A stretch of DNA of 64,000 nt from Candidatus Micrarchaeota archaeon (GTDB taxonomy: Archaea > Micrarchaeota > Micrarchaeia > Anstonellales > J096): positions 33,043 to 97,042 of the forward strand of contig WAMF01000003.1 of NCBI GenBank assembly GCA_015522475.1, in the 5' to 3' direction. The translations under genes and the position numbers were made by a program. Below the pieces are notes generated by a model. It saw only the letters and a program-made list of their open reading frames with translations. It did no database searches and had not been told where the DNA came from. Positions 1 through 64,000 of this stretch are shown here, in pieces (within the stretch, counting starts at the first letter, position 1; each line of letters opens with the position of its first letter).

Positions 1-744
1 GGAAAGATAGTTCATGATGCCAAAACGTTTGTAAATTGGGTTAAAAATGAATATTCTACTAATAGATTAAGTGATTTAGCAAATGAAAACTATCCACTTT
101 ATTTCAATCTCCTTTATTTTCTCTATAAAAACCGGTCAATAATTAATATAGGGGATTATGAAGGAGAAAAATTACTCCGTGTGAATTCCATGTTGACTAT
201 GTTGGACGTGATGGAAACAATGGATAAATATGCCAAAAAAGAAAATTACGATGCTCTTTTAGGAGATATCTCAAAGCACATTGTGGACGTGCTTCTTAAA
301 ATATATTCTGGCCTAACTCCTCATAAAGAAACGTGGGCTAGAGGTATGTGGCCTTTCTTCTTTGTTATTAATCCTACAAGTGATTCTACAGCCAGGCTCT
401 ACTTTTCCATATATGTACCTGAAGAGTACAATAGTCAAATATATGACTCATTAGGTCGAGGACCTATACTCAAGCTTAAGGGAATTTATGGGGGAAATAT
501 ATTAGCTAGTGAATTAAGAAAAGACCTTAGTTCTAAATGGCATGACTATGCTCCTCTCAAAATTGAAGCAGCTAAGAGTGGTAGATCATCTAAGGGTATA
601 CGAACTGAGTACATTATCAATAGAGATGTAATCTACCTGCAATTTAAAGTAGATGTGGGCAGGATTAAGAAAGTACGGCACTCTAAACCTCTTGGTAATA
701 TAGATTACTTTACTTTTGAGATAATATATTATCTGTTACTTTAA
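1..744 (+). CDS. hypothetical protein, 5' end truncated by the window edge
   Basis: Frame 1 is open from base 1 and continuous with the 181..744 ORF. The region looks clearly more AT-rich than the rest of the window. No motif recognised. Confidence 0.5.
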   Translation, partial: GKIVHDAKTFVNWVKNEYSTNRLSDLANENYPLYFNLLYFLYKNRSIINIGDYEGEKLLRVNSMLTMLDVMETMDKYAKKENYDALLGDISKHIVDVLLKIYSGLTPHKETWARGMWPFFFVINPTSDSTARLYFSIYVPEEYNSQIYDSLGRGPILKLKGIYGGNILASELRKDLSSKWHDYAPLKIEAAKSGRSSKGIRTEYIINRDVIYLQFKVDVGRIKKVRHSKPLGNIDYFTFEIIYYLLL

Positions 745-782
745 TACCATCTGCTTTAAATGATTATTTGCCATAGTATCTT

Positions 783-1559
783 ATGGCATTTAAACTCTCT
801 CCTTCAGCTATAAATCTGTATTTAGATTGCCCTCATTGCTTTTGGCTCAGATATAAAAAGGGCATAAAGAGACCAACGGATGGCATGTTTCCGTCACTGC
901 CTGGCAGCTTAGACATGCTCATAAAACTCCGCTTCGATTATTGCAGAGAAAGGGGTAAGCTGCCCGAGGAATTATCTGAGCTAAGAAAAAACAAAGAAGG
1001 CAAGAGAAGTAACGAGAGTGAAGAGAAACATTCTGAAGAGGCACATTCAGAGACCATAGCCAGAACAGATATGAGCACCTCAGAATTTAAGCTCTTTCCA
1101 CATAAAGAAACACTCGAAGCATGGCGTGATTACAAAAGAGGTATCTCATGGACAGATGAAGAAGGCAATGTGCTTTACGGAGCTATCGACGACCTTCTTG
1201 TAAAGGATAGCCAGTTATTTATTCTCGATTACAAAACAAAAGGCGACGACAACATAAGGATATATGAGAGCTACAAGACTCAGCTCAGCCTCTACGCGCT
1301 CATATTAAGCAAGAACGGCTTAAATGTAGCAAATACGGGTTTTCTTCTCTTCTATTACCCTACAACCCTTGATAAAGAGGGCAACGTGAAGTTTAAGGCT
1401 TCTCTCCAAGAAGTAGATCTCGATATAAAAAAGGCTGAACGTCTATATAGAGAGGCTTTAGACGTATTGAAAAGAGACACGCCTCCTAAACCTTCGCCTT
1501 ACTGCAGATTCTGCTCTTGGAGAAAGCAGACTATTGAGTTTGTGTTAGATGAGAAGTAG
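783..1559 (+). CDS. PD-(D/E)XK (RecB/Cas4-like) nuclease family protein
   Basis: N-terminal LDCPHCFWL, then GAIDD, LDYKTKG (D/ExK) and QLSLYAL (QxxxY), with a C-terminal CRFC. This is a RecB-type nuclease core with Cys pairs at both ends. Confidence 0.6.
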   Translation: MAFKLSPSAINLYLDCPHCFWLRYKKGIKRPTDGMFPSLPGSLDMLIKLRFDYCRERGKLPEELSELRKNKEGKRSNESEEKHSEEAHSETIARTDMSTSEFKLFPHKETLEAWRDYKRGISWTDEEGNVLYGAIDDLLVKDSQLFILDYKTKGDDNIRIYESYKTQLSLYALILSKNGLNVANTGFLLFYYPTTLDKEGNVKFKASLQEVDLDIKKAERLYREALDVLKRDTPPKPSPYCRFCSWRKQTIEFVLDEK

Positions 1560-1624
1560 GTAAAAATGAAAGCACATGGAGAATTGCAAAACAGTGTCAA
1601 GGAGCGACTTAAAACTTTGAAAGC

Positions 1625-3511
1625 CTAGGTGGGCGAGCGTCCTCTCTTACTTCCACCTTTACCTCTACTGTTGCCACCCTTGCTATTACCTTTATCTCCA
1701 CCATCATCGTTTTCGTTGTCTTCGCCAAAGTCGTCGTAGTCATCGTAGCCAGCATAGGGATTGTACTCATTTGCGCCCCATATGTCATCAATCAATTCGT
1801 AAAGAGACGTTCTCATGTTTTCGTTAGCATATTCTCTGCATGAAGCCGAAGAGAGCTCCTCCAACAAGGTAATTAAATAGTAGATGGGATCTATGAACTC
1901 CTCTGTGAGTGCCTCATCCGGCAGCCTGTAGAGTTTCTCACCGATTTTGAACAGGAGAAACTCTCTTCTGCAGTTTCCTCGAGCACAGCCCCAAGAGCTG
2001 CCTAAGACAAGGTTCATAGCATTAGAGAAGTCCTCTTCCCAATAAAGCTTCACAAAAAGCTTGGCAAAGCTCTCGAAGAAATGGTCCTTCTCAGTGATGC
2101 CTGCCACAGCATGAGTCAATTTCAAAACAGACATGTAATCATGCCTAAAAAGGCTTATAATCTCTGGTTTATCCCTAGCTGTGAATGCTTTACCCGCTGC
2201 TTCGAAATAGGCTAAAGGAACAGCGACACTGAAAAAGATGTACGGCTTAGCAACTTCGAGATAATCCATCTCATATTTGTCTTGAGAGAAAAACAGTTTT
2301 GTGAATAGCTGCACGAAGCCCAAGCCAGCTAAAGCAATATCCTGTGAATACAAATCTCGACTTTTATCTAGTTCGTTTGTGAATTCCAAGAGGCGTTCAA
2401 AATAGTAGTTAGTTGCTTCTCTGGGCTGCTCCTTCCAGAAGCTTAAGCCGAACTCTTCTATAAACTCGAGAGCCCTTAGCTGCCCATAAACATGCGCAGA
2501 TATATGATCCACAAAGTCGAAGTGCATAAAAGCCTCGTGTATATCTAAAAGGTTTGGGATATCAAAGCGGTTCAGAAGATTATCGCCCTTTTTCAAAGTC
2601 TCCAAATCTCCATTCAAAGACAAGTAATCTGCCCAACGCTCAAGCCACACCGTTTCGCTGTATATAAGCTTGTACAACTTGAACTCCTCTGTATCGCTCA
2701 CGTCTAAAGAAAGTTTCTTAATCTCGTCATTATATATATCTGTGTCTTCATCTCCCGCGTCTTCTTCAGATTCATCCTCTTCAAACTCATCCTCCTCTTC
2801 AACTCTGTTGCCGTTGTCAACCTTGTTGTGTACATCCTCATTTCCTCCTTCTTTTGAACTGAAGGTTTTTCCTTCCTGCCGTTCAGCTATATATTTAAGG
2901 TAGTTACTGAGGTGAGTAGCAAATTCTTCGAGCTTGTTGGGAAGACTCTTACTTAACAGATTAAATGGAAATGTGTCACGTAAACTTGATGTTAAATCGC
3001 TGAACTTATTGATAAGTTCTTCAAGAGGTGTTAAAGGCTTACCCCTTTCATCCGTGTAATCCACGTTGCCTTCACTGGTTTCAATGCCGTCATTGCCCTC
3101 AATGTAATCATCATCTAGTGCACCACCAGATTCTTCCTCAGACGCTGATATTATATTCAGTTCTTCTGCCTTTTCTGTCACTCCATCAGCGATTTTATGG
3201 ACTTTACCTTCTGAAAACTTTGCTGAATCCTTGGGTTTGACGGTCTTTAGCTCCTCCAATGACTCAAGGTAAACAACAGCTCTAAGCATTTCCTTAACGG
3301 TCTTTGGTCTTATGCCTTTAGACAAAGCTTGCTCCAATGCATTCTCAATATGTGGCTTTTGCGAAGTCGCTTCGCTAGCTACAACGCGCGAAATGCACTT
3401 AAGGTCTGAGAAGTCACAAGGCTTTACTCCACGTCGAGTTTTCTTTCCTTTAAGAACTTTTTCTGTACGTCCTATCCATTTTCCGCGTTTGCTAGTCTGC
3501 TCATGCTCCAT
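1625..3511 (-). CDS. hypothetical large acidic protein with Gly/Lys/Arg-rich C-terminal tail
   Basis: 628-aa ORF with long Asp/Glu-rich stretches and a GDKGNSKGGNSRGKGGSKRGR tail. No family recognised. Confidence 0.6.
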   Translation of the reverse strand: MEHEQTSKRGKWIGRTEKVLKGKKTRRGVKPCDFSDLKCISRVVASEATSQKPHIENALEQALSKGIRPKTVKEMLRAVVYLESLEELKTVKPKDSAKFSEGKVHKIADGVTEKAEELNIISASEEESGGALDDDYIEGNDGIETSEGNVDYTDERGKPLTPLEELINKFSDLTSSLRDTFPFNLLSKSLPNKLEEFATHLSNYLKYIAERQEGKTFSSKEGGNEDVHNKVDNGNRVEEEDEFEEDESEEDAGDEDTDIYNDEIKKLSLDVSDTEEFKLYKLIYSETVWLERWADYLSLNGDLETLKKGDNLLNRFDIPNLLDIHEAFMHFDFVDHISAHVYGQLRALEFIEEFGLSFWKEQPREATNYYFERLLEFTNELDKSRDLYSQDIALAGLGFVQLFTKLFFSQDKYEMDYLEVAKPYIFFSVAVPLAYFEAAGKAFTARDKPEIISLFRHDYMSVLKLTHAVAGITEKDHFFESFAKLFVKLYWEEDFSNAMNLVLGSSWGCARGNCRREFLLFKIGEKLYRLPDEALTEEFIDPIYYLITLLEELSSASCREYANENMRTSLYELIDDIWGANEYNPYAGYDDYDDFGEDNENDDGGDKGNSKGGNSRGKGGSKRGRSPT

Positions 3512-3730
3512 ACCTAACTTTGATAGAAAAAGTTTAAAAAAGTGTTATTTAGAGCCCTCCTTATTCCAACACCCACATGAATTTATAGAGCGGACGTATA
3601 GAGGACGTAGACATAGAGTATATTAGTATAAGTATAATGGCATAGATAGAACCATAGAACATTGCAGAGAGACGTATAGGGAAGACGTCTAATACGAATC
3701 TCTTTAAACGTTTTCCCATATAAGCCACAC

Positions 3731-6391
3731 ATGGCAGCAAACATCTTTGAAGCAGAGCCTATAGAAGGCAAGAAGAAGCGATTTCTGACGGCTGCATTTC
3801 CCTATCCCAACAGCCCACAACACATAGGGCATGCAAGGACCTACAGCGTCGCGGATACTTATGCCAGGTACTTGCGTCATCTCGGCTACAACGTCTTGTT
3901 CCCCATGGCCTTCCACGTGACGGGTACACCTATCATAGCAATGGCCCAGCGTATAGCAGAGGGTGACAAGGGCGTTATCGACGTGCTTGTGAATATATAC
4001 GGCATTCCCAAGGAGAAGCTGCCCGAGTTGACAGACCCTAAAAAGCTCGTCCTTTACTTCAGTCAAGAGATAGAGCAGGGTATGAAGGAGATGGGGTTCA
4101 GCATAGACTGGCGAAGAAAGTTTTACACCTTCGACCCCCATTTCAACAAGTTCATAGAATGGCAGTTCCACAAGTTGAAGAAAGCTGGCCTGTTGGTTAA
4201 AGGGAGTCATCCGGTAGCGTGGAGCCTCAAACTCAACTCAGCCGTTGGCAGTCACGACACAAAAGGAGATGTCGACCCAGAAATAGAGGAGGTCGTTGCC
4301 ATAAAGTTTCCCTTTGAAGATGCTTACCTGTTAGCGACGACGTACAGGCCGGAGACACTCTTTGGTTTAACGAACATGTGGATAAACCCAGAAGGTGAGT
4401 ATGTAAAAGTGCGCGATAAGAACAGTGGCGAGCCTTACTACATAAGCAGAGGTACTCTCGATAACTTCTCGGCTCAGCTGGACGTAGAGGTCGTGCAGGA
4501 GGGTATAAAGGGTGATTACTTCATAGGAAAGCAGTGTAAAAATCCCGCTAACGGAGAGGAAGTACCAATTTTCCCCGCTACGTTCGTCGATGTGGAGAGC
4601 GGAACGGGTATTGTCATGTCCGTTCCAGCTCACGCGCCCTTTGATTATGTAGCCCTTCGGGACCTCGGCAAGGAGGACATGATAAAGAAAATCATAGACG
4701 TGCCCGGCTACGATATACCCGCAAAGGACATCGTCGAGGAGATGCACATAATCAATCAGCAGGACCCCAAGCTTGAGCAGGCAACGAAGCGCGTCTACAA
4801 AGACGAGAACATGAAGGGCAAGATGCTTGTATGGAAGGAGGGTATGCCCGTAAAGGAGGCTAAGGAAGCCGTCAAAGAATGGCTCATCAACGACGGCAAA
4901 GCCCTCCGCTACTACATCATAGCCAACGGCCCGGTTTACAGCAGAGCCGGTGACAAAGTGGTGGTGAAGCTCGTTAAAGATCAGTGGTTCATAAACTACG
5001 GCGACAAACAGTGGAAAGAGAAAGCCTACAAGTGCCTCGACAGGATGAAGACCATTCCACCGGAAACAAAGCAGGAGCTCCGCAACACCATAGACTGGTT
5101 GGATAGGAAGGCGTGCACGCGAAGCAGAGGCCTTGGCACGAAGTTCCCCTTCGACGAGGGACAGATGATAGAGAGTCTAAGCGATTCCACTATCTACCCC
5201 GCTTTTTACACCATCAGCCACCTCATAAAGGAGTTTAGCCCAGAGGAGCTAACGGTTGAGTTCTTCGACTACATCTTCCTTGGAAAGGGTGAGCCCATTA
5301 ATGAGAAACATGAGGCTATGAGGAAGAGCTTTACCTATTGGTATCCTGTCGACAGCAGGCACAGCGGCCCCGACTTGATAAGGAATCACCTCTCCTTTTA
5401 CATAATGAACCACGTCGCCATCTTCCCAGAAGAGCTTTGGCCCAAGCAGATCGTCATAAACGGCTTTGTCTTAATGAATGGCAAGAAGATGAGTAAGAGC
5501 TTGGGCAACATTCTGCCGTTGAGGAAGGCCATAAAAGAACACGGAGCAGATATAATACGATTCAGCGTCGTTAGCGGCAGCGATTTGTTACAGGATACGA
5601 ACTTCAACAGGCCGCTTGTTGAGGGTATAAAGCAACGTCTAGCCTTCTTCGACGACATGTTAAAGAAGAACTCTGGCAACGGCAACAGCTTTGCCGATAA
5701 ATGGATAAGGGAGAGTGTGAAGGCCAAGCTCTCTACGCTTTTAGATGAGATAGAGCGCCTCGACCTGAGGGAGATAAGCAAAAAGTGGTTCTACGATTTC
5801 TACCACGAGTTGAAGTGGTACAGCGACGTTAAGAACGGAAAGGTGGAGCTCGATGACGTCTTCGACAAGTGGCTCATCGTTTTAGAACCCCTCCTGCCCT
5901 TCTTCGTTGCCGAGAGGAAAGGAGAGAAGGCTGTGTTTGAACCCCTGCCAAAGGCAGAGCCTTACGACGAGCGTGTCATAGCGGCCATGAACGTTGCCAG
6001 GGAGCTCTACTCCGATATAGCTAACCTTATCCACATGATGGAAGAAAAGGGCAAAGGGAAACCAACGAAGCTCACAGTAGTAATACCAGCTGTCTGGAAG
6101 TATGAGCTCTTCGAGAAGCTTAAAGCGGAGAAGGGCAACTTAAAGGCTGTTTACGCCGACGAAAGCTTGGCTCAGCACAAAGAGAAAATCGCGAGGATAA
6201 CAAAGGCATTGAAGAGCAAGCTGTACAGCATTCCTGCTCTGCCTACAAGAGAGCTCTTCAAACAGGCATTAGAAGAAGCCGCTCATCTCTTCACTACATT
6301 CGGCGAGCTTCACATAGTCAGCGAAGGAGAATGCCAGCACGAAAAGGCTAAGGCCTCTCTGCCATTGAAGCCTGCAGTTATTCTCGAGTAG
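3731..6391 (+). CDS. leuS: leucine--tRNA ligase (archaeal type)
   Basis: FPYPNSPQHIGHARTY (HIGH motif), KMSKSLGN (KMSKS motif) and class Ia editing-domain architecture. TATA-like TTTAAAC lies about 25 nt upstream of the ATG. Confidence 0.9.
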   Translation: MAANIFEAEPIEGKKKRFLTAAFPYPNSPQHIGHARTYSVADTYARYLRHLGYNVLFPMAFHVTGTPIIAMAQRIAEGDKGVIDVLVNIYGIPKEKLPELTDPKKLVLYFSQEIEQGMKEMGFSIDWRRKFYTFDPHFNKFIEWQFHKLKKAGLLVKGSHPVAWSLKLNSAVGSHDTKGDVDPEIEEVVAIKFPFEDAYLLATTYRPETLFGLTNMWINPEGEYVKVRDKNSGEPYYISRGTLDNFSAQLDVEVVQEGIKGDYFIGKQCKNPANGEEVPIFPATFVDVESGTGIVMSVPAHAPFDYVALRDLGKEDMIKKIIDVPGYDIPAKDIVEEMHIINQQDPKLEQATKRVYKDENMKGKMLVWKEGMPVKEAKEAVKEWLINDGKALRYYIIANGPVYSRAGDKVVVKLVKDQWFINYGDKQWKEKAYKCLDRMKTIPPETKQELRNTIDWLDRKACTRSRGLGTKFPFDEGQMIESLSDSTIYPAFYTISHLIKEFSPEELTVEFFDYIFLGKGEPINEKHEAMRKSFTYWYPVDSRHSGPDLIRNHLSFYIMNHVAIFPEELWPKQIVINGFVLMNGKKMSKSLGNILPLRKAIKEHGADIIRFSVVSGSDLLQDTNFNRPLVEGIKQRLAFFDDMLKKNSGNGNSFADKWIRESVKAKLSTLLDEIERLDLREISKKWFYDFYHELKWYSDVKNGKVELDDVFDKWLIVLEPLLPFFVAERKGEKAVFEPLPKAEPYDERVIAAMNVARELYSDIANLIHMMEEKGKGKPTKLTVVIPAVWKYELFEKLKAEKGNLKAVYADESLAQHKEKIARITKALKSKLYSIPALPTRELFKQALEEAAHLFTTFGELHIVSEGECQHEKAKASLPLKPAVILE

Positions 6392-6446
6392 GCTAGGTAA
6401 AAGTAAGATAATTAGTAAAGAGTAGCTGGAGCTCGTAAAGTAGAAT

Positions 6447-6459
6447 CTTTTCTTTTTTC
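6447..6459 (+). terminator. oligo-T tract downstream of leuS
   Basis: CTTTTCTTTTTTC about 55 nt after the leuS stop. Archaeal terminators are typically oligo-T. Confidence 0.3.
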
Positions 6460-6572
6460 ATTAATTCTTTACAAAAAACATGGGGCAGTCAAAAGTAAAA
6501 CATATATGTAATTGCACAACCAAAGCCCTAAAGAGATAATGTTTTAAAAAGTGTGATATCATATAAGTCCTT

Positions 6573-7127
6573 ATGAAAATATTCAAAAAGCCACGTTTTT
6601 TCCACAGGCTTTCAAAGAAGAAAGAAAAACCTTTCCTAAACTTACCAGCAGGTATGGAGAAGCTGCCCGAGTTTAGACGTTTTTTCCTTTTAGTAGATCC
6701 ATCTAACGTAAGTTACGATAACAGGGACGTCATTCGCGTTGACATAAAAGGCAGCAAAGCCTTCTTATACAACCTTATAATCAACCCGGGGCTCACGATA
6801 ACACTCTTTAGAGAACTCACATATTTACTCCCACCCTCACATATATTCTTTGCTGTGGATGAAAAGGAAAACAAATATGTCTATGCGCCCTCTTCTGCTT
6901 TTCTCAGAGGAGTAAATAAGCAACTATCTCATTGGCATAGAATCTCTTTGCTGTCGCCCTACGCTTCATTAAAGGGATCTGTGAAGGCAGCGCTCTCCTT
7001 TTTAGATAAGGAGCACGTAATTGAAGACCAACAAGCATATCTAGAAAATATAACATTTGCTCTAACCCATCTCCTAAAAGAGCTTTCAGAAGTGGAAAAG
7101 GAAAAGGACAAAATCATTAGTGATTAG
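6573..7127 (+). CDS. hypothetical protein
   Basis: 184-aa ORF with GTTTTAAAAAG TATA-like element about 30 nt upstream. No motif recognised. Confidence 0.5.
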   Translation: MKIFKKPRFFHRLSKKKEKPFLNLPAGMEKLPEFRRFFLLVDPSNVSYDNRDVIRVDIKGSKAFLYNLIINPGLTITLFRELTYLLPPSHIFFAVDEKENKYVYAPSSAFLRGVNKQLSHWHRISLLSPYASLKGSVKAALSFLDKEHVIEDQQAYLENITFALTHLLKELSEVEKEKDKIISD

Positions 7128-7202
7128 GCGCTTAGCACACCTAATTCCAATGCCCCGATTGAAGGATATAAGGTGCTGAGAACACTTTGCTACTTCCCCT
7201 TT

Positions 7203-8702
7203 CTACTCTACACGCTTAAACAAGAACAGCTCCTTGGGAATTGTTTTGACTTTACTCAATGTGGCGCCCAGCTCAAGCTCAGACACGCAGGGCTCATAGC
7301 CGAAGGATGAGAAGATTTTCGACGTAGAAGCAGGAAGAAGTGGCTTAAGCAGGGTGCTCACGTAGAGGAAGGCTTCAAGCGCCTGTCTTAAGATGGGCTC
7401 AGCCTCGCTTGGCTCGAGACGCCAGGGTTCTTTCTCGTTGAGATATGCGTTTATCGCCCCTACGCCATCCATAAAAACGTCGTTGGCATAAAAAGGCAAG
7501 AGACTTTCCACGTCGTTTGAAGCAGCTAGTTCCTCTATCTTTGCCTTAAGACTTTCAAGCTTAGCAAAGCACTCGTCCACGGCAAGTTTCCCTTCTTGTT
7601 CAATCTCAGCCTTGCCAGCTACACGATGCCATAATTTAACCAACCTATTTGCCAAGTTTCCATAATGCCCTAAGAGCTCGCTGTTGTGCGCCTCCTTGAA
7701 TACTGCCCTTGAAAAATCGCCATCATCGCCAAAAGGTAACTTCGTGAGCAGATAGTAGCGGAGCGTGTCTGCACTGTACTTCTCAGCCATTTCAAGCGGA
7801 TCTACGACATTGCCCAGACTTTTGCTCATCTTCTTGCCGTCGACAGTTAGGAAGCCATGGGCAATCTCCCTCTTAGGCAGAGCAAAACCCGCAGAGATAA
7901 GCATGGCCGGCCAGAGCACTGCATGAAACCATAATATATCTTTACCCATAAATTGAAGGTCTGGAGGCCAGAACTGCATCTTGTCGTCGAGCCCGCTCAT
8001 ATAATTAAGAAGAGCATCGAACCACACGTATGCAACATGTTCCTCATCGAAGGGCAAGCGTATGCCCCAACTCACTTGATTAACTGGACGAGATATGCAT
8101 ATATCTTTCAAATCTTTCATCTTGTTAAGGATCTCTTCCTTATATTTGGGAGGGAGAAATTGCGGGTTTTCTCTATAGTAAGCAAGTAGCTCGTCTCTAT
8201 ATTTAGCCATCCTAAAAAAGTATGCATCTATGCGCTTCTTCTCGACGGGCTTGTGGTGATAAGGGCAAAGCAACCCGGGTAAGAGCTCTTTCTCTGTATA
8301 GTAGCGCTCGCAAGATACACAATAATAACCCTCATAAACATCTTTGTAGATATCGCCCTTTTCATAGACTTTCATAAGAATTTCTCTGACGAGCTTTTCA
8401 TGGCTTTTTTCAGTTGTGCGTATAAAGCGGTTGTAACTTATGCCCAGCCTTTTCCAAGCATCTTTGAAGCTAGAGGCCATCTCATCGACGAGTTGTTGAG
8501 GTGTCTCGCCTTTAGCTTCAGCAGCTTTCTGTATCTTCTCGCCATGCTCATCCACGCCCGTCAGGAAGTATGTGCCATAAGCGAGCTCTCTATACAAGCG
8601 GGCAAAAAAGTCTGCAACAATTGTCGTGTAAGCGCTGCCTATATGGGGGCGCGAGTTAGGATAATAGATAGGAGTTGTTATGAAACGTTTGGGCTTCGCC
8701 AT
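7203..8702 (-). CDS. metG: methionine--tRNA ligase (short form, no C-terminal tRNA-binding domain)
   Basis: PIYYPNSRPHIGSAYT (HIGH-like), KMSKSLGNVVDP and a Cys-knuckle CVSCERYY...CPYHH. Confidence 0.9.
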   Translation of the reverse strand: MAKPKRFITTPIYYPNSRPHIGSAYTTIVADFFARLYRELAYGTYFLTGVDEHGEKIQKAAEAKGETPQQLVDEMASSFKDAWKRLGISYNRFIRTTEKSHEKLVREILMKVYEKGDIYKDVYEGYYCVSCERYYTEKELLPGLLCPYHHKPVEKKRIDAYFFRMAKYRDELLAYYRENPQFLPPKYKEEILNKMKDLKDICISRPVNQVSWGIRLPFDEEHVAYVWFDALLNYMSGLDDKMQFWPPDLQFMGKDILWFHAVLWPAMLISAGFALPKREIAHGFLTVDGKKMSKSLGNVVDPLEMAEKYSADTLRYYLLTKLPFGDDGDFSRAVFKEAHNSELLGHYGNLANRLVKLWHRVAGKAEIEQEGKLAVDECFAKLESLKAKIEELAASNDVESLLPFYANDVFMDGVGAINAYLNEKEPWRLEPSEAEPILRQALEAFLYVSTLLKPLLPASTSKIFSSFGYEPCVSELELGATLSKVKTIPKELFLFKRVE

Positions 8703-8703
8703 G

Positions 8704-9450
8704 CTACTCTTCCTCTTCAGAAGCAGAGGCTAGGAAGTATTTGAGCTTAGCCCCTTCAAGTGTAAACTCTATTTTTAGAGGAGCCTCTGGCGAATTGATG
8801 TGCAGCGTGAGTATATCGCCTTTGCTTAATGGTTTTAGGAGATCGTCGAGGAACTTTATAGAATACATAGCATGTGTGGGCTTTTCCACTTCGAGGCTTA
8901 TAACGTCTTCGCCCTTTTCAAACTCCTCTTTAACATGGCCAAAGCTGCTCTTGGCTTTAGCTGAGAAGGCATCGGGCGTCAGACCGAATGTAATGTAGTT
9001 GGAGACAATGGACGCATCCTTCAATATGTCTTTTAAAGCAGAAGCATCTATCTTCACAGAATTAACATATTCTAGAGGAATTTCTTTGTCAACGCTGTCG
9101 ACAAGGTCCAAGAGAGGAGCTGAGAATGTACGCTTACTCTTAGGCCCTTTAAACACAATGCCCAGCTTATCTTCTTCGAGGCTCAAATAGAGCTTCTCGT
9201 TCTGCCTCGCGCGCTTCAATATGCTTTTCAAATAGTTTATGTCTAAAGCTAAGCGCTTCTCACCTTCAACTTCGTATTCGGAGAAATGCTCTTTAGGCAT
9301 AAAGAAGGATATCATATAACTCTTGCCGGGATCCAAAGCGATAAGGCGCATTCCGTCCTTGTTTACTTTGAACGTACCTTCATCAATGATGTTCCAAACA
9401 ACCTCCAATGCCTTGGCAAACGATTTTGCCGACGGATAAACTAACTTCAT
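8704..9450 (-). CDS. pcn: DNA polymerase sliding clamp (PCNA)
   Basis: Typical archaeal PCNA N-terminus and about 249-aa length. I chose the internal Met (MKLVYP...) because GGAGGAAGAGGTG sits just upstream. The stop is 1 nt from the metG start. Confidence 0.85.
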   Translation of the reverse strand: MKLVYPSAKSFAKALEVVWNIIDEGTFKVNKDGMRLIALDPGKSYMISFFMPKEHFSEYEVEGEKRLALDINYLKSILKRARQNEKLYLSLEEDKLGIVFKGPKSKRTFSAPLLDLVDSVDKEIPLEYVNSVKIDASALKDILKDASIVSNYITFGLTPDAFSAKAKSSFGHVKEEFEKGEDVISLEVEKPTHAMYSIKFLDDLLKPLSKGDILTLHINSPEAPLKIEFTLEGAKLKYFLASASEEEE

Positions 9451-9513
9451 TTTAACACCTCTTCCTCCTTTAAATAAAAACATATAAAAACGCTAACCCT
9501 AGTTGGCCCCACT

Positions 9514-10575
9514 TTACCCTACCTTACTTTGCCTTACTTTATTTTGGGCCTCTCGTCCGTTTTTGCCCCTTCCCATAAGCTTGCAGTAAGTACATACGCT
9601 GTCTTCAGCAGAAGTAGGATAGCCACAGATCTTGCACTGCTTCCGCCACGAACGGTCTAGAGAGATGTGAGGACTAAGCCCAACCATGTATTTGAGCAAT
9701 GAGGAAGGAAAGTTGCTTAGCTTGTGTCGCCTGCTTAGCTTTTCTACGTCATCAATAAAAGCTTTAATCCGAGCCTGAGAGTTCCCCTCTTTAAAGGGAC
9801 ATTCAGTTTCAACGATGGGAAGACCTTCCTTCTTCAGTACGTCTTTGAACGTCTCTATTTTAGCCTCTCTTACCCAAAATAAGGGCTTAAGGCGCGTGCA
9901 TAGCTTTTCCTCTTCGTTGCCGGGGGCTATAGGTCCCTTTGTCGGCAACGTTACTCCACTCTGTGAGAAGATATTCCTAAAGAGAAAGCTAAGCTCATCG
10001 TCCATGTTGTGTCCCGTTGCTATGGCACCATCCTTGCCAAAGTGTTCCCAACAAAACTTATTCATAAGATAGCGCTTAATAACACCACAAGCAGCACAGA
10101 TTTTAAAACGGCCCGCTCGTATCTCCTCCGCTTTCTCCTCGACGATTTTATGTAGTGGCTTTTCAGGCTTAACGACGTGGAGGGGTATATCTAACTTAGA
10201 TGCAATAGCCTCAACAACCTCCCTACTCTTGGAAGAGAACGTCGGTATGCCCAGCTGAATGAAGAGAGCAGAGAGCTCATAGCCGAAGCGGTCCTTAAGT
10301 TGGGCTAAGAAATATGCCACAGTGGTCGAGTCTTTGCCCCCACTCAAAGCAACGGTTATGTGTTTGGGCATCTTATTTTGGGCTTCTAGTTTGTATAGGA
10401 AGCTCTGAACACGTCGTTTTATATGACGAGGCACATTCGTCTTCGAAGTGAACGGTCTTCTATGTCTTTTTAGCTGTCTTTTTGGCAGAGAAGGTGAAGA
10501 TGGCACAGGTGAGGATAAAAGAGAGCTATTCTCAAAGAGCTTGTTGGCCTTGCTGCCTTCGTTATCTTTAGACAT
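9514..10575 (-). CDS. PP-loop ATP pyrophosphatase, TtcA/TtuA/NcsA-type tRNA 2-thiolation enzyme
   Basis: ALSGGKDST PP-loop, ATGHNMDDE and a C-terminal CKICGYP...CTYC zinc ribbon. It has an unusual basic, Ser/Pro-rich N-terminal extension of about 70 aa and overlaps the upstream gene by 8 nt. Confidence 0.7.
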   Translation of the reverse strand: MSKDNEGSKANKLFENSSLLSSPVPSSPSLPKRQLKRHRRPFTSKTNVPRHIKRRVQSFLYKLEAQNKMPKHITVALSGGKDSTTVAYFLAQLKDRFGYELSALFIQLGIPTFSSKSREVVEAIASKLDIPLHVVKPEKPLHKIVEEKAEEIRAGRFKICAACGVIKRYLMNKFCWEHFGKDGAIATGHNMDDELSFLFRNIFSQSGVTLPTKGPIAPGNEEEKLCTRLKPLFWVREAKIETFKDVLKKEGLPIVETECPFKEGNSQARIKAFIDDVEKLSRRHKLSNFPSSLLKYMVGLSPHISLDRSWRKQCKICGYPTSAEDSVCTYCKLMGRGKNGREAQNKVRQSKVG

Positions 10576-11344
10576 GCGGTTTGGACCTCCCTTCCTTCTT
10601 CACCGCGTCGACGAACGCCTTTATTTTTTCTACAGCGTGGTCTGATTCGAATGCCGTGCCTACTTGAATTATATCTGCGCCCGCCTTTATGACGTTGGCA
10701 GCTTCTTTGGGAGTCTTTATGCCACCACCAACGATGTAAGGTAGAGAGGTTGCTTTTCTCACGGCAGAGATCATCTCGAGAGGGATATGCTTATCTGGAT
10801 TACTACCAGCGTCTGTGAGCACGTATTTAAAGCCCATCATTTCGGCAGCTGAAGCAAACGCAGCCGCCAACTTGGGCTTAGCCCTTGGGATTAAATCAAC
10901 ATCGCCGACCCAACCTACTGTTCCACCGGGCTCCACGACAATATATGCTAAAGGCAGAGTCTCTATATTCATACGCCTTATGAAGGGAGCTGAGAGCATT
11001 TGAGCCCTCGTTATCCAATAGGGATTGCGCGAATTGAGGAGACTCATGAAGTACATGGCATGGGCATAGGGAGTTACAGTGGCTATATTGCCCGGGAAAA
11101 GCACTACTGGCACATCAGTCTCCTCCCTTATGCGCTTAGCTGCCTTGTCTAGAAAAGGACCTTGGACACCCGTGCTCCCGCCTATGAGCACCACGTCGAC
11201 GCCGGCCTTGTACGCGTTCTTTCCCATCTCTACAGCATCCTCGAGGGTCTTATAATCGAGGGGGTCTACTAGGGAAAAAAGCATAGCCTTATCTGTCTCT
11301 AGCTTCTCTCTAATGTAAGCATTCACGCTGCCTTTGAATGTCAT
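10568..11344 (-). CDS. geranylgeranylglyceryl phosphate synthase (PcrB/GGGPS family)
   Basis: TIM-barrel family signature: LIGGSTGV and PYIVGGGIKTPKEAANVIKAGADIIQVGTAFE. Confidence 0.85.
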   Translation of the reverse strand: MTFKGSVNAYIREKLETDKAMLFSLVDPLDYKTLEDAVEMGKNAYKAGVDVVLIGGSTGVQGPFLDKAAKRIREETDVPVVLFPGNIATVTPYAHAMYFMSLLNSRNPYWITRAQMLSAPFIRRMNIETLPLAYIVVEPGGTVGWVGDVDLIPRAKPKLAAAFASAAEMMGFKYVLTDAGSNPDKHIPLEMISAVRKATSLPYIVGGGIKTPKEAANVIKAGADIIQVGTAFESDHAVEKIKAFVDAVKKEGRSKPHV

Positions 11345-11366
11345 AGTGGGCTAAGAAAGCAAAGAG

Positions 11367-11374
11367 TTTTAAAA
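11367..11374. promoter_or_regulatory. palindromic TATA box (TTTTAAAA) possibly serving both divergent transcripts
   Basis: Its centre is about 26 nt from the GGGPS ATG (11344, minus strand) and about 26 nt from the C box of the sRNA (11396, plus strand). Confidence 0.4.
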
Positions 11375-11392
11375 GGTGTCTTGTTAAAGCAG

Positions 11393-11448
11393 GTTGTGAT
11401 GAAACTACCGTACTCTGAATAGTGATGAGAAGGTCTTCGGCTGATAGA
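11393..11448 (+). ncRNA. C/D box sRNA (2'-O-methylation guide)
   Basis: C box GTGATGA (11396-11402), 12-nt guide AACTACCGTACT, D' box CTGA (11415-11418), 3-nt spacer, C' box GTGATGA (11422-11428), 12-nt guide GAAGGTCTTCGG, D box CTGA (11441-11444), then T5 at 11449-11453. The 12/3/12 spacing is the canonical archaeal layout. Confidence 0.75.
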
Positions 11449-11701
11449 TTTTTAAACAGTTAGACATATAGAGAGACAGAGAAGAGAGATAATAAGGAGA
11501 TGGGAGTAAGTAAGGTACAATAGTAAAAAGAGCAAAAGTTAATAGAGGATTATAACAGCAAGAACGGCGAGAAATAGATAAGTTAGGTTATAAGCCCTGA
11601 GAAAGAACGCCTGCTCGTAGAGCGTCGTAAATAGATATGGGTAAAACACAGATAGAGTGTGTTTTAAGAATGCACTGATAGGCGCGCAAGCAGGAGATTG
11701 C

Positions 11702-11711
11702 TTTTTAAATA
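11702..11711 (+). promoter_or_regulatory. candidate 16S rRNA promoter TATA box
   Basis: TTTTTAAATA about 50 nt upstream of the processing stem, followed by a small hairpin ATGCTTCA-TC-TGAAGCAT (11739-11756). Confidence 0.45.
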
Positions 11712-11760
11712 TTTCTCTGCAGAAAGGAGCAGTTGTGGATGCTTCATCTGAAGCATGACG

Positions 11761-11790
11761 TAGGCCTTAAGGGTTACAAGGGAGAGGCAG
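11761..11790 (+). other. 5' strand of the pre-16S processing stem with bulge-helix-bulge motif
   Basis: 11761-11771 pairs perfectly with 13391-13401 (11 bp). GGTT (11772-11775) pairs with AACC (13384-13387). ACA (11776-11778) is bulged. 11779-11790 pairs with 13372-13383. Confidence 0.65.
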
Positions 11791-11837
11791 TAGCTAATCC
11801 CTTGCCGATTCCTTCCTAAATTCGTCAGCAGAGATCA

Positions 11838-13330
<1,493 letters not shown>

Positions 13331-13371
13331 AAAGAATTTGTGCAAGGGAGCTAGTCATTCTATTAACAAAG

Positions 13372-13401
13372 CTGCCTCTCCCTAACCAAACTTAAGGCCT
13401 A
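13372..13401 (+). other. 3' strand of the pre-16S processing stem with bulge-helix-bulge motif
   Basis: Complement of 11761-11790, with AAA (13388-13390) bulged opposite the ACA bulge across a 4-bp helix (3-4-3 BHB geometry). Confidence 0.65.
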
Positions 13402-13410
13402 CAACACAAC

Positions 13411-13415
13411 TTTTT
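13411..13415 (+). terminator. oligo-T tract after the rRNA processing stem
   Basis: T5 lies 10 nt beyond the 3' strand of the processing stem and is followed by the small hairpin TTGTTG-GTTATA-CAACAA. Confidence 0.3.
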
Positions 13416-13603
13416 CCTTCTCTTGTTGGTTATACAACAAAGAAGTCGAGTTGCCGAGAATTCGGCCGCGCCTAATTAAGTAATCAAAGAAAAGACAATA
13501 CAATAAAATGTTATTATAAGTTGGCAGCCCTAAACATTTTTAAACCTTTCTCACAACAATACGAGACATAAATGCTTTGAGCCCATTTGGCAAGGTGTGA
13601 AAC

Positions 13604-15040
13604 ATGATAGGAAAACTAAAAAGGAAGAAGTCGGAAGTTAGTGAGAAACAAGGCAGGCAGGGCAGGAAGGCCTTTAAGGCCATAGAGACGCTGTTGGATA
13701 CGACAAGGGATGTAGCAAAGAAAGCAGCTAAGCCAGTATTGGGTGGATTGCTCGTAGTGGGCACAGCAGCGACGATAAGCAGCTGCGGACCTAAAAAAGA
13801 ATACAAAACTATAAACAATTATTACAGCAACGAAACGACAGAATACAGCCTAGATATAACGGCGCCAACACAATACGGCAACGAAGCCACGCAAGAAGAG
13901 GAAAAGAAAGAAGAAAAATTCGAGAGTGCATATGCAAGAGATACTCTTTCCGCAGGAGATGTGCTGAACGTAAGTGACCTTGCTGTGAAATTCACGGGCA
14001 CATCAGAGGAGGGAACAGCCTTTAACTACATCATAGGAACACCAGGCGAGATAGCAATAAACAGAGCAGAAGCTTATGCAGAAGTTAATGAGGGCGAGGA
14101 CTATGAGCTTTCATTAGAAGGTAATAAAGGTGTTTACATTCATGCAATTGAGGGTATAGTCGAGGTGGTTCAACAGGGAAGAACAAAGCTTTCTATAACA
14201 GTCACAGAGGATTCAAACAGTGGAAGAATTTCAATGGGAGAGGAGCTCCCCGTAGATGGTTACTCCGTTCAAATAACAGACATAACAGCAGACAACCAAG
14301 TTATTATGCGTATTCAAGGAAACCAAGTGGAGAGATATGCAATGGCGGCCAGTCATAGCACAACATATGTAAGCTTAGCCTCGGACAAGGTTATGAAGAT
14401 CTTAGTTGGAGATGTGGAAAAAGGATATACCCTTCAAAGTAGTTGGGCCGATATAGATGCCACACTTTACACAGCAAAGGAGACACCCTTTTTATACAAA
14501 GATGATACTTATCCTCTCAACGAAACCTATAGTGTAGTAATAAGAGGATTCACAACAGATGGAAATGCCGTCTACTCCATAGTCACAACAGAAGGAACTG
14601 TGAAGACAGTGGATAAAGAAGATTATACCTATGATACAACAATTTTAGATGGCAAAGAGTGGGATATAGCCACGGAATATACAACCATTCCAAAAAAAGA
14701 AGTTACAGGAGTAAAAACTTTCGTAAGAGTATTCCACGAAGACAAAGCTAATATAGGGGCAATAAAACCTGGTGAGACCTTGGACACGCCAAATTATTAC
14801 ATTGAGCTCGTAGATGTGAAAAACGACGACGGATATTATGCGAGCGTAAATATATACTCTAAAGAGACAGGCAAGAGAGTAGGATATGCGACAGTATACC
14901 GCGGAATACCTGTAGAGATGGCTGTAGATCCAAAAAACAGTAAGAAGCTCTTCATATATGTCTCCCAGCTTTCTTCGGGTTACCAAACAATTAGCAAATG
15001 GGCGCGCTTCTTCGTCGAGGAGGTCGATGAAAGCAACTAA
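13604..15040 (+). CDS. hypothetical secreted or membrane-anchored protein (lipobox-like signal)
   Basis: Basic N-terminus, hydrophobic segment LGGLLVVGTAATISSC followed by Cys, and a large Thr/Glu-rich, beta-rich-looking ectodomain. GGTG lies upstream of the ATG. Confidence 0.6.
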   Translation: MIGKLKRKKSEVSEKQGRQGRKAFKAIETLLDTTRDVAKKAAKPVLGGLLVVGTAATISSCGPKKEYKTINNYYSNETTEYSLDITAPTQYGNEATQEEEKKEEKFESAYARDTLSAGDVLNVSDLAVKFTGTSEEGTAFNYIIGTPGEIAINRAEAYAEVNEGEDYELSLEGNKGVYIHAIEGIVEVVQQGRTKLSITVTEDSNSGRISMGEELPVDGYSVQITDITADNQVIMRIQGNQVERYAMAASHSTTYVSLASDKVMKILVGDVEKGYTLQSSWADIDATLYTAKETPFLYKDDTYPLNETYSVVIRGFTTDGNAVYSIVTTEGTVKTVDKEDYTYDTTILDGKEWDIATEYTTIPKKEVTGVKTFVRVFHEDKANIGAIKPGETLDTPNYYIELVDVKNDDGYYASVNIYSKETGKRVGYATVYRGIPVEMAVDPKNSKKLFIYVSQLSSGYQTISKWARFFVEEVDESN

Positions 15041-15092
15041 CTTTTTCTTTTTTACCGTCTTCCTATTTTTTCCATAGTAGGGCTCTTCGCTT

Positions 15093-15143
15093 ATTTAAAA
15101 ATCTTCTCGCGATTTCCGAGAACCTATTTAAAGCGTTTTCTTT
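15093..15143. repeat. direct repeat copy 1 (3' end of the ATPase gene plus terminator hairpin)
   Basis: ATTTAAAAA(T/C)CTTCTCGCGATTTCCGAGAACCTATTTAAAGC(G/T)TTTTCTT is shared with 16366-16416, with only a few mismatches. It contains the hairpin TTCTCG-CGATTTC-CGAGAA (15104-15122). Confidence 0.85.
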
Positions 15144-16344
15144 CACCTCTTGGTGCAGCCCAAAGTACCTTTAAAAATTCAGCAAAAGTTTCACGAGTGA
15201 CGAGCATACCTTCTGTTTTTGTCTCCTTCTCAGCCTCCACCAACCCTTCTTTTTCCCTAACAGATACGTTGTCCCACGTGACTTGAATAGGAATGGCCTT
15301 TCCATCCTTAACGGCAATCATATCACATTCTCTTTTCCCTCTATAATAGTTAAGTTCATAACCGGCCTTCAATAGTTCCAGGGCTGCCAGTGCCTCTAAT
15401 TTCTTCCCCTTATCCCTGTTAGGGCGAATTAGTGTAATATATCCCACGTCTATAGGGTAAATCTTCCTAGGCATGTGCCTGCGGACCTTTATAGAATGCG
15501 TGAAAAAAGGAACATCTATAAAAGTATAAGCATTGAGAAATCCTTCGTAGATCTTCTCTGCTTTCTCGAAGGATATGTTAAGAGCTTTCCTCATAGCATT
15601 TACTGAAGCAGGATTGCCAACAGTATCTACGAGATACCGAAAAGCTTCCATAACGGTTGTGTACGATTCGTTTATCTCGTTGCTAACATCCCTGCTAACC
15701 ACAGTATCGACGTATGACGAGAGTAAGGAGAGTTTCTTCTCTTTATCCTTCTCTTCTACAATGGCTGGGAAAAGGCCAAACTCTAAGGCGTCATCGATAA
15801 ATCCCTCTAATTTTTGCCTAGCTCTAAAGGGTGTTTTCGCTCCCTTAATAACCTCTTGTATACTTAATGGATAAAGTTGAAACTCTATAGCCCTCCCTCC
15901 AAGGAGCGAGCCCACCTTCCCTCGAAGGAGATGTGCTGTGGAACCTGAGGTATAAATAGAGAAGCCTTCTCTATCTAATAGCACTCTTAATTGCGAGCCC
16001 CATTCCTCTGCCCTTTGCACTTCGTCTATAAAAATAATAGGATCATCGTCTTTACTCCATCGTATGTACGCGGCTATTAACTCTTCCAAGGTGTGTTCTC
16101 TCAGGTATATGTCTTCGAGGTTTATATATAACACTCCTTTCTTTTTCGTGAGTTGAGTAGCAAGAGAATAGATGAGTGTTGTCTTGCCAGCTCGCCTTGG
16201 CCCGACAACCATCTTAGCTATTCTATCGTTCGCAAATTTCAAGAGTTCTTCTTCAATATTCCTACGAATATAATGTGGCGGTAGTAAGCCTCCCTGCCCT
16301 TCCCACCATGGATTCCATAACTTTAACCTCTCTATAATATCCAT
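15124..16344 (-). CDS. AAA+ ATPase of the COG1373 type (AAA_14 plus DUF4143-like)
   Basis: N-terminal LWNPWWEG motif, Walker A GPRRAGKTT, Walker B IIFIDEVQ, and the typical length of about 400 aa. Confidence 0.8.
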   Translation of the reverse strand: MDIIERLKLWNPWWEGQGGLLPPHYIRRNIEEELLKFANDRIAKMVVGPRRAGKTTLIYSLATQLTKKKGVLYINLEDIYLREHTLEELIAAYIRWSKDDDPIIFIDEVQRAEEWGSQLRVLLDREGFSIYTSGSTAHLLRGKVGSLLGGRAIEFQLYPLSIQEVIKGAKTPFRARQKLEGFIDDALEFGLFPAIVEEKDKEKKLSLLSSYVDTVVSRDVSNEINESYTTVMEAFRYLVDTVGNPASVNAMRKALNISFEKAEKIYEGFLNAYTFIDVPFFTHSIKVRRHMPRKIYPIDVGYITLIRPNRDKGKKLEALAALELLKAGYELNYYRGKRECDMIAVKDGKAIPIQVTWDNVSVREKEGLVEAEKETKTEGMLVTRETFAEFLKVLWAAPRGERKRFK

Positions 16345-16365
16345 AAGATATTGATGCTTGGAAAC

Positions 16366-16416
16366 ATTTAAAAACCTTCTCGCGATTTCCGAGAACCTAT
16401 TTAAAGCTTTTTCTTC
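16366..16416. repeat. direct repeat copy 2 (remnant gene 3' end plus terminator hairpin)
   Basis: Near-identical to 15093-15143. Read on the minus strand it ends ...RRRKSFK-stop, compared with the intact gene's ...ERKRFK-stop. Confidence 0.85.
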
Positions 16417-16542
16417 TTCTAGTATACTTTAGGCCTTAAAACCACCCACCAACGCAGTTCGCTTAAGAGATATATGAATACTTATAAGCCACAAATGACC
16501 TTTTTTCTGGAATGCCTTTTTGTTCCTTCTTCTATTGTTAAA

Positions 16543-17637
16543 CTATTTTTGGCCTTTTAAGCTATCTTCTGCTCTAGGCCCTCTTATGTAATCATCGTAG
16601 GGGCTATCCTTGCGCTTGAGAAGCACGATGCGTGAAGGCGCGTGTTCGTTGTGCCACTCGTAATTGGGTAGAAACGATAGGAGTTTTTTGGCCCACTCTC
16701 TAACTTCTTCATGTGTGGGCATGTTTTCTATGCTTAGGCGCTGCCTGCTCTGCCCTAGGAACATGTACGCCTTTACTTCTATGTAATCTGCTTCGCTTTT
16801 ATCGAAGAGATCCGCATAGGCCTTCATACACTCTTCGTCCTCACCGAAGTTAGCGTCGTTTATGCCCTTTATAAGTGTGTAGCGTATAACGCGGCGTGTT
16901 CTAAGTTTGGGTAGCACGTCGTGGAGCGTTCTTAGGAGGCGCTGCCACCCGTCTTCGTATATGGAGCGGTTCACGTACTTGAACATGCGTTCATTGCATG
17001 CGTCGACGCTTATATAGAGCTGAGTGGGCAAAGCATCCATCTCAGCCATTCTCTCAAAAACTTGAGGCTCTTGGCCATTACTAACGACAAATATGCTACG
17101 CACCTCTTTGTGTTTCCTCAACTCCAAGATGAGCTCTGGTAGAAGAGGATAGATAGTTGGCTCACCACTAAGGCTTATGGCCCAATGACTGGGAAAGAGA
17201 TCATAGGCTTCGTGGAAGAGCTGCTTATCCACTGCTTTATTACCACCGAATCCACTAAGCAGCTTCTTCCTCACACGGACGGTCTCTTCTATAATTTCAG
17301 CTGGCTTATCCACTTCATCGGGCAAGAGGCTCGTTCTCGAATACCATTCATGAGGGCGCCAGCAGAATATACATGCCTGTTGGCACCATGCAGCCGCGGG
17401 CGAGATTTGGGCACAGCGGTGCGTATCTACGCCGTAAAAGATGTTTTTGTAGCACGTGCCTTCCTCCCTCAAGGCCTTTTTTGTCCATGAGCATATCTCT
17501 ATAGCTGAGTGGTGGCCTATAATGCCGTAAACAGAGCTCCACTTGGCTAACTGCCGAGGGTTAAAGCTAACCTTGCCGTTGACGTAGCTTTCTTTTTCTC
17601 TTTTCTCTTGGTTCTCTCCAATCTTTATACGTGCCAT
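16543..17637 (-). CDS. taw1: radical SAM tRNA 4-demethylwyosine synthase (Taw1/TYW1)
   Basis: HSAIEICSWTKKAL...CYKNIFYGVDTHRCAQISPAAAWCQQACIFCWRP matches the TYW1/Taw1 signature, including the CxxxCxxC radical SAM cluster. Confidence 0.8.
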   Translation of the reverse strand: MARIKIGENQEKREKESYVNGKVSFNPRQLAKWSSVYGIIGHHSAIEICSWTKKALREEGTCYKNIFYGVDTHRCAQISPAAAWCQQACIFCWRPHEWYSRTSLLPDEVDKPAEIIEETVRVRKKLLSGFGGNKAVDKQLFHEAYDLFPSHWAISLSGEPTIYPLLPELILELRKHKEVRSIFVVSNGQEPQVFERMAEMDALPTQLYISVDACNERMFKYVNRSIYEDGWQRLLRTLHDVLPKLRTRRVIRYTLIKGINDANFGEDEECMKAYADLFDKSEADYIEVKAYMFLGQSRQRLSIENMPTHEEVREWAKKLLSFLPNYEWHNEHAPSRIVLLKRKDSPYDDYIRGPRAEDSLKGQK

Positions 17638-17675
17638 ATTACCACTAGCAAAGAAAACATGTATGCTTACTAATG

Positions 17676-18557
17676 CTAAAGTGTGACATACTCATCCGGC
17701 AGCTTGACCTTGTAAAGTTTCTCCACGGGCCTACGCCAAAAAAGGAAGCCCTCTAAAAAGCTCCTCTTCACGCCAGAAGGATGTTTATCGTAATCCTTAA
17801 ACTCGACTGCTCTTTCTTGTATCCAAGAAGGTGCCAAATTGTAAGCTAGTTCACTCACTATGAGCTCGCCGCTCTTCGCCATGGCCTGCAGCTTCACAGC
17901 CACGTTTATGGGCTTCCCTATGAGGTCGTAGCTCAGCTTAAGCGAAGGGGAGCCGAGCTTTACAATACCCACTTCTCCAGCGTCTATACCCATACCATAT
18001 GCCGTTTTTATGTCCCTATCTTTAGCATAGGGTAAGAAGTGTTTGTTCATAAACAAAGCGGTGCTTATAGCCAGAAGATAAGCCCTTTCTACAGATGTGG
18101 AAAGCTTAACCGTCGGAAAGAAAGCCAAAACCGCATCGCCCACGTATTTGAGCACATTTCCTCCACACGCCTCTGTGAGTCTTGCTATAGATGTAGAGAA
18201 ATGTGATATGAGGAATGAAAGCTCCTCTGGACTTTTCTCGTGGCTGAGAGGTGTAAAGCCTCTTAGATCTATAGAGAAAAAAGCCGAATACATCTTCTTT
18301 TTGCCAGAAGACAAATAGAGCTTTCCCAATACGTCTTGTTCCGCTTCATTAGGAGGTGATAAAGGGGAGGGCTCGTTAGCAACCAAATGCTTTGCCACAC
18401 CCTGCACAACATGTGGCATATCCTTTATACTCTTTACTTTAGCCTTTGGGTCGGTTATTACATTGCCATTTTTCACATCAGAATCGAGCGCCATGCTTCC
18501 CTTTTCAATGGAGCTATTAATAAGGCTTTTGTTGTTTATGGCTAGCGCAGCCATCAC
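17676..18557 (-). CDS. class III nucleotidyl (adenylate/guanylate) cyclase catalytic-domain protein
   Basis: Metal-binding Asp motifs FSIDLRGFT and KYVGDAVLAFF. GIDAGEV...YDLIGKPINVAVKLQ corresponds to the G..G....Y...G..VN.A.R block, with Lys in place of the usual Arg. Confidence 0.7.
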   Translation of the reverse strand: MMAALAINNKSLINSSIEKGSMALDSDVKNGNVITDPKAKVKSIKDMPHVVQGVAKHLVANEPSPLSPPNEAEQDVLGKLYLSSGKKKMYSAFFSIDLRGFTPLSHEKSPEELSFLISHFSTSIARLTEACGGNVLKYVGDAVLAFFPTVKLSTSVERAYLLAISTALFMNKHFLPYAKDRDIKTAYGMGIDAGEVGIVKLGSPSLKLSYDLIGKPINVAVKLQAMAKSGELIVSELAYNLAPSWIQERAVEFKDYDKHPSGVKRSFLEGFLFWRRPVEKLYKVKLPDEYVTL

Positions 18558-18615
18558 AGCTACTAAAAGGGCCGCGTGTAAAGCTTTATAAAGTTTCTCT
18601 ATGGACTCCTAACCT

Positions 18616-19409
18616 ATGCCCATCCCCACCGAAAGAAGATGTGAGAAGCATGAAAGTGAATCTCACATTCATTTCCTAAAAACGGGTTTTCTACCTCAAG
18701 AGGTACTACTCTATTTGATAGATGTTCTCGACATAGACCGGAGCTTCAAAAGTCATATGCTCGCCGGGCTAAAGCTATTCTCCCATCCATCCAGCACCGA
18801 TGCTAGGGGATATATACTAGGCCATTTATATAGATGGGCCCTAAAGGATGCGTATTAAACAAGCTTTGAGTCCTTTGTAACACAAAACCGCTATCCTAAA
18901 GAACGGGCTCATTTGTATGCTATGGAGCAAATAATAGAGCTCTTATCCTCTACACAGAAATACCCCTTGCTTGCCGAAGACGAAGTATTCTCAAGCTATA
19001 CAAGAGGTTTGGAAAAAATATGGTTTCCCATCTTCGAAAGCGCAGCAAAGGTAGCGTATATGAGAAATGAAGAGATCAGAGAATGCTGCCCTTTCCCGTA
19101 TATAAGTGCTTTTTTTCGTATGTCTCTGAAGAGATAAGCGCTATAGAGAAGCACATCCACGCCCTAAGAGCTAAGCGTCTCTACACTCTTTTAGAAGAGA
19201 AAATTGAAGAGATGAAGGAAAATAGTAAAGGATCCATTCCTTATTTCTTCATAGAAATCATGGATAAAGATGTTAGCATCTTGCCGCCGCCACCTAAGCC
19301 TCTACCTCATATCCACTTCGTTGTGAGAAAGAGTTCTGATGCCCGCTTATGTTCTAAACATAAAGCCACTAGCAAAAGAAAAGAGAAAAGCTCAATTTGG
19401 CTTGGTTAA
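18616..19409 (+). pseudogene. possible disrupted gene (in-frame TAA plus frameshift at a T7 run)
   Basis: ORFs 18616..18858 and 18913..19137 share one frame, separated only by TAA at 18856-18858. ORF 19083..19409 continues in another frame across the T7 run at 19110-19116. No family recognised. Confidence 0.25.
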
Positions 19410-19450
19410 GACGCTTCATTAGATTCCGCCAAAAATTTGTGTTGTTTCCC

Positions 19451-20023
19451 TCAGGCTGTCTCTTCAAAACTATCTACCTCGTACACATAAACGTTCGTCG
19501 AGGGATCCTTCCAACAAGTCGGCTCCATACCCGCCTTTAAGCAGAGCTGAGCCAAAAAGTCCTCTTTTGATGGTAGTTGTTCCCATACTTGGGGCAAGAA
19601 CGTAGCTCTATACAAGCCACGTTCTAAAATCACGCCATGTTTGCCAGGCTTAAGAAAGGCCAAAAGCTCTTCCCCCTGTTTATCGACGAGCTTTGGCAAG
19701 CTTAAGATAGAAATCTCTATTTTCACTCGAGGCAACTCTTCCTTGCTCAAAGGCCAAAATCGAGGGTCATTAAATGCAGCTGCATAGGCATTATCTATAA
19801 CTGCGCGCCACACAGCCTTTATGGGTTCTATGTAGCCTATACATCCTCTTAACTCGCCGCCTTCAGTCAGCGTAACAAACACACCGCGCTTTGCTTGCCA
19901 TACTTTTGGCACATCTACGGGATAAGGCAGCTCATCCCCCTTCAAGGCGTTCTCAATGGTCTGCCTCGCAAGACGAAGAAGCCACTTCTTATCCTTATCA
20001 GTATAAGCTTCATTCTGGGGCAT
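19451..20023 (-). CDS. AMMECR1 domain protein
   Basis: The LRGCIGYIEP signature and a length of about 190 aa are typical of AMMECR1. Confidence 0.8.
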   Translation of the reverse strand: MPQNEAYTDKDKKWLLRLARQTIENALKGDELPYPVDVPKVWQAKRGVFVTLTEGGELRGCIGYIEPIKAVWRAVIDNAYAAAFNDPRFWPLSKEELPRVKIEISILSLPKLVDKQGEELLAFLKPGKHGVILERGLYRATFLPQVWEQLPSKEDFLAQLCLKAGMEPTCWKDPSTNVYVYEVDSFEETA

Positions 20024-20146
20024 AGCTTAAGATGAGCGCATAAGCATTTAAAAGCATCTAAGCTGCTGCTGAACTGACTGCTACTAATTCTTGAAATTTC
20101 AACTAGCTGCACAACCCCGCACCCTCAATCAAATACTAGATACTAT

Positions 20147-20626
20147 TTAGAAGGTGCTTCGATAAAACGAAAACTTTTTCCATGCTTTCTTTTTGCACAA
20201 CATCTTTTTGAGTTTAAAGTAGACAAACTCCTCGTCTCTTTGCACAACTTCTACAATAACATCGCCCGACTTCATATCTACGGAAGGGTCGTCAAGATTT
20301 GCTTGGTTAAGAAGAGCTAAAGCAAACAAACTTACATCCGAAGCAACGTTTGAACTTTCAAACTCCTCTAAAGATGTTATTGGCTTTGCCGTCGCCATTT
20401 TTTGAGAACGAATATTATTTTCAGACTCTGGTTTCCATCTGGTGAAGAGCTTGTGCCTATCACTTATTTTAAGGGCCCAAGGGGCCGCTGTAGTGAGAGG
20501 GCTTTTATTTAGGCCTTCTATTCTGTTTACTACTCTATTTACTAACTTACTTGGCTCTGGCCCCCTCTTTTCCTTAATAGCATTACCTTGATCTGCGCTT
20601 CTGTTTCTAATCATGTTATCTGCCAT
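20147..20626 (-). CDS. hypothetical protein
   Basis: 159-aa ORF with a TATA-like TTTAAAAG upstream. No motif recognised. Confidence 0.45.
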   Translation of the reverse strand: MADNMIRNRSADQGNAIKEKRGPEPSKLVNRVVNRIEGLNKSPLTTAAPWALKISDRHKLFTRWKPESENNIRSQKMATAKPITSLEEFESSNVASDVSLFALALLNQANLDDPSVDMKSGDVIVEVVQRDEEFVYFKLKKMLCKKKAWKKFSFYRSTF

Positions 20627-20876
20627 AGGCAGGCATTGTGTTAGAAAGTGTTTAAAAGCCTTTGGGCAAACAGGCGAACTAGTCGTAACTAGTAGTCATT
20701 TCTAAGATTTAATTTATGGTGCATATTTACAATTACAATTTATAGTGTAATCCATACTACACCTCTAATCTAGCCATTCATCTCTGTTTGTTCTGAATGC
20801 CGCGAACATTATGTTGTCGTTGTGGCGTATTAATTCTATTGGTAATTAATAACAGCTAATTTATGCCATTTATATC

Positions 20877-21125
20877 ATGCCCCTTTACAATCTGCCGCAG
20901 AGCGCACATTTAAAAAATGTCGGGCACATGGCAGTGAATGGTGAAAACATGGTTGTTGTAGAGTTTGACGAATACAAAGGCAACAAGCTCATCGTGCTCA
21001 AGCGCGATGAAAACGATAAGTATCCTTTCAAGTTTGGCCTTGGGAAGGCAAGGCTCATAGTAGAAGCTTGTGAGGATATAAAGAAGTTTGTAGATGAGAG
21101 CGAGAGTGGAGTTGAAGGCCTCTAA
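20877..21125 (+). CDS. hypothetical small protein (weak resemblance to PC4/YdbC-like ssDNA-binding fold)
   Basis: 82-aa ORF. The pattern EFDEYKGNKLIVLKR...FKFGLGKARLIVEACEDIKKFV is only loosely PC4-like. The start may be the internal Met at 20928. Confidence 0.4.
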   Translation: MPLYNLPQSAHLKNVGHMAVNGENMVVVEFDEYKGNKLIVLKRDENDKYPFKFGLGKARLIVEACEDIKKFVDESESGVEGL

Positions 21126-21267
21126 AGACAAAAACAGGAGTCAGGAGTCAAAGGAGGAAGAGTAGAAGATAGTGTAAGCTTGTAAGCTCTGACCTCCCGT
21201 AGGCTCCCATTGAAGCTTATAAGCAGGGCAATTTTAGCTCCGCTTTTTGCCTCTCTTTGTTTTCTTT

Positions 21268-22560
21268 TTATTTGCCTTTTTGTTTTAACTCGTCAAGAAG
21301 TCTCTTTACGCGCTCCATGGTTATGCGTTCACCTTTTTCAAGAAGCTGTTCTGCTTTATTGGCTATGTTGTTCGCTTCTTCTGGCGTGGCGCCCAGTGAG
21401 AGAGCTAGGGTGCGCGCATGAAGCTTCATATGCCCTCTTTGAATGCCTGTTGTCGAAAGCGCGTATATGGCTGCAAAGTTATTTGCTAGGCCTATAGCTG
21501 CAATGATCTGAGCCAACGTGGCTGCATCCGGGTTGCCAAGAAGAGCTAAGCTAGCTTGTGCATGCGAGAGAACCTTTATGGCGCCGCCAACTGTGCCTAC
21601 AGCTATTGGCACATCTATACTGCCTTTTAAACCTACATACTGGCCATGCTCCTCTGCAATCTCAAAGTGTGTGAAGGGCTTGCCTCCTTTGTACAAGCTG
21701 TATGTATGTGCAGCAGCTTCTATAGCACGCCAATCCTGACCTGTAGCTAAAGCCGCTGCATCCATGCCGTTCATAACGCCTTTGCTGTGCGTGGCTAAGC
21801 GGAAGATGTCGTTTACAGCTAATTCGTAACCGTCGAGGAATCGCTCAGCCTCTTCCCTGCTGATATGGAAGAGCGCTTCTACTTTAACACGTCGTTTTAT
21901 AGAGAGGTTTGTGAGTATGCGGAGCCTTGCCTCCCCGCCTGTGATTTCCTCTAGAAGAGGTGCTAAACCCTCTGCTACTGTATTTACTGTGTTTGCTCCC
22001 ATAGCAGAGGCTGTGTTTACGTCGAACACAAATAAAAGATAGTTCGCCCTTTTTGTCTCGAGGCGGCGGAGCTCAAAACCGCGCCAGCCGCCGCCGTACT
22101 TCTCCATATTCTTTGTTAGCTCTTTAGCTAGGCGCTCAATATCGTGCTGCCTTGCTTTGACTGCTTTGACTGCTTTATCTAAATCATCGACAACTAGTTG
22201 TATCTCACCCTGCATTATGGGCTCTGTTGCACTAGCCTTAAAACCCTCTGGCAGCGTGAGCTTGCTTGCTTTGTTAGCCGCTGCTATAACAGAGGGCTCC
22301 TCTATCATCATGGGTACGATGTAGTGCTTGCCGTTGAGCTTAAACGTCGTTACCAACCCTATGGGCAACGTCCCTATTCCCACGACATTTTCCACCATAG
22401 CATCCGCTTTGTCCAAAGAAAGCGGCGAGTAAAGCTTCTCGACCACGTCGTTGCCAAAAACTTTGGCTAAGACTTCCCTTCTTTCTTCCACGCTCTTTTT
22501 GTAGAATTTGTCAAAAAGCTCATACGGAATAGTCTTTTCCTCTTTTTCCTCATCGACCAT
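21268..22560 (-). CDS. hmgA: hydroxymethylglutaryl-CoA reductase, class II
   Basis: ENVVGIGTLPIGL, IEEPSVIAAANKASK and SAMGANTVNT. The length of about 430 aa with no membrane domain fits class II. Confidence 0.85.
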   Translation of the reverse strand: MVDEEKEEKTIPYELFDKFYKKSVEERREVLAKVFGNDVVEKLYSPLSLDKADAMVENVVGIGTLPIGLVTTFKLNGKHYIVPMMIEEPSVIAAANKASKLTLPEGFKASATEPIMQGEIQLVVDDLDKAVKAVKARQHDIERLAKELTKNMEKYGGGWRGFELRRLETKRANYLLFVFDVNTASAMGANTVNTVAEGLAPLLEEITGGEARLRILTNLSIKRRVKVEALFHISREEAERFLDGYELAVNDIFRLATHSKGVMNGMDAAALATGQDWRAIEAAAHTYSLYKGGKPFTHFEIAEEHGQYVGLKGSIDVPIAVGTVGGAIKVLSHAQASLALLGNPDAATLAQIIAAIGLANNFAAIYALSTTGIQRGHMKLHARTLALSLGATPEEANNIANKAEQLLEKGERITMERVKRLLDELKQKGK

Positions 22561-22671
22561 TTTAATACCTCTTTCTACCTTTTTTGCTTCCTTCTGCTTC
22601 TCTCAACCTCTTCCCTATCCATACCTTGCCTTCAACTTAACAAGCCCTACCTTGCTAAGTTAATCACTAAG

Positions 22672-23091
22672 TTAATCGAAGGCATGTTCTACTTGGCCAA
22701 TCTCTTCCAAGACCTTCTTAAGCCTTTCGCTATAGGCTTTGCTTATTATCGTAGATAGGGTTGTTTCGACGCCATCTCCTAGTATGTAACCATTGCCTTT
22801 CTTTGAGACGAGGCCAAGGTCTTTGAGCCTCTTTATATGATAATAGACGGTTTTCTCACTCATGCGGGGCTCGACTTTGTGGGCTATCTCCTCTATAGAA
22901 AGAGGCAGACCCATCTTAAGCCCGTCTACAAGCACGCCGAATACAGATACAATGCCTTGCCTGCTATCCTTCGGCGAGATTAGGCCTATAGAAAGCGCCA
23001 GCCACTTAAGGGCTTTCTCTCTAGACAACTTTACTTCTGTGGGCAAAGCAAGCTCTCTAAAACAGATCTCCGCCTTTATAAGCTCGTCCAT
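22672..23091 (-). CDS. winged-helix transcriptional regulator
   Basis: MSEKTVYYHIKRLKDLGLVSKKGNGYIL is a typical ArsR/TrmB-like recognition helix plus wing. Confidence 0.6.
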   Translation of the reverse strand: MDELIKAEICFRELALPTEVKLSREKALKWLALSIGLISPKDSRQGIVSVFGVLVDGLKMGLPLSIEEIAHKVEPRMSEKTVYYHIKRLKDLGLVSKKGNGYILGDGVETTLSTIISKAYSERLKKVLEEIGQVEHAFD

Positions 23092-23226
23092 GTTCTAAGA
23101 GTCTGTTGGAAAGGTTTTAATAGCATAGGGTAAAACGCGTGCTTGGCTTGGCTTCTCTTTGGCTTCCTCGCCTCTCTTCCAACACCTTATAGAAAAGAGG
23201 GTAAAAAGGAGGTCAAAATGAGCCCC

Positions 23227-24369
23227 TTAGCCTAAAGGAATCTCTTTGACCTGCTTTTCGCTTTGTGCTGAGCCCTCCTTGCTTTCATTAGAGTTGTTAG
23301 ACGTTGTTGGAAAAGCCGTGCCGCTCGTTTGAGATGAAACGCTGCTTGCCTCGCTAGCATTCATCCACGACATGATAAACCCATCTATTTTTTCCTTCCA
23401 CAGCTCAAAAGAGCCAACGGAGAGGTTTGTTGAATTGGGCAAAGTGGATGTCTCGTTGCACACAGCTTGCAAAGACGCCAAGGAAGGCTCTGGATAAAAT
23501 GTGCTTAGCCGTCTGCACACATACTTACTTGATCCTTTTCCTTCTTCGCCTTTTTCTTCAGTTGAGTTGGCTGAGCTTTGATTCTGAGTACACAGCACAG
23601 CAAAAGCTCTCTTGCCAGCATAGAGGACTTCTAAGCGCGATGGTTGCAATGGGCTCTCGTTTACAGCATTCACAACCGGCTGCATGCCTTCCTGTGAAGA
23701 CGAAAGAGGATATGCAAAGTATGTGACAGTCAGCAGCGTCATGTTATCCATGTTATGTAAGCAAGCCTCGTTTGTGTCATTGGTTGTTCTATCGACCAAA
23801 GCAGAAGCATTGCTCCAGCTGTCCCAGCTAAATGTATGGAGTTCTACACGCGAACCGTTGCACAAAAACGCGTAAAACCCTAGGTGCGGCAATTGAGCAG
23901 GAGATGCGTTGGCATAGCTGCCAGCAGCATCGAGGCATCTCTTTAGACTTAAGAGGAAAGATGCGGGTGTCGCCGATGTAGCTGCTGGGGTCGTCGAGGC
24001 ATTTGAGAGATTAGAGCTGTTTGAGCTACTGCTTGAGTTATTTGCGCTGCCTATGTAAACAAGCTCTCCAGATTCGTTGTCCTCTTCGTAGTAGTAAAGC
24101 TTACCATCTATAACGACCGTCGTGTTTATGCTCTCATTCTCGCTGCTTGCGAGCTTTGTTGGTTCGCCGCTGCCCGAGGCATTGTATGTGGCGGCATGTG
24201 GAACATGATAAATGGTGTTCGACGTGGATTTGAGCTTAGCTGAGCCTGCTGACGTTGAGCCGTTATTTTGACTTTGAAAAATGCAGCCTGTCATGAAGAA
24301 GAGTAAAAGTAGACTAAGGAATATAAAGCCAAAAGCCTTGTTGAAACGCCTATTGAAACGCTCCTTCAT
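23227..24369 (-). CDS. secreted Ser/Asn-rich protein with lipobox-like signal and many N-glycosylation sequons
   Basis: Start moved to MKERFNRRF. Signal FIFLSLLLLFFMTGC. Runs such as NNSSSSSNSSNLSNAST and many N-x-S/T sites. Confidence 0.6.
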   Translation of the reverse strand: MKERFNRRFNKAFGFIFLSLLLLFFMTGCIFQSQNNGSTSAGSAKLKSTSNTIYHVPHAATYNASGSGEPTKLASSENESINTTVVIDGKLYYYEEDNESGELVYIGSANNSSSSSNSSNLSNASTTPAATSATPASFLLSLKRCLDAAGSYANASPAQLPHLGFYAFLCNGSRVELHTFSWDSWSNASALVDRTTNDTNEACLHNMDNMTLLTVTYFAYPLSSSQEGMQPVVNAVNESPLQPSRLEVLYAGKRAFAVLCTQNQSSANSTEEKGEEGKGSSKYVCRRLSTFYPEPSLASLQAVCNETSTLPNSTNLSVGSFELWKEKIDGFIMSWMNASEASSVSSQTSGTAFPTTSNNSNESKEGSAQSEKQVKEIPLG

Positions 24370-24392
24370 CGTTTCATCATCCATTACTACCA

Positions 24393-25790
24393 TTACTGCC
24401 AATACCTTGCTTTGTAAACACATGCTTTATATGCAACCGTCTTCGTCTGGCCGGGCGCTAGAGTAAAGCTCGTCTGCCAATGCTTAACTGTGTTGCCGTC
24501 CACGACGAAATAGGATTGAGAAGAAGCCCCTAATTTAACAAGCACGGGTTCTGTGTACTTACCGACGTTCCTAACTTCTACGCGCACGTCGCAGACCTCA
24601 TAACTACCTTTGCCATCAGAGGCCGCTTCCTTTTTAACAAACGTAGACTTCAACGAATAAAGCACCTTCATGCTCTGGCCAACGTTTAGCATGCGAGATT
24701 CATTAATTGCTAGAGTTGGGAGTTGAGCGTATGCCTCAACAAGGCCATCCCTAAGAATAAGGAGCTGGCCTGTAGGCAGAGGGCTAGTTGCACTTATATT
24801 TAAGTAGAGAGCTGCCCTTCCTGAAGAGGGGCTGTCGCTGCTGTAAGGCGAGAAATCCAGCTCGTTTATAAGTGTGGTTTTTGGCTTCTCTATAGCGAGG
24901 GGCAACATAAGGGTTGTCTCGTTCACATAGAGCTCGCCCAGATCAAAAAAGTACGTCGTGGAAGCCTCTTGTGAAACAGGCAGTTCTTGTACGCCTTCTG
25001 TGTTTCCCACCTTTTCCATAGGAGCCGCGCCAACCATGCCAAGAGGATAATACCTATTGAAAGAAGGGAGTGTAATGCCGCCGTATGCAAGCACCGCTCT
25101 ATACAACTTGCCCTTCAGAGCCTCTGGCAGTGTAAGCTTCGCCTCTGCATAAAAGGCTTGAGTGTCGCGATTGAGTGTATAGAGAGCTGCCCACCCACCA
25201 TTGAAAAAGGAATAGGCAAGGGCCTTTTCATTGCCGCCTTTGTTTGCCTCCTTGACATAAAAACACGGCTTGCCCTGCTCAGAAAGTTGTTCTGCAGAGG
25301 CTAGCATGTCTTTCCTGAATATGTATGTCTTGTTGTCTCGTGTCTTTATCTTCACAAAGTCGCCCAAAGTAAGCTCACCCACAAAAGAGCTACCGTTTGT
25401 TAGTGTTACGCGGTATTGAGCTTTGCCACCTGCTTTGTTAAAGCCGCTCACATAGCCCTCGAAGAAACGTTGCACAAGGCTATTGCCATTGGGCAAGCAA
25501 CGCCCCTCAGCAAGGGGCGAGATAAGCAAGGCTGAGCCAGCTGAACCCTGCGTGCTTGTATAGAGTATGAGCGTATCTTGCTGAGCAGAGACATTGTGCA
25601 AATCAAGGCTGAGCTCGCCGTTGTGCGAGAGAACTGTATTCTTAGCTCCTGCGTTGGAAGTGAGGCCGTTGAGAAAGCCTGCTTGCCCCAAGCCAGTTTG
25701 GCCTTGGGCTTGGTTCTGGGAAACGCAACCCGCCAAAAATAGCGCTATTAATAAAACACCGACGATAGACAAACGCATGTTAAGACGCAT
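24393..25790 (-). CDS. secreted protein with classical lipobox-like signal peptide
   Basis: Internal start MRLNMRLSIVGVLLIALFLAGCVSQNQ. The 85-aa upstream extension in the ORF track overlaps the lonB start region and looks spurious. Confidence 0.6.
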   Translation of the reverse strand: MRLNMRLSIVGVLLIALFLAGCVSQNQAQGQTGLGQAGFLNGLTSNAGAKNTVLSHNGELSLDLHNVSAQQDTLILYTSTQGSAGSALLISPLAEGRCLPNGNSLVQRFFEGYVSGFNKAGGKAQYRVTLTNGSSFVGELTLGDFVKIKTRDNKTYIFRKDMLASAEQLSEQGKPCFYVKEANKGGNEKALAYSFFNGGWAALYTLNRDTQAFYAEAKLTLPEALKGKLYRAVLAYGGITLPSFNRYYPLGMVGAAPMEKVGNTEGVQELPVSQEASTTYFFDLGELYVNETTLMLPLAIEKPKTTLINELDFSPYSSDSPSSGRAALYLNISATSPLPTGQLLILRDGLVEAYAQLPTLAINESRMLNVGQSMKVLYSLKSTFVKKEAASDGKGSYEVCDVRVEVRNVGKYTEPVLVKLGASSQSYFVVDGNTVKHWQTSFTLAPGQTKTVAYKACVYKARYWQ

Positions 25791-25865
25791 GTTGACACCT
25801 GAAGAAGAAGGGGCTGACAAGCTTATAAACTTAACGCCAGAATGTTGAGCCGTGAGGCAGTAAGC

Positions 25866-27869
25866 ATGGATAGGAAAGCTTCTTTTGACTTCAAAACAAC
25901 AGAAGAGATTGAAGTGCCGGCGAGGCTTATAGACCAAGTCATAGGCCAAGACGAGGCTGTAGACACAATAAAGCTGGCGGCGCAGCAAAAAAGGCACGTG
26001 CTTCTTATAGGGCCGCCGGGCACGGGTAAGAGCATGCTGGCTCAAGCCATGGCTGAGATCTTGCCTATAAAAGAGCTAGACGACATCTTAGTTTATCCAA
26101 ACCCCGTCATGGAAAACGAGCCCCTCGTAAAAGCTGTGCCGACATATCCAACAAGAGAGTTCTTCCAAAAACACATCGAGTTCATACGGCTATACAAAAA
26201 GGACGAGCTCATGAAGATCTTCGAAGGGAAACTTTCTGTAAAGGACGCTGTAAAGTACTTGAAGGACGGGCTCGGCAGACGCATTGTGATGTATAAAGCA
26301 CCAACTCCTCTTCAAAACAAGCCACACATTTCACCCATGCTGTACTTGGGCCTCTTCGCTGTTCTCGGCATTCTGCTCTTCTTCTTGCCTATAAGTGAGG
26401 CTACACGTTGGTACTTCACGGGTTTGGCCTTTGGCTTAGGTATATTGTACTTGCTATATCTATTCATAAGTTTGGGTGGAAGAGCCCAAGCAGCCATGCA
26501 ACAAAATCAGATGAAGCCCAAACTCATCGTAGACAATACGGGCAAGACACGCGCGCCTTTTATAGACGCGACAGGCGCCAAAGCTGGCGCGCTTCTAGGA
26601 GATGTTAAGCATGACCCCTTGCAAAGTGGCGGCTTAGGCACGCCGGCCCATCTGCGCGTAGAAGCAGGAGCCATACACAAAGCCAACAACGGCGTTCTAT
26701 TCATAGACGAGATAGCCAGCTTAAAGCTCAATTGGCAGCAAGAACTTCTAACAGCTATGCAGGAAAAGAAGTACAGCATAACGGGGCAAAGCGAGCTGAG
26801 CAGCGGAGCCCTTGTTAAAACGAAGCCTGTGCCTTCAGACTTCGTCTTAGTAGCTGCTGGCAATGAGGAAGATTTGACAAAGCTTCATCCAGCGTTAAGG
26901 AGCAGAATACGTGGTAATGGATACGAGGTTTATATGAACACTGTAATGGACGACACAGAAGAAAATAGGGCTAAGCTCGTCCAATTTGTAGCACAAGAAG
27001 TGAAGAAAGACGGCAAAATCCCTCATTTCACAAAAGCAGCTGTTCTGCAGATTATAGAGGAAGCGAAGCGCATGGCAGGAAGAAAGGGCAAGCTCACGCT
27101 AAATTTAAGAGAGCTCGGTGGTCTTATAAGGGCAGCAGGCGATATAGCGAGGAGGGAAAACGCCAGTTATGTCGAGCCCAGTCATATAAAGAAAGCAAAG
27201 AAGAAAGCCCGCCCCCTCGAATGGCAAATAGCAGATAGGTATGCAGAGCGTAAAAAGGAGTACCAAGTCATACTGACGAAAGGCTACAAAGTAGGAAGAG
27301 TCAATGGATTGGCCGTCTTAGGTAGCTCGAATAAAGGTATAGCCCTTCCTATAGTAGCTGAAGTGACACCGTCTGCAAGTGAAGTCGAAGGCAAGATTAT
27401 AGCAACGGGTAAGCTCGGCGATATAGCTAAAGAAGCAGTCCAAAACATCTCGGCAGTCATAAAGAAGGCTCTGGGCGCAAACATAGCAAAGAACGACATA
27501 CATATTCAATTTCTCCAAACATACGAGGGTGTAGAAGGAGACAGCGCCAGCATAAGCATAGCCGTGGCTGTCATATCTGCATTCACAGACGTACCTATAA
27601 GGCAAGATGTTGCTATGACAGGCTCTCTAGACGTGAGAGGCGAGGTGTTACCAGTCGGTGGTGTAAACGCCAAAATCGAGGCGGCTATCGACTTGGGCCT
27701 TAAAGAGGTTATCATTCCAGAAAAGAACGCCAAAGACGTCAGCGAGGCCTTGAAGAAGAAAATAAAAGTACATACGGCTAAAACCATCGATGAAGTTCTA
27801 GAAGTCGCGCTCAAGAACAGCAAGAAGAAAAAAGAAATTGTTAAGAGGTTCAAACGGGCTGAGAGATAA
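25866..27869 (+). CDS. lonB: archaeal membrane-bound Lon protease (LonB)
   Basis: [12 protein letters not shown]...[15 protein letters not shown] (Walker A), two TM helices inserted in the AAA+ module, and protease Ser in [11 protein letters not shown] with Lys in [10 protein letters not shown]. Confidence 0.9.
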
Positions 27870-27932
27870 AACAAGTGGCGAAAGAATAGGAAGAGTAAAA
27901 ATAGAAAAAAGAGGGTTGTGCTAAGCAAGCCT

Positions 27933-28109
27933 TTAGTGGTGCCATTTTTGGAACTCTTTAAACTTTCTAGCATCCCTTATTTCCTTGTCAAAATTAGCTT
28001 TGCCAGCTCCTCCCTTCTCATCACCATACCACTGCGCCCGTTTCTCTTCGCGTTTTTTTAGCCTGCGTATGCGGGAAGTGTTCTTTTTCCTATATTTGCC
28101 AATTGCCAT
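27933..28109 (-). CDS. small basic protein (58 aa), below the cutoff of the supplied ORF track
   Basis: ATG at 28109 to TAA at 27933 gives MAIGKYRKKNTSRIRRLKKREEKRAQWYGDEKGGAGKANFDKEIRDARKFKEFQKWHH. A TTTAAAAATA element lies about 25-30 nt upstream. Confidence 0.3.
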   Translation of the reverse strand: MAIGKYRKKNTSRIRRLKKREEKRAQWYGDEKGGAGKANFDKEIRDARKFKEFQKWHH

Positions 28110-28241
28110 AAGTGATAACTAAAGCAGAGAAGTGTTTAAAAATATATTCGGAAAGCACGAAGTTCTCTAAAGCTAGCTGAGAACAGCTAAAAGGATAAGG
28201 CAAAGGGTAAGAATAAAAACCCTTTGAAAGAAAAGGCTGGC

Positions 28242-28409
28242 ATGGGACTTAAAAAGAAGGTCATGCTTCCCACAGCTACAGCAGGCATCTTCGGAGGAGC
28301 TATAAAGGAGGAAGCTGAAAGTCTATTTATGATGGATCCCAAGCTCTTGTTAGGGGGAGCGGTTGTTATAGCCCTGCTTATAAAGCTCCTGCACCTCGTC
28401 GTGGGCTGA
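28242..28409 (+). CDS. preprotein translocase subunit Sec61beta-like
   Basis: Basic N-terminus, LPTATAGIFGG (compare SSAGLxRY), and a single C-terminal TM LLLGGAVVIALLIKLLHLV. Size is typical of archaeal Sec-beta. Confidence 0.5.
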   Translation: MGLKKKVMLPTATAGIFGGAIKEEAESLFMMDPKLLLGGAVVIALLIKLLHLVVG

Positions 28410-28443
28410 GTAGGCAGCCAAAACAGCAGGTGGAACTACGACT

Positions 28444-29199
28444 ATAGATGCGCACTGCCACGTGCAGGATTTTAAGAAAGAAGAGCAGGAGCGTATTCTG
28501 AAGCAGAGGGAAGTCATGCCCGTAATTGTAGGCTATAACAAAGAAGCGAATGAGAAAGCCTACGAGATCGCTAAGGAGCATCGCTTGCCTTATGTCCTTG
28601 GTATAGCCCCCCAGACAATTGTTGAGGAGGGCTTAGATAAGCTGGAGATGTGGAAGGAAGAGATAAGTGAAGCGAAGCCCTTTGCCATAGGCGAGATAGG
28701 CTTGGACTATAAATGGGGAAAAACAGAAGAGCAGAGAAAGGCTGAAAGGCAGGCCTTTGAAGAGCAGATGGAATTAGCTGAGAAGCTTCGTTTGCCCATT
28801 GTCATACATTGTAGGCAGTGTTGCGATGAGGTTGTCGAAGTTATAAAAGAGTTCGCATTCAAGGGCCGCGTCATGATGCATTCTTTTTCGTGCAAAGTAA
28901 AGCACGCTCATGCTCTCTTAGATTTCAACCCTCTCTTCAGCTTAAACACGTGGAAGAGCAAGGAGAAAAAAGCGCTAATAAAGGCATTTCCCATAGAATA
29001 CCTAGCTGTTGAAACGGATTCACCCTACATTGCAAGGACGCCTCTAGCCGTTAAGAGCGTCATAGAAGAAATAGCTGAGTTGAAGGCTATGCCAAAAGAA
29101 GACGTCGAAGCAAGAACAGCCGAGAACGTCGCTACCTTCCTCGGTATAGAGAAGCGCCTCGGCAGGGTTTGGGAGGAATATGGGATAAAATGGGAATAA
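28444..29199 (+). CDS. TatD-family metal-dependent hydrolase/DNase (start codon uncertain)
   Basis: IDAHCH (in frame, upstream of the first canonical start), GEIGLDY, PIVIHCR, HSF and ETDSPY. The start is provisionally placed on ATA at 28444. Confidence 0.7.
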   Translation: MDAHCHVQDFKKEEQERILKQREVMPVIVGYNKEANEKAYEIAKEHRLPYVLGIAPQTIVEEGLDKLEMWKEEISEAKPFAIGEIGLDYKWGKTEEQRKAERQAFEEQMELAEKLRLPIVIHCRQCCDEVVEVIKEFAFKGRVMMHSFSCKVKHAHALLDFNPLFSLNTWKSKEKKALIKAFPIEYLAVETDSPYIARTPLAVKSVIEEIAELKAMPKEDVEARTAENVATFLGIEKRLGRVWEEYGIKWE

Positions 29200-29213
29200 G
29201 GAAAGACTACCAT

Positions 29214-32200
29214 CTACTTAAGGTTAACAGCAGTTCTTACCTTATATTTAAATGTGGGATGGAATTGTGTAGGTGGCTCTACGTTTATCTCTTCTTTCCC
29301 AAAGTAATTCGCATGTAAATATTCACTAAATCCTTTCCTGTTGCTTATACCTCCTGCTTTATCGCTTATGTAAAGGCTTAAGTCGTTTTTCTCTGCAAAG
29401 TCCTTAATCCTCTTCATGACTTCATCTATAAATTCATGCTTCTTTTCAGTGGATAAGCCTGAAGTAAAGCTTTCAGAAGGGTCAAAGCCTATGATGATAA
29501 GAGAGTCCTTGCCTTTTATATTCCTCACAATACTTAGCACAGCCCCTTTAATCTCATTATCTATGAATATCTTTATGACAAAGACCTCTTTCCTTATCAT
29601 ATCATAGGGATAATCCCCAAAACACGTGCCAGAATAGACACCTTGGAAGACATCTAAGAGCGTCTTCTTTGGTGTGAAAAACAGCACAACATCCCTACTA
29701 ACAGCCTCTCTCTTCTCTTTTGTTTCCTTTATCTGTTTTTTTAAGTAGTTCATCTGCTCCAACAGTTTACTCTTACTCATAGCTGGCTCAAGGGCTTCCA
29801 GCTTAAAGTCATGCAAGGTATCTTGCAGAGGTGTGTTAAACTCCAAGAGAGTGTTAAACACGAGGGTTCTAAGCTCGGGTGTTACTTCTCCTCGTAGGTA
29901 CTTTTCAAAATCCTCTTCATGGCCACTTCTGTTTATAGCTTTCCACACTAAATAGTTCAACAACCCCTCATCTATATCTCGCCTTTTAATAATCATTCTT
30001 AAGAGATTCTCCTCGGGGACTTTGCCTGCCTTATACTTTTCTAAAAAATTTTTGTCGATGTTTAATTCAGCTGCTAATTTCTCAATATCTTCGTGCTTTA
30101 TTCTTTCCTTTATGCTTTCAAAATTTTCTTTAAGCTTTTCAATACCCTTCTCTAATTCTTCTCCATTCTCTATATAATCTCTATGAGTTTCTTTTAGGAC
30201 GCTTATGAACTCTTTCTCCACATCCTCTGGGACCTTTAACTCAACGTTAACAGCCATGAACTTGAACGCATATCTCCTAGTCTCGGGTTTCACTTTGATA
30301 GGAGCAGAGAAGTCCTTTAACTTTTCTTCAATTTCTTTATAGAATTCACGCTTTGTTTTTCCTTCTGCAGAGATGTGCAAATAATCTGCTACACCTTTTA
30401 TTTTCTCAAAATAGCCTTGGGGGTCTTTATCTATACTTAAATTTAAGCTCAATAATAGTCCTTCAAACAGTTCTGGCTTAGAGACTTCCTTTCCTTCCGC
30501 CAGCTCGTTAATGAACTCATTATACTCTTTAATAACAGCATTTACAAGCTTATCCATAGCTGCCCTTCTTCTTTCAGGTGTTTTTATGTTGTTTAAGACG
30601 TCTTTCTTTTCATCAAATCTAAGCATGAGAATAGGATACATCGCCACAGGAAGCTCTCTTAGCTTCTTAACACTTGCTTTTGATAGATAATTTAGAAGAG
30701 GCTCAAATTTGTCTGAGTATATTGTGAAGATTGTTAAGATTTGATTATAGTCTAACTTAGCATCTATAGCCTTTTTTCCTAGCTCAATGAACGCATTGAA
30801 ACGCTCATCTGAGGTTATGAGCTTCTTAACTGCTGGGAATCCGAATTCCAAAATATACCAATAATCCACTCCTTTCTCAACAGCCTTTTTTCCTAGCTCA
30901 ATGAACGCATTGAAACGCTCATCTGAGGTTATGAGCTTCTTAACTGCTGGGAATCCGAATCGCAAGATATACCAATAATCCACTCCTTTCTCAACAGCCT
31001 TTTTTCCTAGCTCAATGAACGCATTGAAACGCTCATCTGAGGTTATGAGCTCCGTAACTACTGGGAATGCCCGCAAGATAGCCCCATAATCCCCTCCTTT
31101 CTCAACAGCCTTTTTTCCTAGCTCAATGAACGCATTGAAACGCTCATCTGAGGTTATGAGCTCCGTAACTATTGGGAATACCCACAAGATACACAAGATA
31201 GCCCCATAATCCACTCCTTTCTCAACAGCCTTTTTTCCTAGCTCAAGCAGTGCTCTTTCCATTTTCAATTTTGTCAACTCATCCCCATCAATTCTTGTTG
31301 CAAGGTCGGATGCAACCTTTTCTATTCTTGATACCATCTCTGTTGTAAAGTCTCCCTTCATGTCTTGAATCTCTTTCCTAAGCTCATCAACGGTTTCTTT
31401 TGAGGACCCTTCCCCTGCTACCCCTCCTAAATTCCTCTTAGCTATAATGAACTCAAAATCCTCTTCGCCCAAATGACCTTCATGAACCTCCTTATATAAT
31501 GTTTTCCATCCTCTTCGCTTGTAGAACAACATTAATTGTGAGACTTTATTCTTCATTCTTGCATGTGTGGCAATGTACTTCACACCCTTTTCCTCTAATT
31601 GCCTCTTGAAGTCATTTAGCATCTTAAGCGTCAGGTTTTTATCAAGAGAGGCAATGTCATCAATATAATATACCTTTCCCTCTTTAGCAGCTTCTTCCAT
31701 ATTTCTGAATTCAGCTTCTCCCACTTTCTTTTTTATTTGTGTTTTGTCGTAGCTGTCCAATTCATATCCCGCTTCATTTATAGGGTTAGCCACAATAAAT
31801 GCCACGTACTTTCCATTCTTCTCTACAACAGTTACGAGAGAGTTTTCCTGAAACATCTCTTTAAATTCATCAAAATCTAATACAATATCTGGATTATCTT
31901 TGAAGGCTTTCTTTTCAACTTCATAAAGCTCTTTTAGCCTCTGTTTTAGTTCCGTTATATTCGTAACGATCCTGACGGCTTTATCTGATGTGTCTATGTT
32001 TGATATAGGAGTATTAAACCCTCCTTGCGGATTCCTTTTTTGAGCTGATGTAGCTCTTTCTCCTTTCTCTCCTTTAGGAACTTGCTTAACTTCACTAAAA
32101 AAGTCTTTAATCTTCATAATCATTCTCTTTGCCTCCTCAGAGTCCCCCTCATTTTTATCTCTTTTTTCCTCTAATCTCTTTTGTATTTTAGAAAGGGCGT

Positions 32201-32363
32201 AAAGCGTCTTGTAGCGGCCTTTTATGAAGTTTGCAGCTTCGGGAAACTCATGAGGGTCGAGGCTTTGTAAAAACGAGAAAAGCTCCTGTCGTGTGCGTTT
32301 ATCCAACTCATCTAGCTTAATATTCTTCAAATTACAGGGAGGATCTTCTGGAAGTCCTTTCAT
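29214..32363 (-). CDS. large multidomain protein: weak GNAT-like domain, five helical tandem repeats, uncharacterised C-terminal domain
   Basis: 1049-aa ORF, more AT-rich than its neighbours. GNAT-like block VYYIDDIASL...NKVSQLMLFYKRRGWK. Repeats of the type SDERFNAFIELGKKAVEKGVDY. Confidence 0.65.
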   Translation of the reverse strand: MKGLPEDPPCNLKNIKLDELDKRTRQELFSFLQSLDPHEFPEAANFIKGRYKTLYALSKIQKRLEEKRDKNEGDSEEAKRMIMKIKDFFSEVKQVPKGEKGERATSAQKRNPQGGFNTPISNIDTSDKAVRIVTNITELKQRLKELYEVEKKAFKDNPDIVLDFDEFKEMFQENSLVTVVEKNGKYVAFIVANPINEAGYELDSYDKTQIKKKVGEAEFRNMEEAAKEGKVYYIDDIASLDKNLTLKMLNDFKRQLEEKGVKYIATHARMKNKVSQLMLFYKRRGWKTLYKEVHEGHLGEEDFEFIIAKRNLGGVAGEGSSKETVDELRKEIQDMKGDFTTEMVSRIEKVASDLATRIDGDELTKLKMERALLELGKKAVEKGVDYGAILCILWVFPIVTELITSDERFNAFIELGKKAVEKGGDYGAILRAFPVVTELITSDERFNAFIELGKKAVEKGVDYWYILRFGFPAVKKLITSDERFNAFIELGKKAVEKGVDYWYILEFGFPAVKKLITSDERFNAFIELGKKAIDAKLDYNQILTIFTIYSDKFEPLLNYLSKASVKKLRELPVAMYPILMLRFDEKKDVLNNIKTPERRRAAMDKLVNAVIKEYNEFINELAEGKEVSKPELFEGLLLSLNLSIDKDPQGYFEKIKGVADYLHISAEGKTKREFYKEIEEKLKDFSAPIKVKPETRRYAFKFMAVNVELKVPEDVEKEFISVLKETHRDYIENGEELEKGIEKLKENFESIKERIKHEDIEKLAAELNIDKNFLEKYKAGKVPEENLLRMIIKRRDIDEGLLNYLVWKAINRSGHEEDFEKYLRGEVTPELRTLVFNTLLEFNTPLQDTLHDFKLEALEPAMSKSKLLEQMNYLKKQIKETKEKREAVSRDVVLFFTPKKTLLDVFQGVYSGTCFGDYPYDMIRKEVFVIKIFIDNEIKGAVLSIVRNIKGKDSLIIIGFDPSESFTSGLSTEKKHEFIDEVMKRIKDFAEKNDLSLYISDKAGGISNRKGFSEYLHANYFGKEEINVEPPTQFHPTFKYKVRTAVNLK
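30730..31255. repeat. in-frame tandem DNA repeats (periods 114, 114, 111 and 120 bp) inside the large ORF
   Basis: The core CCTTTTTTCCTAGCTCAATGAACGCATTGAAACGCTCATCTGAGGTTATGAGC recurs at 30770, 30884, 30998 and 31109. A truncated fifth copy starts at 31229 and a diverged copy lies before 30770. Confidence 0.9.
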
Positions 32364-32406
32364 AGCTAATTTAGTGTTGAAAAGCGTTTTTAAACATACT
32401 CTAGAT

Positions 32407-33063
32407 CTATTTTCTCATCTTCTCCACCCTCCACACACTCAGCTTCTCCCAGTAGCCAGCAGGCTTTTCAGCGAGCTTTTGCCATCCTTTCTCTTTAAGT
32501 GCGCTGTGGAGTTCAGCCCATCTTTTATGAGCGCTCGAGACAAGTAAGAAGGCAGCGCCGCCTTCTTTCAAGTAATGGCCAACCTCTTCCATGTATCGCT
32601 CTATAATACCCTCGTCGTGCAGGGTTATGTCAAAGCTCTCGTCTTCTTCTTTGGAAAGATAAGGGGGGTTAAAGGCTATTGTAGAGTACTTATGCCCATC
32701 ATCGTCGGGAATAGCATTAAAGAGATCTGAGCGTATAAAACACACATCCTCTATGCCGTGCTCTTTAGCGTTCCGCTCAGCTACGCTCAAAGCCTCTGCG
32801 CTTATATCCGCACACGTCGCTTTTTGGCCTTTAAGCCACGCGTAGTTTAAGCATACATAGCCTGAACCGCATCCAATCTCTAAAAGGTCGCCCTTGCCTT
32901 TTTCTAAAAGCGTTGCCAAGAGAAGCTCGCTGTCTTCTGCTGGCCAATAGACGCCGGTCCATGCTTTAACCGTTAGGCGTTTCTTAGCTCCATCAGAAGA
33001 GGAATTCTTGTGCATCATGTTCTCGCCGCCTGCCACGCCTGCCACATTTGCCACATTTGTCAC
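32407..33063 (-). CDS. N5-glutamine methyltransferase, HemK/Mtq2-like
   Basis: VYWPAEDSELL, SAM motif LEIGCGSGY and catalytic NPPY. Length is about 200 aa, as in archaeal Mtq2. Confidence 0.7.
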   Translation of the reverse strand: MTNVANVAGVAGGENMMHKNSSSDGAKKRLTVKAWTGVYWPAEDSELLLATLLEKGKGDLLEIGCGSGYVCLNYAWLKGQKATCADISAEALSVAERNAKEHGIEDVCFIRSDLFNAIPDDDGHKYSTIAFNPPYLSKEEDESFDITLHDEGIIERYMEEVGHYLKEGGAAFLLVSSAHKRWAELHSALKEKGWQKLAEKPAGYWEKLSVWRVEKMRK

Positions 33064-33089
33064 AGCTGTCAGAAGCTGCCAAAGAATCG

Positions 33090-35723
33090 CTACTGTTGAT
33101 TTGACTTGCCGCTTGCTGCATTGGAAGAGAAAAGCATCTTTCTAAACTCGTCTAGCACAACAATGGAAGACGTTATTATAATAACGAGGATAAGCTCACT
33201 TGGACTGAGGAAAGCTATGTCAAAGAATGCCCTTCCTACACTCGTATAGACGAAGAGAAGCTGAAGTAGACCCATTATAAGAAGTGTATAAATAAGAACT
33301 CTGTTCTTCAAAAGCTTCTCGTAGAAATGGGACTTCATGGAACGCGCGTTGAGGGCATTCCACAGTTGGAAGAAGACAATGCTGTTGAAGCTTAGGGCTA
33401 GAGCCTTCTTGTAATTGGGCATGGCATTGAAGAAAAGCAAGGCTGAAACAGTTCCCATATAGAGAGCTGAAAGAAGCACAACCGTTATGAACTCGCGGTC
33501 TATAAGCTTAAACCCTTTATCCCACTTCTCAAGCACCTCCTTCTTTATAGGCTCAAAACCTTGGGCAAGGGCTGGCGGCCCATCCATTATAAGATTAACC
33601 CAAAGGATTTGTAGAGGCAATAACGTAAAAGCCGTTAAAGCATTGCTAGCTGCTTCTACGAAACCGTAGAAGAGGAGCGTTATAGCAGCAAAGTTAGCCG
33701 TGAGCTGAAAGCGGAGGAAGCTCTTTATCTTCAGCAGCGTATTTCTGCCGAGCTCAATAGCTTTGAGCAACGTGCTGAAGTTGTCATCTAGTAAGACAAT
33801 GTCTGCCACCTCTCTGCTTACAGTCGTGCCACTCTCGCCCATAACAACACCGACATGGGCCTTCTTTAAGGCCGGCGCGTCGTTAACACCATCGCCTGTT
33901 ACAGCTACAACATGGCCATGCGTCACTAAAGCATCGACGATACGAAGCTTACCGTTGGGCGTAACCCTTGCTATAACTTTGTGCTTCATAACCGCTTTGT
34001 ATAGAGAACCGTTGTCTAAATGAGAGAGGGCTTGCCATACAACCGCTGTGCCTTCTATACCCACTTCTTCAGCAACGGCTTGAGCAGTAAGTGGGTTGTC
34101 ACCCGTAAGCATGACAACGGCTATACCCGCCTTTTTGAGCGCAGCTATTGTTTCCTTAGCACCTTTCTTCGGCGGGTCCGAGAGGACAAGAAGGGCCAAG
34201 ACAGTAAGCTTTTCTCCTCTGCCCTTGGCAAACAGTAAAACCCTATGCTGCTTCTCTGCTTCCTTTCTCACCATAGCTTCTATCTTCGCCTTCCATTTAG
34301 GCGTTAGTGCATACTCCCTATCCCACAACACATGCGTCGCCCTATCAAGCACAACTTCGTGGGCACCCTTCATATAGACTGTGCCGTCTTCCATCTCAAC
34401 AGCCATGTACTTGCGTTCAGATGAAAAAGGAATAACGTCCTTAATCGCTTTCTTCTTAGGCAACTCCCCTAGCTTGTAGGCCTCTTCTAATATAGCTACA
34501 TCTACTTCGTTTCCGACAAAGCCCTTGTTTGTGTGCTTAGCCTCCGTCGGTATAAGCAAGGTATCAAAGAGAGATTTTATGCCCGGAAACCCATCCCTTT
34601 CATACTTACGGCCTCTATACCAAATCCTAATCAAGCGGACCTTGCCCTCTGTAATTGTGCCCGTTTTATCTGTGGCTACGACGTCCACTCTGCCTAATGA
34701 ATCCACTGTCGAAAGCCGTCTTACAAGAGCGTTGGCCTTTGCCATCTCCTTCGTACTAAGCCCTAAGATAATAGTTAAGACGGTCGTCAAGCCCTCGGGA
34801 ATAGCTGCTACAGCGAGAGTGACAGCCAAAAGAAAAAGCTCGACGAGATTAAAACCCTTAAGATAGCCAGCAGATATGAAAAGTAATATAATAACAACCG
34901 CTATTATTGATATCATCTTGCTTAGGTTGTTAACTTCTTTGTAAAGATGAGTCTCTTCTTCTTTGACCTCTGCCAAAGAGGTGCTTATACCCCCCACAAC
35001 CGTGTCTTTACCCGTGGCTATTGCTACACCCTTTGCATTGCCTTTCAGGACATACGTGCCAGCGAAAAGCATGTTCTTCCTCTCTGCCAAGGGCACGTTT
35101 TTCTTCTTTATAGCACCAACCTGCTTGGCAACAGCCTTGCTTTCTCCCGTCAAAATGGATTCGTCCACTTCGAGATCGTTCGCTTCTAGCAAGTAAAGGT
35201 CACAAGGCACCTTCTGTCCTCCATGCAAAAGGACAATATCGCCCGGTACGATGTAACGCGTGCTTATGTATTTAGTAGAGCCATCTCTAATAATAATGGC
35301 TTTCTCATCCATATAGCGGTTGAGTTCTTCGACGCTCTCATCTGCCTTGTATTCTGTATAGGCGCCGAAAGCCACCGACAAAATGACTGCCAAAAAGATG
35401 CCCAAACCCTCGATGAGCTGACCCAAAAACAAGCTAACGATACCCGCTAAAATAAGCAGCCAAAGAACGGTATTGCGGAATTGGCTTATGATAACCTGCC
35501 AAAGGCTTGCCTTTTTTTCCTCGCCCAGCTTATTTTCACCATACTTGCGAAGCCGCTTTTCAACTTCGCGCCTCTTTAAGCCGTGCGTAGCATCTGTAGC
35601 AAGCTTAGCTAACACGTCTTTTTTCGAGAGCATGTAGAATGTGGGCTTCTTTGTATCTTTACTCTCAACCTTGCTTTTATTGCCGCCTTTGGCCTTATAC
35701 TCCGCTTTTTCTCCCCTAGCCAT
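33090..35723 (-). CDS. P-type cation-transporting ATPase (P2, Ca2+-ATPase-like)
   Basis: TGES, DKTGTITEG, KGAHE, MLTGDN and TGDGVNDAPALKKAHVG, plus about 10 TM segments. Confidence 0.9.
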   Translation of the reverse strand: MARGEKAEYKAKGGNKSKVESKDTKKPTFYMLSKKDVLAKLATDATHGLKRREVEKRLRKYGENKLGEEKKASLWQVIISQFRNTVLWLLILAGIVSLFLGQLIEGLGIFLAVILSVAFGAYTEYKADESVEELNRYMDEKAIIIRDGSTKYISTRYIVPGDIVLLHGGQKVPCDLYLLEANDLEVDESILTGESKAVAKQVGAIKKKNVPLAERKNMLFAGTYVLKGNAKGVAIATGKDTVVGGISTSLAEVKEEETHLYKEVNNLSKMISIIAVVIILLFISAGYLKGFNLVELFLLAVTLAVAAIPEGLTTVLTIILGLSTKEMAKANALVRRLSTVDSLGRVDVVATDKTGTITEGKVRLIRIWYRGRKYERDGFPGIKSLFDTLLIPTEAKHTNKGFVGNEVDVAILEEAYKLGELPKKKAIKDVIPFSSERKYMAVEMEDGTVYMKGAHEVVLDRATHVLWDREYALTPKWKAKIEAMVRKEAEKQHRVLLFAKGRGEKLTVLALLVLSDPPKKGAKETIAALKKAGIAVVMLTGDNPLTAQAVAEEVGIEGTAVVWQALSHLDNGSLYKAVMKHKVIARVTPNGKLRIVDALVTHGHVVAVTGDGVNDAPALKKAHVGVVMGESGTTVSREVADIVLLDDNFSTLLKAIELGRNTLLKIKSFLRFQLTANFAAITLLFYGFVEAASNALTAFTLLPLQILWVNLIMDGPPALAQGFEPIKKEVLEKWDKGFKLIDREFITVVLLSALYMGTVSALLFFNAMPNYKKALALSFNSIVFFQLWNALNARSMKSHFYEKLLKNRVLIYTLLIMGLLQLLFVYTSVGRAFFDIAFLSPSELILVIIITSSIVVLDEFRKMLFSSNAASGKSNQQ

Positions 35724-35876
35724 TAAGTGGAAAGCTCAAGTAATCTTTATAAAATAGGGGGAGAACGTGAGAGGAAGGCAAGAAAATGAATAGAGAAGTC
35801 AAGTAAAGGCAAAACATGCTGGAGGTGTCACGTAAAACGCACCACGCTTTTAAACCCTTCTCAATAAAACCTACAT

Positions 35877-37679
35877 ATGTCCCCTCTGGATGGATCCAGC
35901 GTCGAAAAAGGCAAAAGCGCGGAGCAAACAATTAAGAACAGTGGAGCTAGAGAAAGAGAAGGTAAAACGGACAAGATTAGCGGCAAAGCTGGTAGTAAAG
36001 CCAACAGAGAAAGCAGCTCAAAAAGTAGCGGTGCATTCAAAGAGTACTCCGTAGCGGAATTTTTCAAGAAGAACAAACAGATGCTGGGTTTTTCGGGCAA
36101 GGTGAGAAGCTTAACAACAATTGTCCACGAATATGTGACAAACAGCCTTGACGCTTGTGAGGAAGCGGGCATACTTCCCAATATACGCGTCGAGGTGGAG
36201 CAGATAAGCCAAGATAGATACCGCGTCGTCGTAGCAGACAATGGTCCGGGCCTTCCCAAGCATCTCATAGGCAAAGCGCTGGCAAAGATGCTCACGGGCA
36301 CAAAATTCCACAGATACATTCAGCAAAGAGGGCAACAAGGCATAGGCGCTGCAGGAGCTACACTCTATGCTCAACTCACGACAGGCAAGGGCATACACGT
36401 TATAAGTGGATACAGAGGCAAGATGATAAGCTGCGACGTCAGCATAGACTTTAAAGCAAACGAGCCGAAGGTGGAAAATCTTGAGGAGCAAGAGAGCAGC
36501 TTCCACGGCCTCATCGTCGAAGGCGAGTTTGCAGACGTAAAATACGATGCAAGCCAGTATGGCGTCCTCGAGTATCTTAAACGAACAGCCATAGCAAATC
36601 CTCATGCAACAATCCAGCTCATAGCCCCCAACGGCGAGCGCCACCTCTTCGAAAGGAGTGTCAATGAGTTGCCTAGGCGCGTGAGGGAAATCAAGCCCCA
36701 CCCCTTAGGCATAAGTGCCCACGACTTATTGGATATAGCTGCAATAACACCAGCAACAAAGCTGGGCAGCATGTTGACGACAGAGCTCTCGCGTTTCTCT
36801 GCTGAAAAGCTAAGGCGGGTTGCTGAGCTAGCTGATGTAGACATGAACAAAAGCCCAAAAGATATGACTTGGTACGACGCTGAAAAGCTCGTCAAAGCCT
36901 TTAAGCAGCTCAAGTGGATAGCCCCACCCACAGACGTGTTAAGTCCTATAGGCAAGGAGCAAATCGAAAAGAGCTTATCCAACATACTCTTCCCTGAAAT
37001 TATATCTGTAGTCGAGCGCTCGCCAAAGGTGTTGTGGGGGGGTGTTCCTTTCCAAGTAGAAGCTGCTATAGCCTTCGGCGGTAAGATATCACGTAAGGGC
37101 GAAATTATGCGCTTCGCAAACAAAGCCCCTCTTCTATTCGACGCCGCCGGTTGTGCTATAACGCAAGTCGTCAAGAACATCGACTGGGGACGCTACGGCC
37201 TAAAAAAATTCGACGAGGAGCCTATAGTCGTATTGGTTAACGTCGTCAGCACACACATTCCATATGTAAGCGCTGGAAAGCAGGCCATCTCATCAGAAAG
37301 CGAGCTCACAGACGAGATAAAAAATGCCATACAAGAAGCAGCTAGGGGTATCAAACTACACCTTGTCCACAAGAGAAAAGCGGCTGAGCTAGCAAAGAAG
37401 AAAAAGGCTTTCCTACGCTACGTCGGCCAAATAGCTGCAGACCTCTCGGCGCTGTCCGGCGCTTCGAAAGAGGAGATTGAAGAAAGGATTAAATACATCA
37501 TAGAGCATAGATTTGATATGGGCAAAGGCAGAGAGCGAACAGAGGCTGAACTTGCCAGTGTAGAAGACGCGAATGAAAGAAAAGGTGCAGTCAGTGAAGG
37601 GAGTGACGATAGTAAAGGGAAGAAAGGTGAGATCGCAACGGACACAAGAAACACAACAGACGTAGCAGAAGGAATGTAA
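35877..37679 (+). CDS. top6B: DNA topoisomerase VI subunit B
   Basis: SVAEFFKKNKQMLGF and HEYVTNSLDACEEAG (Bergerat fold N box), GPGL. The N- and C-terminal charged extensions make the exact start uncertain. Confidence 0.9.
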   Translation: MSPLDGSSVEKGKSAEQTIKNSGAREREGKTDKISGKAGSKANRESSSKSSGAFKEYSVAEFFKKNKQMLGFSGKVRSLTTIVHEYVTNSLDACEEAGILPNIRVEVEQISQDRYRVVVADNGPGLPKHLIGKALAKMLTGTKFHRYIQQRGQQGIGAAGATLYAQLTTGKGIHVISGYRGKMISCDVSIDFKANEPKVENLEEQESSFHGLIVEGEFADVKYDASQYGVLEYLKRTAIANPHATIQLIAPNGERHLFERSVNELPRRVREIKPHPLGISAHDLLDIAAITPATKLGSMLTTELSRFSAEKLRRVAELADVDMNKSPKDMTWYDAEKLVKAFKQLKWIAPPTDVLSPIGKEQIEKSLSNILFPEIISVVERSPKVLWGGVPFQVEAAIAFGGKISRKGEIMRFANKAPLLFDAAGCAITQVVKNIDWGRYGLKKFDEEPIVVLVNVVSTHIPYVSAGKQAISSESELTDEIKNAIQEAARGIKLHLVHKRKAAELAKKKKAFLRYVGQIAADLSALSGASKEEIEERIKYIIEHRFDMGKGRERTEAELASVEDANERKGAVSEGSDDSKGKKGEIATDTRNTTDVAEGM

Positions 37680-37690
37680 GAGGTGTGAGC

Positions 37691-38863
37691 ATGGAAAAGG
37701 ACACAGAAGGAGAGCCAAAAAAAGATGCCGAACCGAACAAAAGCAAGGGTAAAGCTGGCGAAATTGACGGCGATACCCTAGCTCTTCAGCGCCTAAAAGC
37801 ACTCGGCCATAGGATGGTCGAAGAGATTGAACTGGGAGAAAGTCCTGCCTTTGAGACAGTAGTTAGAAGCAAAGGCAACGTTATATTCGACGAAGAAGGT
37901 GGATTCCTCAGACTCGGCCAAAAGAGAGAAAGGCGGCGCTTCCTCAACTTAAGCCAATCGAAGATTTTCATGCAGACGCTGGCTGTAGCTGCCAAAACCA
38001 AGAAGTTTATAGAGGAAGACTTGCACACAAGCATAAGAGGTCTCTACTACCAGCTCAAATTCACGATGGGCGAAGACCTTGATGAGAATCTCTTCGACGA
38101 GCAGAGTGAAAGCAACGCGCTCATAGAAGACCTGGAAGCGGCGCTAGGTGTCAAGAGAGAGGATCTTCACTTAACCACTGATAGGAAGGGTGTAATGGCA
38201 GGCCCCATTGTAATAAAAGACCACTTTGCCGGCGAGGACGTATACATAGATGGAAGAAAACAAGGCCGAAGCGGTTGGGCCATCCCCTCCGACGTAGACA
38301 ACGACATGGAAATCGTAGAGCTAGATGCTAACTACGTCCTCGTAGTCGAAAAAGATGCCATGTGGCAGCGTCTGAACGAAGATAGGTTTTGGCAGAAAGA
38401 AAAGGCCATTCTCATAACACCAAAGGGCCAAAGCTCAAGAGGTGTAAGAAGGCTCATACGAAAATTGGCAGATAGGGGCTTGCCCATAATCGTGTTCACA
38501 GACAGCGACGCATGGGGTTGGTATATCTATTGGACAATAAAAACGGGCTCTATGAACCTTGCTTACTTAGGCAGGGATTTCTCCGTGCCGGAGGCGAAAT
38601 TCGTCGGTGTGACAATGAGTGACATAGAGGAATACGACTTCTTAAAAAAACTCACAATAAAGGCAAAAGAAGTGGATGTGAAGAGGGCAAAGGACATGCT
38701 TAACTATCCCTGGATAAAAAAGCATCCAGAATGGGTGCACGAACTCAAACTCGTACTCAAGACAAAGAAAAAGTTGGAGCAAGATGCCCTCCAAGGCCCT
38801 AGACTCACATTTGTGGGCGACTACTTAAGGGAGAAAATACACGAAAAGAAATTTTTGCCTTAG
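37691..38863 (+). CDS. top6A: DNA topoisomerase VI subunit A (Spo11 family)
   Basis: RGLYYQL region (catalytic Tyr), Toprim VVEKDA and FTDSDAWG. ATG chosen because GAGGTG lies 8 nt upstream, just after the top6B stop. Confidence 0.9.
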   Translation: MEKDTEGEPKKDAEPNKSKGKAGEIDGDTLALQRLKALGHRMVEEIELGESPAFETVVRSKGNVIFDEEGGFLRLGQKRERRRFLNLSQSKIFMQTLAVAAKTKKFIEEDLHTSIRGLYYQLKFTMGEDLDENLFDEQSESNALIEDLEAALGVKREDLHLTTDRKGVMAGPIVIKDHFAGEDVYIDGRKQGRSGWAIPSDVDNDMEIVELDANYVLVVEKDAMWQRLNEDRFWQKEKAILITPKGQSSRGVRRLIRKLADRGLPIIVFTDSDAWGWYIYWTIKTGSMNLAYLGRDFSVPEAKFVGVTMSDIEEYDFLKKLTIKAKEVDVKRAKDMLNYPWIKKHPEWVHELKLVLKTKKKLEQDALQGPRLTFVGDYLREKIHEKKFLP

Positions 38864-38962
38864 AGGAAAGAAATGGAGGGAAAGATGGGTGTAAGGCAGA
38901 GAAGTAGAAGGCAGAATGGCGGGATTGTATATAGAGCAAAATAATGAAATGGAGGGGGTAAA

Positions 38963-40171
38963 ATGGAAAACAAAAAAAGCAAAGCAAAAAACGAGGAGAT
39001 GGATGACGAGTTGAGCTACGACGAAGTAAGAAAAGCCCTAATTAGCGTAGAGCGGCCTTCAAGCATCGCTCTCGCGAGATACGCTTTTTTCCTCGTGGGG
39101 CTGCTTAAAGATGTGGAGTTAAGAGAAGGGCAAAAAGAGCATAAGGAAAATAAAAAGGCAGAGCAAAAGGCAGAGCGAGACAACGAAGAGGAGAAACGCA
39201 AGCGCGAGATAATTCACCTCCTGAAAAAGCTGCGCAAAGAAATGATAAGACGTGGATTCTCGCGCGGCTTAGCCTTTCTTAGAGCTGGCAGGGAAGATGA
39301 AGATGTAGAAGGACAAGAAGCAAGCGATAGAGCAAAACATCTTCGCCTTTTTAGAGAAATTGCCCAACTGAAAAAAGCGGCTTTATCCACAGTAAAACTA
39401 GCTTTGTACAACGACGCGTTGAAAAAACACATCCACAACCCACTGCTTAAAAGACATCTGCCTCCAGCCGGCCAATACATCCCCTCACTTGTAAGCATGA
39501 GATACAATGCCATACTTGCATACAAGTATGTTTACAAACTACTCTCGTCGTACGGCGAGATTGTGAAGGCAAAGCGCTACCTCGTTGATGATATGGGTAT
39601 TGGCTATTATGTGTCTGAAGAATACATTAAGCAATTCAAAGACGTGCACAGGATAAGAGAAGTAAAAAGGGTAAGGCGCACTCTACCTCTCATATCCAGC
39701 ACATATATCCGGCGTCTGTTGGCAGTTTCTGCCGTAAGCGCGGCCTATGAAGATGTCAAAAGGAGGGAAAAAGAAGAGGAAGACAAAGAGCTTATTGAAT
39801 ACAACAAGATACTTCAAAAACACAACATCCTTCCCTATGTTGTGCTAGACGTTTACAATGGCTTCGACGAGGTCAAGGAGGAGCTTGTCAAAAAAGGCTT
39901 TGCAATGATTGATGATGGAGAGTTCATAACAAAGGCAAAAATATTGGACAAGATAAGAGCAAAGAAACGCGCATTTTACATGAATATGTTAACAAAGGCT
40001 AAAGCCTTGCTGAAAGACGAGCTGCTCGCAGCATGTGAAAAAGGCAGGCTGCCCTCTATGGTTAAAAAACCTACGCTTTCCCAATTAGCCATTCTTAAGG
40101 CGCTTAACCCTTCTATGAGCGACGAGGAGCTCAAGAAGTTCGAGCAAGACGGATGTGGCAGAAAAGGATAG
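38963..40171 (+). CDS. hypothetical Lys/Glu-rich protein
   Basis: 402-aa ORF co-directional with top6BA, with GGAGGGGG upstream of the ATG. No family recognised. Confidence 0.55.
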   Translation: MENKKSKAKNEEMDDELSYDEVRKALISVERPSSIALARYAFFLVGLLKDVELREGQKEHKENKKAEQKAERDNEEEKRKREIIHLLKKLRKEMIRRGFSRGLAFLRAGREDEDVEGQEASDRAKHLRLFREIAQLKKAALSTVKLALYNDALKKHIHNPLLKRHLPPAGQYIPSLVSMRYNAILAYKYVYKLLSSYGEIVKAKRYLVDDMGIGYYVSEEYIKQFKDVHRIREVKRVRRTLPLISSTYIRRLLAVSAVSAAYEDVKRREKEEEDKELIEYNKILQKHNILPYVVLDVYNGFDEVKEELVKKGFAMIDDGEFITKAKILDKIRAKKRAFYMNMLTKAKALLKDELLAACEKGRLPSMVKKPTLSQLAILKALNPSMSDEELKKFEQDGCGRKG

Positions 40172-40311
40172 CAAGTATTGCAATAAAAAAGTTAGATGCA
40201 AGCGCCTTGGATCGAGCATGCGCAAGTATAGACAAGTTGTGCAAGTCCACTGGCGTAAGGACACATGAAGGATTCAAGTTAAAAAAGCAAGTGAGTAAAG
40301 CGGGTGAGTAA

Positions 40312-43300
40312 ATGTTGACGCTAAATATAAGCGGAGCTATGTTATGGCAGCTCGTCATACTGTTGCCGGGCATTCTTGTGGCTTTAGCGCTCTCTAAGGA
40401 GAAGTCTCTTCTTAATAGATTAATTGCGGGTTTGGGCCTTGGCTTTGTAGCTGTAGTCGCGTTCGGTGCGCTTATCACTGTCTTTAACATTCCATTCTCT
40501 ATGTATATCGTATATGGTGTGCTCCTTGTGGAGTATGGCATAGCCGCATTTTTCCTGTACAAAAAATGGAATGATGTCACAGCGCTGTTTAACGAGTGGC
40601 AAGCAGGATTCAAAGAAGCCATTAAAAAGACAGATTGGAAATATTTTGGCATAGCTCTTGGCATAATACTTGTCCTTTATTACTCATATATCCTCCGTTT
40701 TACGACGGTCTCGCCAATTTATTACGAGTTAGACCCTTACTACTACTTATATATATCTACGCAGCTCCTCTCGCCATCAACAGGACATATTGTGCCTGCT
40801 CACGACACAACAGCGTGGTATCCTGTAATTAATGACTCTCATAGAGACATACCCGGCCTAGCATTTTATCAAGCGCTCTTTTTTGCATTGAATGAAGGGA
40901 AAGCGACGCTGACTGCACATCTTGATCTTTATAAGTTAGCATTCTACGCAAACTTCTATCCACCTCTCGTGGGGCTTTTGATGGCCGGCTTTGTGTATTT
41001 GGCATTCTCACGGCGTTTCTCTCCGGGAGCGGCACTCATGGCTGCAATTATAGTAGTAACGACGCCCAGTGTTCTCAATAAAACGCTTTCAGGTGTATTT
41101 GAGGCACAGCCTATGAGTTTCATGGCGCATACACTCTTTCTCATGCTCCTCTTTTTAGCTGTAGATGACGATGTTGTATATAGAGCACTTATATTCCTCG
41201 TTGGAGTTGTTTATACAATGGCGAGCACACAGGCAATAATAGGTGCGTTTGTCTTGCTAATTGCTGCCGGCCTTTACTTCGCGTTCTATAGAGAAAATGA
41301 AGGCTTTGAAAGAGCCATTGAATATGGCGCGTGGGGCTTAGCCCTAGGTGCTCTTTTAATGGTTGTGTGGACAAGCGCTTCGCTCTTAAGCATAGGACAC
41401 TCTTTACCTCTCTTAGTTGGGCTTGGTGTAGGAGCGGCACTTTGGGGTTATAGGAATTACAAAAAGGACGTTCATGCAACAATTGAGGAAATAACCAAAA
41501 GATATGGCAACCTCGTTCTTTACACAATTTATGCAATTATACTGCTAGTGAGTATTGGAGTGATATGGCACATAGCCAAAGGGGGATTAAGTGTAGGTGA
41601 GTATCGCTATCCTCTCCAAAGAACCATTGCTGAGCAGCAGCCAACGGGCATGTCCCTCCAAGGAACGCTGGGATTTGTCGGCTACGAATTTATGAAAACG
41701 CAGAAGACCATGCAAGGCGTCCTCCTCAAAGAAAAGTTCCCCATATTGAGCACGCTTCTCTCCTATATAAGTGACATATTTGAGATCATATTTAAAGTGA
41801 GCCTAGCTCTGCTTGAAAAAACTGGAGCTGTCATTGTCTATGAGCCAAAAATTCCCAACCTCGGTTTTATTATATGGGGTGGCGCCCTCCTCTATGCCGT
41901 TTACTTAACATGGAAAGGCATAGCCAACCATTGGGAAGGTGAAGATGCCTTTGGCTTCATATTGGCCATCTTAGCAGTGGGCATAACGATCCCCGGATTT
42001 CTTAAAGCCAAGTACGTCGTGCATACAGCGTTCTTCCTCTCACTCTTTGGAGGATATAGTCTAGCTCTCCTCTACGATTGGACAAAAAGATGGCTTAGCA
42101 AGATGAAAGACGGCGAAACATACATGCTTATACTTTATGGTATTGCAGCTCTTCTCGTTGTGTTCGTGCTAGATGTGAATTTATATGGCAATGGCTTTAA
42201 CATCCCTCTCCTCTATTACAGCGTCGTACAAAAACCAGCTTACAATCCGGCGATGTTTGCCCAAGCCTTTGGTGAATTCTGCCATTTGCCTTGTGGAGAA
42301 AACATAACAGTTCAACAGCTATGCTACACGAACCATTCGTTTAGCGCCATATGTAAATTTTATCCTGGTGAAACACCCCTAAACAAGGTCTGCCAAGACC
42401 CTAACGCTCAACACCTTTGCGCATTGGCTAGAGGCAACGTCTCCATAGCTGAGCAGTACTCAAGCAGAAACTGCGCCCTTTATTTCAGCCTTCATGCCAA
42501 ACAAACAACTGAAGACAGCGTCGCCTTAACACGAGCCTGTGGCGTGACACTGCCAGAAGCATGGCTTTCATCCATGGACTGGCTTTATGAAAACACGCTA
42601 AAGAATGCAAGAATAACAAGCTGGTGGGACTATGGCCACTGGATAAACTACTGGGCCAGAAGAAACGCCGTCATAAGAAACGACCATCGTTCTCACTACA
42701 TGATTGGAGAAGTGGCCTATGCATACATCATGGCGCCTATACAAGATTTCGACGCTATAACCGCCAAATTCCACTCGGATTATGCACTCTTTGACAGGGA
42801 AATCCTCTTCGGAGGACAAACCTTCGGCGGCAAATTTTACGCTCTGAACTACCTTGCATGTGCGGACAGAAACCTAACAACAGTCAAAAAAGGCCAGCTG
42901 CAGAGTCAATGTGAAATCGACAACCTATGGGAAGGCATATATGTCACAAACGAGGACTGCACAATCTCACCCATAACCGGCCAAAAAGGCAAAGTCGCTG
43001 TTTCATTTAGAGGAAGCCCACAATATGGCTACAAAAAGGCTTACTGTGTCGGCTTAGCACAAACATTAGAAGGGAAAATATTGGCGACGTACTACTTAAA
43101 CAAAACAAACTCACACGGAGAGCTCGTTCTAAATAAAGCGTTCCTCTTGCCAGTGGGCCAAAACACATACATACTTATCTACACAAAGGACCCTGTTTGG
43201 TACGTGAACGGCACATATGCAAACGGATGGAGTGACAGAAAAGGTCGCTTCTATGACAGCATGGTTTACAGAGCTTATATACTAAACGAGCTACCCGGCT

Positions 43301-43557
43301 GGATAAAGGTTTACGACAACGGTTATGTCAAAATATACAAGAGGAACAGCTCAGCTGGCTCAACTAATCTAAACAACTCGACAAGCAACTCGGCCACATC
43401 GATAAGTTCAGCCAACTCAACCAATAATCAAGAGCCCCAAAGTCAATTACCACATGCCAACATAACTAGCAATGCAAGCAATGTATCGAGCCATGTGACG
43501 AATACTTCAAACATATCCACAAGTAACTTAAGCAACACATCTAATAAAACAAATTAG
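40312..43557 (+). CDS. aglB: oligosaccharyltransferase AglB (STT3 family)
   Basis: Multi-TM N-terminal half, with LDPYYY in the first external loop and the WWDYGHW catalytic motif. The C-terminal tail is rich in Asn/Ser/Thr. Confidence 0.85.
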   Translation: MLTLNISGAMLWQLVILLPGILVALALSKEKSLLNRLIAGLGLGFVAVVAFGALITVFNIPFSMYIVYGVLLVEYGIAAFFLYKKWNDVTALFNEWQAGFKEAIKKTDWKYFGIALGIILVLYYSYILRFTTVSPIYYELDPYYYLYISTQLLSPSTGHIVPAHDTTAWYPVINDSHRDIPGLAFYQALFFALNEGKATLTAHLDLYKLAFYANFYPPLVGLLMAGFVYLAFSRRFSPGAALMAAIIVVTTPSVLNKTLSGVFEAQPMSFMAHTLFLMLLFLAVDDDVVYRALIFLVGVVYTMASTQAIIGAFVLLIAAGLYFAFYRENEGFERAIEYGAWGLALGALLMVVWTSASLLSIGHSLPLLVGLGVGAALWGYRNYKKDVHATIEEITKRYGNLVLYTIYAIILLVSIGVIWHIAKGGLSVGEYRYPLQRTIAEQQPTGMSLQGTLGFVGYEFMKTQKTMQGVLLKEKFPILSTLLSYISDIFEIIFKVSLALLEKTGAVIVYEPKIPNLGFIIWGGALLYAVYLTWKGIANHWEGEDAFGFILAILAVGITIPGFLKAKYVVHTAFFLSLFGGYSLALLYDWTKRWLSKMKDGETYMLILYGIAALLVVFVLDVNLYGNGFNIPLLYYSVVQKPAYNPAMFAQAFGEFCHLPCGENITVQQLCYTNHSFSAICKFYPGETPLNKVCQDPNAQHLCALARGNVSIAEQYSSRNCALYFSLHAKQTTEDSVALTRACGVTLPEAWLSSMDWLYENTLKNARITSWWDYGHWINYWARRNAVIRNDHRSHYMIGEVAYAYIMAPIQDFDAITAKFHSDYALFDREILFGGQTFGGKFYALNYLACADRNLTTVKKGQLQSQCEIDNLWEGIYVTNEDCTISPITGQKGKVAVSFRGSPQYGYKKAYCVGLAQTLEGKILATYYLNKTNSHGELVLNKAFLLPVGQNTYILIYTKDPVWYVNGTYANGWSDRKGRFYDSMVYRAYILNELPGWIKVYDNGYVKIYKRNSSAGSTNLNNSTSNSATSISSANSTNNQEPQSQLPHANITSNASNVSSHVTNTSNISTSNLSNTSNKTN

Positions 43558-43787
43558 AGTAAAATAGGAACTTAACCTTAACCAGACAAGCAGAGATGAA
43601 CCAAAAGAGATAGTCAAGAAGAAATTGTGAAGCGCCAATGTTAGAGCCGCTCACTGCTGTTTACTACGTTAGAACTTAGGTCAGAACCTAGATAACATCT
43701 CCATTTGTTCCCTTTTTATCCATTTTCCTCCTATTTCCAAATTAGTCCTAACCAGCATCTACTTTAAAGTGTACTCTGAAGTTTTGC

Positions 43788-46265
43788 TTATTTAAGATAA
43801 CGCATGAGCGTATTCTGTTTTAAGCCCTCTCTTAATTGCTGTTCATCTATGCCTAGCTCTTTGAGTATCTTCATCACAGCTGGAAGAACTTGATTATTAA
43901 TATAGTAGTCTGGATCGTAATCCTTGGCGAGCTCCACGGGCCAAGCTTTGTCCGAAATACTTTTGCCCTTCTTTGTTATGACATAGCCCACCATAATACC
44001 CCGTTTGAGAGGAAAGTGTTTGTATTCGGCCCATCTCTTTGCAGCCGTCAATTCTGGGCTCTTAGCTTCGTAATCTTTGGGGTCCTTCTTGAGCTGCGTG
44101 TATATAACCATCTCATCGACGGGAAACTCACCCTTCCGTATTTTTTCCAAAACATCTTGAACAATTTTCATGGCTTTCTCCTTCTTGCCCTTGCGAAGGA
44201 TAGCCTCGAGAACGGCCTTTTGTGTATCACGAGCTATCTTCGCCCAATCCCTTCTGACAAGCTCAAATCCTTTGATTTTTATCTCGCCACTTTCAGAAAG
44301 CATAGCATACTTTTTCTTAGCACCTTTGCCCTCGTTTCTCTTGCTCACAAACAACGCACGCGTATAAAAATCTTCTAAATCCAACTCCATCTTGCCCGGC
44401 AGAATTTTGTTAACTTCATCGAGAAAAGCATACACATCTTCTTTCTTTTTGTTACCCATTAACAGGAAGACCGAATCTGTATCCACGTAAAGAACCTTAA
44501 AGCCACGCTTCTCAGCCATCTTCTCCGTTTCTTTTATATGATGTCTAGCCCACGCTGTTATACTCTCGGCACATTCTCTGCAGTACCATCTGCTCCTTGC
44601 ATAGCCAAGGTAACCATAGAAGGAATTGCTCAAAATCTTGAGAGCCCTTACGCGGGCCTTTATGCGCTTATACCTCTTGCTGCCTTTATTTTTTGCCTCC
44701 AGCTTCTTCAAGAGGTCTTTAAGCTTACTTCTCTTATTGTACAACTCCTCTAGAACAGATGGTATAAGGCCTTTGGGCTTCTTCTTGAATGCATGTCCTT
44801 TTGGAGAAATCCATACCTCTCCCCCTTTTCCACTTTCCTCATGCTTTTCATGCTCTTCATGCTCAGCACGCCTACTTTTCTTTGACTTGCCCTTGCTTTC
44901 CGAGGAAACAAGTGTGAAGGGATCGACGTTGTATGAGACTATAATAGAAGGATACATGCTTCTAAAGTCGACTACAGCTATGTTTTCATAGACGCCAGGA
45001 TCTGGAAGCTTGACGTATGCACCCTCAATGGGATTTGCAAAGCGCCTCGCTATCTCCGTCTCTATAGGCTTGGATGGAATGATGTGTTTGCGTTGAGCCG
45101 CATGATATATAAGCATGTCCTCGACGAGTTGGCCGGAGGTAGAGATGCTAGCATCGAATAGAGAAAGTGAAGCCAGCTTAGCAATTTCAAGCTCTAAAGG
45201 CAGGAGCTCCTCTGCCAGCTCAAACGTAGTTCTAGAATCGCCGAGAGCATATTTCCTCATTAGCTCAATGTCATTTTCATCCCATAATTCCCAAATCTCA
45301 GCCCTGTTGACCATAAACTTTTCCTTGCCAAACACCGCTTTATAGACCTCTGCTAGCGTCAATCTTTGAGCTTTTATGACACCTATTGTCGAAAAAAGCC
45401 TAACTGTTGGATAGAGGTCCCAATGCACAAGCCGCTTCAGAGAATAGGCCTCTATAAGACCATGATGCTGCTTTCTACCGTCAGCAAGTATATCCAGCTT
45501 AGCCCTAAGCCTCTTTGCTCTCTCACGTATATAAGGCAAATCAAAAACGGACGAGTTATAACCCACGAGCACATCTATGTCCTTCTCTTTTACTAAAGCA
45601 TCGAAATGCTCGAGCATAGACGCTTCGTTGGGATAGGCGTTAGCTCCCTTTGTAGAAAAGAAGTGCTCCTCTTCCTTGTCTTTATATGTGATGATGATTA
45701 TAGGGTCTTCCTCTGGATTAGAAATACCTCTTAAATTATAGGTCTCTATGTCGAAGGCTGCCATGTTCAAATCTAGCTCTTCCCTTGATCTTGCCTCCTT
45801 TATAGCGCTAACTACCCCTTTTTCCTCCTTCACTTTTATCTCGCTTAATGGAGGTATTTGCATATCAGCAACAAAGCGTTTCTTGAAAGGAATGTCATGT
45901 TCATAAGCTTTGAACTCTAAGGCTCTTTTTAAGGCGTGCTTTACTTTTATTATCTCTGCAGGCTTGTACGTGTAGACTTTCCACATAATGCGTTTCTCTG
46001 TGCCGAAGTAGCGTTCTGTCTGAGGACCAAGCTCAGCCGGCAGGTCAAGCTCTTCCAAGGCATGCTCGAGCCTTTCCTTAAACATGCCCAACTGCTCCTT
46101 CGACGGCTTGTCCCTCCATTCTTCCTCTGGAAGTGTTATCAGAAAATAGGGCTTCCACTCAAACTTAAGCTCCTTCTTGCCGTCCTTTCCTTTCACAAGA
46201 AGTGTAATGTACGTCTTATCGCTCTCTGTAGTATAGCCCACTTCGAGGAGCGTGTACGCCTTCAT
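43788..46265 (-). CDS. polB: family B DNA polymerase
   Basis: Exo I FDIETY, DFRSMYPSII, KILSNSFYGYLGY and YVDTDSVF. No intein-sized insertion. Confidence 0.9.
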   Translation of the reverse strand: MKAYTLLEVGYTTESDKTYITLLVKGKDGKKELKFEWKPYFLITLPEEEWRDKPSKEQLGMFKERLEHALEELDLPAELGPQTERYFGTEKRIMWKVYTYKPAEIIKVKHALKRALEFKAYEHDIPFKKRFVADMQIPPLSEIKVKEEKGVVSAIKEARSREELDLNMAAFDIETYNLRGISNPEEDPIIIITYKDKEEEHFFSTKGANAYPNEASMLEHFDALVKEKDIDVLVGYNSSVFDLPYIRERAKRLRAKLDILADGRKQHHGLIEAYSLKRLVHWDLYPTVRLFSTIGVIKAQRLTLAEVYKAVFGKEKFMVNRAEIWELWDENDIELMRKYALGDSRTTFELAEELLPLELEIAKLASLSLFDASISTSGQLVEDMLIYHAAQRKHIIPSKPIETEIARRFANPIEGAYVKLPDPGVYENIAVVDFRSMYPSIIVSYNVDPFTLVSSESKGKSKKSRRAEHEEHEKHEESGKGGEVWISPKGHAFKKKPKGLIPSVLEELYNKRSKLKDLLKKLEAKNKGSKRYKRIKARVRALKILSNSFYGYLGYARSRWYCRECAESITAWARHHIKETEKMAEKRGFKVLYVDTDSVFLLMGNKKKEDVYAFLDEVNKILPGKMELDLEDFYTRALFVSKRNEGKGAKKKYAMLSESGEIKIKGFELVRRDWAKIARDTQKAVLEAILRKGKKEKAMKIVQDVLEKIRKGEFPVDEMVIYTQLKKDPKDYEAKSPELTAAKRWAEYKHFPLKRGIMVGYVITKKGKSISDKAWPVELAKDYDPDYYINNQVLPAVMKILKELGIDEQQLREGLKQNTLMRYLK

Positions 46266-46403
46266 AACGGCTTAGGACCAACAAGAATTAAAAAGAAAGG
46301 GGTTCGCACTGCTCACAAACTTCTCTGGACCTTCTTTAGAAAAGAAGCTCTACTAAGAAGTGAACTTATATGTACTCAAACTTTCTTGATGAAGCTTCTT
46401 TGA

Positions 46404-46428
46404 TGAAACTTTCTTCCTAAGAAAGTTT
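46404..46428 (-). other. perfect 11-bp hairpin immediately 3' of tRNA-Pro
   Basis: GAAACTTTCTT-CCT-AAGAAAGTTTC sits 2 nt beyond the tRNA discriminator base. It may be a processing or termination element, or may act on polB expression downstream. Confidence 0.3.
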
Positions 46429-46430
46429 CA

Positions 46431-46504
46431 ATGGGGCTGCCCGGATTTGAACCGGGGTCACAGGCTCCCAAAGCCCGCATGCTAACCAGGCTACACCACA
46501 GCCC
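46431..46504 (-). tRNA. tRNA-Pro (anticodon UGG)
   Basis: Cloverleaf folded by hand: acceptor GGGGCTG/CAGCCCC, anticodon stem CGGGC/GCCTG, loop TTTGGGA, T arm CCCGG-TTCAAAT-CCGGG. 74 nt, with no encoded CCA. Confidence 0.9.
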
Positions 46505-46602
46505 CGCCCTCCAATATATATCCCAAAAATCTCGTGTAAAAGAACGCCTGCTTATAATTGGCGAAGGAAAACCTTTTTAAGCCATAGCTTCAAAATAGCA
46601 CC

Positions 46603-47433
46603 ATGGACACAAAGACTGCATTCTATATTTCGGCTGGTGTAGGCCTCTTGGGGGCTGTTTTAGCGTTTACAATTCAAGGCGGTGGACTAATGGCTATTTT
46701 GGGTGGCATAATAAGCGCCCTAGGAGCAGCAGGAGCTATGGCTATATACAAGTATGGCTACATGCTTATTCCCATGCTAACAAGCACTTCGAAAACGGTC
46801 GTCGTGACAACAGATGGCTATGAGATCCCCCCAACACAAGATGCAGTTGTCAAAAAAACAAAGGAAGGAGTATACTACGCTTCTGTATTCTTGACAATGA
46901 AGCTTTACCAATCAGCTGTAGAGATGACAGAGGAGCAGTTAAGAGCTTACAACAAAGCATTCGAGACAGCTATGGCAGGGTTCAAGGGCGTCGTCAAGAT
47001 AGCGTATATGCTACATGCTGTCGACGTCTCGGACAAGAAAAGAGAGCTTGAAACAAAGAAGGCAGAGGCGCAGCTTCGCCTTCAGAGAGAGCGAGAAAAA
47101 ACAGAGCCAGATCCTCTTCGTATAGAAAGATACGAAAGGGAAGTGATGTACTGGAATGCCCAAATAGATAAGCTCTCAAGAGGGCTTCGTCCAATGAGAG
47201 TTGTTCTCTATGCTATGACAACAGCTGCCGGTTTAACAAGAGAAGAGGCTCTAGCTAAGGCAAGAAACCAAGCTGCTGAATTGAGAACGCTGCTTTCCAA
47301 CGCATTGAACTGTGAAGTGTATGTCTTAGCTGCAGACGACCTTATGCGCGTTTTAGAGTGGGAGAAGTTCATGCCCACAAGCGCCGAAGAGCTAGAAGAG
47401 AACCTAGAAACAGAAGGCTCATCCAACATGTAA
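46603..47433 (+). CDS. membrane protein: Gly/Ala-rich TM hairpin plus a soluble domain resembling a VirB4/TraC N-terminal domain
   Basis: Two TM helices (AFYISAGVGLLGAVLAF, LMAILGGIISALGAAGAMAI), then about 200 aa. It lies directly upstream (22 nt) of the VirB4-like ATPase. A TATA element at 46573-46581 is about 26 nt before the ATG. The functional call is inference. Confidence 0.45.
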   Translation: MDTKTAFYISAGVGLLGAVLAFTIQGGGLMAILGGIISALGAAGAMAIYKYGYMLIPMLTSTSKTVVVTTDGYEIPPTQDAVVKKTKEGVYYASVFLTMKLYQSAVEMTEEQLRAYNKAFETAMAGFKGVVKIAYMLHAVDVSDKKRELETKKAEAQLRLQREREKTEPDPLRIERYEREVMYWNAQIDKLSRGLRPMRVVLYAMTTAAGLTREEALAKARNQAAELRTLLSNALNCEVYVLAADDLMRVLEWEKFMPTSAEELEENLETEGSSNM

Positions 47434-47455
47434 GGACTGAGATGAGGATGAAAAA

Positions 47456-49033
47456 ATGAGTAGAATACCCAAAGCGCCTCTTAAGGTTGTCGAAACGAAC
47501 AACGTTGAAATTGGCAGAAGAAATATTCTTCACCATCCCCCTGAACCTCCACCCGAATTCCTTATGGAAGCAGCGGATAACGGCATATATGTGGGCAGGA
47601 CCGACATATTGCATACGCCCTTCTTCTGGACACCGAAATATGTGACAAACCCCCATATCGCTATAGTTGGTATATCGGGTAGTGGTAAGTCTTATTTCAT
47701 AAAAACATTCCTCATAAGAGCTAGCTTTGTGTGGAACAGCAACGCGATCATATTAGACTGGGCTGGCGAATACAAGGACTGGGTTTTGGAAACAGGTGGT
47801 AAAGTTGTCGCTTTAGGCAAGGGCAACTATCTCAACCTTCTTGACTTGGGTGGCATGCGACCATACGATAGAATCGAACAGGTTATGGCGACGCTCGGCT
47901 TGTTGACGGATGTGGGTAGATATCCAGAACAAAAAAGGCTCACAGAGGAAGCCATTGAAGAAGCATACGTACGCGCACGCTTCAAACTAGATTCAAATGA
48001 AACTAGAGATGAACTCGGCAATCCCCTACAGCCGCCAACGCTGAAAGACGTCGTGAAGATTTTGGAGGAAAAAAAGCAGCTCGGCACTTACGAATACCCA
48101 TCTGAGCTGAACAATGCCATTTATAGGCTCAAGAAACTTACACGCGAGGGTGAAGACTACTTTGCCCAACAGAGCACAATAAGCTTAGACGACATAGTAA
48201 CTAGTGGATTGGTTGATATAGACCTTACTGGCTTGCCTGACGAGCAAACGAGGGCTCTCGGCGCTTTAACGCTCATACAATTCATAAAAGAAAAGATGCG
48301 TCAAGAAGGTGCTCAGGAACAAGGAGCCATACGCCTCATAACCGTTTTGGATGAGGCATGGAAAATTGCCGGCGAAGAAAACAGCGACGTAGTCATGATT
48401 GTAAGGGAGGGTCGAAAATACAATTTCTCCCTCATTGTAGCAAGTCAGAACCCCACAGATATAAGTCAAGCTATATTCAGCAACGTCGGCACAACATTCA
48501 TTCTCAAGACAAAGTTTGAAAATTATCTAGACTATCTACAAGGCTCTTTACGTTTCAGCAATTACTTAAGAAAAAAGATTATGGGTTTTGGTGTGGGGCA
48601 AGCCGCTATAAATATGGCCTTCCATGTGCCACTTCAGTTTTCGCAGACGTTTGTGATAAAGCACATAGAAGGTGAAGAGCCTATTAAAGATTACTTCATA
48701 TCCTTTGAAGGTATTGAGGGGGTACCTATGGCATTTTCTATATCTATTAAGAAGAACGAATTTAGAGCTCGCCTTAGACGCTTCGGTCTATCAGATGAAC
48801 ACGTCGAGGCTATAACAAACGCCTTTGAAAAGGCTTACAGGCGTATGAACGTCGTAGATCTTGTCTTGCAGTTAGAACGTTACGGTGTGGACAGAAGGCA
48901 GATCGTAGACTTCTTAAAGGAGATGGGTGTCAACGACGCGACAGTCATAGATATATTCACAAAAGCAGACTTCAAACGAGAAGGCAAAAAAGGCAAGCCG
49001 ACAAGGCTTCTCCTAAAAAAGAAGGGCAAGTGA
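47456..49033 (+). CDS. VirB4/TraC/CedB-like (FtsK-HerA superfamily) ATPase
   Basis: Walker A VGISGSGKSYF, NLLDL, Walker B ITVLDEAWKI and REGRKYNFSLIVASQNPTDI, plus a C-terminal extra domain of about 100 aa ending in a Lys-rich tail. Confidence 0.75.
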   Translation: MSRIPKAPLKVVETNNVEIGRRNILHHPPEPPPEFLMEAADNGIYVGRTDILHTPFFWTPKYVTNPHIAIVGISGSGKSYFIKTFLIRASFVWNSNAIILDWAGEYKDWVLETGGKVVALGKGNYLNLLDLGGMRPYDRIEQVMATLGLLTDVGRYPEQKRLTEEAIEEAYVRARFKLDSNETRDELGNPLQPPTLKDVVKILEEKKQLGTYEYPSELNNAIYRLKKLTREGEDYFAQQSTISLDDIVTSGLVDIDLTGLPDEQTRALGALTLIQFIKEKMRQEGAQEQGAIRLITVLDEAWKIAGEENSDVVMIVREGRKYNFSLIVASQNPTDISQAIFSNVGTTFILKTKFENYLDYLQGSLRFSNYLRKKIMGFGVGQAAINMAFHVPLQFSQTFVIKHIEGEEPIKDYFISFEGIEGVPMAFSISIKKNEFRARLRRFGLSDEHVEAITNAFEKAYRRMNVVDLVLQLERYGVDRRQIVDFLKEMGVNDATVIDIFTKADFKREGKKGKPTRLLLKKKGK

Positions 49034-49042
49034 GGTGTATGT

Positions 49043-49684
49043 ATGCAAAATGGCAAAAATAGCAAAAACAAGGGAAAGCAGCCAAACCTATCTGCCCATC
49101 CTATAGCTATATCCGTCGACACAGGAGAGCCTATAAAGGAAGGCTACAGGATAAAAGATGATCCTATACTGAATGCGATAAAAGACTTAAAACGCATGCT
49201 GGGCACATACAAAGGCAACCTTTTGTACGTCTCAGAGGAAGGCAAAGCGCGTTTTGTAGAGAGAAGAAAGCGCTTCGAGAGGTATATGTTGGTCGCTGTC
49301 CTGTTTGCCGTTCTCATATACACAATAGGTGTCCTTCTTCCTCTTGTCTCAGGAGACTTTGGAAAAGCTCTGAACATGTTTATACCATCGACAGTTTTAA
49401 CAATAGTTGTATTCTTTTTTGTCCTTCTTACATACGTTCCTTCTATAGAAGATGAGATAAGTCAAGTGCCTAAAAAGTACTTAGCGGATGTGTTTTTAGC
49501 TAAGGGAGGAAAAGAAGGAAAATTAGAAGAAAGCAAAGAAATAAAAAAGCAAGAGGAAGGGAAGGCAAAAAGAGCAAAGGCAAAAGCGAAGAGCAAAAGA
49601 AACGACACAAAAAGGAGGAAGCTAAAAGAGATAGAGAAGCAGGAAAAGCAAGGGAGCCCAAGAAAAAAGAGAAAGAGGGTATGA
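49043..49684 (+). CDS. 2-TM membrane protein with long Lys/Arg-rich C-terminal tail
   Basis: TM helices YMLVAVLFAVLIYTIGVLLPLV and VLTIVVFFFVLLTYV. Tail KAKRAKAKAKSKRNDTKRRKLKEIEKQEKQGSPRKKRKRV. GAGGTG overlaps the preceding stop codon. Confidence 0.6.
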   Translation: MQNGKNSKNKGKQPNLSAHPIAISVDTGEPIKEGYRIKDDPILNAIKDLKRMLGTYKGNLLYVSEEGKARFVERRKRFERYMLVAVLFAVLIYTIGVLLPLVSGDFGKALNMFIPSTVLTIVVFFFVLLTYVPSIEDEISQVPKKYLADVFLAKGGKEGKLEESKEIKKQEEGKAKRAKAKAKSKRNDTKRRKLKEIEKQEKQGSPRKKRKRV

Positions 49685-49722
49685 TGTGTACGTAAAGCCC
49701 AAAAGAAAAAGAAGGTGAATAT

Positions 49723-50433
49723 ATGGCTGAAGATATGGAAATTGGCTCTATAGAGATAGTAACGCCTGGAGAGGCCAATATAGATGAACTTTACAACATA
49801 ATCTCAGAATACAAGAATTTCTATGCTCTGAAGGAGAAAGACAAGGCTTACCTGGCAACTGTAGAAGAAGAAGACGTTTCGGGCAATCCTCGAAAATTCA
49901 TAATCGTGGAACTCATGCCTTCGAAGATAATTGTTATATATACAATTGCTCCAGACGAAAGCCCATCTGTTAGGAAACTGGAGGTGTTCTCAAAAATCTT
50001 GCCTATGCTAGAGCCCATAATCCCAAAGTACAGACTGCCCATTTCTGCCTTGCTTTCTATACTTGACTCGGCTCTTTCCCAATTCCTCAAGAAGTTCACA
50101 CGCGACGTGAGGGATGTACTCATAGACAACGATAGATTAAGAGAAAAAGTAAAGGAGCTACAATCACACCTAGAGATGGAAAGAAAAAATGTAAGGGAGC
50201 TCACCACAAAACTCTATGAGGTAAATTCTCTCCTATCAGAGGCTAAGATGAAGCTCAAAAAGTACGAGACACCCTCAGACGAAGTGCTCAAGCAGCTTGT
50301 AGTAGAATGGCTTAAAGAACACGATGGAGAAATTGATTTAGAAACGTTCTCTAAAGTTAAAAATGTGCCCATAGCGCGCGTCGAAGAAATTTTGACTAGA
50401 CTTATAGAGGAAAAGGTAATAAAGCCTTTATGA
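49723..50433 (+). CDS. cytoplasmic coiled-coil protein with C-terminal winged-helix-like module
   Basis: Heptad-like stretch LREKVKELQSHLEMERKNVRELTTKLYEVNSLLSEAKMKLKK, then EWLKEHDGEIDLETFSKVKNVPIARVEEILTRLIEEKVI. AAGGTGA lies upstream. Confidence 0.6.
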   Translation: MAEDMEIGSIEIVTPGEANIDELYNIISEYKNFYALKEKDKAYLATVEEEDVSGNPRKFIIVELMPSKIIVIYTIAPDESPSVRKLEVFSKILPMLEPIIPKYRLPISALLSILDSALSQFLKKFTRDVRDVLIDNDRLREKVKELQSHLEMERKNVRELTTKLYEVNSLLSEAKMKLKKYETPSDEVLKQLVVEWLKEHDGEIDLETFSKVKNVPIARVEEILTRLIEEKVIKPL

Positions 50434-50472
50434 AAGACGTGAGGGTATGACTCAAAAACATGAGGGGAGAGA

Positions 50473-52974
50473 GTGAAAAAGCGTTTCATAATACTATCTG
50501 AGCCCAAATATGCAAAGAAGTACAAGGTAATCAAAAAGCCCCTTCTGAAGCGCATAATGGAAAAGCTCAAACCCAAGAAAAAAAAGCAAAAGAAGGAAGT
50601 AAAAAAGGTTGAAGAAAAGGTGGAAATAAAAGGTATCGATGTTTTATTGGGTAAAGCGCTCCCCATCCTCATCTTAATATTTCTCATCGGTGTGGGCTAT
50701 TACGAATATATACACTTATCAGCTCTCCTTCATGCAATCCCGCCAGCATCGCTAATTCCAGCCCAGCCAAAAGCTGTAAACATAAGTATAACGCAGACGT
50801 ATCTGGCTGACTTCGGCACGAGAATAAGTAAACAACTCGCAGCTGTAGCATTTGTAAGTCTCAAAGACAATGCCTCTCTTACAGTAGGTGAACCTATAAA
50901 ACCTGTAAGTGGGATAGTCTATGTTCTAGCAGACCGTTCCTATCCTCAAACAGAGGCGCTTACAAACGAAGTAGAAAGCACATTGATAAGAGAAGGCTTC
51001 AGTGTAACAGAATTGAGATCTGTCAATGAATTGAAGTTTGTAAAAAAAAGCAGTTTGGTGATAGTTATATACGACGTTCTTCCTTCTGGTCTAAAAGAGT
51101 GGTTCACACCTCTTTTAAACAACGACGTTGACATTTTATACGTTGGAGCTAATCCCCTTTCAGAATCTACAGGCACACTTTTTAAGAGCATAACAAATTT
51201 TTGGGAGTTGAAGGGTGTGAGAATTGTGCCCGCTAGCCTCTCATCTAAAGAACTCAACATAAGCAACATTCGTTATACAGTAGGCCATACCAGCCTAACT
51301 CTATACAATACTATACCCGCCTTCTCATTTAAGGACGAAAGTGGAAGGGGACGCTTTGTTCTCTTTACAGGAGCTGTAGGCGGATCAAACTTCTACAACT
51401 CTTGGAAATCTCCAAGCGATGCAGCTAGTGACATCGAAAAGGTTGTTAATGCACTCTACAATGCAACCTTCTCTAATCAACATATATCAAAATACAGATT
51501 AAGCAAGGGTGACCATGCTGTGTTTTTCACGCTGCCTTTAACAGAAGAGAGTTCATACATGCTCATAAAGGCTACGGCTAAAGGAAAACTCCCTTCATAC
51601 AGAGTCGCAATCGTGGAAAAAGATTTCCCAGGCTCCGCATACTTTGAAGAGGCCTCGCCCATATTACCATACTCCATTTCTAAGAAGAAATCTGTTATAG
51701 AGTTTGTAGCTAACCCCTCTGATATGTATTCGTTCGTTAGGGTGAAGCTCCTTGTAACCAATGCCTCTGGCAACGTAATTGATGAGAAAGATGTAAACAA
51801 AGGTAACATACTTGCAGCCAACCAACTTATAGACGTAGACTATTACAACCCTGGTATAGATGAAGGCGGCTACATATTCGAATTCGATGACACAGACCTT
51901 CACAAAGTGTATGCAAAGACTTTTCTAGAAGTGGGCACTCTTAACATAAGGCTCGTGCCAGATTTCAAAGGCGCAACCATACATGTCTATTTTAGCGTAG
52001 CGGGCAGACCGAAGGTTATTGGAAAAGCCACGCTCACGTATTTGAAGAAAGGCAAGCCAGAAGCCTCTATGACGTTTACAAACGTCGACCACATAGATTG
52101 GGAGCTCAAAAGCTATTTCAACGGTCCTATACCTGTGGGCAAGTACAACTTCACAGTTACAGTACCAGGCTATGGCACAAAAACGTTTGAAGTGGTTAGA
52201 GAATCATCTGTAGGTATATCTCAATTAATGACTCCCCAAAACATAGCCATAATCATATTCTCTGTAATTATGTACGCTGTTGGCTACATAATGAAGAGGC
52301 ATGAAGAGCTGCCCTACTCTATAGATGTGCCTGACTTTGCCCCTGTAGAATACGAAACAATTGAGATAACGGCTGAGCAGCTTCTCAAAGCGTTTGACTT
52401 GGTGAACGACTTCTACAAGTGGAAAAACACACCTCTAACGGTAAACGAGATAAAGAAGGGCATTCGCCTGGTTCTGGACAAAGAAGACCTTGTCCTCAAC
52501 GACTTCAATGTGCAGATTGTGTTGGAAGCGCTCATAAAAGAAGGGAAAATCCTTCTCATCGACAAGTATTATTTGAAAAAGGATTGGCTGAATGAAGGTT
52601 TTACGGCTGAGCAGCTCATCATATTTAGACGTTTAAGAGATGCATGTATTGATTTGGCTATTCCTTTCAAGCCTCTATCAAAGAGACTTCCACATACAAA
52701 GTTAACGCTGCCTTGGCAAGAATTCTGGGTTTATATATACGCTCCTCTTCAGAGAGATGCCATAACGCGGGATATAATAAAGAGGGCTGTGAGCGAAGAG
52801 AATATAATGCCTGTCATACTCTTCTACGACACGAAATCGTTAGATGAATTCGACATTGTGCTCAGCGATGGCCGTGTGAAAAGCAGCCTAATAAAAGCCT
52901 ATGTAGACAACGATATGGTTTACATATTCACAATCGAAGAGTTCATAAAGAAGCTCAAGCAGCTGAAGAGTTAG
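50473..52974 (+). CDS. large bitopic membrane protein (basic N-tail, about 500-aa ectodomain, second TM, about 230-aa cytoplasmic domain)
   Basis: GTG start after GAGGGGA. Lys-rich N-terminus, TM ALPILILIFLIGVGYY, a beta-rich ectodomain with several N-x-S/T sites, and TM IAIIIFSVIMYAVGYIM. No family recognised. Confidence 0.6.
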   Translation: MKKRFIILSEPKYAKKYKVIKKPLLKRIMEKLKPKKKKQKKEVKKVEEKVEIKGIDVLLGKALPILILIFLIGVGYYEYIHLSALLHAIPPASLIPAQPKAVNISITQTYLADFGTRISKQLAAVAFVSLKDNASLTVGEPIKPVSGIVYVLADRSYPQTEALTNEVESTLIREGFSVTELRSVNELKFVKKSSLVIVIYDVLPSGLKEWFTPLLNNDVDILYVGANPLSESTGTLFKSITNFWELKGVRIVPASLSSKELNISNIRYTVGHTSLTLYNTIPAFSFKDESGRGRFVLFTGAVGGSNFYNSWKSPSDAASDIEKVVNALYNATFSNQHISKYRLSKGDHAVFFTLPLTEESSYMLIKATAKGKLPSYRVAIVEKDFPGSAYFEEASPILPYSISKKKSVIEFVANPSDMYSFVRVKLLVTNASGNVIDEKDVNKGNILAANQLIDVDYYNPGIDEGGYIFEFDDTDLHKVYAKTFLEVGTLNIRLVPDFKGATIHVYFSVAGRPKVIGKATLTYLKKGKPEASMTFTNVDHIDWELKSYFNGPIPVGKYNFTVTVPGYGTKTFEVVRESSVGISQLMTPQNIAIIIFSVIMYAVGYIMKRHEELPYSIDVPDFAPVEYETIEITAEQLLKAFDLVNDFYKWKNTPLTVNEIKKGIRLVLDKEDLVLNDFNVQIVLEALIKEGKILLIDKYYLKKDWLNEGFTAEQLIIFRRLRDACIDLAIPFKPLSKRLPHTKLTLPWQEFWVYIYAPLQRDAITRDIIKRAVSEENIMPVILFYDTKSLDEFDIVLSDGRVKSSLIKAYVDNDMVYIFTIEEFIKKLKQLKS

Positions 52975-53122
52975 AGAAGAGAAACAATGAGAGAAACAGT
53001 TAGAAACATCCTTTTAATATCCCTACGTTGAGGCCTCGGAATGGAAGGGAAATTGGGAAAGGACTAAAATTTTACTGTTGAGGGGCTAGCTAAGCGCCTT
53101 TACTCAAGAAAGTTAAGAAAGC

Positions 53123-54697
53123 CTAGGAGCCTAAGAAAGAGGCCAAGCTTTCTTTGAGGAACCTAACAAACACGGGCGAGGGTCTTTCAAACCTGCTCGT
53201 GAATTCTGGATGGGCTTGGAGGCCAATGCCAAAGCCGAACTTTTTCCTATCGTATTCCATGGCTTCGATGAGGTCTTTATGTGTTGCAGATACTATAAGG
53301 CCATTGTCTTCGAAAGACAGTATGTATTTTGGATTGATCTCATAGCGATGCCTATGCCTCTCTATGGCTTTGTCCTTTCCATATATTTCGTGCAAGATTG
53401 TGCCTTCCTTTATGTCCATCTCATAATCGCCTAAGCGAAGTGTACCGCCTATCTGCTTTACATCTTTTTGATTGGGTTGGAGTATGACGGCGGGATCTTT
53501 GCAACTTTCTATTTCTTCACTGCAGGCATCTAGCCCCATAACATTCCTAGCAAACTCGACGGCCATGAGCTGCATGCCGAAGCATATGCCTAAAAAGGGC
53601 TTTTTGTTCTCCCTTGCAAACTGTATGGCCTTTATCTTCTCTTCGACACCCCTCTTACCAAAACCACCCGGGACGATGATGCCGTCGTATTGAGAAAGCT
53701 GTTCCACATTTCCTTTAATATCCTCTGCCTCAACAAACTCGATGCTGGGCTTTATACCAAGCTCAGCTGAAGCGTTTATGAGGGCTTCTCTAAGCGAGGC
53801 ATATGAATCCACTTGCTTTGTATACTTGCCTACTATGGCGATCTTTCCTTTGTGCGGGCTAGTCTTCAGCTTATTCACGCGGCTTTCCCATGAGTCAAGC
53901 TCAGCTTTTCTGCATTCGAGTTTGAAGAAAGTCCTTATTGCTTCATACATACCTTCTTGTTCTAGCAAAAGGGGAAGCTCATAAACTGTGGAAAGTTCGT
54001 GGTCATTCATGACGTAATCGACGTTGCAGTACAGCTTTATCTTTTCCCTTGTCTCTTTATCTAAACGCTTGTTGGCCCTAGCCACAATAACCGACGGTTG
54101 TATGCCCATGCCTCTCAAAATTTGAGTGGCGTGCTGCGTAGGTTTTGTTTTAAGCTCTCCATATAAGTTTGGTAAATAAGTCAGCTGAACGAACATAACC
54201 TTTTCCTTCATACTAAGTTGGCGAAGCGCCTCTATAAAATAACTGTTCTCTATGTCACCGACTGTACCACCTACTTCTATAATGAGGAAATCGAGGTTAT
54301 TTTTGTTGGCGTAGCTTACAATATGATCCTTTATCCAATTCGTGACGTGGGGCACAAATTGGACATCTCTGCCCAAGAATTTGCCTTCCCTTTCCCTTTC
54401 TATAATATCTTTGAATATACGGCCGCCTGTGATGGATGCATCCGCGTCGAGATCTATATTGAGGAAGCGTTCGTACGTGCCGAAGTCCATATCTACTTCC
54501 TTGCCGTCGCGGAGAACAAAGACCTCGCCGTGCCTAAAGGGATTCATTGTGCCACAGTCGACGTTTAGATAGCCATCAAATTTCATGGGCTTTACCTTGA
54601 ATCCCCTCGACTGTAGGATTTTGCCTATAGAAGCTGTGAGAATGCCCTTGCCTAAACCTGACATTATAGAACCTAAGACAACAATGTAGTTTGGCAT
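53123..54697 (-). CDS. pyrG: CTP synthase
   Basis: N-terminal VVLGSIMSGLGKGI and the glutamine amidotransferase block PFLGICFGMQ with HRHRYE. Confidence 0.9.
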   Translation of the reverse strand: MPNYIVVLGSIMSGLGKGILTASIGKILQSRGFKVKPMKFDGYLNVDCGTMNPFRHGEVFVLRDGKEVDMDFGTYERFLNIDLDADASITGGRIFKDIIEREREGKFLGRDVQFVPHVTNWIKDHIVSYANKNNLDFLIIEVGGTVGDIENSYFIEALRQLSMKEKVMFVQLTYLPNLYGELKTKPTQHATQILRGMGIQPSVIVARANKRLDKETREKIKLYCNVDYVMNDHELSTVYELPLLLEQEGMYEAIRTFFKLECRKAELDSWESRVNKLKTSPHKGKIAIVGKYTKQVDSYASLREALINASAELGIKPSIEFVEAEDIKGNVEQLSQYDGIIVPGGFGKRGVEEKIKAIQFARENKKPFLGICFGMQLMAVEFARNVMGLDACSEEIESCKDPAVILQPNQKDVKQIGGTLRLGDYEMDIKEGTILHEIYGKDKAIERHRHRYEINPKYILSFEDNGLIVSATHKDLIEAMEYDRKKFGFGIGLQAHPEFTSRFERPSPVFVRFLKESLASFLGS

Positions 54698-55020
54698 GGC
54701 TTAGATTGATACAGAGGTTTTAAATGCCTTGCCCCCTCAGACAAAAAAGGCGGTTAGATGCCTACGCTTTGTTATGCTACAGCACACAAAACAGCGCCTT
54801 TCCTAAGCCCTCTTAATCCTCCTACAGTCTTGCTTAAGCGTTTCCTTGTACGGGCAACTTGGCTGTTCTTTAAAAAACATTCCCCATCCAGGGGGAAGGC
54901 TTTATAAAGAACTGCTGCTGCCATCTAAAGTAGCTTATAAAACTTTCAGTAGTTGGCTAATGTAATCGCCAAAAATCCGGAAATTTGGTTAATATAGTTG
55001 CCACAATGCCGCATTACTTC

Positions 55021-55869
55021 CTAAGCAAAGGCACCATCGTAAAAGGCCTTTACTAAGCGTGGGAGAGCCTTGCTATAACCCCCTTCCAAAACAGCGAAGA
55101 AAGGAAGACCTAAGGCTTTGACGCGCTTGCCAATCTCAAAATAAGTATTCTCATCCTTTATGTTGAAGGGCAAAACAGGGTCTTCATGCCATGTATCAAA
55201 GCCTGCTGATACAGCCAGGACATCGGGCTTAAAGGCTCTTGCCTTTTCTAAAAGCTTATCTATATAAGCGAGAAACTCCTTATCGTCAACAGTGGAGGGC
55301 TCGACATCGAAAAGGAGGGCATTATTCGAATTCCACTTTCGCATAGGAAAGTAGCGCTTGGGGTCGCCATGAACAGAGCCGTAGAAAAAGGCGCTGTCGT
55401 CTTTGACGAGGAAGTGTGTGCCATCGCCGTAGTGGGCGTCGAAATCTAGGATAAAAACGCGCTTGGCCTTCTCCTCCTTGAGTAAATGCCTAGCTGCTAT
55501 AACAATGTTGTTCAGATAGCAGAAGCCTCTTGCTTCATCCCTATAGGCATGATGTCCCGGAGGGCGTATAGCTGCAAAATCCTTCTTTTCAGCAGCCTCA
55601 ACAGCGGCACATGCTGCATTGAATGCCTCTGGCATAAGAGCGGGTTGGAAGTTCAAGTCAGATGATAAGCCCTTCTTAGCTGTGCACATGTCCTTTAAAT
55701 CATACAAATAAAGAAGCGAATGAACCTCTTTGATATATGACAATGCCTTCTTTTCATCCTTGCATTTTACTTCCAAGGCAGAAGGGAAAAGCTGTTTGAT
55801 GCCCTGTATACGAGCAGGCACCTCTATGGGCGGGATGCCCTCATAACCTTCCAACGCAGAGATAAGCAT
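55021..55869 (-). CDS. histone deacetylase/acetoin utilisation (HDAC) family deacetylase, short form
   Basis: RPPGHHA, ILDFDAHYGDGT and LEGGY. Confidence 0.8.
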   Translation of the reverse strand: MLISALEGYEGIPPIEVPARIQGIKQLFPSALEVKCKDEKKALSYIKEVHSLLYLYDLKDMCTAKKGLSSDLNFQPALMPEAFNAACAAVEAAEKKDFAAIRPPGHHAYRDEARGFCYLNNIVIAARHLLKEEKAKRVFILDFDAHYGDGTHFLVKDDSAFFYGSVHGDPKRYFPMRKWNSNNALLFDVEPSTVDDKEFLAYIDKLLEKARAFKPDVLAVSAGFDTWHEDPVLPFNIKDENTYFEIGKRVKALGLPFFAVLEGGYSKALPRLVKAFYDGAFA

Positions 55870-56093
55870 GCTGTATTATCTAAGCCACACGTTATGAGAT
55901 GATGGGCAGTTACAAACCTTTTGGGGAGACTTATTAACATTCAAAAAGAACCTTTATAGAGGATTATATAAGCTTTAAACCGTGCCAAAAGCACAACACC
56001 ACCCAAAAACACAAAAAGGCCTAAAAAACACGCGGGTTAAGGTGGAAGACGAGATGCTGTCCTAAGCTGTGGCAGGACGAGATCCCAGGAAGC

Positions 56094-56216
56094 TTATTCA
56101 TCTTCGTCGAAATCTTCCCAGTCTTCGTCGTCATCGTCCGAGTCGTCCCACTCGTCGTCTTCATCCCAGTCTTCGTCGTCATCTTGCATCCTAAAGATAG
56201 GCGCCGGGCCTACCAT
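56094..56216 (-). CDS. 40-aa hyper-acidic Trp-containing micro-protein (not in the supplied ORF track)
   Basis: GGGTGA, then 4 nt, then ATG at 56216 and TAA at 56094: MVGPAPIFRMQDDDEDWDEDDEWDDSDDDDEDWEDFDEDE. Confidence 0.35.
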   Translation of the reverse strand: MVGPAPIFRMQDDDEDWDEDDEWDDSDDDDEDWEDFDEDE

Positions 56217-56257
56217 GTTCTCACCCGCTTAAACTCCATAGTTAATCTTTTTAAACC

Positions 56258-56641
56258 ATGCTGCGACATTATATCATGGCAAGGCTCAAATTCACTCACA
56301 GGCTTATCCCTCTAAGGTTGGCCAGAGGGAACGACTCAAGTATCGACGTGGTTTTTCAAATAGAAAACCTTACAGATAAAGAGATGCTCCTTTCTATAGA
56401 AGGTAAGCTGCCCAAAAACGCACTCCTTGGGTTCGACCCTAACCTCGTCCACAAAAGGGCCATGAAGAAGCTCGGCACCCTCGAACCAGGAGAATATGTA
56501 GAAGCAAGCCTCCGCGTATACGGCGCTAGACAGACGAAGCCAGGAGATTACCCCATATTGCTTATAGTGAATGAGCACTATCAGGACTACACAAAAGTAC
56601 TCGAGGAATACAAGCGCATGGGGACTATACGCGTCATATAG
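56258..56641 (+). CDS. hypothetical protein
   Basis: 127-aa ORF that looks beta-rich. The start may be the internal Met (MARLKF). No motif recognised. Confidence 0.45.
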   Translation: MLRHYIMARLKFTHRLIPLRLARGNDSSIDVVFQIENLTDKEMLLSIEGKLPKNALLGFDPNLVHKRAMKKLGTLEPGEYVEASLRVYGARQTKPGDYPILLIVNEHYQDYTKVLEEYKRMGTIRVI

Positions 56642-56700
56642 TAGAAGCATAAAAAAATATACCACAAAGGAAGGTAGAAGCAAGTATAGAGAGGGACACT

Positions 56701-57135
56701 ATGACTAGAAGAAGAAGGACAAGTAAGAAGAGACCCTCATCAATAAGACAGCAAGATTCTCAAAAATTAAAAGTCGTGCATCCTATCCTTAAAGGAAAAA
56801 CGTATGAAGCAAAGCCTGACTCAAACATTCATCTAGCTATTACACTCTTCTTTCTCATATATTTTGTAGGCATTGTGCTCTTTCACTTTTTAGAAGGTTG
56901 GAATTATATTGACTCTTCTTACTTCATCACAGCAACTGTCTTAACCATAGGTTACGGCGACATTGTGCCAAAGACACCTCTAGGCAAAATAGCTACAATC
57001 TTCTACGCTTGGTTGGGCATAGGTGTAGGCTTTTACATACTTGTTAGAATATCTGATTTAAGAAAGCGCTATATAGACAGAAACCTCGAGCGAATAGAGC
57101 GACGTATGGAAGAGCTCGTGGGAAAGAAAACATAA
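56701..57135 (+). CDS. two-TM potassium channel (KcsA-like pore)
   Basis: Selectivity filter TIGYGD flanked by two TM helices. Basic N-terminus. Confidence 0.75.
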   Translation: MTRRRRTSKKRPSSIRQQDSQKLKVVHPILKGKTYEAKPDSNIHLAITLFFLIYFVGIVLFHFLEGWNYIDSSYFITATVLTIGYGDIVPKTPLGKIATIFYAWLGIGVGFYILVRISDLRKRYIDRNLERIERRMEELVGKKT

Positions 57136-57235
57136 GGCCCAAATAAATAATGAGAGATTGAAGGAGTATAAAACTTATCTAAATAGCTATAGAGCAACAC
57201 ATATCAGTGCGGCCCAGCATGAGTTAAGCCCATAT

Positions 57236-59059
57236 TCAAGCTTTCTTGCTTCCTGCTTTCTTGTCGCGGGACTTCGAATACGACGTCTTCCACACCTTTA
57301 CTTTACTAAGACCTTCTAAAAGGCTCTTGCCTATTTCCTCTTCGTTGGCTTTAAACTCATCTGAAACCTTGCGTATGAGCTTCTCTGTCTCTTCAACGAC
57401 GTCCCTCTGCTTTTTTGGATCCTGTGTCACTTCTTCCAGCTTAAGCTCTATCTCTCGCGTCAGTGCCTCATTCAAAATCTCCGGCACGTACTTTGACAGC
57501 GTCTGATAGACGGCAAGACCAAGCTCAGACACGCGCAGCGCATAGCCCTCCTTAACGAAGTAACGTCTCAAAAACAACGTGGACACAATCATGGCCCTTG
57601 TGGCCTTTGTGCCTAAGTTCCTTTTCTCAAGTTCCTTAACAAGCGATGCCTCGGTATAACGAGCAGGAGGCTTTGTCTTGCCCTTCTTCTTGTTCTTACT
57701 CTGAATAGGAACGAGCTCGCCTTCTTTAAATTCGGCCACGCTTGTCTCATTCACTTTGTTAAAGAGTTTTCCCACTTTCAGCCAGCCCTCCTCCTTTATC
57801 TGCTGGCCCTTAGTTGTGAATTCTAAGCCCGTGTCAACAGTTTCAGCTAACACACTAACAGCCTTTATCTCAGCGGGCTTCATGAATGCAGCTACAAACC
57901 TAGCCGCTATAAGCGCATAGAGCTTTTTTTCATCGCCTTCCAAACTCTTGGGCTTAATTCCTGTTGGATAAATGGCAGGATGTGCTGGATCATCCTTCTT
58001 ACCCTGGCTTGGCCAAAGCTTTTCCTTCTTAAGCAGCTCGTCTATAACTGCTTGAAGGGCCTTGCTTATATGGCCTGTAGCCTTAAGCTTTTCTAACAGC
58101 TTTCTATAGCCCAGCGTCGGCGGCAGCTTTTGGGAGCTTGTCCTCGGGTAGGAGATGAGCGATGCTTCATATAAGTTTTGAGCCAGTTTGAGCGTTTTGC
58201 TGGGCGAGAATCTAAACACCTTATATGCGTCCATCTGAAGCGTTGTCAAGTCATAAGGATGAGGCGCATATAGGTTGTATGTGCGCTCTTCCACAGCCTT
58301 TATCTTAGCGGTTTTTCCTATTTTTGCAAAGAGCTCATCTGCCCTCTCCTTCTCGAAAATTCTGCCTCCTTTGTATTCGAAAATCGTGCCTTTGAGCTTT
58401 ATGAAGAGCTGCCAGAAATCCTTGGGCACAAACGTTTGTATGTCAAGCTCTCTGCTTGTGGCTATAGCCAGCGTTGGCCCTTGAACCCTGCCTATGCTCA
58501 TGACGCGGAACGTGCCCGCTTTTCTCAAAGCTTGCATAAGGGCCCGGCTGAGATTTATGCCGTAGTACCAATCCACAATATGACGCGTCTCGCCGGCTAT
58601 GGCGTTACCGTAGTCAAACTCTATTTCATGTTCGAAGGCATTCCTTAGCTCGCCCATCGTAAGCGTCGAGAACTTCATCCTGTTTAAGGGCTTGTTTGTG
58701 AATATAAAGCGCCATATGTTATAGCCTATTAAGCTGCCTTCGTTATCAAAGTCTGTTGCAACTGTAACTTCGTCTGCCTCGTCTGCATACTCTTTAAAAG
58801 CAGCTATGTAGTCCTTTGTATAATAAGCTTTTTTGTCCACCTCGTTTGCCTCTCTCCACCTCAAGTCAAAAACAGGATAGTTATAGCCCTCTGCCGTGCT
58901 CGCCAGCTTAAATATATGGCCCACAGCAGGAATGACAACAAGGTCTTTGCCTATTGTGTAAATGGGTACTTTCCTTCTGAATACCGTACGCTTCGCCTTA
59001 CCTATAGCAGCCGCTATCTTAGCAGCTACCTTGGGCTTCTCAGCTATTACAACGTGCAC
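57236..59059 (-). CDS. topA: type IA DNA topoisomerase
   Basis: Toprim VVIAEKP and ATDFDNEGS, active-site Tyr in LISYPRTSSQ. Start placed at GTG 59059 (MHVVIAEKP). The upstream 43 codons look hydrophobic and spurious and would overlap the neighbouring gene. Confidence 0.85.
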   Translation of the reverse strand: MHVVIAEKPKVAAKIAAAIGKAKRTVFRRKVPIYTIGKDLVVIPAVGHIFKLASTAEGYNYPVFDLRWREANEVDKKAYYTKDYIAAFKEYADEADEVTVATDFDNEGSLIGYNIWRFIFTNKPLNRMKFSTLTMGELRNAFEHEIEFDYGNAIAGETRHIVDWYYGINLSRALMQALRKAGTFRVMSIGRVQGPTLAIATSRELDIQTFVPKDFWQLFIKLKGTIFEYKGGRIFEKERADELFAKIGKTAKIKAVEERTYNLYAPHPYDLTTLQMDAYKVFRFSPSKTLKLAQNLYEASLISYPRTSSQKLPPTLGYRKLLEKLKATGHISKALQAVIDELLKKEKLWPSQGKKDDPAHPAIYPTGIKPKSLEGDEKKLYALIAARFVAAFMKPAEIKAVSVLAETVDTGLEFTTKGQQIKEEGWLKVGKLFNKVNETSVAEFKEGELVPIQSKNKKKGKTKPPARYTEASLVKELEKRNLGTKATRAMIVSTLFLRRYFVKEGYALRVSELGLAVYQTLSKYVPEILNEALTREIELKLEEVTQDPKKQRDVVEETEKLIRKVSDEFKANEEEIGKSLLEGLSKVKVWKTSYSKSRDKKAGSKKA

Positions 59060-59171
59060 TGAGGCCTTGGGAGAGAAATCTTTAATAAGGGCTGCCAAAA
59101 ACAGGCAAAAAGCATAGCAAAAAAGCACCAAAAAGCTACATGGGGATCTAATAAAAAATGCTAAAAAGGCG

Positions 59172-60128
59172 CTAGGAAGATGCAGCACTCTTCACATGGA
59201 TGGTTAAGCGCACGGGCGCCTCGCTCTTCACTACAATGTAGTCGTTCGGTGTTATGTAAGTGGAGAAACTATCACCCTTCCACATGCCGTAGCAGGTGCA
59301 AGAACCTTCTCTCTGGAATTCAGGAAATGCTGTTTTAGGCATGAGTATGAATTCACCTGTGCCATTACTCTTCACGTCTATGTAAGCCAAGCCATTTAAG
59401 GGCAGCTCAACAACGCCGAACCCCTTGTCGCCAGTCAAAAGCTGAAACGTTGTATTTAAATAAATCGTGGAAATGTAGCAAACTTTGTCGTCGCATGCAA
59501 CACCCACACCAAGCGTCTCATACTCCTTGTCAAGCATCGTCTCTCTATGCAGCTTGCTATTCATCCAACCTTTAACAGCTTCTGCAGCAATCTTCTCGAC
59601 AGAGCGGTTCTCCCCCAAGCGAAGATAGGCTAGATTCTCGCCAACCTTTCTATAGCTTATTCCTGCTTCTTCTAGCCTGTCCTCGACGCTTCTGCCTTGC
59701 GGGTCGTAGTGAGAGAAAAAGCCTTCTTTGAGCATACGCTCTGAATAGTCATGAGCTACCTTGCTCGTCTGACTGTCGAGAGATAAGGGATGAAGCCCAT
59801 GCTTCCCTCTCACAACATTTACGGCTTTGAAAACTTCGTATTCGGCTGCGTTAGGCATGTATGTCTCGTTTGAGCTTATATTGTAGTGCTGCGCGACTAT
59901 GTGCATCTCTTCAGAAGCACTTAAGAACTTGCTTAAATTGCCCACGCTGCTCAAATCTTTGGCCGTACAGCCTTCCAGCAGCAGCGTCGTGAAAAAAAGC
60001 AGAGCCACAAAGCCTACGAAGGAAATGCGTCGAACCCCCTGCCAAGGGTTCTCACGCGAGCGCTGTTGGCCGTCTTGCTCTGAGTTACACTCCTTGCCAT
60101 GTCCATTAAATCGCACGCTGGATTGCAT
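59172..60128 (-). CDS. CAP/SCP (YkwD-like) domain extracellular protein
   Basis: Signal/anchor FVGFVALLFFTTLLLEGC. CAP block VNVVRGKHGLHPL...HDYSERMLKEGFFSH...GENLAY...VKGWMNSKLHRETML. Confidence 0.7.
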   Translation of the reverse strand: MQSSVRFNGHGKECNSEQDGQQRSRENPWQGVRRISFVGFVALLFFTTLLLEGCTAKDLSSVGNLSKFLSASEEMHIVAQHYNISSNETYMPNAAEYEVFKAVNVVRGKHGLHPLSLDSQTSKVAHDYSERMLKEGFFSHYDPQGRSVEDRLEEAGISYRKVGENLAYLRLGENRSVEKIAAEAVKGWMNSKLHRETMLDKEYETLGVGVACDDKVCYISTIYLNTTFQLLTGDKGFGVVELPLNGLAYIDVKSNGTGEFILMPKTAFPEFQREGSCTCYGMWKGDSFSTYITPNDYIVVKSEAPVRLTIHVKSAASS

Positions 60129-60258
60129 GATTGAGTGTAGATAGGAAGGTTAAAAAAATAAGAGGGGGACATTGCCCCTTTTGTTGGTTGGCCTAAGCCT
60201 TTGCCAAAAAGCAAGTATAGGCTTGCCTAGGCATGCATAGATAGACATGCATAGGCTA

Positions 60259-60504
60259 TTAGGCCGTGGAGACAACTTCGCCAGTGGCAAACTTCCTTCC
60301 GACTGTCAAGATTTTGACGTCGTAGGTTTTGTCCACTTCTGTGTCTCCCTTGACGAAGATGACGTAGCCATTTACCTTGCCTATGCCATCTCCATCCTTA
60401 CCTTTCCCTACAATTTGTAGAGAAACTGTTTCACCAACTTTTACCGGCTTCTCAAAGCCGCCGAAATGAGGCCTGCGTTCACCTCTGTCTTTCCCTTCAT
60501 ACAT
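60259..60504 (-). CDS. TRAM domain protein
   Basis: VGETVSLQIVGKGKDGDGIGKVNGYVIFVKGDTEVDKTYDVKILTVGRKFATGEVV is a typical stand-alone TRAM OB-fold. Confidence 0.7.
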   Translation of the reverse strand: MYEGKDRGERRPHFGGFEKPVKVGETVSLQIVGKGKDGDGIGKVNGYVIFVKGDTEVDKTYDVKILTVGRKFATGEVVSTA

Positions 60505-60599
60505 ACCTTACACCTTCTGCTCCTCTTTTGTAGGAGCGCTGTAATTAGGCATGGAACACTTTATAAAAGGGCTACATCTAGCAATTTGGTAAGCTATCC

Positions 60600-60705
60600 A
60601 TCAAGCATTCAGTAGGCATTCAGCAATTAGCAAACATTCGGCAACCATCATTCAGGCCAACATTCGGACATTATACTCAGGCCATTAGTCGGCCCATCAT
60701 TCAGC
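60600..60705. repeat. array of CATTC(A/G)G heptamers in an intergenic region
   Basis: Exact CATTCAG or CATTCGG at 60606, 60617, 60635, 60648, 60661 and 60697, plus degenerate copies near 60675 and 60683. Confidence 0.5.
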
Positions 60706-60709
60706 TCTT

Positions 60710-61122
60710 TTAGCTTTTCCACAAGCCATGTACGTTGCAGTACGAGCGCACAGACTCTACGCGCTCATCTCCGCCTATGTAGAACTCTGCTCGAGGAGCC
60801 TGTCCCGGTTTTAACTCCTGCCTGTAAACGCGCTTGTCGGTAAGCACTTCTATCCACTGTATATAGTGGTTGGCCTCCATAGGGTGAGGCACACTACCCA
60901 TTTTAACAACGAGCAGGACAGTGTTGGCGCTGTTGGACGAGAGCTTTTTCCTCTACGCTCAACTACCGGAACATGCTTCTCTCTGCCTTCCGCTTCAGCC
61001 ATCTTCTCTTCTAAAAGCTTCATTGCTCTTCCGCAGCAAACGAGTTGGCCTTGGCCTTCTTCCAAAACCTCTACAATATTTCCACAAACTTCGCATTTAT
61101 ACACACGACGCTTCATTCTCAT
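60710..61122 (-). pseudogene. dfx: desulfoferrodoxin (2Fe superoxide reductase) interrupted by a 1-nt frameshift
   Basis: N-terminal [12 protein letters not shown]...LVCCG and EKHVPV in one frame. [20 protein letters not shown]...YCNVHGLWK in another. The frames join cleanly if the A5 run (T5 on the plus strand, 60945-60949) were A6. GGAGG lies 6 nt before the ATG at 61122. Confidence 0.7.
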
Positions 61123-61220
61123 ACTGTTCCTCCGAGCATCCAATACCCTTAGAACTTCATCTTCTGTCCTTTTCTGCAAGAATGAACCAAGCTTTTTAAA
61201 AGAAGCGCCCATATAGGCGT

Positions 61221-62450
61221 ATGCCTACAATAAAAGATGTTAAAGCCCGCTGGATTTTAGATTCTAGAGCTAAGCCAACCGTTGAAGTTGAATTAAGTAG
61301 CGATAGCACAACCGTAAGAGTAGCGGCTCCTTCTGGCGCAAGCACGGGCAAAAAAGAAGCTAAAGAGCTGCGCGACGGCGGCAAAGCCTTTCACGGCTAC
61401 GGTGTGAGCATAGCCATAAGCAACGTCGAGAAATTCCTAAAGCCCATACTCATAAGAGAAGACCCCACCAATCAAGAGGCATTAGACAAGGCCATGATTG
61501 AAGTGGATGGCACACCTGATAAGCATGTTATAGGAGGCAATGCCATGATTGCCACGTCGATGGCCATAGCTAAACTAGGGGCTGCAGAGAGAGGCATAGA
61601 ACTCTTCGAGCACATACACGACATCTTTTACGACGGCACGCGACTTTCCATGCCCATAACTATGTTCAATGTCATAAACGGCGGAGAGCACGCAGGTAAT
61701 GAGCTAGCGGTGCAGGAATTCCTCATTGTGCCCCAGCTAAAAACATTCAAGGCGCGCTACCAAGCAGCGGCTGAAATATACTTTAGCCTAAGAGAACTCA
61801 TAAGACAAACACACGGTAAAGACGCCATTAACGTCGGAGATGAAGGTGGATTCGCTCTCCCTCTTAAGAGAACCGAAGAGGCGCTCGTCCTTCTCGAGGA
61901 TGCCATAGATGAAGCGGGCTACACAGGAAAAGTAAAGCTGAGCCTGGATGCGGCTGCAAACTCCTTCTACGACGGCAAGACAAAGCTCTACAACATAGAC
62001 GGAAAGAAGCTCAGCAGGGAAGAGCTCGTTGACCATTACGTTGAACTCAACAAGAGCTTTCACTTCCTCAGCTTAGAAGACCCCTTTGCGGAAACAGACC
62101 CAGAAGGCTTCGCCATGCTTAAGAAGAAGCGCTTCACCGTTATAGGCGACGATTTGACGGTTACGAATGTCAAGCGGCTGCGCCGCTTCAAAGACGACAT
62201 AAGCGGGCTCATAATAAAGCCCAACCAAATAGGCACGCTCACAGAAACATTCGCTACATTGAGCTATGCCCAAGAGCACACGCCCTTCATCATAGTAAGC
62301 CATAGAAGCGGCGAGACAGAATATCCCTTCATAGCTCACTTTGCAGTGGGCGTAGGGGCTCCATATGCCAAATTCGGCGCCCCTGCTAGAAGCGAACGCA
62401 CCGCCAAATACAACGAACTCCTGCGTATAGAGGAGATTTTAGGTAGTTGA
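61221..62450 (+). CDS. eno: enolase
   Basis: [14 protein letters not shown], and [12 protein letters not shown] followed later by SHRSGETE. Confidence 0.9.
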
Positions 62451-62908
62451 AAAATAAGCAACACGGCGAGAGCAAAAAGAGCAAAAACGGAAAGGAGGAT
62501 AGCAAGGAATATAAAAGCTATGACTCATACCTTTCTATGATTTTTGAGAGCATGCAAAGTGTCAATTGGAGGGGCTTTGTCCTGGAATTCACGCTTAAGT
62601 CAAGCTTATTTGTGTTCGAGCTCTTGCTTTTCTTCGTGGGCTTTTTCCTACCTCTTCCTTGGCTTGCAGGTTCGCTCCTGTTTGTAGTTGCTAGTATATA
62701 TGCAGCAGCTCTCTTAACATGCGTCAATCTCGTAGGCGATCCTTCTAAAATCTCGCCTTCAAGCAATTTTTACTTCCCCGCTTTCCTCCTCATTTTTTAC
62801 CTCATGCAGCCAGATCCCATAACAAAGTTTGCCATCATCGTCTTCTCTGCCCAAGGTCTGTTAAAGACCATTTACGTCGATTTTATACAAAAACTATGCC
62901 ACGGTTAA
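62447..62908 (+). CDS. hypothetical membrane protein
   Basis: 3-4 hydrophobic segments. The TTG start overlaps the eno stop, but the true start may be an internal Met. Confidence 0.45.
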   Translation: MKNKQHGESKKSKNGKEDSKEYKSYDSYLSMIFESMQSVNWRGFVLEFTLKSSLFVFELLLFFVGFFLPLPWLAGSLLFVVASIYAAALLTCVNLVGDPSKISPSSNFYFPAFLLIFYLMQPDPITKFAIIVFSAQGLLKTIYVDFIQKLCHG

Positions 62909-63035
62909 TCCCACGGTTAATCAAATTTGCCCTGCGTTTTATACAGCTATTCAGGCAAAGCATTTAGGCTAAGCAGATCAAAGCAGATAAAGCCCTTATA
63001 CTTAGATTTATAAACCCCCCAAGGGAATATAAGCT

Positions 63036-63908
63036 ATGGAAAGGCGCCATATATATGCTCTCTACGAGTTGGCAGACAAGGCCCCGCGTATACTCGGCGT
63101 TAGCACGGGGACAAAGCTGGACAGCATGTTCTACGTATACGAAAAAGTGGAAGGCAGGCTTACACGACGTGTGCTCAACGGCATCCCTTACTTAAGCGTC
63201 ATGAACATCGTCGGCTCGCCAGACACGGGCAAAAGTCTTTTCTCTATACAGTTCGCTATTTATCAAGCTGCCAAAGGTTATAGAGTCAGCTTCTTAACAA
63301 CAGAAACGCCGGCTAAATTTCTGTATAACACTATAAAGGAAAGAGCGCAAGTCATGGACAAAGATTTCGACGCCATAGCTAGGAACATATACATCGTCGA
63401 CGTTTCGGAAGAAGAAGAGCTTAGGCAATATCCAAAACGCGCCTGGGAACTGCTCAAAGACGCAATAAAGCTTAGCGGCTCAACTATAACAGTTATAGAT
63501 TCCATAACGGGCTTGTACGAGAGCAAAGAAATAGATGCGCGCCGCATAGTACGGCTCTTTTACAACGGCCTGAAAGGTGAGAAACAAACGGCTTTGCTCA
63601 TATCGCAAAAGAGGCGTAGCCAGGAAGCAGCGACTGTGGAGGCCGCTGGTGGCCTAGGTGTAGCCCATATCGTAGACGGCAGCATCGTCTTGGACAAGAA
63701 GCTCATACTCACAAAGTACGACGAGAGCGTATACGGAAGCCCCATAGGTTCTGTCATAAGGACCATACGTATAGACGGTTGCAGGCTAGCTGGCCATGAC
63801 CAGCGGACCTACATATTGAACATAAGCGACGCGGGCAAAGTAGAGGTTGGTGAAGAGCTCTCCGTTTTCATGAATAGAAACAGAGAAAAATACACAAACA
63901 AGCTTTGA
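63036..63908 (+). CDS. KaiC-like RecA-superfamily ATPase (single domain)
   Basis: Walker A GSPDTGKSLFSIQF, Walker B ITVIDSITG, and the length typical of archaeal KaiC/RadA-like signalling ATPases. Confidence 0.7.
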   Translation: MERRHIYALYELADKAPRILGVSTGTKLDSMFYVYEKVEGRLTRRVLNGIPYLSVMNIVGSPDTGKSLFSIQFAIYQAAKGYRVSFLTTETPAKFLYNTIKERAQVMDKDFDAIARNIYIVDVSEEEELRQYPKRAWELLKDAIKLSGSTITVIDSITGLYESKEIDARRIVRLFYNGLKGEKQTALLISQKRRSQEAATVEAAGGLGVAHIVDGSIVLDKKLILTKYDESVYGSPIGSVIRTIRIDGCRLAGHDQRTYILNISDAGKVEVGEELSVFMNRNREKYTNKL

Positions 63909-63939
63909 GCTAGAGATAAACTATAGAGGGTGGGCAGCC

Positions 63940-64000
63940 ATGAAAAGGCACAGTAAACAAAAAGAGAGGCCAGTCAGGCCCATAGCAGCAGACGGCATAA
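63940..64000 (+). CDS. hypothetical protein, 3' end truncated by the window edge
   Basis: ATG preceded by GAGGGTG, 32 nt after the KaiC-like stop. Only 20 codons are visible (MKRHSKQKERPVRPIAADGI). Confidence 0.3.
   Translation, partial: MKRHSKQKERPVRPIAADGI

Follow-up and report, generated by a model that had tools for sequence, protein, structure and literature searches.

Introduction

Among the closest known counterparts of the locus described here are the Ced and Ted systems of Crenarchaeota (CedA, CedA1, CedA2, CedB and CedD; TedA, TedB and TedC). Apart from the ATPase, their two other defining parts are a VirB6/CedA-like channel with 6–7 transmembrane (TM) segments and a VirB2/CedA1-like pilin (PMC9905601). 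The N-terminal domains of CedB and CedD superpose on different parts of the N-terminal VirB4 domain, a precedent for its occurrence as separate proteins (PMC11868833). Among the bacterial VirB3/VirB4 modules compared here (R388 TrwM/TrwK, F TraL/TraC, PrgI/PrgJ of Gram-positives and pGO1 TrsD/TrsE), TrsD is a further precedent, being a stand-alone protein that resembles the VirB4 N-terminal domain; in Patescibacteria (CPR), a chromosomal type IV secretion system (T4SS) is essential for epibiotic growth (PMC12102498).

The window, that is, the whole 64-kb stretch of DNA analysed, contains five genes (g1–g5) for which the original prediction proposed a Ced/Ted-type apparatus around an ATPase of the VirB4/TraC/CedB type. 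The source organism belongs to the Micrarchaeota, a DPANN phylum of tiny symbiotic archaea. Like Ced and Ted, the locus is a chromosomal, relaxase-less archaeal T4SS derivative organised around a VirB4-like ATPase, although in a DPANN rather than a crenarchaeal lineage. The system appears to be undescribed so far in the literature.

Organisation of the operon

Re-derived open reading frames place a five-gene operon at 46603–52974, with every gene on the + strand and intergenic gaps of 22, 9, 38 and 39 nt:

46573–46581, + strand: TATA-box-like element cCTTTTTAAg (CTTTTTAAG), about 26 nt 5´ of the g1 ATG, read from the sequence
46603–47433, + strand: g1, 276 aa
47456–49033, + strand: g2, 525 aa
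49043–49684, + strand: g3, 213 aa
49723–50433, + strand: g4, 236 aa
50473–52974, + strand: g5, 833 aa, GTG start

The five genes are annotated with identical lengths in a public record (GCA_027075965.1, JALTHZ010000017.1). Direct reading of the upstream sequence reveals no Shine-Dalgarno motif ahead of g1, which suggests that this gene is probably transcribed with no leader or only a very short one. A TATA-like box also lies about 30 nt 5´ of g1 in the close relatives L001, L002, L003 and L005. Shine-Dalgarno motifs are found 5–10 nt ahead of the start codons of the other genes (GAGGA for g2, GAGGTG for g3, AGGTGA for g4 and GAGGGG for g5). Orthologous loci are likewise tightly spaced (median gaps of 8, 4, 20 and 38 nt), and the GC content of the operon (0.41–0.46) is that of its flanks. 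The predicted layout is confirmed: five co-directional genes with these gaps, expression signals, a single compact operon and a composition matching the surroundings.

Conservation across the Micrarchaeota

Of the 109 distinct Micrarchaeota loci long enough for assessment, 103 carry g1–g5 in the same order on a single strand, so that the clustering exceeds chance and the genes keep together as a conserved module throughout the phylum. In the cultured Ca. Micrarchaeum harzensis A_DKE, g1, g2, g4 and g5 occur in the order seen here. The flanking genes differ between loci and include no mobile-element genes; the most frequent neighbour is a GT4-type glycosyltransferase (38/63 loci). Since the order is kept phylum-wide while the flanks vary, the module is chromosomal and no plasmid remnant, as had been proposed.

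At least 546–586 ATPase-encoding stretches were detected in GTDB species-representative genomes, and the best 80 matches of each scan were all from Micrarchaeota, bar a few differently labelled metagenome-assembled genomes. ATPase identity exceeds that of PolB in L021 (61% vs 48%) and that of PyrG in L007 (65% vs 56%). Housekeeping-level conservation of this kind is atypical of conjugation-type systems and would suit a cell-cycle role too.

A VirB4/CedB-type motor

The ATPase g2 carries the motifs GISGSGKS (residues 72–79), VLDEAW (297–302) and REGRKYNFSLIVASQNPTD (317–335), with core residues that do not vary among 59 orthologues, in agreement with the motif set originally reported. Its main features are:

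47669–47692, + strand: Walker A, residues 72–79
48344–48361, + strand: Walker B, residues 297–302
48737–48985, + strand: C-terminal five-helix domain, residues ~428–510

Identity across the Micrarchaeota is 57–83%. Three Pfam families score above their own cut-offs (DUF87, 47.8 bits; AAA_10, 41.2; P-loop_TraG, 35.1). Among NCBIfam models CedB ranks at the top (78 bits), followed by VirB4_plasma (69), CedD (65), CD1110 (58) and then HerA (37), with g2 missing every equivalog cut-off roughly tenfold. When the AF2 model (pLDDT 80) was superposed on known structures with Foldseek, the highest TM-score went to the C-terminal domain of VirB4 (4ag5/4ag6, TMt 0.77–0.79, rmsd 3.4–4.0), ahead of HerA (4d2i, 0.52–0.56). 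A tblastn search of plasmids matched 4,965, of which 4,700 (95%) were conjugative, and 17 of the 25 matches listed were annotated as traC. These data establish g2 as a P-loop translocation ATPase of the VirB4/CedB branch lacking its own N-terminal domain, and the prediction of such an enzyme at the core of the operon is upheld by Pfam, NCBIfam, Foldseek and the plasmid matches alike. A HerA–NurA repair helicase was rejected as its identity, being outscored by CedB/VirB4 models and VirB4 structures.

Unlike bacterial VirB4, g2 has the additional C-terminal helical domain. Some orthologues contain inteins, inserted in the P-loop and Walker B region. The Lys-rich tail of g2 is confined to its own clade, most orthologues ending in ISQVVLEE.

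A separately encoded VirB4 N-terminal domain

By hydropathy, g1 consists of an N-terminal two-helix TM hairpin (residues ~6–48) followed by a cytoplasmic alpha/beta domain. It has no Pfam match and no PDB match at the sequence level. When its AF2 model (pLDDT 89) was searched against the PDB with Foldseek, TrwK/VirB4 chains from the R388 T4SS took the first four places, the position within the chain not being given: 8rtb_A, 8rtd_O and 8rtd_T over 186 columns (prob 1.00, E 8e-3) and 7o41_B over 240 columns (prob 0.82, E 0.045). As a structural match this is modest (E 8e-3; query-normalised TM 0.33).

Outside the Micrarchaeota, the closest relatives found are fused, CedB-like ATPases from Thaumarchaeota (P0251 and P0283 among others; loci L081 and L082), which are rare, occurring in only two GTDB species genomes. 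In these 813–913-aa proteins, one chain unites a two-TM hairpin with a g1-like domain and an ATPase similar to g2: g1 aligns at full length to their N-terminus (hhalign against the N-terminal 300 aa: Prob 94%, E 2e-8, 255 columns), and their ATPase part is 29–36% identical to g2. The two fused relatives that were scanned match CedB end to end (model positions 72–587 of 590; 119 and 144 bits). Where g2 has its helical domain, they end in what was read by eye as a winged helix-turn-helix and a PD-(D/E)xK-like module. In L082, a DNA methylase lies some 7 kb upstream and hints at a mobile element.

Taken together, the TrwK/VirB4 matches, the fused relatives and their CedB coverage identify g1 as the missing VirB4/CedB N-terminal domain, provided in trans with a two-helix membrane anchor, so that the motor is split over two polypeptides. 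The original view of g1 as unassignable is thus overturned. The arrangement recalls Ced, with its N-terminal domain partitioned between CedB and CedD, and the stand-alone TrsD of pGO1, while the position of the hairpin ahead of the N-terminal domain resembles VirB3–VirB4 fusions; PrgI (VirB3) was matched by 1 of 52 g1 members, at E 0.056. The two genes lie 22 nt apart here, with a median of 8 nt in orthologous loci, and both are strongly conserved phylum-wide (g1 identity 35–64%, 36 orthologues).

Partner proteins

Judged from their sequences, g3, g4 and g5 fall outside any known family, in line with the original prediction, and have been encountered in Micrarchaeota alone. By hydropathy and charge, g3 begins with a small cytoplasmic domain, which is followed by two TM helices (84–102 and 112–130) and a Lys/Arg-rich C-terminal tail. 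The alignment shows a CxxC...CxxC zinc-ribbon-like N-domain in most orthologues, its cysteines being lost in this genome. No credible family match to g3 was obtained in Pfam, NCBIfam, PADLOC or PHROG.

In the soluble g4, a central coiled coil (~120–185) lies between an N-terminal alpha/beta domain and a terminal domain assigned by profile match:

50290–50430, + strand: g4 C-terminal winged helix of the ESCRT-II/CdvB type, residues ~190–236

Searched with the profile of the g4 family, the PDB gave a match at E 7e-5 to 2xvc_A (an 'ESCRT-III' deposition, which we take to be the Sulfolobus CdvB winged helix), and 29 of 36 orthologues match Pfam EAP30/Vps36 (best E 2.4e-5). Its other matches are mostly coiled-coil families.

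For g5, Pfam, NCBIfam, PADLOC and PHROG returned no match, and the following + strand features were delimited:

N-terminal 56 aa: basic tail with 23 K/R, by charge
residues ~57–80: TM1, by hydropathy
~50713–52224: ectodomain of ~509 aa, by hydropathy
residues ~585–607: TM2, by hydropathy
~52294–52971: cytoplasmic C-domain of 226–230 aa, holding most invariant residues

The protein had been described as bitopic; instead it has two TM segments, as do all 35 orthologues, 34 of which keep the domain lengths. The ectodomain is fast-evolving, with weak Ig/beta-sandwich hints at residues ~470–598, and the invariant residues are P620, F622, W650, P654, N679, W705, R719, R722 and F732. The Lys-rich tails ascribed to three of the proteins are conserved in character in g3 and at the g5 N-terminus, that of g2 being clade-specific. 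The argument from these tails for polyanion handling is weak, because the g2 tail is unconserved and the positive-inside rule also predicts basic juxtamembrane tails.

Relationship to type IV secretion systems

A search of the operon, its conserved neighbours and the 64-kb window found no VirB6/CedA-like polytopic channel, VirB2-like pilin, VirB8, VirB1, T4CP or relaxase. Whereas Ced and Ted possess CedA/TedA (VirB6-like, 6–7 TM) and CedA1/TedC (VirB2-like pilin), neither was found in the locus, and g3, g4 and g5 show no relationship to the proteins of either system. Ced/Ted membership was consequently rejected, and this part of the original prediction falls. On the CedB model, whose cut-off is 700, g2 reaches only 78 bits. 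The predicted lack of a relaxase, a coupling protein and an integrase around the operon stands. The module also differs from conjugative T4SS in residing off mobile elements. No homologues of g3, g4 or g5 were found near the thaumarchaeal fused ATPases, so the partner set cannot be linked to any T4SS.

In its lifestyle and logic, the module may be likened to the Patescibacteria T4SS: both belong to ultra-small, host-dependent lineages, are chromosomal, relaxase-less and broadly distributed within the phylum, pair VirB4 with a second, stand-alone protein similar to its N-terminal domain, and presumably function in macromolecule exchange with the host. However, the Patescibacteria system is bacterial, related to monoderm MPF-FATA, with recognisable VirB3, VirB6 and VirB8 homologues, while the Micrarchaeota partners are lineage-specific.

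Possible functions of the module

It is likely that g1–g5 encode a VirB4-type translocation or assembly machine. In a rival reading as an assembly or secretion motor for a surface structure, which might be a pilus of the conjugative type, a tube for host contact or an envelope protein, the ATPase would extract or insert subunits, as VirB4 does in pilus biogenesis, rather than pump nucleic acid. T4SS pilus biogenesis depends on VirB4, and the large g5 ectodomain with its beta-sandwich hints and the frequent glycosyltransferase neighbour are consistent with such a role. Ced and Ted also build VirB2-like pili (PMC9905601). Nevertheless, the module has no pilin-like gene, g3 is unlike pilins in its cytoplasmic zinc-ribbon-like domain and basic tail, and the sole Pfam TrbC/VirB2 match (1/35 g5 orthologues, E 0.14) is noise, which makes this explanation rather improbable. 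A little less credit is due to an FtsK-like role, in which this ATPase of the HerA/FtsK superfamily would pump DNA during chromosome segregation or cell division, with g1, g3 and g5 as anchors at the division site and the g4 winged helix linking to ESCRT/Cdv-type or other division proteins. It would account for a near-universal system whose ATPase is better conserved than PolB or PyrG and has inteins, typical of essential DNA-metabolism genes, as well as for the ESCRT-type matches of g4 and for its coiled-coil matches, which include ZapB and DivIC. Yet these coiled-coil matches are generic, the motor belongs to the VirB4/CedB lineage and has a VirB4-type N-terminal domain, FtsK_SpoIIIE scores 17.4 against a Pfam cut-off of 24, the recurrent neighbours lack ftsZ, cdv, smc and par, and a fast-evolving ectodomain is unexpected in an intracellular pump; we consider it unlikely. 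A HerA- or DndH-type anti-phage system or a HerA–NurA-type repair helicase is largely refuted and very improbable. The PADLOC DndH (69.6 bits) and HerA models do match g2, and Sir2–HerA and DUF4297–HerA complexes are among its PDB sequence matches, but none of the four partners matches a PADLOC model, no Sir2, DUF4297, NurA, Mre11 or Rad50 gene lies nearby, the ~60 residues ahead of the P-loop are judged too few for the HerA N-terminal barrel domain, HerA equivalogs score 36–44 bits against cut-offs of 800–970, and a universal, single, syntenic and highly conserved presence is the opposite of patchy defence islands.

The operon is best explained, and on balance probably so, as a translocation machine that sits in the membrane, descends from type IV secretion and has its motor split in two. 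In such a machine, g1 and g2 would form a membrane-docked hexamer, as VirB3/VirB4 do in the R388 inner-membrane complex, and g1, g3 and g5, with two TM segments each, could jointly make the membrane-spanning part in place of the absent VirB6/CedA channel. The g5 ectodomain may cross the envelope or S-layer and touch the outside or the host cell, while g4, as a coiled-coil dimer with a winged helix, might be an adaptor in the cytoplasm, receiving either the substrate or the conserved C-terminal module of the ATPase. Nucleic acid would be the best guess for the cargo, by analogy with Ced DNA import; DNA or RNA as the substrate is a tentative and rather doubtful proposal. The machine may act in DNA transfer or host contact. 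Its likeliest role would be the ATP-driven movement of macromolecules across the Micrarchaeal envelope, probably at the interface with the host, analogous to the relaxase-less chromosomal T4SS of Patescibacteria.

Operon organization and genomic surroundings

The five genes of the operon, named g1 to g5, encode products of 276, 525, 213, 236 and 833 aa, respectively:

46603-47433 (+), g1, transmembrane (TM) hairpin followed by a soluble domain
47456-49033 (+), g2, VirB4/CedB-like P-loop ATPase
49043-49684 (+), g3, partner gene
49723-50433 (+), g4, partner gene
50473-52974 (+), g5, partner gene

These ORFs lie where the original prediction had placed them, the intergenic gaps were re-measured as 22, 9, 38 and 39 nt, and public gene calls (GCA_027075965.1) comprise the same five genes. 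The proposed signals of a single transcription unit were also found: a TATA-like element, CTTTTTAAG, about 26 nt 5´ of the g1 ATG, which is not preceded by a Shine–Dalgarno motif, and motifs of the GAGG/GGTG type ahead of g2, g3, g4 and g5. The upstream flank (PolB and tRNA-Pro) and the downstream flank (CTP synthase) are all antisense to the operon.

Several features of the surrounding DNA were recorded:

11838-13331, complete archaeal 16S rRNA gene
29214-32363 (-), ORF of 1049 aa
38963-40171 (+), ORF of 402 aa
46432-46505 (-), tRNA-Pro(TGG), antisense to g1 and 97 nt ahead of it

Integration often takes place at tRNA genes, but neither an integrase nor a repeat was observed. The 16S rRNA gene has no 23S counterpart within the 64 kb of the window; the two rRNA genes are therefore unlinked. 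At E 1e-5, Pfam gave nothing for either the 1049-aa or the 402-aa ORF.

Conservation across Micrarchaeota

The closest protein relatives of the window, a piece of a Micrarchaeota (DPANN) chromosome, are all labelled Micrarchaeota or Anstonellales, and the best 80 loci from a g2 scan of GTDB species-representative genomes belong to Micrarchaeota, save for a few differently labelled MAGs. Broader patterns retrieved at least 546–586 stretches encoding a g2 relative from these genomes. The conservation analysis covered 150 distinct loci, 109 of them with enough flanking DNA to be judged. Among these 109, g1, g4 and g5 were detectable in 105, and the neighbourhood check of the predicted gene order found the genes colinear on one strand in 103. 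The g3 gene is often missed by tblastn because it is short and fast-evolving, and ORF inspection finds it in place in such cases. Median intergenic gaps in the orthologous loci are 8, 4, 20 and 38 nt. By tblastn, all five genes were detected in Ca. Fermentimicrarchaeum limneticum; the complete genome of Ca. Micrarchaeum harzensis A_DKE yielded g1, g2, g4 and g5, arranged in that order.

Relative to the window proteins, median identity is highest for g2 (60%), followed by g1 (44%), g3 (31%), g4 (30%) and g5 (25%). In the two comparable loci, one for each housekeeping neighbour, g2 exceeds PolB (61% versus 48%) and PyrG (65% versus 56%) in conservation. PolB and PyrG each adjoin the cluster in one locus only. 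Neighbours in general are not conserved, the commonest being housekeeping genes that occur in fewer than, or barely more than, half of the loci. Partial local synteny is provided by a GT4-like glycosyltransferase gene, located just downstream of g5 on the opposite strand in many loci (the family occurs in 38 of 63 among L001–L080), and by an adenylosuccinate-lyase-like gene just upstream of g1 (27 of the same 63).

The cluster is thus not the plasmid remnant that the original prediction had already disfavoured, being phylum-wide in varying contexts and, as that prediction had noted, equal to its flanks in GC content. Across the phylum, the operon forms a core module; it is not a mobile element. 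The five-gene module is fixed, under strong purifying selection, and apparently essential.

The motor ATPase

The motifs predicted for g2 (GISGSGKS, VLDEAW and REGRKYNFSLIVASQNPTD) are present, forming a set of Walker A, Walker B and a downstream R-E-G-R-K / S-Q-x-P, with core residues invariant in 59 orthologues. The protein passes the Pfam cut-offs of DUF87 (47.8 bits against 23.2), AAA_10 (41.2 against 27.5) and P-loop_TraG (35.1 against 25.8). The NCBIfam ranking is headed by CedB (78 bits), the VirB4 of mycoplasma ICEs (69), CedD (65) and a CD1110 VirB4-like model (58), followed by anti-phage HerA (44), TraC (43), VirB4_CagE (38) and repair HerA (37). As these scores all fall far below the equivalog cut-offs, such as those of CedB (700), CedD (600), TraC (567) and VirB4_CagE (643), g2 is a distant relative that stands outside any named equivalog.

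The AF2 model of g2 (pLDDT 80) superposes best on the C-terminal domain of Thermoanaerobacter VirB4 (4ag5/4ag6; TMt 0.77–0.79, rmsd 3.4–4.0, 21–22% identity). The fit to DndH-C (7es4) is comparable (TMt 0.72), and that to Sulfolobus HerA (4d2i) is clearly worse (TMt 0.52–0.56). The HMM and structure rankings therefore place g2 nearer to VirB4/CedB than to HerA, in agreement with the proposed affiliation. A tblastn search of 72,556 plasmids with g2 matched 4,965 records, 4,700 of them conjugative, and 17 of the 25 plasmid matches listed are annotated as traC.

With only about 60 residues ahead of its P-loop, g2 lacks a VirB4 N-terminal domain and, by our judgement, a HerA N-terminal barrel.

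Inteins interrupt some orthologues of the ATPase, including P0221 (1196 aa), P0220 (1026 aa) and the loci L137 and L065–L078; the N-terminal splicing region lies at about residue 75 (P-loop) in one orthologue and about residue 291 (Walker B) in another. Among related ATPases of 37–49% identity (P0222–P0240), no close relative of P0236 was found in the GTDB representatives.

The C-terminal domain and tail of g2

The five-helix C-terminal domain of g2 gave nothing significant in a PDB profile search, and a Pfam scan of its orthologues returned noise; an (HhH)2 identity was dropped, its sole basis being a Topo V match at E 0.1. In one sub-clade, a copy of this helical domain is encoded by a free-standing sixth gene between the g2 and g3 orthologues:

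L066 11947-12243, sixth gene, 98 aa
L074 11613-11909, sixth gene, 98 aa

The existence of this free-standing copy indicates that the domain behaves as an autonomous module. In the genomes with the sixth gene, the C-domain of the ATPase itself has diverged, and the sixth-gene product ends in the consensus tail ITQVVLA. The tail of g2 (48986-49030) reads I(S/T)QV(V/I)LE(E/D) in most orthologues and is a basic PTRLLLKKKGK in the clade of the window. It is conceivable that the tail serves as a docking peptide, with the winged helix of g4 as one candidate partner.

A VirB4-type N-terminal domain encoded by g1

No family was assigned to g1 at the sequence level (Pfam, NCBIfam, PDB profile search and Pfam scan of orthologues). 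A Foldseek search of the PDB with its AF2 model (pLDDT 89) returned, as its top four matches, chains of TrwK/VirB4 from the inner-membrane complex of the R388 T4SS, three with prob 1.00 (E 8e-3, 186 columns) and the fourth with prob 0.82 (E 0.045). For the TM hairpin, homology to VirB3 would be tentative at most, one of 52 g1 family members matching PrgI at E 0.056.

An exhaustive HMMER search with g2 retrieved relatives of 689–913 aa in which the ATPase part, 29–36% identical, starts at around residue 240–300. The N-terminal 300 residues or so of these fused proteins resemble g1 in layout, with an alpha/beta domain after two TM helices, and match the g1 family by hhalign (94%, E 2e-8, 255 columns). 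Two fused proteins that were scanned matched positions 72–587 of the 590 in the CedB model, with 119 and 144 bits. The fused family occurs in Thaumarchaeota:

L081 9992-12577, single-chain CedB-like ATPase, 861 aa
L082 9992-12733, single-chain CedB-like ATPase, 913 aa

It has been reported that the N-terminal domains of CedB and CedD are structurally homologous to portions of that of VirB4 (PMC11868833), and that stand-alone proteins like the VirB4 N-terminal domain (TrsD), as well as VirB3–VirB4 fusions, exist (PMC12102498). The Foldseek and hhalign matches, combined with the CedB match of the fused relatives, indicate that g1 and g2 make up a VirB4/CedB-type motor that is split between two proteins and brings its own membrane anchor, and we hold with moderate confidence that g1 supplies the VirB4-type N-terminal domain in trans. 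An apparent g1–g2 fusion in L072 proved spurious, created by a run of N at a scaffold gap.

The thaumarchaeal fused ATPases carry a C-terminal winged helix-turn-helix and a PD-(D/E)xK-like module (GG..H.Y...DLV.D...EVET). In L082, a DNA methylase gene lies about 7 kb upstream; the fused ATPase locus probably belongs to an integrated mobile element.

The partners g3, g4 and g5

The original prediction had left all four partners of the ATPase unassigned. This holds for g3, g4 and g5, which remain without a family, and no longer for g1. Most g3 orthologues begin with a zinc-ribbon-like CxxC...CxxC domain (49043-49290 in the window), the cysteines of which have all been lost in the window genome and in L003 and L004; two TM helices and a Lys/Arg-rich tail of variable length follow. 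The soluble g4 has a coiled coil followed by a C-terminal winged helix matching PDB 2xvc (E 7e-5), which was deposited as ‘ESCRT-III’ and is the Sulfolobus CdvB winged helix; Pfam EAP30/Vps36 was matched in 29 of 36 g4 orthologues.

In g5, a basic N-tail and TM1 are followed by a poorly conserved ectodomain of about 500–530 aa, TM2 and a cytoplasmic domain of about 225 aa, which contains most of the invariant residues. This architecture is kept in 34 of 35 orthologues. A word-indexed homologue search with g5 matched only the query, its profile found nothing significant in the PDB and a Pfam scan of all orthologues gave noise. Residues 470–598, approximately, show weak hints of a beta-sandwich, and a weak hhalign match (37%) suggests a winged helix in the C-domain.

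Profiles of g3, g4 and g5 detected no homologue beside the thaumarchaeal fused ATPases, and hhalign revealed no mutual relationship among the domains of these three proteins and the thaumarchaeal C-terminal module. PHROG matches to the operon proteins were generic or unannotated.

Comparison with Ced/Ted and conjugative systems

The products of g1 to g5 contain 2, 0, 2, 0 and 2 TM segments. A search of the operon, of the genes that recur beside it and of the 64-kb window found no polytopic channel of the VirB6/CedA/TedA type (6–7 TM), no family match for a VirB2-like pilin (CedA1/TedC) and no VirB8 or VirB1; in line with the original prediction, it found no relaxase, coupling protein or integrase either. 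The TM hairpin of g3 lies between a cytoplasmic zinc-ribbon-like domain and the basic tail. Only two ORFs of the window are polytopic, one encoding a P-type ATPase and the other an AglB-like oligosaccharyltransferase, the latter considered and rejected as a VirB6 candidate:

40312-43557 (+), AglB/STT3-type oligosaccharyltransferase, 1081 aa, WWDYG motif

This protein has about 12–13 TM segments, contains the sequence WWDYGHW, carries a C-terminal tail rich in Ser, Asn and Thr, and is blank in Pfam at E 1e-5.

The Ced/Ted-type label given in the original prediction fails, because neither the VirB6-like channel nor a match to the pilin of the published definition (PMC9905601) was found in the operon, its recurrent neighbours or the window. 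The claim that the operon works like a T4SS-derived translocator survives.

Proposed function and alternatives

The motor would be a g1–g2 hexamer docked at the membrane, with the TM helices of g1, g3 and g5 forming the membrane part, the g5 ectodomain reaching through the envelope and g4 acting as a cytoplasmic adaptor. By analogy with Ced, nucleic acid is the leading guess for the substrate. Host-directed exchange is attractive through a parallel in lifestyle: the T4SS of Patescibacteria is likewise chromosomal and relaxase-less, and it is essential (PMC12102498). Our tentative reading, which we consider possible and no better than that, is that the operon encodes a core envelope machine for macromolecule exchange between Micrarchaeota and their hosts, with uptake of nucleic acid from the host as its most plausible task.

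Other roles for such a motor have been weighed. It is unlikely to serve the assembly of a surface structure. Slightly less likely still is a pump for cell division or segregation: g2 scores 17.4 against the FtsK_SpoIIIE model PF01580 (cut-off 24), and there is no sign of the gamma winged-helix domain that marks FtsK/SpoIIIE, the C-terminal domain of g2 having no significant match. A defence or repair system is very improbable. The N-terminal domain of HerA is a ‘HAS’ barrel; g2 reaches 36–37 bits against HerA models with cut-offs of 800–970, and no NurA, Mre11 or Rad50 genes lie nearby in the window or among the recurrent neighbours. Furthermore, PADLOC gave no match for any of the four g2 partners, among which an effector such as Sir2, DUF4297 or DndF/G would be expected, and the near-universal, syntenic distribution of the operon is unlike that of the patchy HerA/DndH-type anti-phage systems.

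Significance for Micrarchaeota

No description of the operon turned up in full-text searches of the literature on Micrarchaeota or DPANN with VirB4, CedB, HerA and type IV secretion, and its products bear the public names ‘ATP-binding protein’, ‘DUF87 domain-containing protein’ and ‘hypothetical protein’. It adds three new protein families (g3, g4 and g5) with a fixed genomic association, and another case of a VirB4 N-terminal domain encoded apart from its motor. The picture of archaeal T4SS domestication is extended beyond the Crenarchaeota (Ced, Ted). Since the one micrarchaeon in cultivation, Ca. Micrarchaeum harzensis A_DKE, available in an existing co-culture, carries operon genes, the operon is directly testable.

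If host-directed exchange is correct, the operon would be the DPANN counterpart of the Patescibacteria system, an unrecognised archaeal secretion or uptake apparatus in which g3, g4 and g5 replace the canonical VirB6 channel and pilin. For the wider matter of how DPANN archaea link up with their hosts and come by compounds beyond their own biosynthesis, the operon offers a candidate machine, found in essentially every sampled Micrarchaeota genome and interpretable as built on a VirB4-type motor.

Follow-up and report, generated by a model that had tools for sequence, protein, structure and literature searches.

A putative two-piece VirB4-type motor encoded by neighbouring chromosomal genes in Micrarchaeota

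Type IV secretion, conjugation and Ced-like systems have VirB4 as their ATPase. Its N-terminal domain canonically ties the ATPase ring to the membrane, VirB3 and VirB8, and mediates dimer contacts. To our knowledge, a VirB4-type motor is the one component found in every machine of the conjugation, type IV secretion and Ced/Ted kinds. In the R388 type IV secretion system (T4SS), which pairs TrwK/VirB4 with TrwM/VirB3 (PDB 7O41-7O43, 8RTB, 8RTD; PMC9259494), TrwK is one polypeptide whose N-terminal domain spans residues 15-400 and whose C-terminal domain spans residues 400-823 (PMC9259494). The monoderm-type VirB4 of Thermoanaerobacter pseudethanolicus (PDB 4AG5/4AG6) also carries its N-terminal domain and motor on one chain. 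An order of parts running from hairpin to N-terminal-type domain to motor, the same as in the locus described here, is found in PrgI(VirB3)-VirB4 fusions, such as the L031 fusion of 1054 aa, and in pairs of a ‘long PrgI’ or TrsD protein with VirB4, such as the L032 pair of 285 aa and 667 aa. Among archaea, CedB/CedD and TedB of the Ced/Ted DNA import systems (PMC9905601, PMC11868833) are chromosomal, domesticated VirB4-like ATPases that work with small two-TM membrane proteins, and Nanohaloarchaeota, which like the Micrarchaeota are DPANN archaea, have chromosomal VirB4/TraG-like ATPases beside giant SPEARE-type surface proteins with a proposed role in host interaction (PMC10266531).

The locus lies in a 64,000-nucleotide stretch of contig WAMF01000003.1 from a Candidatus Micrarchaeota archaeon (the window), and all features given below are on its forward strand. 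ORF A (46603..47433, 276 aa) encodes a putative membrane subunit of a split motor, made of a hairpin and a VirB4-N-terminal-type domain. ORF B (47456..49033, 525 aa) encodes an ATPase that resembles the VirB4 C-terminal domain and has no N-terminal domain of its own. We consider it likely that the two form a two-piece VirB4-type motor. The genes are in different frames and 22 nt apart, and the spacer holds a GAGG Shine-Dalgarno-like motif, read from the sequence, at 47444..47447, 8 nt before the ORF B ATG. The open frame of ORF B comprises just 530 codons, five of them upstream of the start, which leaves no room for a hidden N-terminal extension. A first-pass annotation had described a VirB4-like ATPase split in this way; its coordinates, the hairpin, the roughly 200 soluble residues with the motifs that it quoted and the position of Walker A about 70 residues from the ORF B start were all confirmed.

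In the AF2 model of ORF A (pLDDT 86), helices at residues 3-23 and 29-63 form a Gly/Ala-rich, transmembrane helical hairpin (residues 3-63, 46609..46791). The soluble part that follows, of about 190-200 residues, is predicted to be an alpha/beta domain (residues ~70-258, 46810..47376) that contains a long helical hairpin, and it carries the motifs noted in the first-pass annotation. The structural comparison with VirB4/TrwK that the annotation had proposed came out in its favour: the best nine Foldseek matches of the model in the PDB were all TrwK/VirB4 chains, and in a Foldseek-independent search of 48,161 chains only TrwK, among the matches listed, covered the entire soluble domain. Foldseek matches to YbjN and to the aIF2-alpha C-terminal domain were weaker than TrwK (E 0.08-0.4) and covered less of the domain. 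An SPFH/Band-7 reading, taken from an automatic Atlas cluster name, is unsupported because no SPFH structure was among the structural matches listed and no Band_7 Pfam match was found in 36 family members. The ORF A domain superposes on TrwK residues 219-376 and ORF B on residues 399-817, and therefore the two tile TrwK 219-817 collinearly. The N-terminal-domain fold of VirB4 is present in the system, in trans on ORF A, and the proposal of a motor with its N-terminal-type domain on a separate gene is supported. Neither A nor B has an equivalent of the first ~200 residues of the TrwK N-terminal domain, and what is one polypeptide in R388 is two in Micrarchaeota.

Sequence comparisons gave a fainter picture. 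ORF A had nothing above noise in Pfam and NCBIfam and no match in PADLOC or PHROGs, and neither its sequence nor its family profile had a meaningful sequence match in the PDB. PF03135, the profile to which the first-pass annotation had pointed, did not match ORF A; across ORF A and 36 family members, the PF03135, TraC_F_IV and VirB3/PrgI models gave no match at E<=1 apart from a single PF12666 hit. An hhalign comparison of two narrow alignments (A1 against A3) was negative, and a signal for the A family emerged only once both alignments were enriched. The family alignment of 179 sequences then scored 30.4 (P 1.2e-3, 181 columns) against the 260 residues that precede Walker A in canonical VirB4s; column shuffles averaged 12.7 (maximum 18.1) and 12-column block shuffles 16.4 (maximum 30.3), none equalling the real score. 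The score against the domain found after PrgI hairpins was 35.7 (P 2.1e-4, 170 columns), with shuffle maxima of 14.7 and 24.9. These profile signals, which stand above the shuffles, suggest a weak resemblance of the A family to VirB4 N-terminal subdomains, and the case for homology of ORF A to the VirB4 N-terminal region is drawn from the fold together with these weak profile-profile signals.

Which subdomain ORF A would represent bears on how the pair arose. The structural model favours the PF03135 subdomain directly before the motor, and the profiles slightly favour a more N-terminal, TraC-like subdomain found after PrgI hairpins. On the latter assignment the locus could reflect reduction and not fission: ORF A would correspond to ‘long PrgI’/TrsD-type accessory proteins and ORF B to a VirB4 that has lost its own PF03135 subdomain. 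The higher hhalign score against the post-PrgI domain, the best profile similarity of the A family, points in this direction, although it is not clearly better than that against the PF03135 region, and there are precedents for a hairpin and domain encoded apart from the motor. The 285-aa protein of L032, itself from Micrarchaeota, has a PrgI hairpin and this domain and is encoded by a separate gene upstream of VirB4; an Embleya plasmid encodes a 349-aa ‘PrgI family protein’ with the same layout, and TrsD lies upstream of VirB4 on a Lactiplantibacillus plasmid. A further lead, and only that, is a Bacillota cluster of 196-aa proteins with PF26593 (TraC-like) that was returned by an Atlas features search with a score of 0.80. 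Against reduction, the only solved structure that covers the domain places A on TrwK 219-376, directly before the motor and contiguous with the ORF B match from 399, and ORF B starts where the PF03135 region of canonical VirB4s stops, some 70 residues before Walker A. Moreover, the two VirB4 N-terminal subdomains may be related to each other (P 0.025). We therefore regard reduction as unlikely and retain the two-piece VirB4 as the better reading. The precedents do qualify the first-pass view of the arrangement as unusual: a hairpin with an N-terminal-type domain is already sometimes a separate gene in monoderm (Gram-positive) and archaeal conjugation systems, but the ATPases of those systems keep their own PF03135, whereas ORF B has no N-terminal domain at all. 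The PrgI-VirB4 conjugation genes also differ in appearing to be borne on plasmids or mobile elements, and they are rare in Micrarchaeota (over the cut-off in 2 of 201 genomes).

The likeness of the ORF A hairpin to VirB3 could be upheld in part. A two-TM N-terminal module directly 5' of the motor gene is what is seen for VirB3/PrgI, and the hairpin agrees with it in topology and position only; a two-helix membrane element likewise lies beside the N-terminal domain in R388, as VirB3. In sequence comparisons, homology to VirB3/PrgI was not detectable. PF12666 matched one of 36 A-family members, at E 0.056, and hhalign of the A hairpin with PrgI hairpins gave P 0.28, a score equalled by 6 of 100 shuffles. 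Unlike in R388, the Micrarchaeota hairpin is on one polypeptide with the N-terminal-type domain, and it has no VirB3 sequence signal.

ORF B has a RecA-like P-loop C-terminal domain of VirB4 fold, in which both Walker motifs are intact. Walker A (GISGSGKS, residues 72-79, 47669..47692, read from the sequence) and Walker B (VLDEAW, residues 297-302, 48344..48361) are strongly conserved: G72, G75, G77, K78 and S79 in the former and V297, D299, E300, A301 and W302 in the latter are invariant in 26 sequences down to 42% identity. PF03135 gave no match on ORF B, and the N-terminal domain is absent from the motor polypeptide. The short region before residue 72 does contain a conserved peptide, RRNILxHPPEPPxEF (residues 20-36, 47513..47563), in which E30 and P31 are invariant and R22, P28 and P29 nearly so in the same alignment; residues 1-27 have pLDDT <50 in the AF2 model, and the N-terminal peptide is predicted to be disordered in the monomer. 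At the other end, the VirB4 match stops at residue 412 and a helical add-on domain with a Lys-rich tail follows (residues ~428-510, 48737..49030; AF2 helices at 433-509), which lies outside the VirB4 core and has no equivalent in TrwK. In other families this C-terminal domain of about 100 aa is a separate small gene just 3' of B; the N-terminus of ORF C is not a copy of it.

By sequence score, DndH and HerA are about as close to ORF B as VirB4 is, and PADLOC and PHROGs returned only generic HerA, DndH and terminase-like P-loop families together with families of unknown function. ORF B could alternatively be an ATPase of HerA or DndH/DptH type, acting in DNA repair or anti-phage defence, with ORF A an unrelated neighbouring membrane protein. 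We consider this very improbable. HerA is marked by an N-terminal HAS-barrel and a NurA or nuclease partner, but ORF B has only about 70 residues before Walker A and lacks a HAS-barrel, and searches of the neighbours with Pfam, NCBIfam and PADLOC turned up no nuclease, Sir2, NurA or Dnd partner. DndH/DptH proteins are multidomain and longer than 1300 aa, have their P-loop domain at the C-terminus and lie in a dnd/dpt context; ORF B does not fit this description, and the long DndH N-terminal region is missing. HerA sequence matches cover B residues ~240-395, the second half of the ATPase core only, whereas VirB4 matches span the whole core, and the best structural match of ORF B is the VirB4 C-terminal domain. 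The fold of ORF A matches VirB4 as well, and the near-universal, co-occurring and co-duplicated A-B pair contrasts with the patchiness of defence islands.

Within the VirB4 group, ORF B reached no curated VirB4, CedB or HerA cut-off in NCBIfam; the VirB4 models TIGR00929, TIGR02746, NF045971 and NF045975 gave 38-69 bits against cut-offs of 325-643. CedB was the best NCBIfam match (4.9e-22) and CedD the third (4.5e-18), in both cases as partial alignments well below equivalog level (78 bits against 700 for NF041017, CedB; 65 against 600 for NF053655, CedD). In the CedB model (590 positions), the part that precedes the aligned core is some 200 positions longer than in ORF B, and CedB therefore appears to carry a same-chain N-terminal region. 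A CedA/VirB6-like polytopic protein was not recognised in the A-B operon. The Nanohaloarchaeota VirB4 homologue has a same-chain PF03135, and one ATPase domain there is fused to a giant adhesin; neither is seen in A or B. With Pfam and NCBIfam, none of the neighbouring genes was recognised as a homologue of VirB2, VirB6, VirD4 or a relaxase. The three downstream genes, ORFs C, D and E, compared at the sequence level only with Pfam, NCBIfam, PADLOC and PHROGs, received no VirB6/TrbL, VirB2 pilin, VirD4 or relaxase assignment.

ORF A has matches in 177 of 201 Micrarchaeota genomes, and so does ORF B. Their tallies are equal in 25 of 25 families, and the 20 listed genomes without a match are shared by both searches; among the genomes listed, A and B occupy the same genomes. 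In 79 genomes with both coordinates listed, as well as in G016 and G038, A is the gene directly 5' of B. Spacers between the two genes measure 0 to ~60 nt. In two complete genomes the A genes are 23 kb and 135 kb away from B, and in a second operon A, B and D are co-duplicated in the same order as in the window. The 97 close homologues of ORF A have 262-314 aa, and those that are named all come from Micrarchaeota or related DPANN archaea; the 120 B homologues among the matches listed have 500-545 aa. A and B are separate genes in all relatives examined, and the search for fusions that the first-pass annotation had suggested found none: hmmsearch with the A profile gave 201 matches among 1.84 billion representative proteins, and every full-length one was 240-285 aa. 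The different frames and the short gap between A and B could have suggested a single VirB4-like gene that was disrupted in the source genome, whether by frameshift, assembly error or recent pseudogenisation. Such an origin is discounted almost entirely by the recurrence of two closely spaced genes across the phylum, by their unlinked positions in two complete genomes, by the ribosome-binding-site-like motif that ORF B has of its own and by the absence of a fused form. Because no fused form was seen in that set, each gene occurs in 177 of 201 genomes, the two are adjacent in about 80 and they lie kilobases apart in two complete genomes, the pair is an old, stable two-piece motor and not an assembly artefact. 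In contrast to R388, its genes are chromosomal and phylum-wide and not plasmid-borne.

We infer a physical A-B complex, as well as the stoichiometry of its ring and its substrate. ORF A would be anchored in the cytoplasmic membrane by its two-helix hairpin, with the alpha/beta domain facing the cytoplasm, and ORF B would be the RecA-like C-terminal motor domain with its extra helical domain and basic tail. The job of the VirB4 N-terminal domain would then most likely be done in trans, with ORF A as the membrane docking platform. ORF B may bind it non-covalently, with its conserved, otherwise disordered N-terminal peptide as a candidate contact and docking segment for A. ATP hydrolysis by a ring of ORF B could drive either the building of a membrane machine that includes the products of ORFs C, D and E or transport through it; candidate substrates are DNA, as in Ced/Ted, and a pilin or protein.

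In the literature searched, a limited set of journals, we found no description of a split VirB4, of an A/B family in Micrarchaeota or of a VirB4 motor without its whole N-terminal domain. The A-B pair persists in nearly the whole phylum, probably as a component of a so far undescribed membrane transport machine. As DPANN archaea, Micrarchaeota are ultra-small and depend on hosts, and we know of no established route for their uptake of DNA, nucleotides or other large molecules. The VirB4-type pair, a fixed part of the chromosome in almost all genomes sampled, is therefore a concrete, testable candidate for a Micrarchaeota transport machine. More speculatively, and with more doubt than confidence, the motor and its three partners might be a phylum-wide, vertically inherited, conjugation-derived main conduit to the host, serving DNA or nucleotide import or as a contact pilus, in which the division into two pieces, or into three (A', A, B) in genomes with tandem copies, is a functional adaptation, for example for regulated docking of the ATPase ring. 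A parallel to this host conduit is the T4SS reported to be necessary for epibiotic growth of Patescibacteria (PMC12857230). For T4SS biology, the pair offers a natural experiment in which the anchoring and dimerising N-terminal domain is supplied in trans, setting docking apart from ATP hydrolysis, and this arrangement could help to define the function of the VirB4 N-terminal domain.

In the archaeal window, genes for an AglB-like oligosaccharyltransferase and a family-B DNA polymerase (minus strand) lie upstream of ORFs A and B, and a CTP synthase gene lies downstream. A tRNA-Pro gene (anticodon TGG; 46432-46505, minus strand) separates the polymerase gene from ORF A, so the operon begins after the tRNA gene. 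Five genes then follow in the same direction on the plus strand: ORF A (46603-47433; 276 aa), ORF B (47456-49033; 525 aa), ORF C (49043-49684; a protein with two TM segments and a basic tail), ORF D (49723-50433; a coiled-coil protein) and ORF E (50473-52974; 833 aa, predicted to be membrane-embedded in the first-pass annotation). ORFs C, D and E matched no recognisable family in Pfam, NCBIfam, PADLOC or PHROGs. A long Lys/Arg-rich tail is found at the C-terminus of ORF C and at the start of ORF E, and ORF B ends in the same manner (KKGKPTRLLLKKKGK). A T-rich TTTTTAA box is located ~25-30 nt ahead of the ORF A ATG. ORFs A and B lie in different frames separated by 22 nt, with a GAGG motif 8 nt upstream of the B start.

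The first-pass annotation proposed that ORF A couples a VirB3-like membrane hairpin to a VirB4 N-terminal domain. Searches with ORF A and its family profile returned nothing from Pfam, including the PF03135 and VirB3 models, from NCBIfam or from PDB sequences. The 97 close homologues of ORF A range from 215 to 314 aa (the full-length ones ~262-314 aa); those with names are assigned to Micrarchaeota, Anstonellales, Bilamarchaeaceae or Burarchaeum, or carry one of a few further archaeal labels. Based on 36 homologues, AF2 gave a confident model (pLDDT 86), which consists of a helical hairpin (residues 3-23 and 29-63) followed by an alpha/beta domain (~70-258), which includes a long helical hairpin at 142-192. 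The predicted membrane-type hairpin is present in the model and shows no similarity to PrgI/VirB3. The proposal for the soluble region was supported: in Foldseek against the PDB, ranks 1-9 are nine chains of TrwK, the VirB4 of the R388 T4SS (E 3e-3 to 2e-2, probability 0.99-1.0). Since the N-terminal domain of TrwK spans residues 15-400 and its ATPase domain residues 400-823 at the C-terminal end (PMC9259494), A matches the part of the N-terminal domain directly before the motor.

ORF B is the ATPase as first described, with Walker A (GISGSGKS) at residues 72-79, Walker B (VLDEAW) at 297-302, and just 5 open codons ahead of its ATG. DUF87, AAA_10 and P-loop_TraG score above cut-off in Pfam; the NCBIfam matches (CedB, mycoplasma VirB4, CedD, CD1110-type VirB4 and HerA) are weak and all far under the curated cut-offs. 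Residues 69-258 of A followed by 30-432 of B align collinearly along TrwK 219-817, with no overlap and with ~20 TrwK residues left between them, a gap that would match the acidic tail of A together with the first 29 residues of B. The B N-terminus carries a strongly conserved RRNILxHPPEPP motif, in which E30 and P31 are invariant, and is predicted to be disordered in the monomer; we infer that this segment is a candidate docking peptide. A second, distant HerA/VirB4-superfamily ATPase is encoded on the same contig outside the window (G000:C3:2342-3244), in a 626-codon open frame with 26% identity to B residues 65-364.

The split extends across the phylum. A search of 1.84 billion representative proteins with the A profile, without a length filter, gave 201 hits, in which every full-length match is 240-285 aa and the two proteins exceeding this length, at 466 and 366 aa, are partial matches; the ORF B homologues among the matches listed (n=120) are 500-545 aa, and no fused ORF was found in relatives. 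A and B each occur in 177 of the 201 genomes searched (175 of 199 without the unpublished G029 and G198, on which no other claim rests), with equal tallies in 25 of 25 families, and among the 20 genomes listed without a match the set is the same for both. In the 79 genomes with both coordinates listed, and in G016 and G038, A directly precedes B, with spacers of 0 to ~60 nt. Other families of the class have the order A'-A-B-b-C-D-E, where A' and A are tandem paralogues and b is a small gene copying the C-terminal helical domain of B. That domain (residues ~428-510; window 48737-49030, plus strand) is encoded in other Micrarchaeota families by a separate gene of ~100 codons that directly follows the ATPase gene (L022 5368-5688, L024 5038-5334, L025 6284-6583, L026 6373-6669 and L027 6310-6639); the window has no such separate gene, and the N-terminus of ORF C does not reproduce the domain. 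The same-genus genome G163 has a tandem A'-A ahead of B, and the window a single A.

In two complete genomes the A'-A pair is unlinked from B-b-(C)-D-E, by ~23 kb in G033 (L021 3312-5002 and L022 3861-9450) and by ~135 kb in G042 (L023 3187-4899 and L024 3524-8975), with both sets retained. Genomes of the window's order also contain a second, diverged operon, A2-B2-D2, which shares 35-43% identity with A and B and has no counterpart of C or E (L028 4429-7506, L029 3316-6235 and L030 4355-7269, in G089, G106 and G062, respectively), indicating that the split pair and D were duplicated as a unit. Within this order, the match counts for A and B vary in parallel; the window's own genome (88% complete) has one of each. 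Together, the distribution, gene order, unlinked and duplicated copies and lack of any fusion exclude an assembly artefact or recent pseudogene as the source of the split. The matching distribution of A and B also argues against B being a repair or defence ATPase of the HerA or DndH type, and A an unrelated neighbour. That reading is unlikely given the structural ranking and the fold of A, and B has no HAS barrel and no nuclease partner was found among its neighbours.

An initial hhalign comparison of two narrow alignments was negative. Searching the 201 genomes with PF03135 gave only two matches over cut-off, both in canonical systems that are probably on mobile elements. L031 (16-3180, minus strand) encodes a 1054-aa PrgI-VirB4 fusion (PrgI 13-68, PF03135 418-560, Walker A 624). 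L032 (1-2855, minus strand) encodes a 285-aa protein with a PrgI hairpin and a domain, whose gene shares 4 nt with the beginning of the gene for a PF03135 and motor protein of at least 667 aa, with a polytopic membrane protein gene upstream. An enriched alignment of 179 ORF A sequences was compared with the 260-residue stretch N-terminal to Walker A, drawn from these two loci, their homologues and four plasmid VirB4 loci. The score was 30.4 (P 1.2e-3; 181 columns, A 63-264), collinear with the structural alignment, against column shuffles with a mean of 12.7 and maximum of 18.1, 12-column block shuffles with a mean of 16.4 and maximum of 30.3, and 13.9 for the reversed alignment. In the comparison with the domain located after PrgI hairpins (L031 86-340, the L032 285-aa protein, an Embleya 349-aa PrgI-family protein, a Miltoncostaea 337-aa protein and TrsD), the score was 35.7 (P 2.1e-4; A 57-257; shuffle maxima 14.7 and 24.9). 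As both scores exceed the shuffles, the ORF A domain is of the VirB4 N-terminal-domain kind. Structure favours the PF03135 subdomain as its direct counterpart, while the profiles slightly favour the first, TraC-like subdomain. We consider it rather improbable that the system arose by reduction instead of fission, with A equivalent to an accessory protein of the long PrgI or TrsD type and B derived from a VirB4 by loss of PF03135.

The A-B system is most likely a machine of the T4SS/Ced type whose motor is made as two pieces. Our literature search, of incomplete coverage, found no account of the A-B family or of a VirB4 motor that lacks an N-terminal domain altogether. In T4SSs, VirB4 N-terminal domains lie in or on the membrane, join the protomers of a dimer and touch VirB3 and VirB8, and the ATPase ring is built from the C-terminal domains (PMC9259494; PMC12857230). 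In the simplest reading, A would be the anchoring and organising module, provided in trans, B a detachable motor, and C, D and E the apparatus that is assembled or transported. Precedents in archaea come from domesticated derivatives of T4SSs, the Ced/Ted systems for DNA import (PMC9905601), and from Nanohaloarchaeota, for whose VirB4-type ATPases action on hosts has been proposed (PMC10266531). The obvious candidate tasks for the A-B machine are to import DNA or to assemble a pilus.
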